Of a stretch of 64,000 nt of DNA, positions 1-64,000 are shown in pieces. Source of the stretch: Lepidodermella squamata (taxonomy: Eukaryota; Animalia; Gastrotricha); assembly GCA_047495785.1 (NCBI GenBank), contig JBLDXI010000024.1:3224001-3288000 (forward strand). Reading direction: 5' to 3'. Position 1 is the stretch's first letter. Each line of letters begins with the position of its first letter. The notes under the pieces are model-generated. The model was not told the DNA's origin. It searched no databases and worked only from the letters and a program-made list of their open reading frames with translations. A program made the translations under genes and the position numbers.

Positions 1-560
1 ATGCTGAATTTCACTCTCCGCCTAAAGCTCGTGTCGGTATTCTAGTTAAATCAGCTATTTTGCGCATAATTTTTCAAAATTCTGCAACTTTTCTTGTAAT
101 TTCGGTTTCACGCGTTCCCGTTAGTTTATTTTGGGTGTTGGTTTGATCGTCATTTTAATGGTATTAAAATCATGACAAGCACGTGCTATAATGTTCTCCT
201 ATTTTCTGTGACGTTTTAGCTTTTTTCGGTTCTTTTCGAGCTTTCAAAGGGCGGATAGGAGATGAAAGCGCCATGAAGCCGGTGCGGCTAGGCACGTGAA
301 TATGATGCAGTTTTTTCTCCGTAGAACCTGAATATATGAAAAACTCACTCCCACTCCGCCTACACTTATACCGTTTCTTACTAAAGGCTGGGATTAACTA
401 CCACGCCTGGTTATTTTTTCCTAGAAATTAATAGCGCGGGCGTAGCAGAAATTTAGAAAATTAGAACTTGCCGAATTCTCGCAAATTTTTCGAAATAAAG
501 GAAAATCACTAAAATCGAAGAATGAGTACCTAATGCTATCACTAGCGGATATTTGCCAAT

Positions 561-2580
561 ATGGGATCGTCATCTTCCAAAGAAAGATGGTGAGTAGTTT
601 GATTCGAATTTGATTATATTTAATTTGAATCTCTTATTTAGGGTTTTTCCGATAAAAGAAGCCGTGCGGCAAGTTGTTCCTCCCGAGGAATACGCCGATC
701 AAGACGATTTACAGGACGTTCTCGATGATGAACTCGCAACGGTTCGAGCTATCGAATTCGCCGAGTCTAACAACGGCGAGAAACTGCCGCCTGGTGAAAA
801 GCCGAAACAGCCCATAAAAACATCCAAAACAACACTCAAATTCTACAAGTTTTTCTCGTCAGTTTTCAGCTATCATCATGCAGCCAAAATTTTAACGAAA
901 TTCTGGTTTATTTCAGAGACTGGCTGCCTCGATTAGCCTACGGACCGGCAGTTGCGTTGTTGATGATCAATACTTTCTTACCTGGAATAGGTAGGTTTTC
1001 ATCTCAAAAAAAAAGTTGATTTAAAATGTGGGAAATTCGGCTAACAATTAAAAAAATTTAATTGAAATCTTTGGAATTTGTTTATGATTTTTCGAAAAAT
1101 TAAATTTGTCTTCAATATTCATTCAAAATAATTTTCAATTTTTATTTAATTATTTTAATTATTAAGTTTTTTAATTTTAGGTACCATGCTATTTTCGTTC
1201 AAGTGGTTTTCGGCCGAGGATTTTATTATACCGACGACAAGGTCACAACGCAGCGCCATTGTGTTGACCTGCCTGCTTTATGGGGTCATGCAGCTGCTTT
1301 TGGCACCTTTCCTATTCGGTTGGGTATGGTCAATCGTCACCGGCATCCTCGCAATCCAACAAGCTAAATGTAAATTTGAACTTCGGAGAGTTTCGAAAAT
1401 TTCAAAATTTTTAAATTTATTTCCATCAATTTCTATGAATTTATACGAATTAAATTTTTGGTCGCTCAGCCTCCTAATTAAAATTCGTTGGAATTTTTTT
1501 AATTTCGTAAAATTCTCCAATTTTTGTAATTTTGAGGCTCTTGGTAAGTTTGAGAAGTTTCCTACTACAACGTTTTTTTCATGAATCACAGCGTGAGCTA
1601 CCTGCACTTTATTTCGGGCAAAAACTACTAAGCAACACAGACTTATGATTCATTATTTTTTATGGTTTTTTTATTTACTTTCAGGGGTCTCTCTCACCGA
1701 GTCCTATTCAAGCGTCATTGAACAGCGCATGAAAGAGATGATGAACGAGCGGACGCAGGCGGCGCGCGCTCAAGGCCGCCTCATTCACTCTGGCCCGCTG
1801 AGCGACATATCTAGACCATCGACATCAAATCAGCATTCAGCCACCATTCGACGCCCCGTAATTGAACAACCGCTGCCGAGTAACCAAGGACGCGCCAACC
1901 TGCCAGAACAAGTGCCCTATGCCGAGCCAGCATCGCCAACAAAGCCCACGCCGCCCCCTCGACCGAAACCGCCCAATGTCGAGATGACGAATAACTTTGT
2001 CGCGAAACCGCCTCAACTCGCAAAGCGCAGCAATGAAGTCTACCCGGGTAACAGCAGCGTGGATAAACCCGACCCGGAAATAACCGATGACCCGTTTACC
2101 GGGTCGAGTTCACTCAGCCGTGACCCGACCCTGGACAGGCTGAATAGTGGGACATCACGCGGATCGTCCCACAAGTCACGCATGTCATCCGCCTTAAGTC
2201 TTTCACTGAACCGGGTTAGCCCGGCCCCGACCCCGGCTGGTAAATTGTCCCTGTCCTCAATAAACCAGTCAAGCGTGACGGCTGCGACACCACGACCGCC
2301 AACTGCGGAAGCACCTGCCTCAAAATGCGTTGTTTTCACCGAGCCTGAGGCTACATTCGAACCTTGGGGCGGGGTGGAATCAACGAAGCGTGACGTTGAT
2401 GATGACGACGACGATGAGCCGTCTTTTCCTGTTAGGCCGAAGCAAATGTATACGGAAGCTAGCGATGCTGAGGATACGGTCTTTGGCCATCACACAAATG
2501 AATTATCACCTCGATCGAAGTCACTCGAGCGGAAAAACAAGTCGAAAGCTACGCAGGACTTGGCCCTTGAAGATTTGTGA
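561..2580 (+). CDS. stum: Protein stum homolog (5 exons) with possible N-myristoylation site and long Pro/Ser-rich C-tail
   Basis: Spliced exons 561-589, 642-848, 917-990, 1181-1368, 1685-2580 keep frame. MGSSSSK start; LPRLAYGPAVALLMINTFLPGIGT and QLLLAPFLFGWVWSI match stum-family motifs. Confidence 0.8.
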
Positions 2581-2707
2581 CACCCTATCCTCCTCAATAT
2601 TTTTAAAATAAAGCAACATTATTTTATGAAAACAGTCAGTTTTTTATTTAAAAAAATGGAAAGCAAAAAGAGATTAAATTTTGAGAATATTGCTGTTGAT
2701 GGCACGC

Positions 2708-5700
2708 TCAGATACGCAAGAAACGTTGAGGTCGAGGTATCTTCCGGTAAAATTGAGTCGTTTCGTTCCGATAACCAGGTTCCGCACATATTTGATCTGA
2801 AAATCGAGGAATTTTGAAAAATTTGAAAATTTAACTGAAAGACTCACATTTAAAATCGCACCAGCCAAAATTCGCCGGGGTATAGGAGAAACCAGCGCAT
2901 TTTTCGTTGTAATTACATAGCTTTTTACACTCGTCCAGCGAACACATACAACAATGGCCCATTTCTAGTTGATAACACCTTTTTAGTAATTTTCATAAAT
3001 TTTTGAGAATTTACCAATTAGCTCATATCCAGGACAATCCCCTTCGTACCGCCTCCAAGTTGACATGTGTAAGTTATTCATCCACCCTAACATTCCACCA
3101 GCTGGAGGGAAGAACCGGCCATCATCTTTGTCTACAACATCTTTCAGCTGTAAACTAGGTCTCGTCGTAGTTTCCTGAGTCCACCAATCTCCATTAATCG
3201 GCTCCTGGGTAGGTCTTGTCCTCCTTCTCGTAGTAGCGGCCGGTACCTCCCACGCCTGCTCAGTGGTTGGCGGATAAGTCGGCCAGTCAACTCTTGGTCG
3301 TAGAGTAGTGCGAATCCTGTTAGCCCCCGGCACTTGAATCGCAGCTGTGAATCGCCAGAATGAGTTCATAGGCGGGTTTATATCGACAGTTGCAAGGGTT
3401 ACTGGCCTACGAGTTGATCTCAAGGATCTCGCTGTTTCTTCTGTGACAAACAAGTTCTCAGGCCACGTTTGTTTCGAAGAGGTCATCCAGTCCCAAGCCC
3501 AGGTTGTCGTGGGTCTCCTTTGAGTTGTAGTCACCCTAACAGGAGGCGGCTCCGGGTCTTCATAGTCCTGCATTGAATTAGGCCTCTTAGTCGTAGTAGT
3601 CACCCTTCTGACAGGTGGAGGTTCAGGGTCCCATATTGGCTCGGAAGTTGGGGAGAGTTCGGTAGTTGGCTTCCGCCTAGTCAACAACTCCAATTCTTCA
3701 TCAGTCAACTGTCTCCATTTGCCAGGATCAGGCGTACAGTCTTCTCCCTGAGCTTTCTTAGTTGTGTTAGTGGTCGTAGTAGTTGTTGTTAACGATACAG
3801 GGTTCGAAATTATTCTCCGTCTTGTATTTTCGAAGGTCCAAGTCTCTGCTGTTGTTGTAGGTGCTTTGGTAGAGGAGGATGCCCACCAACCTTGCCCTAA
3901 CGCCGGCCAGACCGTGCCCCAAGGGCTTGTAGTCGGAGGCTTCCTAGTGGTAGACTCGGTAAGCCACCATTGAGATGTCGCGATCGATCTTTCATGATAC
4001 TTTTCCACCCACCAATCTTGTTGCGTCTTTCTAGTCGTTTTCATCCAGTCCATCTCATCATTTGCTGTAGTCTTCCGCCAGGGCCATGTTAGCATCCTTA
4101 GATCTGGATCTGAATCTTTAGTTGAAGTTTCTAGGTCATCGAAAACCCAATCATCTGCTGTCGTGGTTCTTCTAAATAGATTCCGTGTTGAAGGAACGAA
4201 AGAATCGGGATCGATTGTAGTTGATGGACGCTCTGTAGTTGGTCTGACAATCTTGCCGAGTTCAGTTGCGTTGACTCTAGGAGCTATATTCTGCGGCACT
4301 ATCCTAGACCCGGAATCCATAGCCGATAGTCTCAGCCAAACGTCTTGGTTCGGGGCTGGAAGTGTGACCCATGTTTCAGAGTTGATATCCTGCCGATTAG
4401 TGACTCCTAACGCATCGAGATCAATCGCTAACATAGCGCCTTCGTTTCTTCTAGTCGAGGTTCGGCTGGTTGCGACGATCCTAGTAGGCCTAGACTCCTG
4501 GGTCTCAGTAACGACCCGCCTGGTTGAAGAATATCGGGAAGCAAGCTGATCTGCAGTTTTCGGCGGATCTCCGATAATCCTGACGACAGGAGGGAAGGTT
4601 ATGCTAACCCGCCTAGTTGCAGATGATGTAGGGGCATAAGTCCTCCGCGCGGTGGTCGGTACTTCTGTCGATTGTGTGGTAACAGTCGTTATCCTTCTTG
4701 TAGTAGTTGACGTGGGGCGAGGAGTAGTTCTTGCAGTAGTGGTTGTTGTAGTAGGACGAATGGTTGTTTCTTCATCAGTTGTCAGTACGGGCCATGGCGA
4801 GGATGACGTCCTTAGGGATGGAGTTTGGCCACGAGTTGGAACAGTAGCCGGACTCCTTGTCGGTTCAGTATTCACTCTCGGCTCATTGATGCGGATAGTT
4901 CCTCTAATGTCGCGGAAATTGGTCGTAGAAGTTTTTGCTGTAGTCGTTGTAGTTACTTGAGATTGGGCCGTGTCTTCCCATGGATTTCTGACCGTAGACT
5001 GGCGCAGGCTCAATCGTCCAAACTCTATCCAAGTGTCGTAATCCAAAGTTGACGAAATTGCCTTCTCTAAAAGTCTCGCAATCTCCGGGTCGAGAAACCT
5101 TGGAGTTCTAGGCGGGTAAGGCGAGGTAAATTTCGGCGTCTGAATCTTCCAAGTAAATGACGCAGGTTCCACCGTTTCTTTCCGAATATCCTTAGTTACC
5201 AAAATTTGCGGTAACTTCGGAGCTCTGGTAGATAATGCGTAGTTCAACGAGCTCCACGAATACAATCTATCGACCATGCTTTTAACTGTAGTCGAATAAT
5301 TGTAAGCCATCGTTCTTCTCCGGGTTGGTAAAGTATCAATCCTTCCATTAGTCAACGGCCAACTTGGGGTCGTTCCCGCCGCCAACTTCCCGCCAACATC
5401 TTGCTTCTTCACATGAACGTAACTTGAGTTGGACTTTGAGATAGATGCAATGTCGGATTTGGAGGAGTTAACACGAGAATCCATGGTTCTGTTGATGCGA
5501 TGACCACTGGTACAATTCCATGACAATAGCAGCCAAATTATCAGTTTCATGTTTGACTTACACATCATCCTGGGGTTTCGCCGGTGTGGATGAATCATCT
5601 CCGTCTGCAGCAGCGTTTGCGTAACGTTGTGAGTCGACCGCGTAGAAGCGAACATCGTCGTCGGGCGGGAAGAACGGGCGATTGCACGGGCCGGCCTTGG

Positions 5701-7182
5701 GAAAGCACTGACGGAGCGGGTGGATATAGGTGAAACCGGCGCACCTCTCACTAGCGTCTCTCGCGGCACGCGTCAAGTTCGAACAAATCTTCGCACATCT
5801 GACGTAGTAGCACGTGTGAAATAATGAGGATAAAACGCATTATGAGGTGACACAATACTAAAGGTGCGATAGTTACTTTTCGAGCGAGCATCCGAAGCAG
5901 CCCTCTAGCCATGTAGTTTGTTCTGGAAAAAGTGAATTATTTAACAAAGCCAAAGTCTAGCCAGAATTGGGATAATTACTCCGACAGTTGTTGCCATATT
6001 CCAAGTAGTAATTGTCAACGCTCTTCGGCCAATCGACTCGCTTTCGCCGGTAATAATTTGCGTTATGTTGAGGTCGGAAGTTATCGCTTGCGCAAGATGT
6101 ATAGTATCGTTCCTCGCATATCTAAATTAGGGGATAAAATCGAGAACAGTTAAAGCCGTCAGCAACTACGAAGTATGGCTCTTGCCATATCGGAGATACC
6201 TTCGTGGTATTGTAGTAAGTGAAACCATCACAGTCCTGCAAATCAAATAAAGGTGTTAGATTGAAATTTAAAGGTATACAGTAAAACTATAAAGCGGAAC
6301 GATTCACTCAGGAAATTCAACGAAACCGAACAAAGACTAAAATGAGAGGCAAGTTGCAAATTACCTATTTGCTATTCTAAAGCTAAACGTACAGTCCTTA
6401 GTCCTTTCTAGTGTGGGAAATGGCAAAAACAATGAAAAATCTAAGAATTTTGGTCGAGCCAAGTAAAATATCGAAAATTACCCAATAATTTGCCATCGGG
6501 TTTTTTCGGGTTTCCTCCCGCGAATTACCCTATTAAGTTGTGGGTGAATAAAATATGTCTCCAAATGTCAACTTACCAAGGTCAAGAGTTGATATGATAG
6601 CTGAATTGGGAGAAAAAGCAATTTTTCCTACTTCTTGAAAGCCCTCAAATAAAGCTCAGGATTCCTTATTATCACCTATCATTCTGAAGGGGCGTGATGA
6701 CAGCATAATATCAACATTGGAAACAAAAAAAGGACCAGAAAATATTGTCCTAAACAGAACTTTTGAAAAACGAAAGTCTTTTTTCCGAAGTCAGAAAATG
6801 GGCCTAATCTTAATCCCACATCCCTTACACTCCTTAACCTTGTAATCATTCTATGGGGTGAAATTTGAATCACGTGATTTGTATACTCAACTATACTTTT
6901 TTTGTATACTTTTTTAACACATTCCGAAGCACAATCTTCGACGCGGCACGCCGAGCAAAGCACGCGGCCAGTTACGTTGCAGTCGCTGGCTACGAAAACG
7001 CTGAAATCATCGACGTAGGCGTGCGACAGCTGCGTGAGCGCCGCTATCAAGGCCAACACCAGCATAACGATCACAGCTGTCAAGCTTCTGAGCAGTGTTT
7101 CTGGCGTGAAAAAGCAGCAAGACGACGACGACGGCCGCTCGTCCGCGGCTCCATTGTCGGCAGCAGTTCCAGCAGATGGCAT
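2708..7182 (-). CDS. Secreted/cell-surface protein: two PAN/apple domains, ~830-aa Thr/Arg/Pro-rich mucin-like stalk, C-terminal PAN domain
   Basis: Exons join in frame: DCASECVKK|DCDGFTYYNTTK|ICEERYY; CAKIC..RCAGFTYIHPLRQC; long Thr-rich exon; ECKKLCNYNEKCAGFSY..WCDFK|YQIC. Hydrophobic N-terminal segment in ORF 6679-7182. Confidence 0.75.
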
Positions 7183-8328
7183 CGCTAATTAATCATCCAT
7201 ACGCCATATAACGCAGACATTATACTGCCGGCTCTGACAGTTTATCGCCGAAAAACATCAGGAGTCTATAAAACAGAAAAACACACAATATAAAGACATT
7301 TCTTGCGAAAAAGCGCATGCAGAGTCTAATAAGTCAATGTCACACAGCTGTGGCGTTAAAAAGCGCAGTTTTTTCGCAAAATTGAACAATATTAAAACTA
7401 GCGCTGCTGTGCGCAATACAATTAAAGATGCGAGGCCGTGTTTTCGCGCAGCTTTTGTTTGTGTTATTTTTGCTTGTCTTACTCGCAATCTCTAATGCAA
7501 CAGAGCCGGATGACTTTAATTCGTGGCTGCAACACATAACAGTTCTGAGTAAGTGCCTCAGTGACGTCAACTTTTCGCCGTGTTATTGCTAATCCATTTT
7601 TTCGTAATAGAAAAGTCAAATGTCGAGTGGCGGAATCGCAACTCGGACAGCAGCACTTGAATCGGCGCGAGAAAACAGCCGCTTAACTTCCACTGGCTCG
7701 ATTTAATGGCTTATTAAGCGGTTTTTTTGTAATGTTGATATTAAAGTTTGAATAAACATTCGTTGGTGTGTGCGAAGGCTCGTATATTAAAAGATTCGAC
7801 GTACTGATAGTGTTGAAAAATAAATATTTGCGTGTTTCACTGATGATGACTGATGGCCGTAGTGTTTTTTAGTTGTTATTTATTTTTTGCAAATAACCTA
7901 ATGTATGGCGATGAGGGGCTAAACAAAACCTGTGCGCGCGTTATGTGTTCGTGAGCTTACGCGCAACTTCTCATTATAATCCGGCACACGATCCGCTCGT
8001 GAGTTCTCATAAGGTCAACTACCAGCTGGATTGATTCCGTAATTACATACATGTTATCGTTGCTGTTGGTGGAAAGGGACACTCAAACTAGGACGAAGGA
8101 ATGTTTTAATTCATGAAATAGTTTTCATTGGAACGACAGGTTCTCCAATACTCATAGGATAGGATGCTTGAGGACCTCCAAAATTTTTCCTTTTTTTCAA
8201 TCAGTTTTCCACGTGAGAACTGGAGTGACGAAAAGACATATTGTCCTAATCTGAGTAAAAAGTACACCGAAAAAATATATTTGAAGTAATAGCTGAGAAT
8301 TTTATTAACATTAGGCAAGATGAGTCCA

Positions 8329-10201
8329 TCACCAGGCATTATTCACTCTATTTTTGCCAGTTGCTGGCCTTGGGTTGTTACCGCGCGCAGCGTCCTCTAA
8401 AAGTTGCCGTAACTCCTTGGTTCTCGGAGAAGCGTAGTCCAAAGCTGTTTTGCCATTTTTGTCCTTCACTGACAAATCACACTTTTTGCTGTCCAGCAAA
8501 GCTCGGACGACTTCAATATGCCCACCCATTGCTGCGAACATTAGTGCTGTAGTGCCTTCTTTATCTTGTTGGTTGACATTAATACTGCCGTAGCCGAGGA
8601 GGGTCCAAACTGCGACTGAGCTTCCAGAAAGAGCGGCGAACATCAAAGCAGTGGTTCCGATATTCCAACAGTCTTCCCCGCCAACTTTTCCATGCTTGCG
8701 AGGGTCGTAGCCTTGATTCAAGTCGAGATTTTCGCCTTTTTCATAGATTATCTCAGTATCACCGCGATAAGCCGCGTTGAAAAATTCCTGAAAGCACAGA
8801 AAAATATGAGGAGAAGTTGCTACGAGTAGTTAAGGGCTTACAGCCATTTCGCTAGATCGACTAGTCTTGACCGAAGGCTCCTCCGAAAATGATTCTCTTT
8901 GTAGATCCTGAAGCCGGGCATGAGCTTAATTTTCAAATTTTGTGAGATTATTATCGTATTACCTCTGTAATTTCTTCGATTTTTTCTAGAAAATCGCGCC
9001 TCTCATTTGCTGATATGGCTGGAGTTGAGGGATTGTAAGGCACTAGCGCACCTCTCAGGAACTCGTGGCTCGCGACTTCATTGATCGACGCCCTTTTATC
9101 GGGGTTGAATTGCAGTTGCCGTTGGACTAGGTCTTTCAAAACCGTATTTTCGATTTGCGATGTCCATTGGCCTCTTAACAATGACAAAAGTATGCATAGA
9201 ATTGGAGCTACTTGCAAGTCTTACTTTTCCATGGCGAGATATAGGTTGACGGGTGTTGGGACTTCCTGAGTTTGTCGCGAGTACCAAAACTTTAAAACAG
9301 GTATTTAATTGTATCGTAAAAAGGCGAGCCTTATTTACAGGTAATTCCAAGGTTGCCAGTTCGTATAATAGGACACCCAAGCTCCAAACATCGTCCTTGA
9401 AAGTCTGCTTCTGCCCTCGGAGGGTTTGGGGCGACATATAAAGCACAGTCCCAACCGGTGGGCCCACGCTTGTTGTGAGCAGGAATCTGTAAATTTAATG
9501 AATGATTACAGCAATTCACGAAAATCACTGATGCATACTTATTTAGTGCTTTGGAGACACCGAAATCCCCAAGCTTAACTCGACTCTTCTTCTCGAGTAG
9601 AAACACGTTCTAAAATGGCTAGAAATGAGCTTGAGTGTTTCAGCTTTTCTAGAACTCACAAGCGGCTTGATGTCTCTATGAACAATACGAAATTCCTCCT
9701 GTAGATGCTTCACTGCAAGCGCCAGTTGCGTAAACCAATTTCTGACCTTGATAAAATGAAATTTGAGCTTAGGAAAAAGTCAATTATTTCATTAACTGAC
9801 TTCGCTTTCATGGAAAGGAACTCCCCTGGAAGCCTGCTCGTGAATGGCTGAATCCAGATCTCCATCCTCACAGTATTCCATTTCAAGATACATTGTATTG
9901 TTCGCTGTGAAATCAGTAAAATTTCCTCAGAATTTCGGAATTGCTAGATAAGTTTACCTTCTTGAAACGTGTAAAGCTTCACAATACTGTAGTGGTTGAA
10001 TTGAGTCATAAGGCTCGCTTCTTTCCTCACATTTTCCCGCAGATGGTCATTCTTAACCTTGTTCAAATCGACAACTTTAACGGCGAAAAAGTTGCCCCGT
10101 GTTGAGCGATCGTTGTCCTTCTTCGTCGGCACTTTGATGACTTGGCCAAACGAGCCCTCGCCAATCGTTGCATAACCAGGGTATCGTTGAGCTAGACTCA
10201 T
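8329..10201 (-). CDS. NIMA/NEK-like Ser/Thr kinase fused to C-terminal ankyrin repeats
   Basis: [61 protein letters not shown] linker exon (DLQRES..EMA) splices in frame to [27 protein letters not shown]. Confidence 0.75.
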
Positions 10202-10500
10202 CGGCTTGGAAGTTGAGGTATAGAAGGCTGCTTATGCATAAAAGGATGGAGGCAGCATGTAAAATCGACGAGCATACCGCTGTGCTCATACAATCAATTA
10301 TTTATTCCTGGCAAACATCGATTTTACACACGCTTTTGAGGGAGAGGTATGATTCATCAATAGAGCCATTCATCGCGCGTGAGTTGAAAGGGCGAAAATA
10401 CAGTGTTTACTGTAGATGAATGAAAATAGGGTATCAATGGATGGGCAACTCGAAATAATGTCAAAGCGTAATTTTTAAATTGCAGAAATAATAGTTGACG

Positions 10501-13500
10501 ATGGCACAAGGAGGTGGAGCAGCAGATCCATCAGGCATGTTCTCGCAGATGCTTGAACAAATGCAACAGCAGCAACAAATGATGGCGAATGCGCTCGGCG
10601 GAGGGGCTAATAACGATTTCATCAGCCCGAATAAAGTAATCATAAACGGAGGTAACATCGCTGGTCTGCCTATGCCTATCGTCCAGATGACAGGTGGATG
10701 CGATGATCCGAATTGCGACTGTGGAGGTGCGGACGAGCAAGGGAGTGAAAATTTGGCTGATAGCCAGAATTATTTGATCAACTCATGCGATTGCGGCGAT
10801 TTCGATGATGAAGTTAGAGCGTCGCTTGAAAACTGGAATTTTCATGGCGATAACTACAACGGCTGGTACTGCGGGGATGACGAAACCCAAGTCGACGCGT
10901 CTTGCTGCTCCAATGAAGAAGAGGAGATTGTCTATGCGGAGGAATCTCATTGCTGTGAGGACGAAACTGAAACCCTAGTCGAGGTTGGGGAGGTTTTAGA
11001 AATCGAAGAATCTTCCAGTGACGAATCAGAATGCTGCGATGGAGGGTCTGGCGGCGCTATTGTCATCACCATGAAGCATGACACTGATAGTAAGGAGGAT
11101 ATCCCGGAGAAACGGGTGACTGAAGTGCAGACAATGCCGATGACAGTGGAGCAATCGACCCAAGCAATTGATACAACCCCGGTTTCCATCCAAACAGAAC
11201 CGCCGCCTGCTGATTATATCGACGAGGCTTTTGACAAGATTCTCCCTCAAGGTCCATCGGGGCCCCCGGAGCCCAGGAGGGCCCAGTCGCCCAGTCGATA
11301 CAGATCTGGGGTTATGCCGGCCGCAGCGTCTTACCCCCGACTACAACCTGAGCAAAATCAACAGATGGGAGGGACATTCCAGAAATCTAACACTATGCCA
11401 TCATTTCCGCCGCAACCTGGAGTTGAGCCATCCCCGCCACCTGGTCACTGGCGTTCGTCCCCTATAATGGCTAACTACAAATTCAACGACAATCCGAATG
11501 TGATAATTCGCAAGTCCCCAACTCCCACCCCAGAGGAACCAGTCGAACCAGCGCCTCGAGATCCAATTTGGGCGAAATTTGATTTGTCAATCCGTCTTGA
11601 CTCAATCAGAGACCTACCACATCTATTAGCTGCTCCTCATACGAACAGCGAACACTATTGCGCATATTGCACCCCGGAGACTGAAGGCCTAATTCGGCCT
11701 CCTTTACTTATGAAAGCCAGGCTAACTGTCTACGATCGAATGACAGGCCATTTAGCGGAATGTGAAGATGGTCCAGTTAATTCCGAGACAAACTGGGCTA
11801 TCACAAACGTCCGGTATAACCGATATGTCTTCGGCCGGCAGTCTGCAGTGTTCAACAAGGCGCTACTGTCGCAAGATGCCATTTTGCTTATCCGCCTTTA
11901 CGCAAGGTCGAAGAAAGATCTGCTGCAGATTGACCCGGCCTATACGTTGATAGTTCGCCAGGCTCAGATGGATGCGACGGATCCGAAGGACAACCCGGAT
12001 GATGATTTGATAGGCTGGGCTGTTATGCATATCTGGGACGCGTTCGATGAGGGTCGGGATGGCGAAACTTGGCAGTTGAAGAGTGGCAAACAGCTCATTC
12101 CTATTTTCGCTCCGCCAATCCCAATGATTATTCAGTAAGTTCAGGAATGAGGAAACCTTCCAATTTATCTGAATGCAACACTGTTTTAGGATTCCCCCGC
12201 CCAACAGCTTTAACGCTGACAAATGGAAAGGATTTCGCCGGCTCGGTGCTCACTCAAGCGTTGCAGTCTGGGTCGGTCGGGGCCCGTTCAAAAACCTGGA
12301 CGACGACAGCGAATCCAGTGATGAAGAGTCCGACGTAGAGGTCAAAAACGTTGACAAAAAGTTGTGGACAGACGGAGGCGCCCAGCCGCGATCAACTGAA
12401 CCTTTCACAGCTGCAGATGGCTTCGATCTGTACATAGACAGCGCAAGGTGCCTACCAGACTTTGTAACGATAACCAAAGTCGCAATTCGAGTTGCTCAAG
12501 CCAATCATGCCAAGGCAGCTAGTGACGAATTCTGCTTCTCGCTGTTGGACAGTGACATTTTCAACCCGATCTACGACTATAGGATCGAGTATAGGAAATT
12601 GGCGAGACAGGTTGTGCCGAGAAGTACTATCCTATTCAAACTCTACACAATCGACAGATTCACGCATAAGTTGACCGTGATAGGTTACTCCTATCTGAAT
12701 TTGTTCAATAACCTAGGAGTTGTTGGGCAACCTATTGTTGACGAGGGGGTTCAAGTTGCGTTGAATGAAGGAGCTCATCAGATCAGGATTTACGCAACCC
12801 CTCCGAAGCTGAGCTCGCCCTTATCAGTCCATCATCCTATATCTGAGAGGCATCGACCGCGGCCGTGTGCCACGCTATTAGTGAGGATTGTAAAGGCACC
12901 TCGAGATGATTTCGGTCAGGTCCTTTCTATGGCTAATGTGCCTTCGATGAATTGGGTGGAGAGTGGGCTGTTGAAGGAGAGACCGAAGAACTACACGACT
13001 GGGAGTTATTTATCACGGTCCTGTAAGCCGAATAATGGGGAGAGGAAGGCTTTCGCCACTTTTCGACGACGGCTGCCGTTCCCGGTGAGGAAAGCTGTGT
13101 CCGAAATAGGCCGAGAAGTTGCTGATAGGACAATTCCAGTCGATAATGATACTTTACTCCAAAGTGTTTTAGAGGTAAGCAATATTCAAAATAAATTTAA
13201 ATGAACTTAATTAAAAAGTTATTAAATTTTAATTTTAATTTTTTTTAATTAATTTTTTTTAATTTTGATTTTGAACTTCAAAAAAGGGAGCACGTATTTT
13301 TTTTTAAATTCAAGATTTTTCAATACTGAAATTAAATCTAATTGTTTCCAGCGACTCTTATCCCGCTTCGGCTTGGAAAGTGGCCCCGAATCCTTACCTC
13401 ACGGAAATCCTAATCTAGCCGTGGCCTATGATCCTGTCTATGGTTTCGCTGTTAGTATCGACAATGCAATAGGATTACCATGGGCTGGAGCGACTTTTGG

Positions 13501-14519
13501 CCACCTTGTTGTTAACTCACCCTCAGCTCATTACCTTGTGAGTCCCAATTATAATTATAATTTATCAGAAATAATTCCTATTAAAATAGGGCCCTCCTTA
13601 CACGAGATTCGATATACCGAAATTCCTATCCCGTCTCGACTTGAGCCAACCACCTAGCTGTCCGAAATGGGTCGATGGCTTCGTTGTAAATTCTTAAACC
13701 ACCCTAAAAATGATTCATCTCATTTCTTCTTCACAGAGGTTCAGCCATAGAGGAGGTCAAAGAATGCAATCGACAGGGCTAAGGATTACTACAACAGTCA
13801 TAGTCCATTTGCAAGAAGTGACAATACGTAGGACTTACCTCAATTTCGAATACGGCCTCAGCAGCCAGGCTTGGACGGCAGTTCCTATATTCATGGGCAA
13901 TAATAGCCATTCGCATCCTTACGTCGCGAATCAACGGCTCCTTCTGCCGCTATACGCCGGTGCGCCTAATAAAAAATTGCTCAAAGAAATGAGCAGCGTA
14001 ACCGATTTGGTCGAATGGTTTGACAACAGCATTCACGTCAAAAAAGTTAGAAAAATTCCGAAAAAAATCCGAATTAAAATACCAATTTTTCAGATCCATC
14101 CTATAGTAGGTGCTAGGCTATACGTTCGAGTTTGTGACGCTAGAAGGACGGAAGAAATCAGCCTTAGTGATGATTACGTAATTAAATTAAAACCCCCCTT
14201 AATTCAATTAATTTTCGAAGTTTCAGTTGCCATTTAGCAATGTTTTCGCGACCTTGCCTTCAATAATGGAGGCCGAGCCGCCGTCGATGGTACCAATGTT
14301 ACCACCAGCCCTAACTTCCGTGGCAATGAAGACCTATTTATCGGCTCTAGTCGCAAATGATCAAAAATATTTGGATAAAATTATGTTGACTTTGCCTGAT
14401 AAATATCGGCAGGTAAGGAAAATTCCTATTTTTTCCTAATTAATTCTAATAATAATTTTTCTAATTTTGTCCAGATGGTCTTCAAGTTGTACTACTCTGC
14501 TGCAGCGAAAAAGCAATGA
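10501..14519 (+). CDS. Large uncharacterised multi-exon protein: acidic/Cys-rich and Pro-rich N-terminus followed by probable tandem C2-like beta-sandwich domains
   Basis: ORFs 10495-12138, 12173-13204, 13265-13657, 13710-14237 and 14227-14439 are separated by short GT-AG introns. Repeated patterns GFDLYIDSAR / GFAVSIDNA, IGWAVMHIW / IGYSYLNLF / AWTAVPIF and G..QLIPIFAPP / GAHQIRIY..PP / LPLYAGAP. Domain identity is inference and the start is uncertain. Confidence 0.6.
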
Positions 14520-14592
14520 AGAAATTAATTTTGAGAAATAAAAAAAAATGAAAAAACGATTTTTTCAAACGCAACAATTTTTATTTTAAAAA

Positions 14593-15016
14593 TCAGCAAC
14601 AAAGATGAGAAATTTCCTTAGCCAGTTTTTGAGCAGCAACGTAGACGTTATCGAGACGTTTCACCAGCGGCCCGAGCTGGCTTTCAATCCATTGAACAGC
14701 CGCGTCTGTAATACCTTCTGCCAAGTCGGCCTTGCTTTCTTTTGCCAGGGCGAATGAGCGTTCGAGGACGCTGGATATATTTCGCGTCCCGCTGACCAGA
14801 TGCGGCGCCGTTTCGTTGAAAAATTCATCGAGTATTGTTTCGAGGGTTAGCTTCATCAAATTTCGCGAATCATCGGCAACTTCAACTTTTTCCTTTCTCG
14901 ACGGCATGGCGAAAACTTGAAAATTCAGAAAAAATTGTAAAAAAATATTTTTCAAAAATTGGTAACATACCTGAGCCTATCGCGATAGAAAAAACGAGGT
15001 ATGATGCGAAATTCAT
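14593..15016 (-). CDS. Small secreted, probably alpha-helical protein (2 exons, ~120 aa)
   Basis: MNFASYLVFSIAIGS|VFAMPSRKEK: signal peptide split by a phase-1 intron. Confidence 0.6.
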
Positions 15017-15819
15017 TTATGAGGAAACAGGCTTCTCGGTGATTTTTCAACTCGAAATTGGGCAACTCGTCAATAGGATTGATGAATTGGGAGTTAAAAT
15101 TTCGCCTTAAATAGCTCGGTTGGTGTCACATCCGGTTTTCTCCCCAATTTATACAGGTGACACTTAATATTGAATCAGTTGCAACGCATGTTCATATTTA
15201 CTGATCAAGCTTTGAATAAATATTAGAAAAATTTGTGAGCCAAATTATAGGCAACATGCTTTCTGCAACAGAATGCCTTTTCATCAAGCAAAATTATAGG
15301 TATAAATAAATTACGATGAACAAAATGCGGATAAATTGATATCACTAGCGAGAATAAAGCCGGTTATAAATGTCATCAATAATCAATTTGAGACAGATGA
15401 GAAACAGATAAGGAAATCGAAGTTTGTAAATAAAGGAATTTCTTGAAAAGATCTTTTTCAAAATCAATAAGAGCGAATTATTATACATAATTTTCGGAGA
15501 AATTATTAGTAAGCAACAAAAGGTTTGAACCATTCCGAAAAATTTAAAAATAATTCAGAAATTTTGAAAAATTTGAAAATTGAATTTTTTGAAAAATTGA
15601 ACAAATTAAGCGAAAAAATTCAATCACAATAACAATTTCGGAACACTGCCAAAAATTAGGTCAACAATTTATGAGACACCCTACACCCTGTATTTAAATA
15701 GTCACTAATTTTCCAGGAATTTTTAGTGTTGAGCCAAATTTTCAAAATTAGCAAAACTCCAAATTCCAAAGTAGAATTTTCAAAATTTTCCGGCAGACCG
15801 TTATTATAGCAAATTCCCA

Positions 15820-15975
15820 AAACAGCCAACGCGACAAAACAGCAACTTTTTAATTTGCGACAGCAGAACAGCAGAAACACAACGCATCTTTTAGTTTTCG
15901 CTGTTTTGTCGCGAAATAAAAAAGTTGCTGTTTTGTCGCATTCGCTGTTTCGAGAAATTGCTGTTTTGTCGCAGT
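15820..15975. repeat. Short inverted/tandem repeat cluster (gcgacaaaacagc / gctgttttgtcgc)
   Basis: Motif occurs in both orientations forming an imperfect palindrome; probably a TE relic. Confidence 0.5.
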
Positions 15976-16150
15976 ACCCACCAACCCGAAATTCCGATTG
16001 TGAACATTGACATTTTTTTTGTCGTATAAGGAATTTTCGATTATGTTACGCCTCGCAAATTTCGAAAAACTTTGGAAGGATTCGTCATCCTGAAAATTGC
16101 CACTTCCTTTGAAAACAAAATTGATTTCCTCATCACGATTTCCCTAATAA

Positions 16151-18239
16151 TTATTTGGCAGTAACTGACGACTGTTCTTGAACCTTCGCGTTCAACATGG
16201 CTAAAATAGCATTTCGATCACCAGTCAGCTTAGCGTAGTGCATCGCCGTCCGGCCTTTATTGTCCCTAACACTGACGTCAATCCCGCTGTCTAAACTGAG
16301 CAACATCCGCACGATATCGACCTGGCCACAGCCGGCCGCGATCATCAACGCATTCCGGCCTTTTTTAAACTCCCGCTCAGCCACGTCGGCCTTGTAATCT
16401 CGAGCGAGCGCCGCCGCAACATCGGCATGGCCGGCTTTGATGGCGATCATGAGTGGGGTCCAGCCCCATCCGTCCTTGATGTTGACATTGGCGTGGAATT
16501 CTTCGATGAGCATGCGAACAGTGTCCAGGCGGCCGTTTTCAGCCGCGTAGGCCAGCGCGCTTTTCCCTGTTGTTCCATTCGTGTTTTTATCGTTAACGTC
16601 CAAATCGCGTTGAGCCAGCAACTCGCGAACCGCCATTGTGTCACCGCGGCACGCAGCTTCGAACAATTCCTAAATGCGCGAAAATGAATTGATTTTTTTT
16701 TCGATTAGTTTGAATCGAACAAGCCAAAAATATGGGGAACTAATGATAAGGCTCGAAATTTAAGCTTTAAAGAATTCCTGGGGGAATGTGGAAATCAATT
16801 TAGGATGCAATTGTCATAGTTTATTTTTTCATTTATTCGAGCTTGAAACTTTAAGGAAAATGACTAGTTTTCGGTTCATATAAAGCAAACACGGTGTTCC
16901 GATGGCCTAGCCACTTTTCCTCCTGAATATGGTTATTGGCGAACGGTCCCAAAATCGAGATGTGTTAAAATCCGAAACTTGACCTCTAACCCTGACCTCA
17001 ACCCTGAAACCTGTAAGCTGAACCCTAACGCTAACTCTACCGGTAGCAACAATTTGATCATGCTTCCTTAATTCAGCAAATGTTTGTAGGTAACAAAGTA
17101 CAAAAGTTATCCTTGAACCTTTTTCATGTCATATAGTTCCTTGTTTCCAGTATTTTCAAAAACTTACAAATAATTTACAAAAGATGTGCATAATTAAATG
17201 AACAATATTTAGTCATCGTTTTGTGAAAAACCACAGTCTATATTTTCGGATATAGTGAAATCATTACCGAATTATTGAATTCCGTACCAAACTATTCCAA
17301 CCAGTTCCAAATCCCTAATTTTATGACCCAAGCTTCAACCCTAACCTAACCCTAACTACTATCCACAACCCTAGCCAGTTAAATAACGAATAAAATGGTT
17401 AGGTATTGAATTAAATGCAATTTGGTAGGTAACAGCGTAAGATTTCCCCTAAATTTTTAGCAGAATTTAGGCCGCGCTCGTTGATATCAAATGGCTCCTT
17501 TCGCATTTGTAGCGGTTTTTACACTGAAATAAAATTCAAGAAATTCTCTATCAAATGAATATCGGGGTTCTCACGCGAAGTAATTAAGGTGCGCCTATAA
17601 CTTTTGCATTTGCGCGGAATTTTTTGGCGAATTTTCCTTTTTTTTATTACATTTCAGTTTCAATTTTGTACTACATAATTATTAATTATACACACTAACG
17701 CGCGTTCCTTATTAGAAAGGTAAATAATGTTCAGAAAGCAAAGAAAATAATTTTTTGAAGATTTTATTAAATTTTCGAAGGTTTATAAGGAATTGAATAA
17801 GAACTACTCTTCCATATTTGTCTGATATAGCACGAGTAAAGAGTCTATATTATCTGAACGGAGCCGGCCGAGATTTACGAATCGGAACGAGTCGAAGACG
17901 AGTGGAGATGAGTAAATCTCGGCCGGCTCCGTTCAGATATAAACGATTTACGAGTGCTGTATCAAAAAATATTGCATGAGCACATCTACTAACACTATAT
18001 TTTTGAAACGAATGCTATATTAAAAAAAAGGCAACGTGGAAGGCGCGCGAGAGGACACACTATACCGTACACCTAATATAATATATCAGAAACTCCTGAA
18101 CTTTCATAGGGTATGAAATCCGCCAGATCGTGATTAAGCCTTTGAAGTCAGAGCTGTGCTAGCGCGCGGTCTCAACAAAACCTCAACACATGATAAGAAA
18201 ACTTACAAAAGCTGCGGCCGCTTTGAGCGTCGGGTCCAT
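16151..18239 (-). CDS. Ankyrin-repeat protein (~4-5 ANK repeats), 2 exons
   Basis: Exon 1 18207-18239 (MDPTLKAAAAF, gtaagt donor); exon 2 from 16669 ELFEAACRGD..GKSALAYAA..GWTPLMIA..GRNALMIAA..GRTAMHYA. Confidence 0.8.
17820..18030. repeat. Palindromic dispersed repeat (non-autonomous element), copy 1
   Basis: tatctgaacggagccggccgagatttac ... gtaaatctcggccggctccgttcagata forms a perfect stem. Related copies at ~29925-30235 and ~32263-32495. Confidence 0.75.
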
Positions 18240-19610
18240 ATAATCAGTCGAAAAACCGGTTATAATGCCAGCTCGTTGAACTTTGTTGAAAATTAATAAG
18301 AACCGGCGACTATAAATTCATCTGGGACATAACTGTATCACACGTGAGAACAAAATGATCTCATATTATTATGCATCCACGTGGTATAGCTCCTATACTA
18401 GCCGTGATTCAGTAGTATAATACATGTTATATAATATCTGTTATAGAGATGATGAATATATTCTCATTAAGTCAAGTGAAGCGCGACCGATGAGCCACAT
18501 TCGTAATAACGAGTACATGTAATAACGATGACACAGCACAAAATAGCGCGCTGGATTATCGATCATTCGCACGTCAATTTTCGGCAGCTATATAGCGTGG
18601 AAATAACTGCTGAAAAAAATGAGATTTAAGATTTAAATTTGAAAAAAATTCCTCCCATATAGAAAACTTATGAATAAAGAAAAAAATAAAAATAAAAAGA
18701 TTTATTACAAATCCGAATAATTAAATTTAACATTTTAAAAGAAGGCTTTATAGGCTACAGCAATTTTAATTATCTATTTTATTGAAAATTCTCTTCCCTG
18801 AATCTGAATAGCGTCGGAATCAGTGTGTGTCGTAGGTTCATGGAGCTACATATTTCGTGATACGCAACATTTATAACTAGTCTCCTATTCCCTACTTTTC
18901 GCTCTAATTTCGCTTCTATTAGCTTGAGCCTAATGTCAAATAAAAAGGGGAAACAGTTCGAACTAAAAAGAAATCTCATGTTTATAGCGTTGAATCCTTT
19001 TAGCCTAATCACATACGAAGCCCGAAGTATCGATACGGTTAACCGGTCTAAATTCTGACAAAATCGTACGTTTCTTGCCTTGAGTTCAAAAATGCAAAAT
19101 CGAAACTAATTACAATATAAGATTCAATATGGAACTATGAAACTATACCTCAACTAGAATGCTATACGAACGCTCTTGAGACCATTAACCATAAAAACAG
19201 CATAAGCGGTAGTTATTACAGATGTGCAGTTATTAAATTCTTATTCGATTTTCTACACTATTACTATACAACACTAACGCTACAATCGGCGTATAATGTG
19301 CCGCCTCCTAAATTACCTCCATTCCTACTGATGCTAAGCAGATGGAAATGCTAAGCGAATGAGCGTGATTATACTTGAAAATTACCTCTCAGATATTATT
19401 CTCACCATCAATTGTTTGCAAAAAATCTTTGAAGCGGGTACAAGGAATTATGGATTTCTTATACACAGAGGAATCCTTGGCTCTTTGACCATTTATTTTA
19501 CAAGTTATGCAGTTATTAATAAATAATCAGTTATCAACATAAAATTAAAGCCGCTGTATGTAATTTGTTTTCCGTGGGTTAAGGAACGCATGGGCCTCAG
19601 TTAGACCGAC

Positions 19611-20874
19611 TCAACTTGGAGCGGCTTGAGTGCAGTACTCGACGTTGAGGCCGTAGACAGTGGCTTGGCCCATGTTGTTCTTCGCAGTCGCCGTTCTTGT
19701 GTTGAAAAGCCCAGCACAGCAGTTGCCGAACGACGTGTAACCTGAGCTGCTAACAGTTGACAGCTGACCGGACTGAAAAATGCATGAAAAAACCGATTGT
19801 TAGATTTATTCATCGTCTAATTCGCTTGAGCATAAAGGGAACTATCCCCGATTCAACTTAACGAGGGAAATGAAATTCTGAGTAGAGACTTCCTAATGTG
19901 GTCGGTTTTTAAGCTGAACTCCTTCGCCCTTTGGTTTCGGAAATAGCAAAACCAGTGCGACGAAGGATCCTCGAGCTATGGGATTCTTCCGGATATTTCC
20001 GGTCCTGACCTTCCGGACCAAAGGGTGTTTCTTGCTCGGACTTCTCGAGCTGAGGGTTACGGGAGGGACGGTTCACGGTTCCCCCTGTACACTGACAAAG
20101 GTTCCAAAAAGCTCCAAAGCTAAGAGAGGAGTTAGAAAGAGATGGCAAGGCGGAAGACTTACTCCTCCAGTGACGAATGTGTTGAAGGTAGCGCCGTCAC
20201 AAGTGTACGGGAATCGGTGGCAGCGGGCGAGTGCTTGCGAAGTGGCTGTTGTGCAGGCCTTGTAGGGCAGAGCATCGTTACCGGCGAAGCAGGCACCCTG
20301 GACAGTTGGCGAGGTTTGAACAACGTCGTAGACAAGCTTGTTCCAAGTCTTCGAGATCGAAGCGCAGCAGTCTTCGAACGAGTTGAACGAGGCGGCCGGA
20401 ACAGCGGGCTGTGAAACAGGGGAGTTTCAGGTAAAATCTCTTCAAGCAAGTCTTTCCTTCACTCACCAGACCTCCGGTGATCAAGTTGCAAGCTGAACCA
20501 GCATTCTGGAGACAATACTGAACAGCAACAGCAGCAGGAGCGGGCGAATTGACAGCGCACAGGGTGAATTGGCTCTATAACGGGCGACAAAAGTAGTAAG
20601 ATTAAAATAAGAGTGCTGATGACTGTGATGACTTTAGTCAAGATATCCCGAATCAAAGTTCGCTTGAAAACCTTTCCTTTTCACTACAAGAAAAATGCTC
20701 AAACCTTAGATTGAAACTTACATTTTGAATGCAGAGCTGGTTTGCATTGCAACCGGTGGCGGCGCAGTTTGCTGTGCTCGCACAGACCGAAGTTGGGCAT
20801 GGCGTCGATGTGGAGGGTGGACAGGCGACGGCGGCGGAGGCGAGCGCGGCCACAAGTAAAACAACAGCTTGCAT
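19611..20874 (-). CDS. Secreted 18-Cys protein, subtype A (copy 1), 4 exons
   Basis: Signal peptide, then CPPSTSTPCP..|SQFTLC..YCLQNAGSAC..|..SFEDCC..ACFAGND..RFPYTCDG..|SGQL..CCAGLF..VEYCTQAAPS*. All introns phase 0. Confidence 0.8.
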
Positions 20875-21293
20875 GATACAGTCGGCTTCAGGTATAGTCA
20901 CGTTTATCAACAGTGAAAAGCTGTATAGGCGCCGGAGGGTCTCGTAACATGCGTCTTATCTCAAGCTCTCCAAGCGTCCGAACGGCAGTTGATGAGTCAT
21001 CAAACGGTCATCATACCGTAGACATCATAAACCTTCTCATTACCCACCAAAATTCATGAAAAATTACAATAAATTCCTAAATTAATCCCAACATTCAGAT
21101 CAAACTTTCCGGTATGAATTTTTAAAATTAAAGCTGGGGAGTATTTGTAATTATTTAAAGACTTTGACTTGGAATTACCATTTTTAACGGCTTCGAGCGG
21201 GTTCGGACTATTAGTGCCGTTATAATAAACAAGACATGCTTAGCTTAACATTATAGCAGGTTTTTGAAGGTTTTTTACATCATTCACGCCGCC

Positions 21294-22111
21294 ATGAAGG
21301 TTTTCGTTGCTATTGCTGCTTTGGTTTCTTTCGCCCAGGCCTGCCCACCCTCGTCGACTGCTACGCCCTGCCCTACAGTAACATGCCCACAGGGACAGAG
21401 CTGCTATCCTCTTACCTGCCCGAATTCAGCATACAGTTGTGGTAGCAAGGTAATTTTGCCTTAATTGTTCGCCTCTCGATGTTTCGCTAATATCTTCCAT
21501 TACGTTCAGAACCAGTTCGCTCTATGCTCTGTTAAGACCTCGGTCATTCAGACTACTGCGACTTACTGTCTTTCGACCTCCGGCCTCGCTTGCAGTGCCC
21601 TGACTGGCGGAAGCGTTAGATTCATAAACATTTTGGGATTTTGATATTTTCACGATGAATTTTCAGGCGGTCGCATCCGGAATTACATACGACTCCTTCA
21701 CAGCTTGCTGCGCCGCAGTTGCTCCACAGGCCTCCCTTCAGTACCTGCAACTCTCGCTCGGCAACCCTGTTTCAACCCCTGTTGTAGCCTGCATGAACAC
21801 GCCCGATACAGAGCCTTACAAAATCTGCGTTTCGAACCCTGGCGCTGCAGTTGGAGCAACGTGCGTTCGTTTCCCAGCCTCGTGCACCTCGACTACAACC
21901 CAAGCATTCGTCGCGATTGTAATTACTGAATTTCTAAGATTTTTTTTCAATTTATTCAATAATTTTTCTGTGATAGAGCCCTGGCCCGATTACCAAGTAC
22001 GCCTACGCTCGTTACGACCAGTGCTGTGCTGCTCTCGCGACCGCTACTCCCGTTCAAAATACGGTTACAAGCCTGCTCGGAAGCCCGGTCGATCAATGCA
22101 CGGGTGTGTAA
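21294..22111 (+). CDS. Secreted 18-Cys protein, subtype B (copy 1), 4 exons
   Basis: MKVFVAIAALVSFAQA-CPPSSTATPCP..|NQFALC..ATYCLSTSGLAC..|..SFTACC..QYLQLSLGNP..CVRFPASC..|SPG..QCCA..GSPVDQCTGV*. Confidence 0.8.
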
Positions 22112-23087
22112 ACCAACGATAGATACTAACTTTTGTATCATCAACCAGCTAATAATAATTAGTTAATTGTTTTCCGTATTTATAACTTCATTTTCCGTCG
22201 TAACAATTCGTTGTCCAGTTGGAACAAGAAAATTGCAATAAAATTTTTGGTTTTGAGCCGAATTTTTTGTTGTCTTTTCCTTAAGTGCGTTAATTCACAA
22301 ACACAAGGTTTAGATCTGCTAATTGCAACCTAATTAGGCAGCCGGTTTTTTCATTATCCTCTCACGAATATAATGTGTGTTGATAGGCGGCCGGCCGCTC
22401 GCGCGCGCTACTTGCTACTTGCGTAATTACTATTATGTAAAGAGCTCTTTTGAAATACCCGTGGACGGTCTACACTAATATGCTGGGGTATAGAATAGAT
22501 TGAAGAGCATGCTTTCGACTCGGCCGTGTGTTCACAACAAGGCCGACCGGCGCGAAAAATTTATCATAGCTTGCATCTTAACTATTTTCATTGAGTATAG
22601 AATAATCGCGAAAATAATACCTGTGATAATTACTGGAAGTGAGAAGATGAGTGCAGGAGTGCAGTGGCCGATACATCATACCACTAAAAGTCCGATCTTC
22701 ACGACCAAACTCACAAACCTCGTTAATTGTTAATTGAAATAAAATCAACTTGTTCGATTCTGAAATTTTCAAGCTCGGTACTTAACGATTTGCCTTTGGC
22801 CTCTGAGGTAAATGTATGTATGCTTGGAATTTTCAGCTTTCAAGTACCTACCTAATACGATCATCAGTTCCACAATTTCTTAACTGACCATGATGTACAT
22901 CAATTGGGAGTTGCGATATTGTCCTATTGAAATTGGAAAGTTTGAGAGCTCACATGAAACTTGGCATTGTTCAAGATACATCAATAATTATACTTTATTT
23001 GACTTTTTATGCAACACATTCGCAACATAATCATGGTGCAAGCTGCTTCGTTGTATTGTTTACCTCCTTGCCAATGGGAGAAGCAAG

Positions 23088-25544
23088 TTAACGGCGGAAA
23101 ATCATTGAGAATAAAGCAATGAAGATTACGGCGAGTTTACCAAAGCCACCAATAACGGCCGAGGACGATATTACTCTGGTAGTTAGCGTGGGCGTTGGCC
23201 CAGGTGTAGGTGCTGGCGTAGGCGCGGCTGTTGTTGTAGGCTCCGCTTGGAGAGTGAAACTTCCTTTTTCCGTACCAATTTCAATATTGAAGAGCCCTGG
23301 CTCAGCAATTCGCTTATTATTTCTGCCGATGAATGACAGGTGTTGCCAGCGTTCGAGAATGAATCTGACGGTGGTGGATGCCCCAGGCGCCAAATCGACC
23401 TTCGTAAATCCTTTCACTTGGCGAATCGGGCGAGTCACACTAGCTACAGCGTCGGTCACGTATAGGATAACAGTCTCTTTGCCAGCCAGTTTTCCGGTAT
23501 TTTGGACAGTAACACTAACCTCGAAAGAGTCCTCGCTCAGTGGCAAAGTCTTAAGGTTCGTGTAGGCGAAAGTGGTGTAGCTCAAGCCGTGGCCAAATGG
23601 GTAAAGGCTGTAGTACTCATTCGGCCAGAAGTTTTCCAAGGCCTTGATGTCGTACGTGGTCATACCATTCGGGCTTGTTGGATATGTGATTGGAAGCCTT
23701 CCATTCGGGTTGTAGTCATTGAATAGGATATCAGCAATCGCTTCGCTTCCTCGAGTTCCAGGTAGAAGCCCGATGAGAACAGCCTTAGTATTTGGGTGAT
23801 TGGCGATGTCTGTAATTATGCGAGGACGTCCGCCCAGATAGACTACAATAACAGGCTTATTGAGGGCCAGCAAACGGTTGGCTAAAGTGAGCTGCTTCTC
23901 GTCGAGAAGAATTGATCCAATATTGCCGAAGCCTTCGGTGTAAGTATCCTCGCCAATTGCTAGAACAATAACGTCGTTATCCGCAGCAGCTGCAACAGCT
24001 TCATCGATCATGGAATCACTCTTGAAGTCAACACCTTGTTTGAAGGTCACGATATGACCGCCAGGGCTGGCTTTTTGATTGATTGCGTCGAATAGGGTCA
24101 GCTTTTTCCGGCCGAATTGAGTGTAGTATTCTTCTTGATCGCCCTGCCATGTGTAGGTCCAACCACCGCAAAGGACACGCAGGAAATTGCTAGTAGGTCC
24201 AGTTACTAGAACCTTATTGCTGCCGGTTTTCGGGAGTGGTAGGAAAGAGTCATTGTTTTTAGCCAGAACAATACTTTCGCGAGCTGCTTCAAGATTGACT
24301 TGTTCAAACTCTGCATTTCCAATGTTTTTCATTTGATCCTCATCGGCGTACAGATTTCTTTCGTCGAGAATTCCCAAAGCGTTTTTCACGTTGAGAATTC
24401 GAGTGACTGCGTCGTCAACTCGAGCCTTGAATGGGGCGTCGCCTTTGTTGACGATGCTGACGCAGTGGTCGTAGAAGCTGAAGTCATTTGGAACCATGCT
24501 CATGTCAACACCAGCCATGACTCCAATGCGAACGGCCTCTTCCGGGCTCTCGGCTATCTTATCGCGGGTGTAGAAGCGAATCTGGGAAGAATAAAAATAA
24601 TCGTGTAATAAGCTTCATTTGGTGTTTCAAAGTGGATAACTTACGATATCTTCCCAGTCGCTGACAGCGAAACCATCAAACTTGAGCTCGCCCTTGAGGA
24701 TATCATTGATGTAGTAGCTATTCGAGTGGCCAGGAATACCATTGACCGATCCTGAGTTGATCATCACAGTAGGCGATTTAGCTTTTACAGCCGTTTCAAA
24801 CGGAGGCAAGAAGGTTTCGCGCAACACATTTTCCGGGATGAGCGCATCAGTACGATCTCGGCCATTGAACGGCAAACTGTAGCCGACGAAATGCTTCATA
24901 CAAGTCGCAGTGTTGTTACGATCCAGATAATCTCCATTTCCTTGATGGCCATTGATATAAGCTTCGCCGAGAACTTGGCAAACTAGCGTGTCTTCGCCAA
25001 AGGTTTCGTAGAGACGAGGCCATAGGGGTTGCCGGCCTACATCAAGAACAGGGTTGAAGTTCCATGGGATTCCAACAGCTCGAGTTTCGTAGGAGGTGAT
25101 ATGGCCGATTTTCTTGACCATGTCAACATTGAAGGTTGCAGCTGCTGCGAGAGGTTGGGGGAACAAAGTTCCCTCCTGAATGTAGTTCGCCCCATGAATT
25201 GAATCAAGGCCATAGAGAATTGGAATCCCAAGCCTAGTTCCCTTAGCCAGATTCTGAATCGTCTTGATCACTTCCGCCCAAATTGCCTTCGACGCAGCAA
25301 AATTGCCAGGCGAATTGAGGATTGAACCGACGTGTTTATCGTTCAAAGCAGTTTTCAGCATATCGAGATTGATTGGGTTGTTCGGGTCGAATGGATGGTT
25401 GTCGAGGAGGTCGTAAGTTACTTGCGTCATTTGGCCGCATTTCTCCTCCCATGTCATTGCGTTCAAAAGTTTGGTAACATCGGCGGCCCAGGACGGATTG
25501 CAGGCCAAGGCAGAAATCAGGGAGAAAATGAGCAATAAGTTCAT
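23088..25544 (-). CDS. Glycoside hydrolase family 3 beta-glucosidase; signal peptide and hydrophobic C-terminus (GPI/TM); one intron 24582-24644
   Basis: EKCGQMTQ, GLDSIHG, WNFNPVLD, ETFGED, KHFVGY, SDWEDI (nucleophile Asp), AARESIVL, CGGWT, IGEDTYTE, GRLPITYP, YPFGHGLSYT, C-terminal Fn3-like domain. Confidence 0.93.
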
Positions 25545-27138
25545 TTTTCTATATTAGTTCAACAAAGTAGGTAACTGAGCTTTTGAAATGATGGGTGGGA
25601 TAATTATATAGGATTATTAATAAGATAAGCTCGGTACTAACTGATAGCGAACTATCTTGCACTGAATATTCCTCCCAAACGGCTGCCACGCCTAATAAAA
25701 TATTCTTGCCAACACATAGTTACGGCTGATAAACCCCCAGTTAATCTAGTTTTTGAGACAATCGGATATAGCGACGAGAGGGAAAACATGAAGATTCCTA
25801 TCAAGACTTTGTACAAAACCGGCTCATAAACAAGTCTAAAGGTCAATTTTATGAAATTATGGCTGTTATGAGGCAAATCTCTGGCCAACCACTGTCTTGG
25901 GGGTGACATTTAGTACTATTTTCCTATCAATGTCCAGCAAGGTCAAATTATAGGAGGTCATTCGCCGTTTAATATGACACGCGGACATAATAAGCCAATA
26001 CAGAGTCGGGCCGAAATACTTCTAAAGACACAATTCCCAATATCCAATATCCATGACATAACGCAGTGTACGGGATCATTATTCCGATTATTCAAAGGAT
26101 TAATCTCCTATCAAAAGCGGAATTGGTGGATAGAAATATGCGCAAATAGAAGTTGTCGGACTCGTTTCAGAAAGAAAAACATGAAAAAACGAGCCATGGC
26201 CAATTTGGTTCCACTCTGATTTGGTCGGCCGGTGGTGACTGGCCAACCTCCAATCTCCTTTGCAGAGAAAAGTCGAATTTGGCCATAGAAAACTCTATAC
26301 AGATCAGAAACTAGCGATCTTCCTATATAGTAAATAAATTCACACTAAACGTCTAATTCTCACGCCATTTTTATTCACTCATCGCCCTATCCGCCCATTG
26401 TAATTTTTCCAATTTTTAATAGTTTTCGAAAATTCCCAAGGAAAATGTGTTTCATTTCCCAGAAATTTCAAACAAATTTTCCGGAATAATAGCGCTCTTC
26501 TATCGAATGAGTCCCGTCGCATGAAACGGTTTTTTTCTAAATTTTTTGAAATTTTCTTAAAGTGGGTCACTTTTACAAAAAATCGCCATTTTAAGAAGTC
26601 TTTCAGGGCGGTGAAAATTTTTATTTTACTCCGAAAAATTCCGAAAAAAATATTATGATCTTAATTGATTTTTGCTCTATCCAACGATATAACGTTTGAG
26701 CTAATCAGAATTTTTCTCTGAGGATATTAGTTTTCTCTGAGGATCGAATTATGGGAGCATATGGGGTTAATTCAGGGCTTCTAAGCAATCAATATTCTTA
26801 TCAGGATGCGACTCTTGGCAGTTTTCTCCATTTTTCATCATTTTTCAGAGTTGTCAAAACTGCCCTAAATTCCGAAATTCTCCGTCCAATGTCCAGTAAT
26901 CTGCGTTTTAACCAATCTAATTTCTTCAAATTATTATTCATTGTTCATTCTTCTTGGAAGTATTACTCGAACTGGCGACCATGGGCTGGCTTCCAGACCC
27001 ACGCAAAAAGGGCCCCTGATTCGAATGCTTTACAAATGCTGTGTTTTACTTTAGTCATTAAATCTCTTTGCAAGCCCAGCGCAAGAGAATCAGCTCAGGA
27101 AGTGTGGAACATGAAATAGAATTTGCGGCTCGATGTCG

Positions 27139-28416
27139 TTATTGAAAAGAAAGATAATTAGCAAGGATATCAGGCAATTGTAAGCTGTCTATAGCAGCCA
27201 TTCTCTTTTTCCGTCCCACGGGTAATTTGCTCAATATGACGGATCTAGCAAGGCTTTGGAGTTTGAATCGACTCACCCAATCGCGTTTAAAAGTACGACT
27301 GCTCTTGTTATCAACTCTGACATGAGCTTCTAAGAGAGCGCATAAAAAATCCTCACGATCCTCCAGAATATCGGATGAATATGGATCCATCTTTCCTGAT
27401 AGTCTGTATAGCCGACTGTTCTCCACTGAGGGTAGTCTCATGCCGGACTGAAGAAGAGGGACAGCCATAGTACGCCACGCCCAATCCCCCTTACAGCCAT
27501 TCGAATGCCTATTGAAGTAGCTGTTGAGTGGGGCGAAGAGTGCGATTTCAAAAAATTCAAGCCCAGCTTTGCTTGTTAAATCATAAGATAAAGCTTCCAT
27601 TAGTGACACAATCAAATCATCGTTGCATTCACTGAGAAAATCGATTAGGTGGCCGTTCCGGTATAGTAAGTAACTGGTTGTTTTGCTGTCTTCAAGCTTC
27701 GCTGGGTCAACTTTGTCAAGAATCATTTTAACAATCGTGTTTTTGCGTTGACGAACTTCAGGATCTCTGTCGTACCTTGTTATGGCCTGGCCGAGGGGCG
27801 AAATGAAGGGCATATATGACCACAGCGGGTACTCGGCCGAGGCTCCGAAAGATAGTAAAATCTCAACTCCAGATGGGAATCGCAACGCAATAGCTATTGC
27901 CAGTAGATAAGAAAGCAGGCAGCTTGGCACGGCTGAATGTTTCAATAGAAGGTTTTTCAATGATGATTCATTGCGAAGTTGAACGCTCAGAGTCATCAGA
28001 ATCACCGAAGAGTAGTCAACTTCACAGCTCGAGACAGGAAGCATACCTTGGAGCAACACCAGCTGTTCGCCTTTCCACTCTCCGTTTAACGGATGCACAT
28101 ACACATTCTGTGGTCCGAGCGGGTAAAAAAGCGGAGGAATCAGCAATTTGTCGAACCCGCTGAAAGCTTGCTTTGTGGGAAGATCAAGCATGGATATCCT
28201 AAGGTCTTCGCTCTTAGCATGAAGTAGGTTCAAAGTCTCATCTATGGCATTGCGTAGAGCATTTGAATTTTCCGGTTGGTGAAAAGGGCATTGGGATCCG
28301 TTGCATATCAGGTCTTCGGTGAAATCGTTTGCTGCTTTATTCACTGCATCTTCCAACCTTCTTACTTCATACCAATAATAAAAGTCATGAGCACCACTGA
28401 AAAGTTCGGTAGTCAT
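27139..28416 (-). CDS. Intronless SOCS-box protein with degenerate ankyrin-like region (ASB-like)
   Basis: C-terminal KLQSLARSVI..AIDSLQLPDILANYL is a BC box plus cullin box; VEILLSFGA..SPLGQAI is ANK-like. Confidence 0.7.
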   Translation of the reverse strand: MTTELFSGAHDFYYWYEVRRLEDAVNKAANDFTEDLICNGSQCPFHQPENSNALRNAIDETLNLLHAKSEDLRISMLDLPTKQAFSGFDKLLIPPLFYPLGPQNVYVHPLNGEWKGEQLVLLQGMLPVSSCEVDYSSVILMTLSVQLRNESSLKNLLLKHSAVPSCLLSYLLAIAIALRFPSGVEILLSFGASAEYPLWSYMPFISPLGQAITRYDRDPEVRQRKNTIVKMILDKVDPAKLEDSKTTSYLLYRNGHLIDFLSECNDDLIVSLMEALSYDLTSKAGLEFFEIALFAPLNSYFNRHSNGCKGDWAWRTMAVPLLQSGMRLPSVENSRLYRLSGKMDPYSSDILEDREDFLCALLEAHVRVDNKSSRTFKRDWVSRFKLQSLARSVILSKLPVGRKKRMAAIDSLQLPDILANYLSFQ

Positions 28417-28610
28417 CTTTTAAGACGAGTTTCTTACGGAACTAAATTGTAGTATTTCGTGATATAAGCGAAACTTGCGATAAGATAACGGCGTCCGAAA
28501 ACAGGATTCAATAGCCAACTTAAAAGCGTTGGCGGTCCGATTTTTTAACTTTCTAATCACCGTCAAACATTATTGATAAAGCGATAATGGAACTAGATAA
28601 TTTATTGGAC

Positions 28611-29552
28611 TCAGCAATCAGCCGTCGATGGACAACAAATGATTTTCTTCTTAAGGCTGTTTTCATACGGTAAATATTTAGCCGGTGAAGCCGGTTCAAC
28701 GCCAAGATGAGAGGTGAGCCGTGTAAAGTGCTGATGGAAGTCCTTGTACAGCGTGCTCGCCACGCTTGATGTGAAGTCACAATGTAGCGGGCAATGGAGG
28801 GGCAGACCCCACCGTTCATTAACGCAAGTTCGAGTGGTGTTACTGAGAAAGTCGAGAAGCTTATAAAACATAGCCATTCGCTGCTCCGAAGCCTGTTGTC
28901 TGGACATGTAATGATACAATGCCATCTCGTAGCGGGAACGAACTACTTGCAACTGTTTACGATCACTCACATTGGCAACCTCTGAAAAACCAAAGTTTCA
29001 CATCAACTGCTTCATAAAATTGTTGTCGATCTTTCTCAACATTGAAAAATATGAAAGTGCCATTCAATATGGTTTCAGCGACTTACCTGGGTTCAAGAAG
29101 ACTACTGCACACATGAGGGCGAATTCTTGAAGGTTGCTAATCAAGCTGGTCACTCGATTGCCCGCAGCACAAAGATAATTTTCCAGCAAATAATGCTTCG
29201 CCGTTCGCTGGCCAACCAAATGCCAAGCGAAGTTGCGGTCAAGGGACATGTTATTCGGCAATTGATGCTCAACATCAAACTGCAGCGACATCTGCGCAAT
29301 TAAAACAGGGAAGAAGGCATTAGCGAAAAGCACAACGCGATCTTGCATGTTGATCATACTGGTACCAGGTAATTGGTTCATGAACTGGCTTATCGCTGTA
29401 ATGTAAACATTAAACGATTCACATCTCTGGTAAACCAAATCCCTCTCAGCAGAGGCTTTATCGGGTAGGTTGGTGGGTACGACGATTTTGAAGTCGGAAA
29501 TCGGAGCCAATCTAACAGCAGCCTCGGAAACTCGATCCAAAAGCCAATGCAT
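28611..29552 (-). pseudogene. 5'-truncated nuclear receptor duplicate, LBD only (intact ORF from a new ATG)
   Basis: Nearly identical to 35290-36260 in exons and 3' UTR, with no DBD. An upstream frameshifting deletion puts DDVISHPKAC in another frame. Confidence 0.7.
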
Positions 29553-29924
29553 GCTTTGGGGTGGCTGATCACATCATCAAGACACATACATAAACGTATT
29601 GTTGAACACAAGAGTGACGTCGTAATTTGTAATCACATCATTGAGCTTGAGATAAATAGTAGCAAATTTCTGGGCGCGCGCTGATTGGTCAATCGATCGC
29701 TGCTATGACTCCCGAATGCGTGCGATGGTCGTGCGATCCTTTCAATTTTGTGCAACAAGTGTTTTTTGCCGCAGCAGATTGCTGCGATTATTAAGGGGTT
29801 TACGCTCGTGGTCAATGGACACCGTGCAGAGGGTGTGGCAAGGTCATTTTTTACCATATAAAATTTCCCTCAAAAATATAGCTCAAGTAGCTTAGCCAAT
29901 TCGATATTTGTATGGTATGACATG

Positions 29925-30235
29925 AGACATGAGTAAAAAGTTTATATCTGCACGGAGCCGGAGGCGAGTTAAGATGAGTAAATCGATTACGGCCAGTTCA
30001 GATATAAAAGATTTACGAATGTTATACCGTAAAATATCGAATTGTCAAAGCTACGCGACCTATATTTCTGAGGACAATTATATATTTGTATGATATAACA
30101 TGAGATATAGATCGAGTAAAACGAATGAAACGAGTGAAATCGAGGCGGAACGAGCCGGCAGGCGAGTGGAGACGAGATTTCACGAGGTGAATGAGTTTTA
30201 CGAGATCTATACGAGTGCTTCACGAAAATATAGGT
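29925..30235. repeat. Palindromic dispersed repeat, copy 2
   Basis: Shares tatctg.acggagccg, gagtaaatc and gttcagatataa with 17820-18030; inverted match to 32310-32390. Confidence 0.6.
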
Positions 30236-30628
30236 TTCTACGAACTCAAGCAATTGATGAAATAGTGCGAATTTGAAACCATCATCCCTTTCTGAACCGA
30301 ATGTTCATCATAAAGGAGGAGAGATCTTAGTTTCGCGGCATCAAGTTTTTCTATTGAATCCCCAAGGGGTAAATCAAAATCAATCAAATAAAAATGTTTC
30401 TCCACATAAATCAATCATTTCAAATTTAAATAAGCGACAATAGGGTCTAAATCAAATCAAATCCAAAGCACTGAATGTACTGATATACAAAAGAATCACT
30501 TTGACCTGACATGAAAAAAATAAGAGTTGTGCTTATTATTAATAAGAGAAAAATAAGAAATCTTTATATACGTTGAAACAAGGAATATTTAATGTTCACA
30601 GGGAGAATGGTTTCATAACCAGTCGCTT

Positions 30629-31087
30629 TTACCTGGGATCTGCATGTTTTGCTGTGAATTCTTCAGCCTTTCTTAAAAATGTTGCTCGGTCCCGGTGAAA
30701 TTCTTCCATAACGTCGGGTCGCAGGCCCCCACACTCGTGATCGTACAGAAAAGATTCAACAAGGTATTTCAGGATGTCTACGACTTTTTTAGCCGGGTGC
30801 CACTTTTCACTGTGCAGCATTGAAGCTTCACAAAAACACGTGCGGCCATCTTCGTAAATGTGAGGGTGATAAATTTTGTTCAGAAACGTGATTACTGGCG
30901 GCTTGAATGGATATGCGTCCGGAAATTCAAACAAAACCTTGAATGAACCTTTGTTGTAAGGTGGATGCTCTGGGCATAGTAAACAAATCCACTGCTTTTC
31001 AGTCAGCTGCTGTAAAAATCTAAATGAAGGATTAGAACTCTGCTCCAAATCCGCCATTTCCCTCGCAATTCGTCTGTTTGCGGCCAT
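30629..31087 (-). CDS. Ubiquitin-conjugating enzyme E2, UBE2L3/UbcH7-like, divergent and intronless
   Basis: MAANRRIARE, PPYNKGSF, YPFKPP, KIYHP(H)I..GRTC, EKWHPA, LRPDVMEE..DR..FLRKAEEFT match UBE2L3 motifs. Confidence 0.85.
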   Translation of the reverse strand: MAANRRIAREMADLEQSSNPSFRFLQQLTEKQWICLLCPEHPPYNKGSFKVLFEFPDAYPFKPPVITFLNKIYHPHIYEDGRTCFCEASMLHSEKWHPAKKVVDILKYLVESFLYDHECGGLRPDVMEEFHRDRATFLRKAEEFTAKHADPR

Positions 31088-31212
31088 AATGCTTCGAAAT
31101 TAGTTGATTCGAATCTTCAACCTTTGTGTAAACCTCGTATGAGCTAGAGAATGTTTAGCGAAAATAGTGATAAGGTAGAACAGCGCCACGTCATTGTTTC
31201 TGCCATATATAA

Positions 31213-31349
31213 GGGGCTGTTCACAAACTATTCGCAATAATATATGAAAAGTACTACACTAATAATAATAAATGTACTGCGCAAGTACTCGCATTATTAT
31301 TAGTGTAGTACTTTTTATATATTATATCGAATAGTTTGTGAATAGACCC
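31213..31349. mobile_element. PIF/Harbinger-type (Tourist-like) MITE
   Basis: TIRs GGGGCTGTTCACAAACTATTCG / CGAATAGTTTGTGAATAGACCC, TAA target duplication on both sides, almost fully palindromic. Confidence 0.85.
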
Positions 31350-31527
31350 TAAACAACTGATAACAAACGTTCCTGTGGATGGGCGTATCCTCTATAAATT
31401 CCTTTGGAATGAAGTCAAGAGTTTAGTAGTGAATTTAATATTTGTATGATACAGTACGAGTGTTTCATTTATATCTGAGATTCGTAGCACGAGATGCGGG
31501 CATGCTGGCGAGGCGGAGCCGAGTCGG

Positions 31528-32262
31528 CATCCCGAACGAAAATTTGCTGACTTTTCTAGATGTTTTTAGGTATTTACCCTTCGATGTTTTCCTGACGTTT
31601 ATTTGGAATTGTCAGTAAACGTCTGGAGAACCTCTAGCCAAGTTAATACCTAGAAATGTCAGAGTAATGTCGGGGGTATAATTTAAACTTTAATTAAAAA
31701 AGTGTTGCTGATGACGATTGAACCTGTGACCATGAAGACACAGTCCCAACACCTCACCCACTACGCCACCGCAGCTATCACATGATTATTATTCTTCAAA
31801 TTAGTCTATAAATAAGTTGCACTTTAAACTTGGTGATTTTTGCCAAGTCCCATGTCCTGGATACAAGGCTTGACATGTTTTAGAGGTTTCCAGATAATCA
31901 TTCCCAGCAATTATTTTGACCTTACTAGGCTTTCGGGTGTTCGACTTTTTATGGATATTTCTAGGTCTTCATTTTACTAGAAAGCTGTCACAGAAGTTTT
32001 TCGAGAGCTAATTGGCAGAAAGGTCGCAGAAAAAGGCATCGCAAAAAATGGGGCCTGTAAAAGTCGCTAAAACTTCGATCCATTAACAATAAGGGCTAGC
32101 AGTTATTCCGACCCGTTAAGACTGTTGAGCTTTATTAGCTAAAAACGTCATAGCAACCTCAAGCTAACGTATTTTTGGAACGACTTGGTCTATAAACATC
32201 GTTAAAACATCCATACGGTCAGTAAATATCTAAAACCAGTCAGGCCATTTTCGTTCGGGATG
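31528..32262. mobile_element. Non-autonomous TIR element (CCC..GGG ends, possibly CMC/EnSpm-like) with an internal tRNA-like segment
   Basis: catcccgaacgaaaat..ctgact and agtcag..attttcgttcgggatg are inverted repeats. Inserted within a copy of the palindromic repeat family. Confidence 0.7.
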
Positions 32263-32495
32263 ACCAAATCGAGTGCGGAGAATCCAGATATGGATGAATT
32301 ACGAGTGCTATATCGTAAAATATAGAATTGTCCTCAAAAATATAGGTCGAGTAGCTTTGACAATTCGATATTTTACGGTATAACATGAGTAAAGAGTTCA
32401 TATCTGAACGGAGCCGACCGAGATTTACGAATCGAAACGAGCCGGAGGCGAGTTGACATGAGTAAATCGAGTGCGGCGAGTTCAGATATAAACGT

Positions 32496-34985
32496 TTCTG
32501 TACCGACTCCAGGTCATCGATGTCCTGCAGGTTAAACGGCGAATACACGGCAGAGCAAAAGTCCAGACGAGACAGCGTATATGTCTTATACGCTCTGAAT
32601 CGGAGAGTTTTAGAAGAGAAAGACTTCCTTATCATACCGTTGATGCGATGGTATTTGGCGGCGAGAGACTGACAGTGTTCTGAAAGTGATAGTTTTGAGT
32701 CGATGATAACGCCCAGGTCCTTCACAGAGTTTACCGTCTGTAGCTCCACACCTTTGATGTCGAATTTAAACGGAAACTCGTTCTTGCCCATTTTCAGAAC
32801 CACGCATTTCTTCGAATTTACAGCCAACCCATTTGTATCGAACCAATTGATAAGCCGATTTAGGTCTTTAGGTTCGGAGCAGTCTGCGAGGCTTCGAATG
32901 ACCTTGTACAATTTTGTGTCGTCCGCAAATAATTTCATGATCGAATTCAGAATACACGAGTTCACATCCGATGGGAATATAAGGAACAGTATTGGGCCCA
33001 GGACCGAGCCCTGAGGTACCCCTGATGTCACCGGGGACCATTCCGAATTTTTCGAGTTGACAGTCACGCGAAAGAAGCGATCTGAAAGAAAGGATCTGAC
33101 CCAGTTGAGAAGCGCACCACAAAAGTTGATGTCAAGAAGCTTTGCTAATAACAACGATATCGGAACAGTGTCAAATGCCTTATAAATCAAATCAAGGTAA
33201 ATAACTACTACGTCAAGAAGCTGGTCTAGACATTTTAGCCAGTCATTTGTACAGGAAAGAAGCTGCGTCTCACAACACCTACGCGATAAGAAGCCGAATT
33301 GATTTTCTGGTAACAGGTTATTCTTGTATAGATAGTTCAACAGGTTGTCTTTCACGATGGTTTCTTGGATTTTTCATAGAATACAAGTCAGACTGACAGG
33401 CCTATAATTCCCCGCAGATGAGACATCACCGCTCCTTTTATAGATAGGTGCCACATTAGCATACTTCCACACAATAGGAATTTCACCAGTTTGAAACGAA
33501 ATTTGAAAAAGCAGACAAAGCGGAGTGCAAAGTGATCGAGCTAATTTTTTAATCAGTAGGTTGTCTACGCCTCCCACAGGCTTTTCCTTGATTCCACATG
33601 CATAATTATATACCGATTCAGCATTAAAGTCGATAGTTTGCAAGCAGTCATTGACAGTCTTAAAGTTAGATGGAGATGAGAACGATTTGTTGTTGTAGGC
33701 TTCAGCGAATTGCTTTCTAAAAACTTCAGCCTTCCCTGAGTCATCCACAATGCTAATATCGTTAGAGACAAGAGCCGGACGAGATTTGAAACGTAGAGAG
33801 AAGTAGTTATACAGATCATCAATGTCATTTGCAGAAAGCAGTTTATTCTCGTATTCTCGTCTGGCTTTACGATTTTCACAATCATACAATAAGGAGGCTT
33901 TTTTATAACGAAGATGGTCGGAGGATAATTTACCACCTGCGACCCATTGGCGATAGAGGCGACTTTTCTTGTTGGAAAGTCGCTGAATGTACGCGCTCAC
34001 CCAAGGCATCCTTCCTTTCTTACGTTTGCGAGTCTTCCGGCGCGGTACGAACAACAAAATACCACGATAGAGGGTGTGCAGAAACCGAGAGTAACACATA
34101 TCCATGGTGCAATTTGAAAACATTTCAACCCAATTTATCGACTCCACATAGTTTCCAAATTTGACGTAGTCGCATTTTCGAAAATTAAAAGCGCTTAAGA
34201 CATGCGAGTTAGTGCTCGATGAACGAAATTTCACATTAATCCTGAATCTAACAATGCTATGATCACATGTGATTGCGAGCGGTTCATCGACTTCAACACA
34301 AGATATGATATTAGGAATATTAGATATGACGAAATCTAGAATATTATCACCACGCGTGGGTTTATCAACATATTGAGTCAGATTGTTTTTTAGAAAAAAC
34401 TCGGTGAAACAAGAGTATAATAAATTGTTCGGATTTTTAAAAGTCATCCCCCCCTGAAAGTCGCACACTGGGCGAGTTGGGCGAACGATAAACAATAACC
34501 ACCCTTAAAGAAATTCCATTCAGCTGAAAAATACAAGTAACACATTCTATATAGCCATCGTATGAGAAGGTGCTGAAGATGCGAGGATTGAGAGAGTGAT
34601 GAATGAATCCGGCCGAACCGCCGCTTTTAAGAGCAACTCTATTCTGAGCAAAGGGAATATAGCCGAGATTTTCTAGTTCGTTTATACTTTTTTTATCACC
34701 TGTGAAACATGATTCAACGACAATAATAACAAGCGGAAGATCGTCACCTATTTTTTCTAACAAATTGTCAACCTTATTGTTAATTGAATTGCCATTACAA
34801 TAAAATACAGGTACAAAGGAAATCAGACGATCAGACTCAATGCATGCAGGGGCGCCAATTACCTATCTCATGAATAATTCAGAAAGTGTTAGCGAATTAC
34901 ACTCGTTGAGACCCTTGTCGAGAATTTCAAAAAAGGCTTTACCAGACGGAGCTTCGTTTTTCACATGCAATCCATAGCTTTTCCA
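32496..34985 (-). mobile_element. CR1-group LINE, ORF2 (APE endonuclease + RT), frameshifted and 3'-truncated
   Basis: YCNGNS, VIVYRSP, QYVDKPTRGDNILDFV, DHSIV, YRPVSLTC, NQFGF, KAFDTV, GVPQGSVLGPILF, FADDTK, KDLGVIID. Confidence 0.92.
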
Positions 34986-35375
34986 AGCATGGGTACTAAC
35001 ACTATATTTTTTGAGCGAATGCTATATTGAAAATGCTTTGCGTGAAGGAGAAACCAAATCAGATTAAAATAGTAATTACAATTACAATTATCTGTTGACT
35101 AAACCTAAGCTCAAATCATATCTGCTGAATTTTGTACATCTTTTGTTTTGTTATTATCAAACTTTGGAACGGATTGAAACATGACTGAAATTTTCTGCCA
35201 CTTTTATACCACTTGAAACTTTTTGTTATCGTGCTCTCAACTTTGGGATTTATGCACTTAAATAAATAAATAAATAAATAAACCTCCTCAGCGTTGGCGG
35301 TCCGATTTTTTAAATTTCTAATCACCGTCAAACATTATTGATAAAGCGATAATGGAACTAGATATTTTATTGGAC

Positions 35376-37343
35376 TCAGCAATCAGCCGTCGATAGACAA
35401 CAAATGATTTTCTTATTAAGGCTGTTTTCATACGGTAAATATTTAGCCGGTGAAGCCGGTTCAACCCCAAGATGAGAGGTGAAACGCGTGAAGTGCTGAT
35501 GGAAGTCCTTGTACAACGTGCTCGCCACGCTTGATGTGAAGTCACAATGTAGCGGGCAATGGAGGGGCAGACCCCAGCGTTCATTAACGCAAGTTCGAGT
35601 TGTGTTACTGAGAAAGTCGAGAAGCTTATAAAACATGGCCATTCGCTGCTCGGAAGCCGGTTGTCTGGACATGTAATGGTATAGGGCCATCTCATAGCGG
35701 GAACGAATTACTTGCAACTGTTTACGATCACTCACATTGACAACGTCTTAAAAATCAATTGCAAATTAATGAATTTATTTTGTGGTCCAAGAAAAAATAC
35801 CTGGATTCAAGCAGACCACGGCACACATGAGGGCGAATTCTTGAAGGTTGCTAATCAAGCTGGTCACTCGATTGCCCGCAGCACAAAGATAATTTTCCAG
35901 TAAGTAATGCTTCGCCGTTCGCTGGCCAACTAAATGCCAAGCGAAGTTGCGGTCAAGGGACATGTTATTCGGCAATTGATGCTCAACATCAAACTGCAGC
36001 GACATCTGCGCAATTAAAACAGGGAAGAAGGCATTAGCGAAAAGCACAACGCGATCTTGCATGTTGATCATACTGGTACCAGGTAATTGGTTCATGAACT
36101 GGCTTATCGCTGTAATGTAAACATTAAACGATTCACATCTCTGGTAAACCAAATCCCTCTCAGCGGAGGCAGTATCTGGTAGGTTGGTGGGTACGACGAT
36201 TTTGAAGTCAGAAATCGGAGCCAATCTAACAGCAGCCTCAGAAACTCGATCCAGAAGCCATTGCGAGGCTGAGAAATCGCTATTACCAAGCAAGCCATCG
36301 ATAGAAGTACATGGGACTAAGCTAACGTTCAAAGAGCTGCATGCTTTAGGATGGCTGATGATATCATCAAGATATGAAAACTTTAGGTTGAAAGTTTCTT
36401 CCGTAATATCAAGGAAATCATCGTCAGCTGCCGTAGACCCGGAAGAGGAGACAAAACTACTTCGCGGTTTTGGCGAATCTTCGCGATTCGAACGAAATGA
36501 AGCTGGAATACTTGTTAAGGAACCTTGTTTGCTAGTATTCTGGGCTACATGGTTTCGATTACGTCGAAAAACCGGTTGATCGAGCACGGAATTCTCTCGA
36601 GCTAGCTGGCGAACTTTTTCCTCGATATCGTGCCGCATTTCCAAGGTCATTCTGCCCATGGAAACGTCTGTAAGTGACATTCCAGCATCGATGCAGCGCT
36701 GTAAGCGGCACTTCCGGCAGTTTGAAGATCCAGGGCACATTTCATTATCTTTGCCCTGCTTTTTACACTTGTATTCAATACGGAATTCACCCTGCATCGA
36801 TCGACGGTAGAACCCCTTACAGCCTTCGCAAGATATGACGCCGTAGTGGTAGCCGGTACTCGAAATTCCGCAGATGACGCATGGAATTTTTGTGAAATCG
36901 AATTTAGAGGATGACAGGCCCTGATCCGTTTTGTTCCTCCTCCTTCTCATGGCTTTAGGCCGATCAGGAACAGGGCTTGGATTAGAACTATCTGTGATAA
37001 AGTGCTTGCAAGCCTGGAATTTGCAGTAGCGACAGTCCTTTGAAACACCTGGGTTGAAGTTGTTGCCTTTGCAGCCGCAAGAGCAGACAAATCGGTCCCC
37101 GGTTTTGATATGCCGGTTGTAGTAGCGCTATAGAAATGAAAATTGCGGATAAAACCAACTTTGAAGTCGTTTTTATACCCGGCAAGATTCGCAAAGTATC
37201 ACGAGACTTGGGGCAAGGGGCTTGCTGCCTGCTGGGACCTTCCGCTTTGCTGCTTCAACTTGCTTACAGCAAACCATGCAATTGAAAGAGGCATTTTGAG
37301 CTTTATTGTTGATATGGATTTGTTTGGATACAAGTTGTGACAT
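35376..37343 (-). CDS. Nuclear receptor with two tandem DNA-binding domains (2DBD-NR), 3 exons
   Basis: Exon 1 37179-37343 (55 codons, below the ORF-track cutoff) CMVC..CESCR; exon 2 from 37127 RYYNRH..CSCGC..DCRYCKFQAC, then [35 protein letters not shown] and LBD (FMNQLPG..QDRVVL; EFALMCAVV..NP). Confidence 0.85.
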
Positions 37344-37951
37344 TCGGCTAATTGCTACACAGCAATTTAAGAATCTACCCTAATTCTTGAGCATGAGACG
37401 AACTCTCGCAAAACTCGTGACTTTTTTCTCAGACCCACGCCGGTTGAGATAAGGTAACGATAATTGCAAGGGTAACCCGCCCCAAAGTTGTTTGTTTCGT
37501 GAGTACGATAAAGAGCTCGCAGCTGCGCAATGAATCATATGAGGTCAACTTATTGTCAATAGGGTGTCCAGAGTGGAAAACATGTCTAGAGTGACTAAAT
37601 TATCTCTCAATTGTTAGGCGTGAAACCTTTGGGTTGATCCCATACGCCTCAAAAGGCAGGAAACAGGAAAACCTAGTGTCTCACTGGAAATTCTGCGAGC
37701 TATCGAAAGGAGTGCTTATATGAGAATAACGATGTAGAGAAAATGAGACCGTCATCTGGAACACCGGTGGTGGTGTCTGGCGATTTATACTAGAAACAAT
37801 AGTTTTTCGATTGTGACTCATAGTAGAACCATTATGCAAGTTATCAAAGTTAATCTTGTGGATGGTCTCAAATAATCTTCAGATTTCAGATTTTAAACTA
37901 TAACTAACATCAATTTATTTCAAAACTTTCATATAACGTAATGTATCGTAA

Positions 37952-39602
37952 TCAGCTTTGCGTTTGACAATTTGGGGAGGTTAAGCAACACTTGATACGC
38001 TCACCATTCTCATTTTCATACGGCAAATAAATAGTTTGCTTCGGATGCAAAGCGTCATAGCGAGGCGTAAATCGTGTAAAATTCAAATGAAAATCTTTAT
38101 AAAGTGAACTGGCTGCATTTGCCGCAAAGCGGCAATGCAGTGGACAATGAGCCGGCAGGCCCCACTTATTGAATTTGCTAACACGGGTGGCGCTCTGAAG
38201 AAACAGAATCAATTTCTGGATAGCGGCCAATCGGACGTTTGCACGAGGCTGCTGTATAACGGAATGGTAGAGAGCCATTTCGTACCGAGCTCGAATTTCT
38301 CGAAGCTTCGCAACATCGTCCTCGCTTGCATTTTCTGCCGAATAAATTGGGATGTTTTAATCAAAAATCGATATTATGTTAGTAAAAATTCAAGAAAGAA
38401 AGCAAAATGAAGGTTCATGTTGTACTCAATTTTAATTTGATCGACTCTATCTCGATCGAATCTGAACTCTCACCTGGATTAAAGTAGACAATAGCGCAAA
38501 CCAGAGCGAATTCTTGTAGATTGCTGACCGAGTTCATCACCAAATGACCAGCCTCCATAAAATAGCTCTCCATAGCAATATGCTCCCCCTCGACACAACT
38601 AGCAACCAAACGCCAAGCTGTCTCTCGATCCAAAGACATCGTATTCGGTTGCTTCAGCTGCGCGTCAAATTGAAGGGACAACTGCGCGACAAGAAGAGGG
38701 AAAAAAGCATTGGTAAACATGACAACTCGGTTTTGAATATCAATGCCACTGCCTCCAGGTAGGCAGCTAATAAAGTTACTAATGGCGGTTACATAAACAT
38801 CGAATGAATCCGAACGTTGGTAAATGTAAGAACGTCCAGCGGCTTTAGCATCCTTCCAGTATTCTGGGATAACGATTCGGATGTTCGATATTGGCGTCAA
38901 TTTAGCTGCGGCTTCTGCTATTCGCTCAGTCAACCACTGAGAGGCTCGGTAGTCGCTGTTGTTCAGCAGACCATTGATAGGGGTAGCTGGCACTAGAGCT
39001 CCATCCAATGATGAGCTAACATCAGGCTGACTCAACGAGTCGTCAAATAATGGTTGGCTATCATCATTCAGAATTTCATCGATGTCATCAGCGTCGAGAA
39101 AAATGCTATCGTCATCGTTAGAATTTTCGAATTGGGAATTTTCGGCTGAAGGCTGAAAGCTGGACGTTGATGGGTTAGTCTTAGTATTACCACGGCGCAA
39201 CTTTGGCTGGGCGACTTTTTCTTCCGCCATCAGTTTAACCATTTGCTCCATTTCTAGACGGAAAGCGGCTGACATTCGGCCCATAGTAACCGTTGTCAAG
39301 GACATGCCCGCCTCGACGCATCGCTCGAGTCTGCACTTTCGGCAGTTGGACTTCCGCGGGCATTTATCCGGGGCGATAATGCGCTTGCATCGGTAGGTTA
39401 GGCGATATTTTCCTCGCATTGACCGGCGGAAGAAGCCCTTGCAACCCTCGCAAGAAACGACTCCGTAATGGTACCCGCTGCTGGATGCCCCGCACACATC
39501 GCAAGGTATGGCTGAGAAATCAAACTTTGACGGTTGCTTTTTCCCGGATGAAACCGAGTTGACAGGTGAAGAAATGCCAGAATCTGCATCGCATGTGTCC
39601 AT
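37952..39602 (-). CDS. Nuclear receptor, single-DBD tandem paralog, 2 exons
   Basis: [36 protein letters not shown]; LBD and WGLP.HCPLHC tail homologous to the neighbour; same intron position after NP. Confidence 0.88.
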
Positions 39603-39858
39603 TTCTACGTCTATTTCTGATGTTTTCGCTGCAAAATTAGCGAAGAATACGCTTATCAACCTCGTCACATGACTTGAGACATGCCGTCTATTAGCCAAAT
39701 AGCGATAAGAGAGCGGTAAAGGTTACAGCTGATAAGGGAAACGGTCGCCGTTGAATCATTGAAACTTTCTGGAAGGATCGTGTAGTTTTATCTAATCTCA
39801 GGACTTTTTATTTGAGTGGCGGTTTTGAACCAGCGCCAGTTTTAGCAATAACTTTATC

Positions 39859-41822
39859 ATGGAGACGCGAGCAAGGTCATTTGAAAAGCTGAGGCTTTAT
39901 TTTAGAGACTTCCTACAAAGAGCTTTAACTGATGAAGATGCTGCTTCACTGGTTAAGAGCAACAAGGAGCTCATCCGTCAGTACAACTTCCAGAATTATC
40001 TGCTTGCAGTGGCAGCCAATCGCATTGATTGTGCCAAATTTTTGGTGGATGACCTTGAAGCAAGCATTGATGCAAAAGTCGCGATTGATATTCATTGGAG
40101 ACGTGAGTATTGTATTCTGCATTGGACTTGCGTTCGGGGATCGTGTGAAGTTGCCGCATTTTTGTTAAAAGAGAAACGCGTTAAATACGATGGCATCAAG
40201 CATGATTTCGGTGGAGATTATGTTCATCTTGCAGCATGGTATGGTCAAATTGACCTAATGAAAGTGTTCAGAGAACATGATAAGGAATGTTTTGAAAAAA
40301 CGATCAAAGCTAACAACAATCAAAACAGCTCTAAACATCGATCAGCCCTTCTGGCAGCTGCAACCAAAGGAGAGAAGGAAACTGTCAAGTATTTGATAGA
40401 TCTGTTTGAAGAGATAGGCTTGAAACCAGCTGAATGTCTTGATGAATCAAATGGCTTCTCAGCTTTGCACATCGCTGCTGTCAAAGGTTACGGCGACATT
40501 GTTACGGTTCTGAAGGACAAAATACCTCAAGGAAAGGCCAGCAAATCTATCAAAGGCAGCTACTTGGGTAGCAGAACACCAGGTCAGCTAGCCTATCTAC
40601 GTTGCCATACCGACGTTGTTGAAGCCTTAGGAGAGCTAGAAATGCATGGCGATTTGGATGACGAACCATAGAGCGAAGTAGGGCCGCGGAACTGCTGGGG
40701 ATCACAAAAATCGACATAAGGGTCCCCCCTTTGGTCATTGAATGAGCTCACCGTACGGACCGATGGAACTGGTAGGGATGATCCCTACCATCCCTAGCGG
40801 TACTTCGCTCTCTGTGACGAACGTCAGTTTGAAGCTTGGAATCAATTCCTGGTAAATATATACGCCATCCAGACTGGCTACTTTGTATTCCATCCAGAAC
40901 GTGGTGCTGTGGCCAACAAGTGTACTGGCATTTTGCAATGGGATCCAAACAAATTAGCAGCAGAGAGGCGTAGAAATTATATCATTTCGAGATATGATTC
41001 TCGAGAGCGAATGCAAGTGATCATTCGGACAGCTATCATTGCGATAAATGCAACTGTGGAAGGATTTTATTTGGAAATGCAGCGTGAACTGATTAGCCGA
41101 GTAGACAAAAAGATCGTAGAATCGAAGACAACTGATGAATTCCGTGACGTGAATTGAGAGAATTCTGTAACCCTCGGTTGGACAATTTTCTTCATAACTT
41201 GACGTGGGGGAAAAATATTGGCCAGCAGCTAAGTAAACTTCGCCTCGAATTTTCGATTGTTTTGAAAGGACGGAAGATATTATATAGTCTCTCAAATAAT
41301 TGCAAGAAAACACTCGGAGATTTATCTACAATGTATTTCGCAATGCGATGCATATTTGGGCAAAGAAACCCAGATTACACGAAGAACAATACCTTAATTG
41401 AATTGAAAAAGGATTTCACTGAGCGCCAATTCAGTATGAACAAGGGAGTTGCAGATTACTTCAACTATATTCTGAACGGGCTAAGAAATTATAATAGAAC
41501 GATCGGTTTCGATATAGAGTTTACCGATTACATTAACTGCTTGTTATTTTTTCGAGACCTCGCTTGGGCTGTTCACGCTGCTACTATGGTTGCGCTTGGT
41601 GATTGGACGGTTGAAAATGCGAAAAGAGTCGCTCAGAGCTATGAGCTTGAAGTTATGGGGGAATGGACTATTCCTGGTGTTCCATTTCCACTATTTTATA
41701 ATGATGTTTGGATGGAATACGCTTACGGCTGTCCGTCATTGGCGAAATCGATAGACGGGTCAAATAACAACTCTGCTGAAACCTCAAGCAAAAAGCGAAA
41801 ATTAAGCTCTGAAACAAGCTGA
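39859..41822 (+). pseudogene. Intronless ankyrin-repeat gene with disrupted C-terminal domain; the 270-aa ANK portion 39859-40671 is intact
   Basis: ILHWTC, VHLAAWYG, SALLAAA, SALHIAA repeats. ORF 40909 is in the same frame after three in-frame stops; frameshift near 41155. Confidence 0.6.
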
Positions 41823-42168
41823 GAGCAGCAGCGATATTGTTCTATGGCCGCAATTATAGTCGTAATTATTGCAGTGGATTAATTCTTGAACAATTCTTGA
41901 CAAGCTGGATAGCTTTATAAAAATATATGTAATACATACAAGACAAAATCAAGGCTAATTTTTATTCTTAATAATGTCCTAAATAATTGATTTGTCCATG
42001 ATTAGGCTTTGGTGTCAGGCTCGGCCTTATAGGGACTTCTCTGCATTTCATCGAAAAATGATTAGTAAAGATATTAATATAGCCTGATTTGAAATGGGTT
42101 TCCGTAATGATGAATTTCATTCAATCATTGGGGATATTTCGTTGAGGTTGTTCGTCACGTCGCATGAC

Positions 42169-43081
42169 TAGAGATGTTCCGGTTCCATTTTTTTCCAGCT
42201 TCAAAAACCGCCGGTTAACCGCCGGTTCGCGTTTTGGCTATATATAGCTGAACCAGCAGAATTTTGTGTTTTCCACCGTAGATATTCCAAGTTTTCACTG
42301 TATGTGTTACAGCTGCATTATTCAGTGCATTATTCAGTTCTGTCACTATTAGCTTAGATTTAATTAATGGAGGTGACCATGTGGGCAGAAAAAGTTAAGA
42401 ATATTTTTTTTGAAAAATTAGATTTTTCGATCATTTTAACCGTCAATTCCTTTTCACCAATGATTGCCACAACAAAACTAACGCTGCCATTCGATTCCTC
42501 GTGAAATTTTGGTCTAGACGATGTATTACAAAAGGTATTTGAGAAAAAAATAAAATTCAGAGCATCTCGGCAATAAAGCAATAAAATAATTTATGACCCC
42601 CAATTATCTCGATAACCATGATTGCTATAAAAATTCTGAAAAAAGATTCAGAGTCCCCGACCCAAATTCATCCCTGCGGGGTTTCTAATGGGGATTTCGA
42701 CATGAAAGGAAGCGGTTTTGCCGTTCTTCTTTGAAAATATGAATACAAAGACAATTTCTGCTAGCTTACTTGGGATCGGAAGTAACACTGATTTTACGAT
42801 ATCTCGAGATCCAATTGTCCGACAATGTTAAAAACGTGTAGTCCGGGGTAGAATTTCACGCTGAAGACGCTGGGACCGTTTGTTTCTTGGTCTGAGCAAC
42901 GGATTATCGAGTATCGATTATCGATTATCGGTTATTGATTATGAATGATGGAATTCCATAGTAACAGCGGAACCCGCGGTTAACCGCCGGTTAAACCGAA
43001 AAAACCGGGTTACACCTCAGAAAGTTTGGAACCGAACCGAACCGAACCGGACAGATTAAAAATGGAACCGGAACATCTCTA
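42169..43081. mobile_element. Non-autonomous hAT element
   Basis: TIR TAGAGATGTTCCGGTTCCATTTT at both ends, 8-bp TSD cgcatgac/cgcataac, subterminal aaccg repeats. Confidence 0.9.
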
Positions 43082-43645
43082 CGCATAACCTTACCAATCT
43101 CTTTCAGCATTTCTGTGAATCCCGCTCTCATAAGATGAAAGGATTGAGGAGACAATCGAAATACATTTTTCTGTTGTAGGCTCATTTTAATTCTTTTTCC
43201 CGGAAAAGAAGAACGAACGCAATTCTGCAGGAAGCCATCAATAAAACGCGAAGAGTATTCAAAATCGAAACCTTTGCAAATCGAGTGCAAGATTGTTTAG
43301 CTCTGAGGTTTGAGATTCGAAGAGCTTCGAAATCAAATTTACAAGAGTCATATCAAATGGCCACCAATCATCAATCGGTTCTTTTCCGGTCTTGTCGAAC
43401 GCCTTTCCCTTTACTAGAAAAGCTAAATATGAGTCTGTGGAACTTGCTTGGAAATTCAATATCGATTTTGTGTTTTTGTAAGTGCATTATGTATTATGTA
43501 TTATGTGTTTCTCGTTGTGCCAAAAATCATGCATATGCGATGAAGGTACTTAAATTATTTACAATTTTCGAACTTCATCGCATCTGGCGCCAAAATTTCA
43601 ATTTTCCTCTGAATTTTGATCGCTCAGAAAAATTGAAGATAAAGA

Positions 43646-46600
43646 ATGCTCGGCTTTGGATTATTCTTATTGGATCTAGCTTTGACTAAGGCATACTTGA
43701 CATGCCAAGGCGGCGTCCATCAGCCACAATATTCGTATCTCAATCCAGCGAACAGATCCGCTAACTGGGACTACTACTACTTTCAAACTATGTCAACAGC
43801 ATCGCAAAATCCCGGTACCACCCGCTTACTCGCAGAATCGACAAATACAGACGGCGCAATGTGGGCTAAAACGGTAGATTTCGTTGATATTCAAAAAAGT
43901 CTTATGAAGATGATTGCTTAACCCAGCCGTTCATGTTGAATGACTTCTACGTCGAGGCTACCGTGCAAATGGGCAACTTCAATGGATTGCCAAACGGATT
44001 CCAGCTGCTATTCGCTAACCCAGGCTCAATAGTACGACCCGCCTCGGGCTTTTTGACAGCAGATTCCAATCGGAAATTCGGGGTTCTTCGAAGCTTTTTT
44101 ACAGGCTAGCTCAGTTCAGTTATGAAAGTTCAATTTTTAACTAAGATTTTCGTTCTTGTTAGGTTTTTCTCTCAACGTTGGGGCTTCAAACAGCATTTCA
44201 GTGAAATATATCACCAACGCAAACTCGGCTGCATTCCTTGGAAACTGCACATCCGCCATGTCTTGCGTTACGCCTTCAAACTGGACCGAATTCATAAACA
44301 CCTACCTACTCACACCAGCAAAATGGCGACTCAGAGTTCTATCAGACAAAAGTTTCAGTTACGAAGTCTGTGCTGCAAACGGTACCAACTGCAGACTCTT
44401 GGCCTACGACCAATTCTTGGTAGACACGTTCCAGGGGGCCTTTCTGAACTTGGATCTACGACTCGGCGTTGTTGCAAGTAACGGAGGCTCTTCATCGGCT
44501 TATGTTGATGTGTACAGCGTTGAAGTCTGGGATTGTGGATCAACGCCCTATGTATCCCCGGTTCCGGCCAATGAGCTGTCGTGCTTGGGCGATCTGCAAA
44601 CGCAGTTCTCTTACGATAATAAAAGCGACATAGGGACGAAATGGGACTACTACTACGCGTCTAACTTGGACACGACGAATTTATCCAGTGAAGCGACTCG
44701 CCTAATATCGAGTACAACATATCAAGTCGGCTCGATGTGGTCCAAATCGGTATGTGTCTCGAGTTGTTTCAAAGCTAAATAAAATTTAATTCCAAAGAAT
44801 TTCACCTTGAATGACTTCTACATCGAGCTGACAACGGACATGACTCAGTCTTGGATACAGGCTATTCAAACCTGGTCCCATGGGTTCGGAATTTTTCTCT
44901 CCAGCCAGGCTGGAATTTCGAGGCCAAGCCCAGTCAACAACCTAACGAACCCTGGAGGAAGGGAGTACGGTGTGGTAGCAAATGCCTTTACAGGGTTCAG
45001 CATTTACATTCGACCCTCGATTTACGGAATCGCCTACACTTTCATCCGGACACCGAATGCTTCGTTGTTCTGGAATAGTGGCAGTTTATATCATGGAAAA
45101 TGGGCAAACATGGGGGCGGTTTTTGTCGAAAATTTCATGATAAGAAGAGCGACCTGGCAGATTCGGATCCTGCACAACTTGCTTCAAATTAATGTTTGCA
45201 GGTACAACACCGACTCCTGCCAGCGTACGATCACGGCAACGATGAACACATCGATTTCTGAAGTCTTTGGATCTCAAGATTTGGCGCTGGGTTTCGGGGC
45301 GTTGAATGAAGCGACTTCGGCGAGTTCTGTAGATATTGTCTCAGCTAAGGTTTGGAGTTGCTACCCTACTACGACTGTTCCAACAACATCTACTACGACA
45401 TCCACAACGTCTGAAAGTACTACAGCAACTACAACAGTTACTTCAACTGAATCCACTTCGATAAGCTCGACCACGGCCACGACAAGACCATTAACGAGTG
45501 CAACTTCTACTTTAAATCCTTCAACTTCGTCTACGTCAAAATCAACTACACCAGTCATTTACAGCTCATCGGATGGGTCTAATTCATTCTCATCATCAGC
45601 ATCAACTCCAAAGTCTGTCGTAAGTTCAATTTAAAAACGGATTTAAAGAGTCTTCATTCCCTTTCCACAGATGAAATCAGACCCAATCATATCAATGCAG
45701 ACCGACTCTAAATCAGAAGGAGTCTCAGGTTCCATTTTTTGGCGAAAACCTAAACAACGTAAAAACTTGTTTTATTTCCATCAGTCGATTCAAGCGCATT
45801 TTCACGTCAAATTGAGCGTGTCAAGACATCAGCGGACCAGAAATTGCAGCAGTTGATCGAATTATCAGGCCTCGGCCCAGCTCTTAACGATCTCCCCATT
45901 GAGATAACAGTTGATATGATTAAAAAGGTCTGTGAAGACTTCTTACCATCTCGAGCTGCTCCGCCGTTCTACGGCAATGATTCATCTGGTACGGGTCTGA
46001 AAATTCAACCAGCTTTTGCAGTGGATAACTTGGTCGATGTCGATACTGCTGGAGAGACAATCTCGGTTGTGGGGACATTAATGCTAACCTGGACTGTCGC
46101 GACATGCCCTTCTGATAGCATCGACACATTCACAGTTCGTCCCTTCGAACAGCTTTATGTCGCAAAAACCAGTGAAGGTAAGAAATCAAGTGTTAGATAC
46201 GGATGTTGATTGATCCCCATTTCAGTATGGACTCCGGCTTTCAGATTCATAAGAAGTGCCGCTGCGAATGTTTACATGCAAGATAGCCCCGACTTCGGAG
46301 AGGACCTTATTACAACAATGCGGAGATACTCAAACTTCCCAAATCGAACCATCGACTTCATCTGGCTGAAAGACGGATTGTTCAGAGCGCTTTGTCCCCT
46401 CGAGTTAGCCGACTTCCCATTCGACAGCCAAACATGCGTTTTCACGTTCTCACTGAACCGAGCCATCAATTTGGTCACTTTCGCTAACCCTGTATTCATT
46501 TGGCTGGGCGGGGAAGAATCGTCCAATTGGTCTTTCGAGGGCAGAAATTCAACCCTGATTCGTCTCATCTATAAGGGAAAGCAGACAAGCTCTGTGGTAT

Positions 46601-47040
46601 ATAGTGTCACTCTTCGCCGAAATCCGACTTATTATCTGGCCAATCTAGCTATCCCAAGTGCTGTCCTAATGGCTGTGGAGTTCGGTTCCTTCCTCATCCC
46701 ACCCGAAATGCCTGATAGATCTGGCTTCTCGATGACAGTCCTCCTCGCGATTTCAGTCGCTCAATCCGGTGTCGCTAGCAACGTGCCAAAAACGACGCAG
46801 CGAATCTTTCTAGCCGACTACATCTCAGCACTGACGTGGCTCTGCGGAGCTTGCACCTTGTACCAGCTGGCTACGTGTTGCTACTCTAATGTAGCTCGGC
46901 ATACTGTCATAGACTCGAATTTACCGGCAATTTTCAAGGATGTTGGTTTTGTTCGAGTTTTCGACATCATTTGCTGCACATTGAGTATCATTGGCTTCAT
47001 TGCTATCAATTGCATTCTGGGGTATCTTTACCAAGGATGA
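43646..47040 (+). CDS. Cys-loop ligand-gated ion channel subunit with two N-terminal L-type-lectin-like domains and a Ser/Thr stalk (copy 1, ~1000 aa)
   Basis: Signal peptide; twice WDYY..TRL..G.MW.K.|.F.LNDFY.E.T; S/T run; VDNLVDVD..LMLTW, WTP, Cys-loop CPLELADFPFDSQTC, RRNPTYY-M1, PDRSGFSMTVLLA-M2, M3, M4. Linking exons splice in frame. Confidence 0.85.
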
Positions 47041-47556
47041 CAATTTTATATTTGGAGACAAATCGGTTTCCAGGGACTCATCTTAATATCTTCTATATAA
47101 ATTGTGATGATAATCTCGCCTGTTAAATACACATGGATAATCCATGCTACGTGTTTGTCACAAAACTCTCTCTTTTTAGACTTCTTTGCATTTCTGTGCA
47201 TTTATTATGAAGATATTTAAAAATATTATAATATTATGTTTTTCAAATGCTTGATTGGCGTTATACTTTTTGCAGATATCTATTTACCGTCCGGAGTTGA
47301 AAAATAGCCATGCGTTGGAGGTAGAATTTTGTAAACAAGGGGGCGTTGAATTATCAAATTTCGATTTTTTCGAAAAGTGTTCTAAAGTGGCTATTTACAT
47401 TCGAGCTTGGCACATCTCGCAAATTTTTCCGAGTGCTCGCGAGTACCGCATTAATTATTTAATAACTGTGTCTAAAAACCTTTCCACGCCTGAAACAAGA
47501 TTCTAAACCCTCGGCAAGATTTTGGCATATCCAGTAGAGTAAACTCCCCTAAGAAA

Positions 47557-50500
47557 ATGCTTGGTATCGCGATAATTTTGTTATCGTTATTCGCCGAAAT
47601 TATCATCGGCTTGTCGATATGTCCAGGAGGGGTTTATCAACCTCAATATTCCTATGTGAACCCAATGAATCGATCAGTAAATTGGGATTACTATGTTGCC
47701 CAAAACATGTCTGTAGCATCTCAAAACCCTGGAACGACACGACTGATATCAGAATTTTCCAACACCGATGGCGCAATGTGGGCTAAGACGGTAATTTTCG
47801 CAATTTCGACGCTATTTTCCATTTTTTTCGGTTCTTCCAACCAGCCATTTACCTTGAACGATTTTTACGTTGAGCTGACCGTGGGAATGGGGAACATCAG
47901 TGACTCGACAGAGGGCTTTCAGCTAATCCTCGCGAATCCAAGTTCAGTAGTGAGGCCGAGCTCTGGTTATTTGAGTTACGATGCTAAATTAAGATTTGGG
48001 CTATTGCAAAGCTTCTTTGCCGGTAAACATTTATAAAAGAATGTTTTCCCAAAAATATAAATTTCTCGTACTAGGTCTCGCCGTTGGAGTGGGAGTTAAC
48101 AATAGTGTGTCAGCAAAACTTGTAACAAATGCTATTGCAGCATCTCTCGAGGATGGATGTTTTTCCGGAACTGGTGTTGGATGCTTTACCCCGTCAAACT
48201 GGACAGATTTCTCTAGCCGCTATCTGACATCTGTTGCTAAGTGGAAGATTCGAGTGTCTTCAAATGCTAGTCTCAGTGTAGAAGTTTGCTCCGCGAGTTG
48301 CCAGTTGCTTATCGACAATCGTTACATGCCTAATAACATCCAGAACGCGTTTCTTAACCTGGATTTGCGCCTTGGGGTTGTAGCCAGTAACGGAGCATCA
48401 ACCACCAGTTACGCTGATGTCTACAGTGTTGAGATATGGGATTGTGGAACAACGGCCTATGTTTCAAGCGTGAGTTGAAAATGCTTGGCTAGCATGAATC
48501 AAGTCTTGTTTCCAGGTACCGAATGACGAATTGGCTTGCTACGGCAATCTTCAAGCGCAGTATTCATATTCGGGTACCAGCGATATCGGGACAAAATGGG
48601 ACTACTTTTACGCGGCAAATTTAAACACATCGAATGTAGCAACTGGTGCGACACGTTTGGTCGGAAATACCTACAGCCAAATTGGTTCAATGTGGTCGAA
48701 ATCGGTGAGTTCCAATGAAATTGAGCTAGCATATCAATTCCATCATCTTTTAGTTCTTTTCGCTGAATGATTTCTTCATGGAGTTGACGACAGACTTAGC
48801 CCAACCATGGATAGCTCTGGGTAGTTCGAACTGGGCGCATGGATTCGGCATTTTCGTTGCGAGTCAAGCAGGAATTTCACGCCCTTACCCAGTTAACAGT
48901 CTATCGAACCCTGGCGGAAGGGAGTACGGTGTTAAATCAGCCTCTTTTACAGGTTAGTGGCCCCGCGCCTACTTTTTATACATAAATAAATCCTAAAGTA
49001 TAGGTTTCAGCATCTTTATGAGACCATCAATCGCTGGGTTAGCTTACACCTTCGTACTGAATCCAAACGGTACCTTATTTTGGAACGGCGGATCGTTATA
49101 CAATGGCCTCTGGAAGAACATGGATACAGTTTTTGTGGAAGGTTTCCTAACACAACGAGCTACATGGCAGATTCGAGTGAATGGGACTTCGCTGAAAATC
49201 AACGTATGCAGATACAACACAGATACATGTGCTCGGACGATCTGGGTAACTATGGGATACTCGCTTCAATCAGCTTTCGGGAACCAGAACATGTCCCTGG
49301 GTTTCGGCGGGTTGACAGATGGCCTTGCCACAAGTTACGTCGACATAGTATCTGTCAAAGTCTGGGAATGTATTCAAACTACTTCTACGTCTTCAACAAG
49401 TACTACGACATCGCCAGTTTCAACGGTTCCCTCTAGCACAGCCTCAACTACTACAGTTGGAGCCTCAACTTCATCAACTGGGACAAGCGTTGGGTCCACA
49501 AGTGGTACCACAGGATCCATTGCCATCTCGAGTACATCGGTAGCAAAAACCGCCACATCCAACGACGCGTTTACTTCAACAATCTCTAATCAAGTTTGTC
49601 CTTATGACTAGAAAAGGTTTTCCTGAACATTTCCTTAGGTTTCATACGCGTATAGTCCTCAGCCCTCTGTTGCGAGTTTGAAACAGAACGAGTTTGAGAA
49701 AGGGCCATATTCAGGTATAAAATTGTCAGTTTAAGCAATTCGTGTTTGAACTTCCATTGCATAGATCCGAAAATCACTTATCGACAGATCGATCTAATAA
49801 GAAACTCAGCTTACCAAAAACTTCAACGCCTTATAGACTTCTCTAGTCTAAGTCGAATAACGGACGAGTTACCGATGGAAGTGAATATTGGCACGGTGAA
49901 ACAAGTCTGCGAGGATTTCCTGCCATTTCGCACAGCTCCGCCTTATTACAGCAACGATTCATCGGATACAGCTCTCAAAATTCGAGTAGCATTTGCTGTA
50001 GATAATTTGATAGATCTTGACACGGCAGGCGAGACAATTTCAGTTGATGCAGCCCTGATGCTGTCCTGGACAGTTTCAACGTGCCCCTCGGATAGCATCG
50101 ATACTTTCACGACAAGGCCCGTCGAACAGCTCTATGTGGCTCGCCCGGATGAAGGTAGAGGGTAGTTTCAGTTTCAAGATTTCTAAAATTTTTTTGCTTC
50201 TTTCCGAAGTTTGGACCCCAGCGTTCAGGTTCATAAGAAGTGCATCAGCTAATGTTTATATGCAATCGAACCCTGATTTTGGCGAAGACCTCATAACAAC
50301 GATGCGACGGCCTGCGGACTCCCCGAATAGGACAATTGACTTCATCTGGCTAAAAGAAGGATTGTTCAAAGCAACCTGCCCTCTAGAGCTCGCCGATTTC
50401 CCGTTTGACCAACAGACTTGCATTTTCACGTTCTCATTGAACCGAGCGATGAACTTGGTCTCATTCGCAAATCCTGCGTTCATCTGGCTCGGCGATGAAG

Positions 50501-51021
50501 AATCAGCGAATTGGAGGTTTGAAGGGCGAAATTCTTCCCTCATTTCACTACGGTACAAAGGCAAGCAAACAAGTACGGTGGTTTATGGAGTCACCCTAAG
50601 ACGAAATCCGACCTATTACTTGACCAATCTCGCCTTGCCATGTGCAGTGCTGATGGCTGTAGAATTTGGGTCATTCCTAATGCCACCAGCTATGCCAGAT
50701 CGAGCAGCGTTCTCGATGACTGTTTTGCTAGCGATTTCTGTCGCACAATCAGGAGTTGCGAGTAATGTTCCGAAAACTGCGCAAAAAATCTTCCTGGCGG
50801 ATTACATATCTGCTCTAACGTGGCTATGTGGAGTTTGCACTCTGTATCAACTGGCTACTTGTTGCTATGAAAATGCAGCCAAGAAAACAGATCCAGATAC
50901 AATGTCTAAAGCTCTGCGAAAACTTGGTTTTGTGAGACTGTTTGATATTGTTTGCTGTGGTTTAGGTATTGTTGCTTTTTCCGCAGTTAATATTTACATG
51001 GCAGCAATTTACTACACGTAA
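47557..51021 (+). CDS. Lectin-like-domain Cys-loop channel subunit (copy 2, tandem paralog)
   Basis: Same architecture and shared intron positions; CPLELADFPFDQQTC; PDRAAFSMTVLLA. Confidence 0.85.
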
Positions 51022-51250
51022 TTGTGTATTCAAGGTACCGATGTGAATGTTTTTTTTCAAAATGAGTTATTACATTCCCCTAAATGAAGCCGTATTATTG
51101 CGCGTAGTCTTTTATAGCGGTGCATCAAAAGATCACATATAGGTTGTAGTGTGGCTCATAGTAAAGTTGCCTAATAATAACATGTGAATTCCACTTCCAA
51201 GTTGATCTCATGAAGTACCTTCTTCGTTATCTTCCGTAAATTTTCATCAA

Positions 51251-52083
51251 TTAGCTTCCTTGTGTGCAATAATCGACGGCCATGTTGTTGATGGTGGACG
51301 AGCCCATCGTGTTTTTAGCCGTGGTCGCCTTCGCTATGAAAAGACCGGCACAGCAACCGCTGAAACTTGAATAAGACACAGCACTAACAGCAAGCTGACC
51401 TGACTGTAAAATGTCAACGTGAAATATAGTCATTAGTGTGGACAAAAATTACGCCAGCTGATGCAAGTAAGGTGTTGAAAGTTCCGTCACAGGTGTACGG
51501 AAATCGGAAGCAACGGCCGAGAGTTGATCCGGCATTCTGACATATCTTGAATGGACTCGCATCGTTTCCAGCGAAACAAGCAGCCTGGGATGCAGGAGCA
51601 GGGGTAGGTGCGGCGAACGCCACTGTCTCATAGACGACATTATTGGTCGGCGTCAAAGACCCGCAACAGGCTGAAAACGTATCGAATGTTTGGCCTGAAA
51701 CAGCCTGCCAAATTCAAGTTACATGAAATGAAATTTCCAATTATGGAGAGACTATTACCGTTCCGCCGTTGATCAAGGAACAAGCAGAGCCTGCTGTGCT
51801 CAGGCAGTATTTGACCGCAACTGAAACCGGGGCTGGCGTTGTGATTTGGCATTGGCTGTATTGAGCCTGTGAATGCGATTTCTCTATCAATCGTCAGTGG
51901 TTTCAAATTGAGATAACTCACAGAAGTGGCGCAGGTTTCAGAGCTTGAACAGCCAACTTGCGAGCAGCTCTGGGTCCCTGTGCAAACTGACCCAGTTGAT
52001 GGGCATGGCGTGGTTGTTGAGGGAGGGCAACAAAAAGATGCTGCAACAAACATTACGACTACGATTAGCAACCTGGCTACCAT
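51251..52083 (-). CDS. Secreted 18-Cys protein, subtype A (copy 2), 4 exons
   Basis: CPPSTTTPCP..|AQYSQC..PAP..VAVKYCLSTAGSAC|..TFSACC..ACFAGND..RFPYTCDG|SGQL..CCAGLF..AKNTMG..VDYCTQGS*. Confidence 0.8.
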
Positions 52084-52428
52084 TTTATTCCAGAAAATTC
52101 AAAAAACTTGTGTTGACAATGGCAAAGTGCAGCCTTCATATAGCTGGATTCGAGTGCATCCGAACGAGAAAAAAGATGATGGAGGCGTATTAACTCGAAA
52201 GCAGCGCCATAATTAGGCAGTGATGAGGGAATTCGAAGTGGCAAACTAGCAAAACCAATGTCAAGTTTCAAATCGACTCTGATGATTTTTTTAATTTCTG
52301 GATCAATCCAAGCAACCTATGAGAAATTCAATACGGTAAATCGGCGTCATTAGGGTCGGTCCCGGGGTTCAGGCTGCATATTAAGTGGCTGAAAACAACA
52401 CATTTGCTGGATTTTTCTAATCAAAGTA

Positions 52429-53264
52429 ATGCTGTTTCTTGGAATTGCTCTTTTGGCACTGGCTTCGGCCTGTTATGCTTGCCCGGCATCCACCTCAACA
52501 CCGTGTCCAACTGCTGGTACTTGCCCAACTAACCAAGCTTGCTACGCAGCCGCCTGTCCAAGCTCTGGAACTTTCTGCCGCTCTTCGGTTCAAACAATTT
52601 CTCTTCAGACGATTTAAAAAATTAATATTCTTGACTTTTAGAGCCAATTCACATTATGCTCTGTCACTACTCAGGTCATCGGAGAAACGGCAACCTACTG
52701 TTTATCTACGCCTGGATTGGCGTGCAATACGCTGACTGGAGGAGCTGTGAGTTGATGTGCATTGAAAAATGGCAACCTTTTTACTTCAGATCTTTCTTTG
52801 CAGCCTGCAACGCCAGCCGGGAGTTACGGCACTTTTGCCGATTGTTGCAGTGCTGTCGGAACAGTAATCGCTAGCACGTCGAATGCTGCGGTTCAGTATA
52901 TTCAGATGAGTTTTGGCAGCCCAGCTTCTCCCGCGGCGGCCTGCGTTGGAACAGCCGATGCATCTCCGTTTAAAGTGTGCGTTTCTACGGTTGGAAGTTC
53001 GGCCGGTGCTCGTTGCCTTCGCTTTCCGAAAACTTGCGCCTCTGGCACCACTTTGATGGCTGCACCCATTGTATAATGCTTAAAGTTATCAAGCAGTTTG
53101 TTGTCATGAACGTTTTTCCTTAGAATCCTGGATCACTCAACCAGATGAACTGGGCCTCCTTCCAACAATGCTGCGCTGGTATTTCATCTGCCGGGACCAA
53201 TGCTGTGCAGCACTCTTCGCAGACGTTTTACGGCTCACCAGTAGAACAGTGCCTAGTAGTCTAA
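52429..53264 (+). CDS. Secreted 18-Cys protein, subtype B (copy 2), 4 exons
   Basis: CPASTSTPCP..|SQFTLC..ATYCLSTPGLAC..LTGG|..TFADCC..QYIQMSFGSP..CLRFPKTC|NPG..QCCAG..GSPVEQCLVV*. Confidence 0.8.
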
Positions 53265-54720
53265 GGTGCAGCAAAGCAACTAAACGGCTATCACGCGTTT
53301 CACTTTGATGACTACTTCTATTTCGGATGATTAATGATTGATGATTGATGATATTAGAGGCATTAAAAAAACTGTATAACAAACTGAATAAAAGGTCTTC
53401 AAAGCGATTTGTGCTGAAGATTTGACGCTTGGTGACCAGCTGATCAATGATCAAGGTCTTGCTAGCGGCTGATTTCATCTCTGATGTTCACCGCTGATGT
53501 TACAAGAGATTCCTATGTTGAAGGCACCTCATTAATATATTCATAATCCTGAAACTACCCAAAAATCTTCGTCAAAGCCATTACTAGTGCCCGTGAAAGT
53601 GTAAAATTCTGGAATGTTTTGGAACGAAAATGAAGGTTCATCTCGCAAAACTGTATTCATGTAATTCATGTAATTCATATACTTGTATATCTATCACCCT
53701 TAGATAGGAGATCATATCGCTTAACATTTCTTAACATATTGTCTTTCCACCAATCTGTTCTTGAAAGTTTTCTTCAGGAAAGATCGCACGCGGTGAGTCA
53801 TTTTGATTGGCTGCGTGCTATTTTTGCGTGCTATTTTTGCGTGCTATTTTTTAAATATTTTATTTTTCGCTCAAAACAAAAAAGCATAATTAAGCCGAGC
53901 GCACTTGGCACTTGGCCAAGCACTAAGTAGGTAGAAAAAAATCTGTTTATCTCTCATTGCCGGTCAAAGAAGTGCGATTCTTATTAAGCGCTAACCGCGT
54001 GAGCACGGCAAAGAGAGCGTAAGAACAATGGTCATGTTTTAGTTTTTATTTCAAGTCGTGCTGATAGTACACAGCGGAGAAGCAGATAAATTTTTTAATT
54101 GTCGATGCTGTAGCCATCATATAACATCTCGAAATGCACTCAACAGGTGGCGCTAAAATGAAAAAAAATCGTAATTACAGCAACCTGGTGAAAATTGTGT
54201 TTACCACGGCCGTCGCCCTGTTTATTTGAAGTTGAAAAATTAACCTCAATTAACCTTAGGAAAGTGATTGTGGCTTTGGCTACCAAAGGCACTGAATCAA
54301 ATTTGATATTTGAATGGAAATTGGAGTGATTTTAGTCATTTCAATCCAAAAATAATGAACAGCTGAAAGTCTGCCTGGGCGCAGAGTTCATGAATCAGAA
54401 GGCGGCATCTTAAATACAAAATCGGAATGGCTATTCGTACATAAATATGTACGCGAATTTGGCTATTCATACACATGGAGGAAACACACCTGAGACCACG
54501 AAAAACGGAATATGGCGTAGTATTGACCCGCACATTTTTATGAGGGAGTGGATATTCGCACACATTCTAGTACAGTTTTACGACTATTCGTAAATATTTT
54601 CAGAAAATGAAACTGCATTATTTTTATTCTCATTTGCATCATTCAAACCTTTTTCATGATCAATATTCGGTGTTATCATTAAGTATCTTAACGAATACTA
54701 GGTTTCAGTTCAACTAAGGA

Positions 54721-56667
54721 TTAGGACTTTGGGCTTCGGTCTTCGGCCGCGTTTTTCGATGATGGGAAGACGGTTGCATACTGACTTTCGAGGCAGCTAA
54801 TAAGGTAATTTCGCATGTCCGTAGAGGATTTGAAGCAGGTCACACCAGGATCGCCGCCATCGATGAGAAGAAGTAAGCATGCAGCTGCGAAAATGCCGCA
54901 ATCGGTGCCGTTTGATTGCCTCGGACATGGCTCAAGGTGAACCTTCAGCCGCCCGTCTCCCATCAGCAACCGGTACCTATCCCTCAGTTGGGCGCGAAGC
55001 TCTTCATCCATTGACGTAGCCGGCAAAGAGTCATAAACTGCAACCTTGCGGTGGAAAGTAGTCGACAAAACCCAATGGGTGTTTCTGATGTTATGGAAAT
55101 AAAATCCTTGTTCGCCCGAACTGAAATTTGTGTGTAAAATTTTTGATGTCAAGCCGTGTCAAATAATTGCGGGTTTTCGGAACTAAACGGATGTAAATGG
55201 CCTGTTTTGGCGATGTATTTTGTTGTAAGGCTCGATAATAGCGGATGTATTCTGAAGGAAGCTGTTTTTTCGCGATGTAATCGGATGGGAGCAGGAACAA
55301 TCAGCTGCAAAACGGCTTACTTTTATTTACTTCACCTAAATTGCTGATGGAAATTGATGTAAAGCTGAAAATTCGCTGTTGTAAACCGATATCAGCGTTT
55401 TCCCTCGGACGAAACTCCGGACCGACCTCCCCGAGAGGGCTTCCATTTGTTTATTTCATGAAAATAGCCGAAGTAAATCGATGTAATGTGTTTCAGCGGC
55501 CAACTTATTTGGTGTTACATTCGAAAACATCGACACCGGAATCGGTATTGACTGCGTGTATTTCAAAGTACGCGAAATTAAGAAAATTATGGAAAAATCG
55601 CAGTGTCGCGGATTTTATTAAGGAGGCAAATGTATTCGCGAGTATGCAGAGATACGTGATTTTGGGCGATGTAAACCGACGGAAGATGTTAAAAACGCGA
55701 AATTTGATAAAAATTGAAAAAACGAATGACCGATGTTGCGTCATCTGTTTTTCCTTAAGGCATGCGATTGTCTCGAAAGCACGAAAGCCGAGCACGAACT
55801 GATTGAAATTAACTGGTCTTTGTCGACCAAGCAGACGCTCGGGCAATGCAGGTGCTTGAAGAGTTTGAAGGCTTCTCCCACGCTCTCGTCAGTTTCATCC
55901 AGCAGCATTGCTATTGCGCCAACTGCAGTCTTGCCATTGTCACCGTTGGTGAAACAGAAGAGGATCAATTTGTACTCAGCTTTGTTCGTTCCGAATGTAG
56001 TATCGATCACCATTGTCTTCGGCTTTTGCAGTTTCAGACGGGTCAGCATTGCAGGGGTGGAGAAAAACAAGACTTGAGTGAAGCCGTCTTGAGTTACCTT
56101 TTCAGCAACGAAGCCACCTTTTTGCTCGATAGTTTTGAGGAAGTCGTGCAACCGCTCCACTTTAACCTCGTCGCTGACGTCCAGAAGTTTCAAATTCGCA
56201 ACATGCTTCGAAGTAACAGGTTTTCCAATCATTGGCTTGATGTGTTTTGCTGCAGTTCGGTGTTTGATGCACATGTTGCGCGACGTTAACTCCTTTCGAA
56301 ACTGGTCCTTCTCTTCTTCTGTCAGCCTGCAATTCGCTTGATAAGTTGCGAAGTCATCGGCGTTCACCGTGTGGCCTGTGTGCCTAAAAACGGCAGTAGC
56401 TACATGCCAGAGTCCATCTTTCCTTAATGTAAGCGACAAACGCGCCTTGCGCACTCAGAATACAGATAACCTAAAGTTGTACTTGGGTTTCAATGCTCTA
56501 AGAATCAACATTTCCTTACCTTGGTTTTCTCGGACACCATTGCTCTTTGTCGCACGCTCAGTACTGTGGCAACATTCCACAATCAGTTGCTTGGGCATTG
56601 TTGAACGCTTTATGAAAGGCTGATGAGTTTGATCGCAATGCTTCTTCACCTTGCCACGGTTAGCCAC
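54721..56667 (-). mobile_element. Degenerate Mutator/MULE transposase with C-terminal Ulp1/SENP-like (C48) protease
   Basis: FAR1-like N-terminus (..HTGH), MULE core DTTFGTNKAEYKL..NGKT..VDKD, protease HWVL..YDSL..QSNGTDCGIFA. Interrupted around 55300-55745. Confidence 0.8.
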
Positions 56668-57002
56668 GCTGGCGTTCGCCTGGGCGAGGAGGATGGCGAT
56701 ACAGAATTGAAACCAGGGTGGCAGCCATTGCTAATTAGGACAAGACAAAGTAACGTAGATATCATTCTACCTATAGGTGAACTCTGAATATTAGATTGAA
56801 CGCGATTTCACAATGAACCCGTTTGAACCGAATTATAAGCTGAATTGTGGTTGTATAAAACAAGAGCTTCCAGCCTAATCTAACTAATGCCTGGGTTTCC
56901 AGTATAATCTGACCATGTTCAAAATATAATCGAGAAGCATAGCAAAGCAAATGTGGGTTGTATTCAGGATTAGACCTCATAAAAAAGATCCGATGTCCAG
57001 AG

Positions 57003-57436
57003 ACTTTGATTTGATTTGATTTGATTGTGATTTGATTTGATTTATGCCATTTTTTGATGATTTGATTTACTGATGATTTGATTTGCAAATGATTTAGCCC
57101 CCTTGATTTACTGATGATTTAGAGTATTCAACACTCTCGGAACTCCCCCTGTTGCCAAACATGAGAACTCACATTTGCCTCGAAAACACCTGTTTTCCAA
57201 TGTCTGGAGCAATTTAACTACTTTTAGACTCATTCTGCCATAACCGACCTTAAAATGTGAAAAATCTCTAGAAATGTACCCGAATACTCATATTTCGCTG
57301 GGCGAAAGATTTGATTTGATTTGATTTGATTTGATTGATTTACCGTGGATTTTTGGGTGATTTGATTTGAAGTGATTGATTTAACAAGACCTGTGATTTG
57401 CTGAAGAAATCAAATCAAATCAAATCAAAGTCACTG
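57003..57436. repeat. (gattt)n subterminal-repeat element fragments; related fragment at 30362-30473
   Basis: Arrays of gattt/aaatc with shared ends caagggg.taaatc and aaag(t)cactg. Confidence 0.5.
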
Positions 57437-58689
57437 CCGATGTCCTTATTATTTCAAACGACATCTTCAAAATTAAGGCCATTATTGATGAGAAATATAG
57501 AATGAAAGCTATCAAAATGTTGATCGAAATCTAAGAAAACTCGAAATCTTAGGTTAGCTGTAGATTAAAGACTTTAGCTTAATGAAAGTAGAAAGTGGTT
57601 TGAGAAGATAATATTTCCCCAAGACAGCGCGCTTCCTCCGGTCACAAGGGCATCAGCGTTTTCGCAAGGAATTTCATTAATGTGATGTGACGGTGACGAG
57701 CAGTATAACTGGTTCAATGCTAAAATATTTCATTTAACAACCTGAACACTTTTTTATTTATTTTTATTTATTTTTATTTTCTCGCTCAGTAGTAGACACG
57801 TTTGTATCTCCATTCATATATTGCTTTTCAAAAATTATTTATGGAAATTTATTTATTTCATCTCACTTATCTGGCTGATTTATGTTTGTTAAGCCTATTT
57901 AACCATATTTTTTACCACGTGTATGAATTTTTGAGAAATATGGAAGATTGCGGACATTTTCGTTCACGAAATGCAGAAAGTTGCATAATTTTGCTTAGAA
58001 AGAGTCGTTTTTGGCTAGGAAATGTTAGAAAAGTGGTTCGCAGGAAATTTTGCATGTTTTACAGACGGATTTATCGTTTCCTCCTGGCCTTTTGAAACTT
58101 ATACATGTTATGAATTTTTGATCCGAGTTTTCTCAATAAATATCATACATGATTTTAAGAAAATCAGCGGAGCAAAATCACTGATTTTTGGGAGCAAATG
58201 CCTATCTTTTGAAATAATTGCATTTGGTCGAATTCGAAAGTCCGTTCTAGTTATTAATTGTACTGTAAGGAAAAAGCATTTTAGCCAGCGGAACCCTTTC
58301 AATGAAAACCCTTTGGTTATACTTCGGAATGGCCATCATAATAATCAAGCCATCAAGCCGTTGGAATCAATCATTTTCATAATTTTATTATCTATTTTAA
58401 TCTATTATCGATCTATTTTAACATAGTATATTTAAACATGGCTATATCAGCCTATAGACAATCAGCGTCGACACCCGCATAGCGTACTGCAGGAAGTTGC
58501 TATTAGTAACAAGTGGCTCAATTTTTTCTTCGACCATCAAAATTGATCCATATCTCCCTTTCCATGATTAATTTCCGCCGCGACCGGAATACCATTGGAT
58601 ACCATGCAGCGAGCGGATGGCTTTTATTGTTGTCAGTATTCCAAACGGCGCGATGTAGATGCATTGATTTCTGTGCGAAACTGGCTGGC

Positions 58690-60513
58690 TAGTGATCGCT
58701 CGCCCAGAAGTAAAGTTCCTTGGCCATCGCATTTCCGCTTCTGGCGTGTCTCCGGACCCCGATCGCACCCGCGACATCGCGCTCTTTCCTCGCCCTACCT
58801 GCCGCCGGGATGTTCGCTCGTTCCTGGGCACCTGCAATTTTCTACGCGCCCATCTGCCTGACTTCGCGACCAGACTTTCGGTCTGGTCTTTGAAGTGAGA
58901 CCAAGACCATACCAAGACCATACAATTTTTCCGGTATCGGTCTTTTAAAGACCTTGCCGCTAATTTGGTATGGTCTTCGGTCTCATGGTCTTGAATTTGC
59001 CAAACGGAAAGAGATTGCGCGGAAAACGCGAAAAAATCAAATGTAATTAGGCCCTGGTCGCCTCAACCTCGCCGACGACCTCTCGCGGCCCTCGGTCGAT
59101 TCAGACGAGACCGGCTACACCTACGACGACACCGCCTTTCCCAACGCGACCTGCGCCCCCTCGTTGTCGGTAGCCGACTCGTTTCGCCTCGACCCGGCCG
59201 AGCTCCGTGCCGCTCAGCTAGACGACCCCGACCTTGGACCTGTCCTACGCCATCTCGACCTCGGCGAAGCTCTGCCTCAGCCGCTCTCTGCCGCATCCGC
59301 CTGTCTCTTTCGCCACCAGCGCGGTGCGGCGGTACTGTCGCGAGTGCGAGACCTGCAAGGTCCGGAAGGCGACGAATCAGTCTACAACCATGCCCTTGGT
59401 GCCGATCAGGCACGCCGACGAACCTTTCGCGCTAGTTTGTATGGACCTGGTCGGGCCGATCGAGCCGCCGAGCAGTCAGGGCCATCGCTGGTTGTTGACG
59501 CTATACGCGAACTTCCAAGCTGCTCGTCGCCTACCCGCTCCGTTCCACGAAAGCCCCAACCATTTGTGGCGTGTCTGGAACGGTTCATCAGCGATTTCGA
59601 GCTGTCGGCCGCTTTGCTGACGGACAGCGGCCCGAACGTGGACTCGTTCGCCGTGCGGGATTTCTGCGACAGCCTTGGCATTCGTAAGCTTCGAACCAGC
59701 CAGTACAACAGCCGCGGCAACGCCCTGGTCGAGCGCAGCCATAGGGTCCTGGCGGACATCATCGCCACCGGCATCGATAAGGCCAACCCGCGCTCGTGGC
59801 ACATCCAGGTGTTGCGTGCCCTACGCGCCTACGAGACGGCGGTGCACGAGGCGACCGGCGTCTCGCCCCATGAGTTGGTATACGGCTACCCGGCCCGCAC
59901 GGCTATCAAGCTTCTCGCCGGACCGCAGACAGGACCACTCGACGCGCCCACGGGTACGCCCGTTCAGCAGGTTGGCGCCAAGCGAGACCGGTTGGACGCG
60001 TTATGGCAGCACGACTCCGCGAACCTCGACCGCGCCCAAGCCCACCGCCGCGTCGCGACCGATCGCCGTGCCAACTCGCGCCGCTTCGCCGTCGGCGACA
60101 CCGTCGGGTTACTCCTGGAGGAACACGAGCGCAAGGGGAAGTCCGCGCCCCGCTACCGAGGTCCGTTTGTGGTCACCGCCGTCAACGAGGCCTACAACGA
60201 CTACCAGTTGGCCTCGATCGAAGATCCGACTACGACGCTCCCCTGGACGAACCGGCGTAAGCTGGTCTCGTTTCCGGCATCGACCTCGTCCCCGGCCTCC
60301 AAGGCCCCGTCGGAAGTGGCGCTCCCGACGCGTAACGAAGCGCCACTAGCTGTTCGGCGGCCTCTCATGCCTCTCGTGGAGGGGGAAGAAGGCGCCGAAG
60401 GCGCCAAGCTGCGCCTGACTGCCTCCCTGAAACAACCCGACCGCCTGAACGTCGGCCTGTTGATCCGCCTGGCCTTCCTAGCCGCGGAAATAGCCAAACG
60501 GCTTCGAAAGTAG
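58690..60513 (+). mobile_element. Ty3/Gypsy LTR retrotransposon pol remnant (RT tail and integrase), GC-rich
   Basis: EVKFLGHRIS..PDP..VRSFLG; YCRECETC, PFALVCMDLVGP, LTDSG, TSQYNSRGNALVERSH, TGVSPHELVYG, RYRGPFVV. Frameshifts and an insertion at ~58870-59055. Confidence 0.9.
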
Positions 60514-61058
60514 CCGCCTACTTGCCTGCGTGGATCTTGCCTGCATATGATGATATGACGTGTTAGGACGTGACGCTTTATGATAAATTAACTTACCTCC
60601 GGCTGCAACCCGGCCGCTTTTGACGAGCCTGTCTCTAGGCGGCGTCCCAGTTCTCGCACGGAATTTGATTTCGCCTCAGATTTTGCCTAGGAAGAAAGGC
60701 CGTCACTGATCTCGCTATATAGCATACCTTACCTCCTCGCGGCGCGCTGCACATTATTGTTGTACATACTATAATTGCTCCGGAGCTCCTTCTCTGTCGG
60801 TCTAATTGTCTCTTTTTGTCTCTTTTTTTGTACAAAGTATAAATACCTAGCATGAAAAGTGGGTAAAACTCCTGTTGATAATTCTTGTACAATGTGAAAA
60901 GGAAAAGTTTTTTTGCATCTAACTGCCATTTATATTTATATAACCTTTTCCACATATTTTACATATTGTTCGCATGTTGTTGAACCACCGCCATAAAACT
61001 TCAAACTAACCAAATACCCGCGTGGCAACCCGAATTTTATATCTCTCACTTCAAATGT

Positions 61059-61247
61059 ATATCGCTAGCGACGTTGAATAACTCGGATTTAGGCTTGTTT
61101 ACTTCCATTTCGAGGTGATAGACAAGTAAAAAGTCTTTGTTTTTGCCTCTTCATTCATTTGAAAAGCCGCGTTTTACTTGTCACCCGGGCCCTTCAACCG
61201 GATATAAACACGCCTAAATCCGAGTTATTCAACGTCGCTAACGATAT
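61059..61247. mobile_element. MITE with ~45-bp imperfect TIRs
   Basis: atatcgctagcgacgttgaataactcggatttaggc / gcctaaatccgagttattcaacgtcgctaacgatat. Confidence 0.75.
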
Positions 61248-61279
61248 GATACAGTTGTTTCATCGTATATATTTGTATA

Positions 61280-61967
61280 CCGTATATTCCGTAATAGCTT
61301 CATAGGCCCGTTATTACCGCCCGTCCCGTTTACAAACCCCCTTTTTGGACGTTTGAAAAAATAAAGCCTCATGCTCGCAATAGTTACCCCTGATATAATT
61401 TCAACATCGGATTTCTAAATTCTCATTCAAAAATAATTGCGCACCATTCATTTCTGCTGCGTTTCATTGCCATGTCGTCGCGAAAATGACGAAACATAGC
61501 TGAGAGAGGATTTAAGCAGCGAAATCTTCCAGATTAGTTATCGATTTGCTAGCAAACAAAAGCTTAAAACAACTCGAGTTTCAAATTTTAAAAACTATCT
61601 TTAAAATGACCGAAAACTCGCTCTGGGTCGTCGATGATGATGCTGTCGAACTGTTTCCGAGCTGGCAAACCCTGTGAAACTGGCTTCGACGTGCTGCAGG
61701 AAAAGCTCAAGATCGGCGGCCCTGCCTTCATCTTCATCGAGGAAGATGAAGAAGAGAATCAGAAGAACGAAAACGACATTTTTGATTTTGATGAATAATC
61801 CTGCAGCTTTTCAATTTATTGTCATTTTTAATCAACTTTAACACTTGAAAAATTACATTGAAACAATAAATTCTCATGCTCGTTTTTGTAGCACGTCTCG
61901 TTTACAACCCCCCCTTTTTGAAGCTTTGAAAATACAATCCCCCCTGAAGCTAATACGGAAAATACGG
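61280..61967. mobile_element. Non-autonomous Tc1/mariner-pogo element
   Basis: TA-CCGTATATTCCGTAATAGCTTC ... GAAGCTAATACGGAAAATACGG-TA; TA target duplication. Confidence 0.8.
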
Positions 61968-62501
61968 TATGTATTTTTTTTTACTATCTTGTACTTTCTT
62001 CCGAACTGTGGCATACCGGGAAACTCGCGATCTTTTCGCTTTCATCTCATCGTCTCGACATCCGACGCTTCGGCTTCATCGCAGTGGGGGAGAGTGTGGC
62101 GGTGACAGGTTGTAGCCCCGCCACGCTCTGTTAAACACGCGATTCGCGGTCGCGTGCGCTGCCCCTCTCTCCTCTCTCTTATTATCTAGTTGAATTTCTC
62201 TCATTGTTTCTATAACACTTTCATGAATTTTTACTTACCTACCTACGTACCTGGAACGCCCGTTCCGATCCTAGCCTCTTTGTTGCCTATCAAGTGATCG
62301 GTATGTTCCTAAATCTTATTTCCGTAGCCTCGGGCATACAATATTTTGTTATCAGGACGCGCTTACCTTTTATTCACCTGCATCTGCCCATTTTTTATTG
62401 CCTTGCCTTGTCATCGTCAGAACCCGGTATGCCAATCCGCTTAATCCCGCTGAACTGTCCTCTAAACATTTCCTTTGTACAGGGCCTTGCTTTGAGATAA
62501 T

Positions 62502-63109
62502 AAAAGGGCGAACTATCGACTTGAGTTCTCATTGTCAAACAATTCGTCCCCGCTACAATCCTGCTTTCATCTGGCTTGGCGATGGAGAATCAGGGAATTG
62601 GAGGTTGGAAGGGCGAAATTCTTTTCTCATTTCACTCATTTCACGTTAAAAGGCAAACAAACAAGTACGGTGGTTTATGGAGTCACCCTACGTCGGAATC
62701 TACCTATTACTTGACCAATCTCGCCTTGCCATGTGCAGTTCTGATGGCTGTAGAATTTGGGTCATTCCTAATGCCACCAGCTATGCCAGATCGAGCAGCG
62801 TTCTCGATGACTGTTATGCTAGCGATTTCTGTCGCACAATCAGGAGTTGCGAGTAATGTTCCGAAAACTGCGCAGAAAATCTTCCTGGCGGATTACATAT
62901 CTGGTCTAACGTGGCTATGTGGCGTTTGCACTCTGTATCAACTGGCTACTTGTTGCTATGAAAATGCAGCCAAGAAGATGGATCAAGATAAAATGCCTAG
63001 AGCTCTGCGAAAACTTGGTTTTGTGAGACTTCTTGATATTTGCTGTAGTTTAGGTATTGTTGCTTTTTCCGCAATTAATATTTACATGGCAGCAATTTAC
63101 ATCGCGTAA
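62502..63109 (+). pseudogene. 3' fragment of Cys-loop channel gene (copy 3), frameshifted
   Basis: Near-identical to 50470-51021 but with the Cys-loop partly deleted, indels before M1 and no upstream exons in the window. Confidence 0.85.
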
Positions 63110-64000
63110 TTAGGTATGAGACGCCAACGTAATGAGTGAATGTTTTGTTCATATGATGAAGTATTTTTCTTAAATAAAGTCGTATATACTTTATTTTATT
63201 TCAATCTTTTTTACAGTGCGTGTTATTTTTTAGTTATTGGCTGGACGCTACCCCTATCGGGTTAGCAACCAGAGACGGGGGAACGTACGGTTGTTCCTAG
63301 GGATGTGGGTTGCGAGTAGGCGAATGAGTCCCACTAAATAATTGCGCTATATCTAAAGTTGCCGGCTATAATATGTAGAAGGGAGCACTTTAGGCTAATA
63401 CTTTAGCTATACAATATTTCATGAATTCTGGCACACACGTGCGACAACCTAACGCTACCTCATCACGGCCGGAACTACCGCGGCCTAATGAGCGACCGAG
63501 TTATAGCGACTAGAGCTATAAGTCTAGCGAAGTCCCGAGGATTTTCCACACGGAAACTCTTTCTGCACCATAGGTATATTTAGTAGATAGAGATGGCGAG
63601 ACTACGGCCGTGCGAGATCTATACTGTAAAAAATAGGGGGGTGATTACCCCGAATTTACTCCATTCAATTGTATGGCGCTTGGGGGGTAAAATGCACACG
63701 GGGTGCATTGAAATTACTCCTCTGAGTTTTTTTCGTAAGGATTATTTACCACAGAGAGGGTAATTATCTTCCAGCATGTCTTTCATTGCTGAGGGGTAAT
63801 TACCCTGAAATTATTCTTAATTATTTCAATTAAATTTTTTGGAATTTATTTTTGAATAATTATTCAAATATATTATTTTAACTTATTCAATTAAATAATT
63901 AATTATTCGAATTAATAAGGAGGGTCCCAAGGTATCCGGATGGCACCAAAGGCCGCCGGGTTACCTTTGATAACACCGGAAAACGTAACACCCTTAACAC

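Follow-up and report, generated by a model that had tools for sequence, protein, structure and literature searches.

The window (the whole 64-kb stretch of DNA that was analysed) carries two neighbouring tandem paralogs, g1 and g2, each encoding a Cys-loop channel headed by two lectin-fold domains; we regard this observation as confirmed. The order of parts is the same in both: a signal peptide, two homologous domains of ~250 aa (D1 and D2), a Ser/Thr stalk, a short linker and a complete Cys-loop channel. The explanation we prefer as a whole, with a probability of about 0.55, takes g1 and g2 to be genuine genes under constraint, belonging to a lineage-specific family of modular subunits of pentameric ligand-gated channels (pLGICs), with heads that would bind or tether extracellular macromolecules and a pore that is probably that of a cation-permeable orphan channel.

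Both genes assemble in frame, with introns of 45-58 nt, and in-frame stops lie immediately upstream of the g1 ATG. Splice sites are GT-AG in all g2 introns and in every g1 intron except the second, for which a GC donor is predicted; this GC-AG intron is needed because read-through meets a TAG at once, and it shares position and phase with a GT-AG intron of g2 (no confirming read for it was present in the RNA run described below). The N-terminal part holds 10 N-glycosylation sequons.

Table. Positions of the two channel genes, their parts and a third copy within the window.
Feature	Position	Strand	Description and basis
Gene g1	43646..47040	+	7 exons, product 1026 aa; in-frame assembly, RNA depth, junctions
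g1 exons 1-4	43646-43873, 43927-44104, 44163-44749, 44798-45619	+	
g1 exons 5-7	45671-45728, 45785-46177, 46226-47040	+	
g1 signal peptide, predicted	43646..43702	+	~first 17-19 residues; N-terminal hydrophobic stretch
g1 D1, ConA-like	43703..44560	+	residues ~20-268, exons 1-3; 30% identity to D2
g1 intron 2, GC donor (GC..AG)	44105..44162	+	predicted; frame kept by no other splice
g1 D2, ConA-like	44561..45367	+	residues 269-521, exon 3 tail and exon 4; AF2 model
g1 Ser/Thr-rich stalk	45368..45619	+	84 aa, 67% S+T; composition
g1 linker	45671..45921	+	exon 5 (19 aa) and start of exon 6; RNA splices
g1 channel extracellular domain	45922..46629	+	Pfam Neur_chan_LBD; nAChR alpha7 and 5-HT3A alignments
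g1 alpha1-like helix		+	extracellular element
g1 beta1-beta2	46012-46068	+	extracellular element
g1 loop A (WTPAFRF)	46228-46248	+	extracellular element
g1 Cys-loop	46393-46437	+	extracellular element
g1 transmembrane domain	46630..47040	+	alpha7 M1-M3 alignment, hydropathy
g1 M1, M2, M3, M4	46630-46695, 46726-46785, 46804-46884, 46951-47010	+	
g1 stop	47038-47040	+	
Gene g2	47557..51021	+	9 exons, product 1020 aa; in-frame assembly
g2 exons 1-5	47557-47790, 47845-48022, 48075-48469, 48516-48704, 48754-48952	+	
g2 exons 6-9	49004-49593, 49639-49714, 49765-50154, 50210-51021	+	
g2 D1	to 48469	+	
g2 D2	48516-49377	+	
g2 stalk	49378-49593	+	
g2 linker	49639-49898	+	
g2 Cys-loop	50377-50421	+	
g2 M1-M4	50614-50991	+	
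Third channel copy, partial, frame-shifted	62446..63100	+	extracellular domain end to M4; tblastn

The first-pass annotation had read each gene as a single frame running from signal peptide to pLGIC, and this is borne out by the in-frame assembly of both genes and by g1 RNA junctions spliced as predicted; its four junctions at the linker exons (45619/45671, 45728/45785, 49593/49639 and 49714/49765) are identical in independently built gene models. In one public RNA run, word depth is 4-20 over g1 positions 44050-47049 and drops to ~0 in the intergenic stretch 47050-47450. Contigs from this run show the GT..AG joint 45619>45671 of g1 (exon 4 to exon 5), and loose contig ends agree letter for letter with the exon 5-6 (45728/45785) and exon 6-7 joins. 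These three g1 junctions join stalk, linker and channel exons, the contigs being short and the linkage piecewise; the many “opposite strands” joints in the run were set aside as contig artefacts. Cover of g2 is weak, with none over its linker exons and 48704>48754 as the sole junction confirmed by RNA; as g2 is barely expressed in this run, its fusion is argued from homology and from coding constraint.

The g1 joins bear on the reading in which the fusion is apparent, a secreted lectin-mucin gene being followed by a separate downstream channel gene. An ATG does stand at the start of g1 exon 5, a transcript retaining intron 4 would meet a stop four codons past the stalk (a possible soluble isoform), and the whole mRNA is spanned by no single read. 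Against these points, RNA contigs splice g1 exons 4-5, 5-6 and 6-7, AATAAA and ATTAAA are absent between the stalk and exon 6, and no separate signal peptide precedes the channel part, as had been proposed (hydropathy of g1 and g2 finds no hydrophobic segment between the N-terminal signal stretch and M1). The linker exons first noted as common to both paralogs indeed recur in unchanged phase although synonymous divergence is saturated, and we consider such an artefact very improbable.

Comparison of g1 with g2 gives pN of 0.12-0.35 in all parts except the signal peptide and stalk, at a saturated pS of ~0.8. By part, pN is 0.24 in D1 and D2, 0.12 in the channel extracellular domain and 0.18 in the transmembrane domain, the heads diverging ~2x faster than the channel domain. 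Differences between strains are synonymous at 16 of 19 sites in the g1 channel part and non-synonymous at 8 of 12 in the g2 head region. The window also holds a third channel copy, whose M1-M4 segment (134 aa) has 92% identity to that of g2 and which is a pseudogene fragment on its sequence (one stop and two frame changes in three-frame translation); an Rfam scan of the 64 kb gave no match.

The two head domains are homologous to one another (30% identity over 250 aa, E 4e-33) and share intron positions and phases, one intron falling after MW[AS]K[TS] in phase 0 and another after F[TA]G in phase 1; the same positions and phases are common to g1 and g2, and each head domain contains four conserved Cys. 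Atlas features of the g2 piece equivalent to g1 D1 have a Lectin_legB cluster as their top match (0.90, a weak lead). A partial AF2 model was built from 44798-45367, covering 190 of the 253 residues of D2 (pLDDT 60.9, pTM 0.61, 7-fragment alignment), and all of its top matches in Foldseek (PDB, AFDB) and in two VIA-align runs are ConA-like. Legume lectins score best (Z 10.9 over 159 residues), VIP36 and ERGIC-53 reach Z 9.8, and galectins lie close behind the best, at Z ~10 over ~125 residues. The longest alignments (151-159 residues) are those with L-type lectins, and the ectodomains of lectin receptor kinases (LecRK) and the arcelins are also among the matches. The stretch of the lectins to which the model aligns is residues ~55-235, which fits a modelled piece without the first 63 residues of the domain. 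With moderate confidence, the model suggests that the heads take a ConA-like fold, with L-type lectins closest.

The resemblance to legume/VIP36-type lectins put forward by the first-pass annotation is supported by the modelled fold; searches by sequence did not bear it out. A phmmer search with the D2 exon piece against 1.84 billion representative proteins, a library that lacks the proteins of this genome, returned 0 matches, not even the query's own protein. Pfam searches with all head exon pieces (E up to 1-10), each domain being split by an intron at its most conserved motif, gave no match, the Lectin_legB, Lectin_leg-like and Lectin_L-type_dom profiles included; nor did a contiguous g2 exon1-intron-exon2 reading that bridges the split motif (intron 1 is 54 nt and stop-free). 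Searches of PDB sequences with the D2 piece and with a 7-fragment profile returned chance MORN-repeat matches alone. In a by-eye alignment on predicted strands, the heads place N/E/H-G where L-type lectins have Asp before Gly, and carry uncharged residues and a much shorter loop at the acidic metal-ligand positions; from this alignment the canonical L-type metal/sugar loop looks to be absent. Given these absences of sequence relatives, of Pfam matches and, apparently, of the metal/sugar loop, we use “lectin fold” as a label and do not treat the heads as established lectins; the earlier description of them as carbohydrate binders is not supported.

Between heads and channel lie a stalk of 72-84 aa (63-67% Ser/Thr across the two genes), which we presume from its composition and from general knowledge of mucin-like regions to be O-glycosylated, and a linker of ~55 aa; the latter includes in g1 an amphipathic helix-like stretch (45805-45858) that is conserved with g2. 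Stalk and linker together interpose ~140 aa, and a separation of this kind (84-aa stalk plus ~55-aa linker in g1) makes direct allosteric coupling of heads to channel unlikely, which argues against the original suggestion that glycans gate the channel. The fuller form of that suggestion is a glycan-gated ionotropic chemoreceptor, in which the heads would be genuine lectins and the pore would be opened, or modulated directly, by the sugars that they bind. Consistent with it are a modelled fold nearest to L-type lectins, the tandem array, the faster divergence of the heads, and the mostly non-synonymous strain differences in the g2 head region, as in chemoreceptor or recognition families. We nevertheless judge it unlikely: by sequence the heads belong to no lectin family, the L-type Asp, Asn and metal loop are apparently absent, as in arcelins, and the stalk and linker speak against direct transmission.

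The channel part is weakly matched by the Pfam LBD and memb profiles (PF02931, Neur_chan_LBD, scores 26.1 bits for the last exon of g2 alone, at a cut-off of 26, and 24.3 for that of g1) and aligns by phmmer to nAChR alpha7 with E 4e-11, in an alignment that takes in M1 to M3. Both genes carry the Cys-loop C-PLELADFPFD-x-QT-C (C-x13-C with FPFD), and hydropathy finds four hydrophobic segments from the start of M1, corresponding to M1-M4. The M3-M4 loop is 22 aa in g1 (21-22 aa across the two genes), leaving no intracellular domain; the initial description of a Cys-loop, M1-M4 and a very short M3-M4 loop is therefore sound. An AF2 model of the last channel exon (pLDDT 37) shows four long helices after strands and was unfit for fold search; a homologous-protein search with this exon, whose length window excludes relatives of ~1000 aa, found one pLGIC at 24% identity. 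In the pore, the conserved 9' Leu and an Asp aligned to the alpha7 -1' Glu suggest that the channel is probably cation-permeable, with selectivity left uncertain by a -2' Pro that resembles anion channels. In the alignment with alpha7 a gap stands at the loop B Trp, the loop C Cys-Cys pair is absent, and loops A and D were assessed visually; on these grounds the classical aromatic neurotransmitter box appears largely absent. As g1 and g2 do not display the traits of the neurotransmitter-gated subfamily (aromatic box, large M3-M4 intracellular domain), we favour a putative orphan receptor channel.

The missing intracellular domain would leave nowhere to hold trafficking signals, and the nearest animal structures to the head model are ER-Golgi cargo lectins; both would suit heads that act as a built-in folding or export aid (cf. 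ERGIC-53, VIP36) or as a protective glycocalyx spacer, with no surface sensing. Two large domains under purifying selection and an outward-projecting stalk would, however, be costly for a pure chaperone, and the Ca/sugar site of cargo lectins seems absent; we rate this quite unlikely, and below the chemoreceptor.

A comparable layout is known from bacteria. DeCLIC and prokaryotic pLGICs with PBP-I, Cache or MCP-N fusions (PMC549065) have, like g1 and g2, additional domains after the signal peptide and ahead of the extracellular domain of the channel; each DeCLIC subunit carries two jelly-roll lobes, lacks an intracellular domain and has a short M3-M4 loop (PMC9897478). In the PDB, only DeCLIC entries (6v4a, 9ftg) match the first half of the present extracellular domain, with 16 of 29 residues identical in beta1-beta2 (E 0.12-0.17). 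A recent acquisition of a DeCLIC-like multidomain channel from bacteria is nonetheless highly improbable: the DeCLIC E-value is not significant, the second half is closest to animal nAChR and 5-HT3 receptors (E 4e-11) and carries a eukaryotic Cys-loop, each gene has 6-8 spliceosomal introns, and DeCLIC is not among the top structural matches of the D2 model. Pattern scans across 185,579 prokaryotic genomes and JGI metagenomes, using alignments of the channel and of the heads, found no confirmed relative, leaving a bacterial origin unsupported. DeCLIC-type proteins are bacterial Pro-loop channels whose jelly-roll lobes pack directly on the extracellular domain, whereas g1 and g2 are intron-bearing animal genes with a true Cys-loop and ConA-like heads kept apart from it by stalk and linker.

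Under the explanation we prefer, the subunit is one polypeptide of six parts (signal peptide, two ConA-like domains, Ser/Thr stalk, helical linker, Cys-loop domain, M1-M4), and a pentamer of such subunits would hold ten heads roughly 20 nm over the membrane. The partner of the heads would probably be a macromolecule outside the cell, either a protein or a glycan, bound via a site other than the canonical L-type Ca/Mn sugar site. Through such binding the channel may be anchored to a surface or matrix, clustered there or held in position, or a multivalent ligand may be caught. Tethering by the heads may here stand in for the intracellular domain, which has a localising role in other animal receptors. 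We favour anchoring over gating on the single argument of the stalk, whose length and flexibility make tethering, or force and clustering effects, likelier than direct allosteric coupling in the style of DeCLIC.

Among animal proteins, the nicotinic/5-HT3-type receptors share with g1 and g2 the Cys-loop with FPFD, the M1-M3 alignment, the 9' Leu and the acidic -1'; g1 and g2 differ in having no intracellular domain, no loop C Cys pair, a gap at the loop B Trp and ~670 extra N-terminal residues. That large N-terminal modules are unusual for animal pLGICs, as first asserted, needs qualifying: arthropod clusters in the ESM Atlas (automatic annotation) contain Neur_chan_LBD proteins, 595-854 aa long, that combine LDLa with pentraxin or C-type lectin modules. 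A literature search found no description of an animal Cys-loop receptor fused to a lectin, a ConA-like domain, a pentraxin or LDLa. These clusters, compared by annotation only, are likewise animal pLGICs with N-terminal recognition modules, and pentraxin also belongs to the ConA-like superfamily; they differ in their LDLa repeats and Pfam-recognisable Pentaxin or Lectin_C, where g1 and g2 have no LDLa, no Pfam-detectable head, a tandem head pair and a mucin stalk. The best structural matches to the heads, the L-type lectins (legume lectins, ERGIC-53, VIP36, Emp47p, the Entamoeba legume-lectin-like domain), have a similar strand order and some motifs alike by eye, but the heads have no profile match, four conserved Cys per domain and, apparently, no metal-binding loop. 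Plant L-type lectin receptor kinases offer a functional analogy, with a lectin-fold ectodomain and a signalling membrane module in one chain; the membrane modules are unrelated and the fold alone is shared. The N-terminal domains of AMPA/NMDA receptors are functionally analogous as accessory ectodomains, again on unrelated membrane modules; iGluR N-terminal domains are also the analogy drawn in PMC9897478.

The channel literature holds such a layout of extra N-terminal domains to be absent from eukaryotes, and an older survey describes animal pLGIC architecture as stereotyped (PMC549065). The subunits described here are expressed, constrained products of an animal genome that lack an intracellular domain and carry ~670 additional residues outside the cell; the family of their head domains has no detectable sequence relatives (D2 exon piece query, 1.84 billion representative proteins). 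Speculatively, and at odds only slightly better than we give glycan gating, g1 and g2 could belong to a class of animal “ionotropic recognition receptors” that is large and so far undescribed: pattern-recognition-type heads, fused on mucin stalks to Cys-loop channels without an intracellular domain, would bind a multivalent surface, whether of a microbe, a food particle, a mate or the matrix, and this binding would be turned directly into ion flux through clustering or tether tension. If the heads bind a ligand or surface, they would represent a new coupling of macromolecular recognition to fast ion flux, and a eukaryotic counterpart to DeCLIC for the action of accessory domains on a channel.

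Three-frame translations and a script check of the resulting models place two paralogs, g1 and g2, head-to-tail on the forward strand (see table), each encoding two homologous domains of ~250 residues (D1 and D2, together the heads), a Ser/Thr stalk, a linker and a Cys-loop channel. The four linker junctions proposed in the first-pass annotation are exactly those of the rebuilt models. Introns are 45-58 nt long and GT-AG in every case but one; the exception, g1 intron 2 (44105-44162), appears to require a weakly consensual GC donor (CAG/GCTAGC), no other frame-keeping splice being found for it, and its g2 counterpart has identical position and phase and a normal GT-AG pair. Intron 1 of g2 (47791-47844, 54 nt) has no in-frame stop, and its retention would add 18 residues inside the most conserved motif of D1.

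Features of the g1/g2 locus and its surroundings (window positions)
Feature	Position	Strand	Remarks
g1 exons	43646-43873, 43927-44104, 44163-44749, 44798-45619, 45671-45728, 45785-46177, 46226-47040	+	7 exons, 1026 aa
g2 exons	47557-47790, 47845-48022, 48075-48469, 48516-48704, 48754-48952, 49004-49593, 49639-49714, 49765-50154, 50210-51021	+	9 exons, 1020 aa
RNA loose-end junctions	45728>45785 (g1), 46177>46226 (g1), 48704>48754 (g2)	+	exact letter match
Amphipathic linker stretch	45805-45858 (g1), 49782-49835 (g2)		RQI..V/I..SA.QKLQ.LI, conserved
Nuclear-receptor zf-C4 ORFs	35775-36950, 38415-39698	-	E 3e-19 and 9e-20; one with weak ligand-binding-domain match
Ankyrin-repeat ORF	39859-40671	+	
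MULE/ZSWIM-type transposase-like ORF	55741-56454	-	E 2.5e-9
Third, partial copy of channel 3' end (extracellular-domain end to M4)	62446-63100	+	92% identity to g2 over M1-M4, 134 aa

Transcript evidence comes from a single public RNA run (X1; Logan contigs, low depth), mapped with a public DNA run (X2) to 44050-50040. Word depth in X1 is 4-20 over g1, from the heads through the last exon, ~0 in the intergenic interval 47050-47450, and weak to absent over g2. The GT..AG joint 45619>45671, which connects the g1 stalk exon to the linker exon, is present in X1, and three loose ends carry the last 12-14 nt of an upstream exon together with the next exon, letter for letter; this joint and the g1 loose ends show that splicing in g1 follows the prediction from the stalk exon through the linker into two channel exons. 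Both linker junctions of g1 are thereby seen in RNA, the g2 pair, under weak or absent X1 cover, gaining no such confirmation. As X1 contigs are short, the g1 junctions are linked piecewise, with no single molecule across the gene, and X1 neither confirms nor contradicts GC-AG splicing at g1 intron 2. The stretch from the stalk to exon 6 contains no poly(A) signal hexamer. Over 44050-48905 X1 also contains, in both genes, many “opposite strands” joints ~100 nt apart, which we take for hairpin artefacts of contig building and not for biology.

The hydrophobic N-terminus of both products is a putative signal peptide. No hydrophobic segment lies between the N-terminus and M1 of the channel, and 10 N-glycosylation sequons are found in the N-terminal part, placing heads, stalk and channel extracellular domain all on the extracellular side. 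D1 and D2 (30% identity, E 4e-33) have in common four conserved Cys as well as introns that follow MW[AS]K[TS] in phase 0 and F[TA]G in phase 1, which marks the pair as the outcome of an old exon-block duplication. The stalk (84 aa in g1, 72 aa in g2) is 63-67% Ser/Thr, and the linker of ~55 aa includes a conserved, helix-like amphipathic stretch, five copies of which could, as pure speculation, build a collar or bundle over the vestibule.

Synonymous sites are saturated between g1 and g2 (pS ~0.8), while pN rises from 0.12 in the channel extracellular domain through 0.18 in the membrane domain, 0.24 in D1 and D2 and 0.35 in the linker to 0.43 in the stalk. Except for the signal peptide and stalk, every part of both copies is coding sequence under purifying selection, the heads evolving at ~2x the rate of the channel domain. 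In small, selected lists of the best-supported strain differences between the window and runs X1/X2, 16/19 of those in the g1 linker and channel (45843-46942) are synonymous, and 8/12 of those in the g2 heads (47604-49469) are non-synonymous; the latter may or may not reflect diversifying selection on the heads. The fused head-stalk-channel arrangement first noticed from the sequence is thus confirmed by in-frame models, g1 RNA junctions and constraint, and we regard it as highly improbable that the lectin-mucin/channel fusion is a gene-model artefact, even with the g1 transcript assembled piecewise.

Sequence searches returned nothing for the heads: Pfam gave no match to any exon piece or to the stop-free read-through of g2 intron 1, which bridges the split motif, a PDB sequence search with the head pieces gave none, and phmmer found 0 matches among 1.84 billion representative proteins. 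The negative Pfam result is weakened by the fact that introns interrupt the most conserved motif of each domain, such that exons rather than the spliced domain were searched. A structural model was made of g1 exon 4, the longest contiguous piece (190/253 residues of D2), from an alignment of seven homologous fragments (mean pLDDT 60.9, pTM 0.61). Foldseek against the PDB matched this model exclusively to ConA-like jelly rolls: PL7 alginate lyases, VIP36 (TM 0.52), ERGIC-53 (0.53-0.54), an Entamoeba legume-lectin-like domain, legume lectins and galectins. Among AFDB clusters a legume lectin domain ranked top (E 4e-5), followed by bacterial PEP-CTERM L-type-like proteins and plant lectin receptor kinases. 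VIA-align on the Foldseek list gave legume lectins Z 10.3-10.9 over 154-159 aligned residues; an independent wide VIA search was headed by the Entamoeba domain (Z 10.3), with VIP36 and ERGIC-53 next (9.8). Galectins score Z ~10, but over ~125 residues only. The model aligns to lectin residues ~55-235, as expected when the first 63 residues are missing from the piece, and language-model features of two different pieces likewise lead to clusters of L-type lectins (weak leads, scores 0.89-0.94). The earlier reading of lectin-like repeats accordingly stands for the predicted fold, with ConA-like architecture well supported and L-type topology likely; membership of the L-type family has no sequence match behind it.

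Read by eye on the predicted strands, the Asp that precedes a conserved Gly in L-type lectins would be N, E or H in the heads, and in each of the four domains the strand and loop that bear the acidic metal ligands seem devoid of charge and considerably reduced in length. The comparison recalls arcelins, sugar-blind relatives of legume lectins, which have a likewise changed site and are among the VIA-align matches. That the heads make a true glycan-gated channel is, in our estimate, doubtful.

The last exon gives weak Pfam matches to Neur_chan_LBD and Neur_chan_memb and, in the PDB, matches nAChR alpha7, muscle nAChR subunits and 5-HT3A (best E 4e-11). Aligned with alpha7, the pore has Asp opposite Glu at -1', Arg at 0' and the 9' Leu retained; the channel is probably cation-permeable, a reading held with reserve because the -2' residue is Pro, as in anion channels. 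The loop B Trp position falls in a gap, the loop C Cys pair is absent, and loops A and D also appear by eye to lack the expected aromatic residues of the transmitter-binding box. With an M3-M4 loop of 21-22 aa, the intracellular domain (ICD) typical of eukaryotic members is absent. Exon 6, which encodes the first half of the extracellular domain, gave four weak PDB matches, the sole pLGICs (pentameric ligand-gated ion channels) among them being two entries of DeCLIC, a bacterial multidomain channel with N-terminal lobes; at 46012-46068 (beta1-beta2), 16/29 residues are identical to DeCLIC (6v4a; E 0.12-0.17, not significant). Pattern scans turned up no relative in prokaryotic genomes or in metagenomes, which argues against a bacterial origin of the family, to which we attach very little weight.

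The two zf-C4 ORFs, which mark the host genome as that of an animal, belong to a receptor cluster near g1/g2 noted earlier from sequence, and the transposase-like ORF marks a DNA-transposon remnant ~5 kb downstream of g2. The reading frame of the third channel copy is interrupted by one stop and two frame changes, and a head, a stalk and the first half of the channel domain were not detected upstream of it, suggesting a pseudogene fragment left by partial duplication.

The locus thus encodes a single-chain, expressed and constrained subunit in which ConA-like heads and a stalk precede a complete channel. A pentamer would hold ten heads well above the membrane, and the 84-residue stalk, presumably O-glycosylated, would reach ~20 nm. 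In DeCLIC the lobes sit packed against the extracellular domain (PMC9897478), whereas in g1/g2 a stalk and linker totalling ~140 residues lie between heads and channel domain; this separation makes direct, DeCLIC-style allosteric coupling unlikely. The first-pass interpretation is partly supported. A trafficking role for the heads is a rival account that we consider improbable. We favour heads whose binding to an extracellular macromolecule would anchor, cluster or position an orphan channel that has lost its scaffold-binding ICD, with gating possibly via tension or clustering.

Tasneem et al. found accessory domains in bacterial members only and described the architecture of animal members as stereotyped (PMC549065), and the DeCLIC papers state that no eukaryotic homolog is observed to have N-terminal domains (PMC9897478; bioRxiv 10.1101/2025.02.27.640520); our full-text literature search found no account of lectin, ConA-like, pentraxin or LDLa modules joined to a Cys-loop receptor in animals. 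The ESM Atlas, queried by structure, nevertheless returned arthropod clusters with Neur_chan_LBD, Ldl_recept_a and Pentaxin (854 aa, 88 members) and with Lectin_C (595 aa): for modular animal Cys-loop channels, databases run ahead of the literature. The g1/g2 products are eukaryotic, ICD-less Cys-loop pLGICs bearing a tandem ConA-like N-terminal module from an otherwise unknown sequence family, an architecture of real interest for channel biologists.
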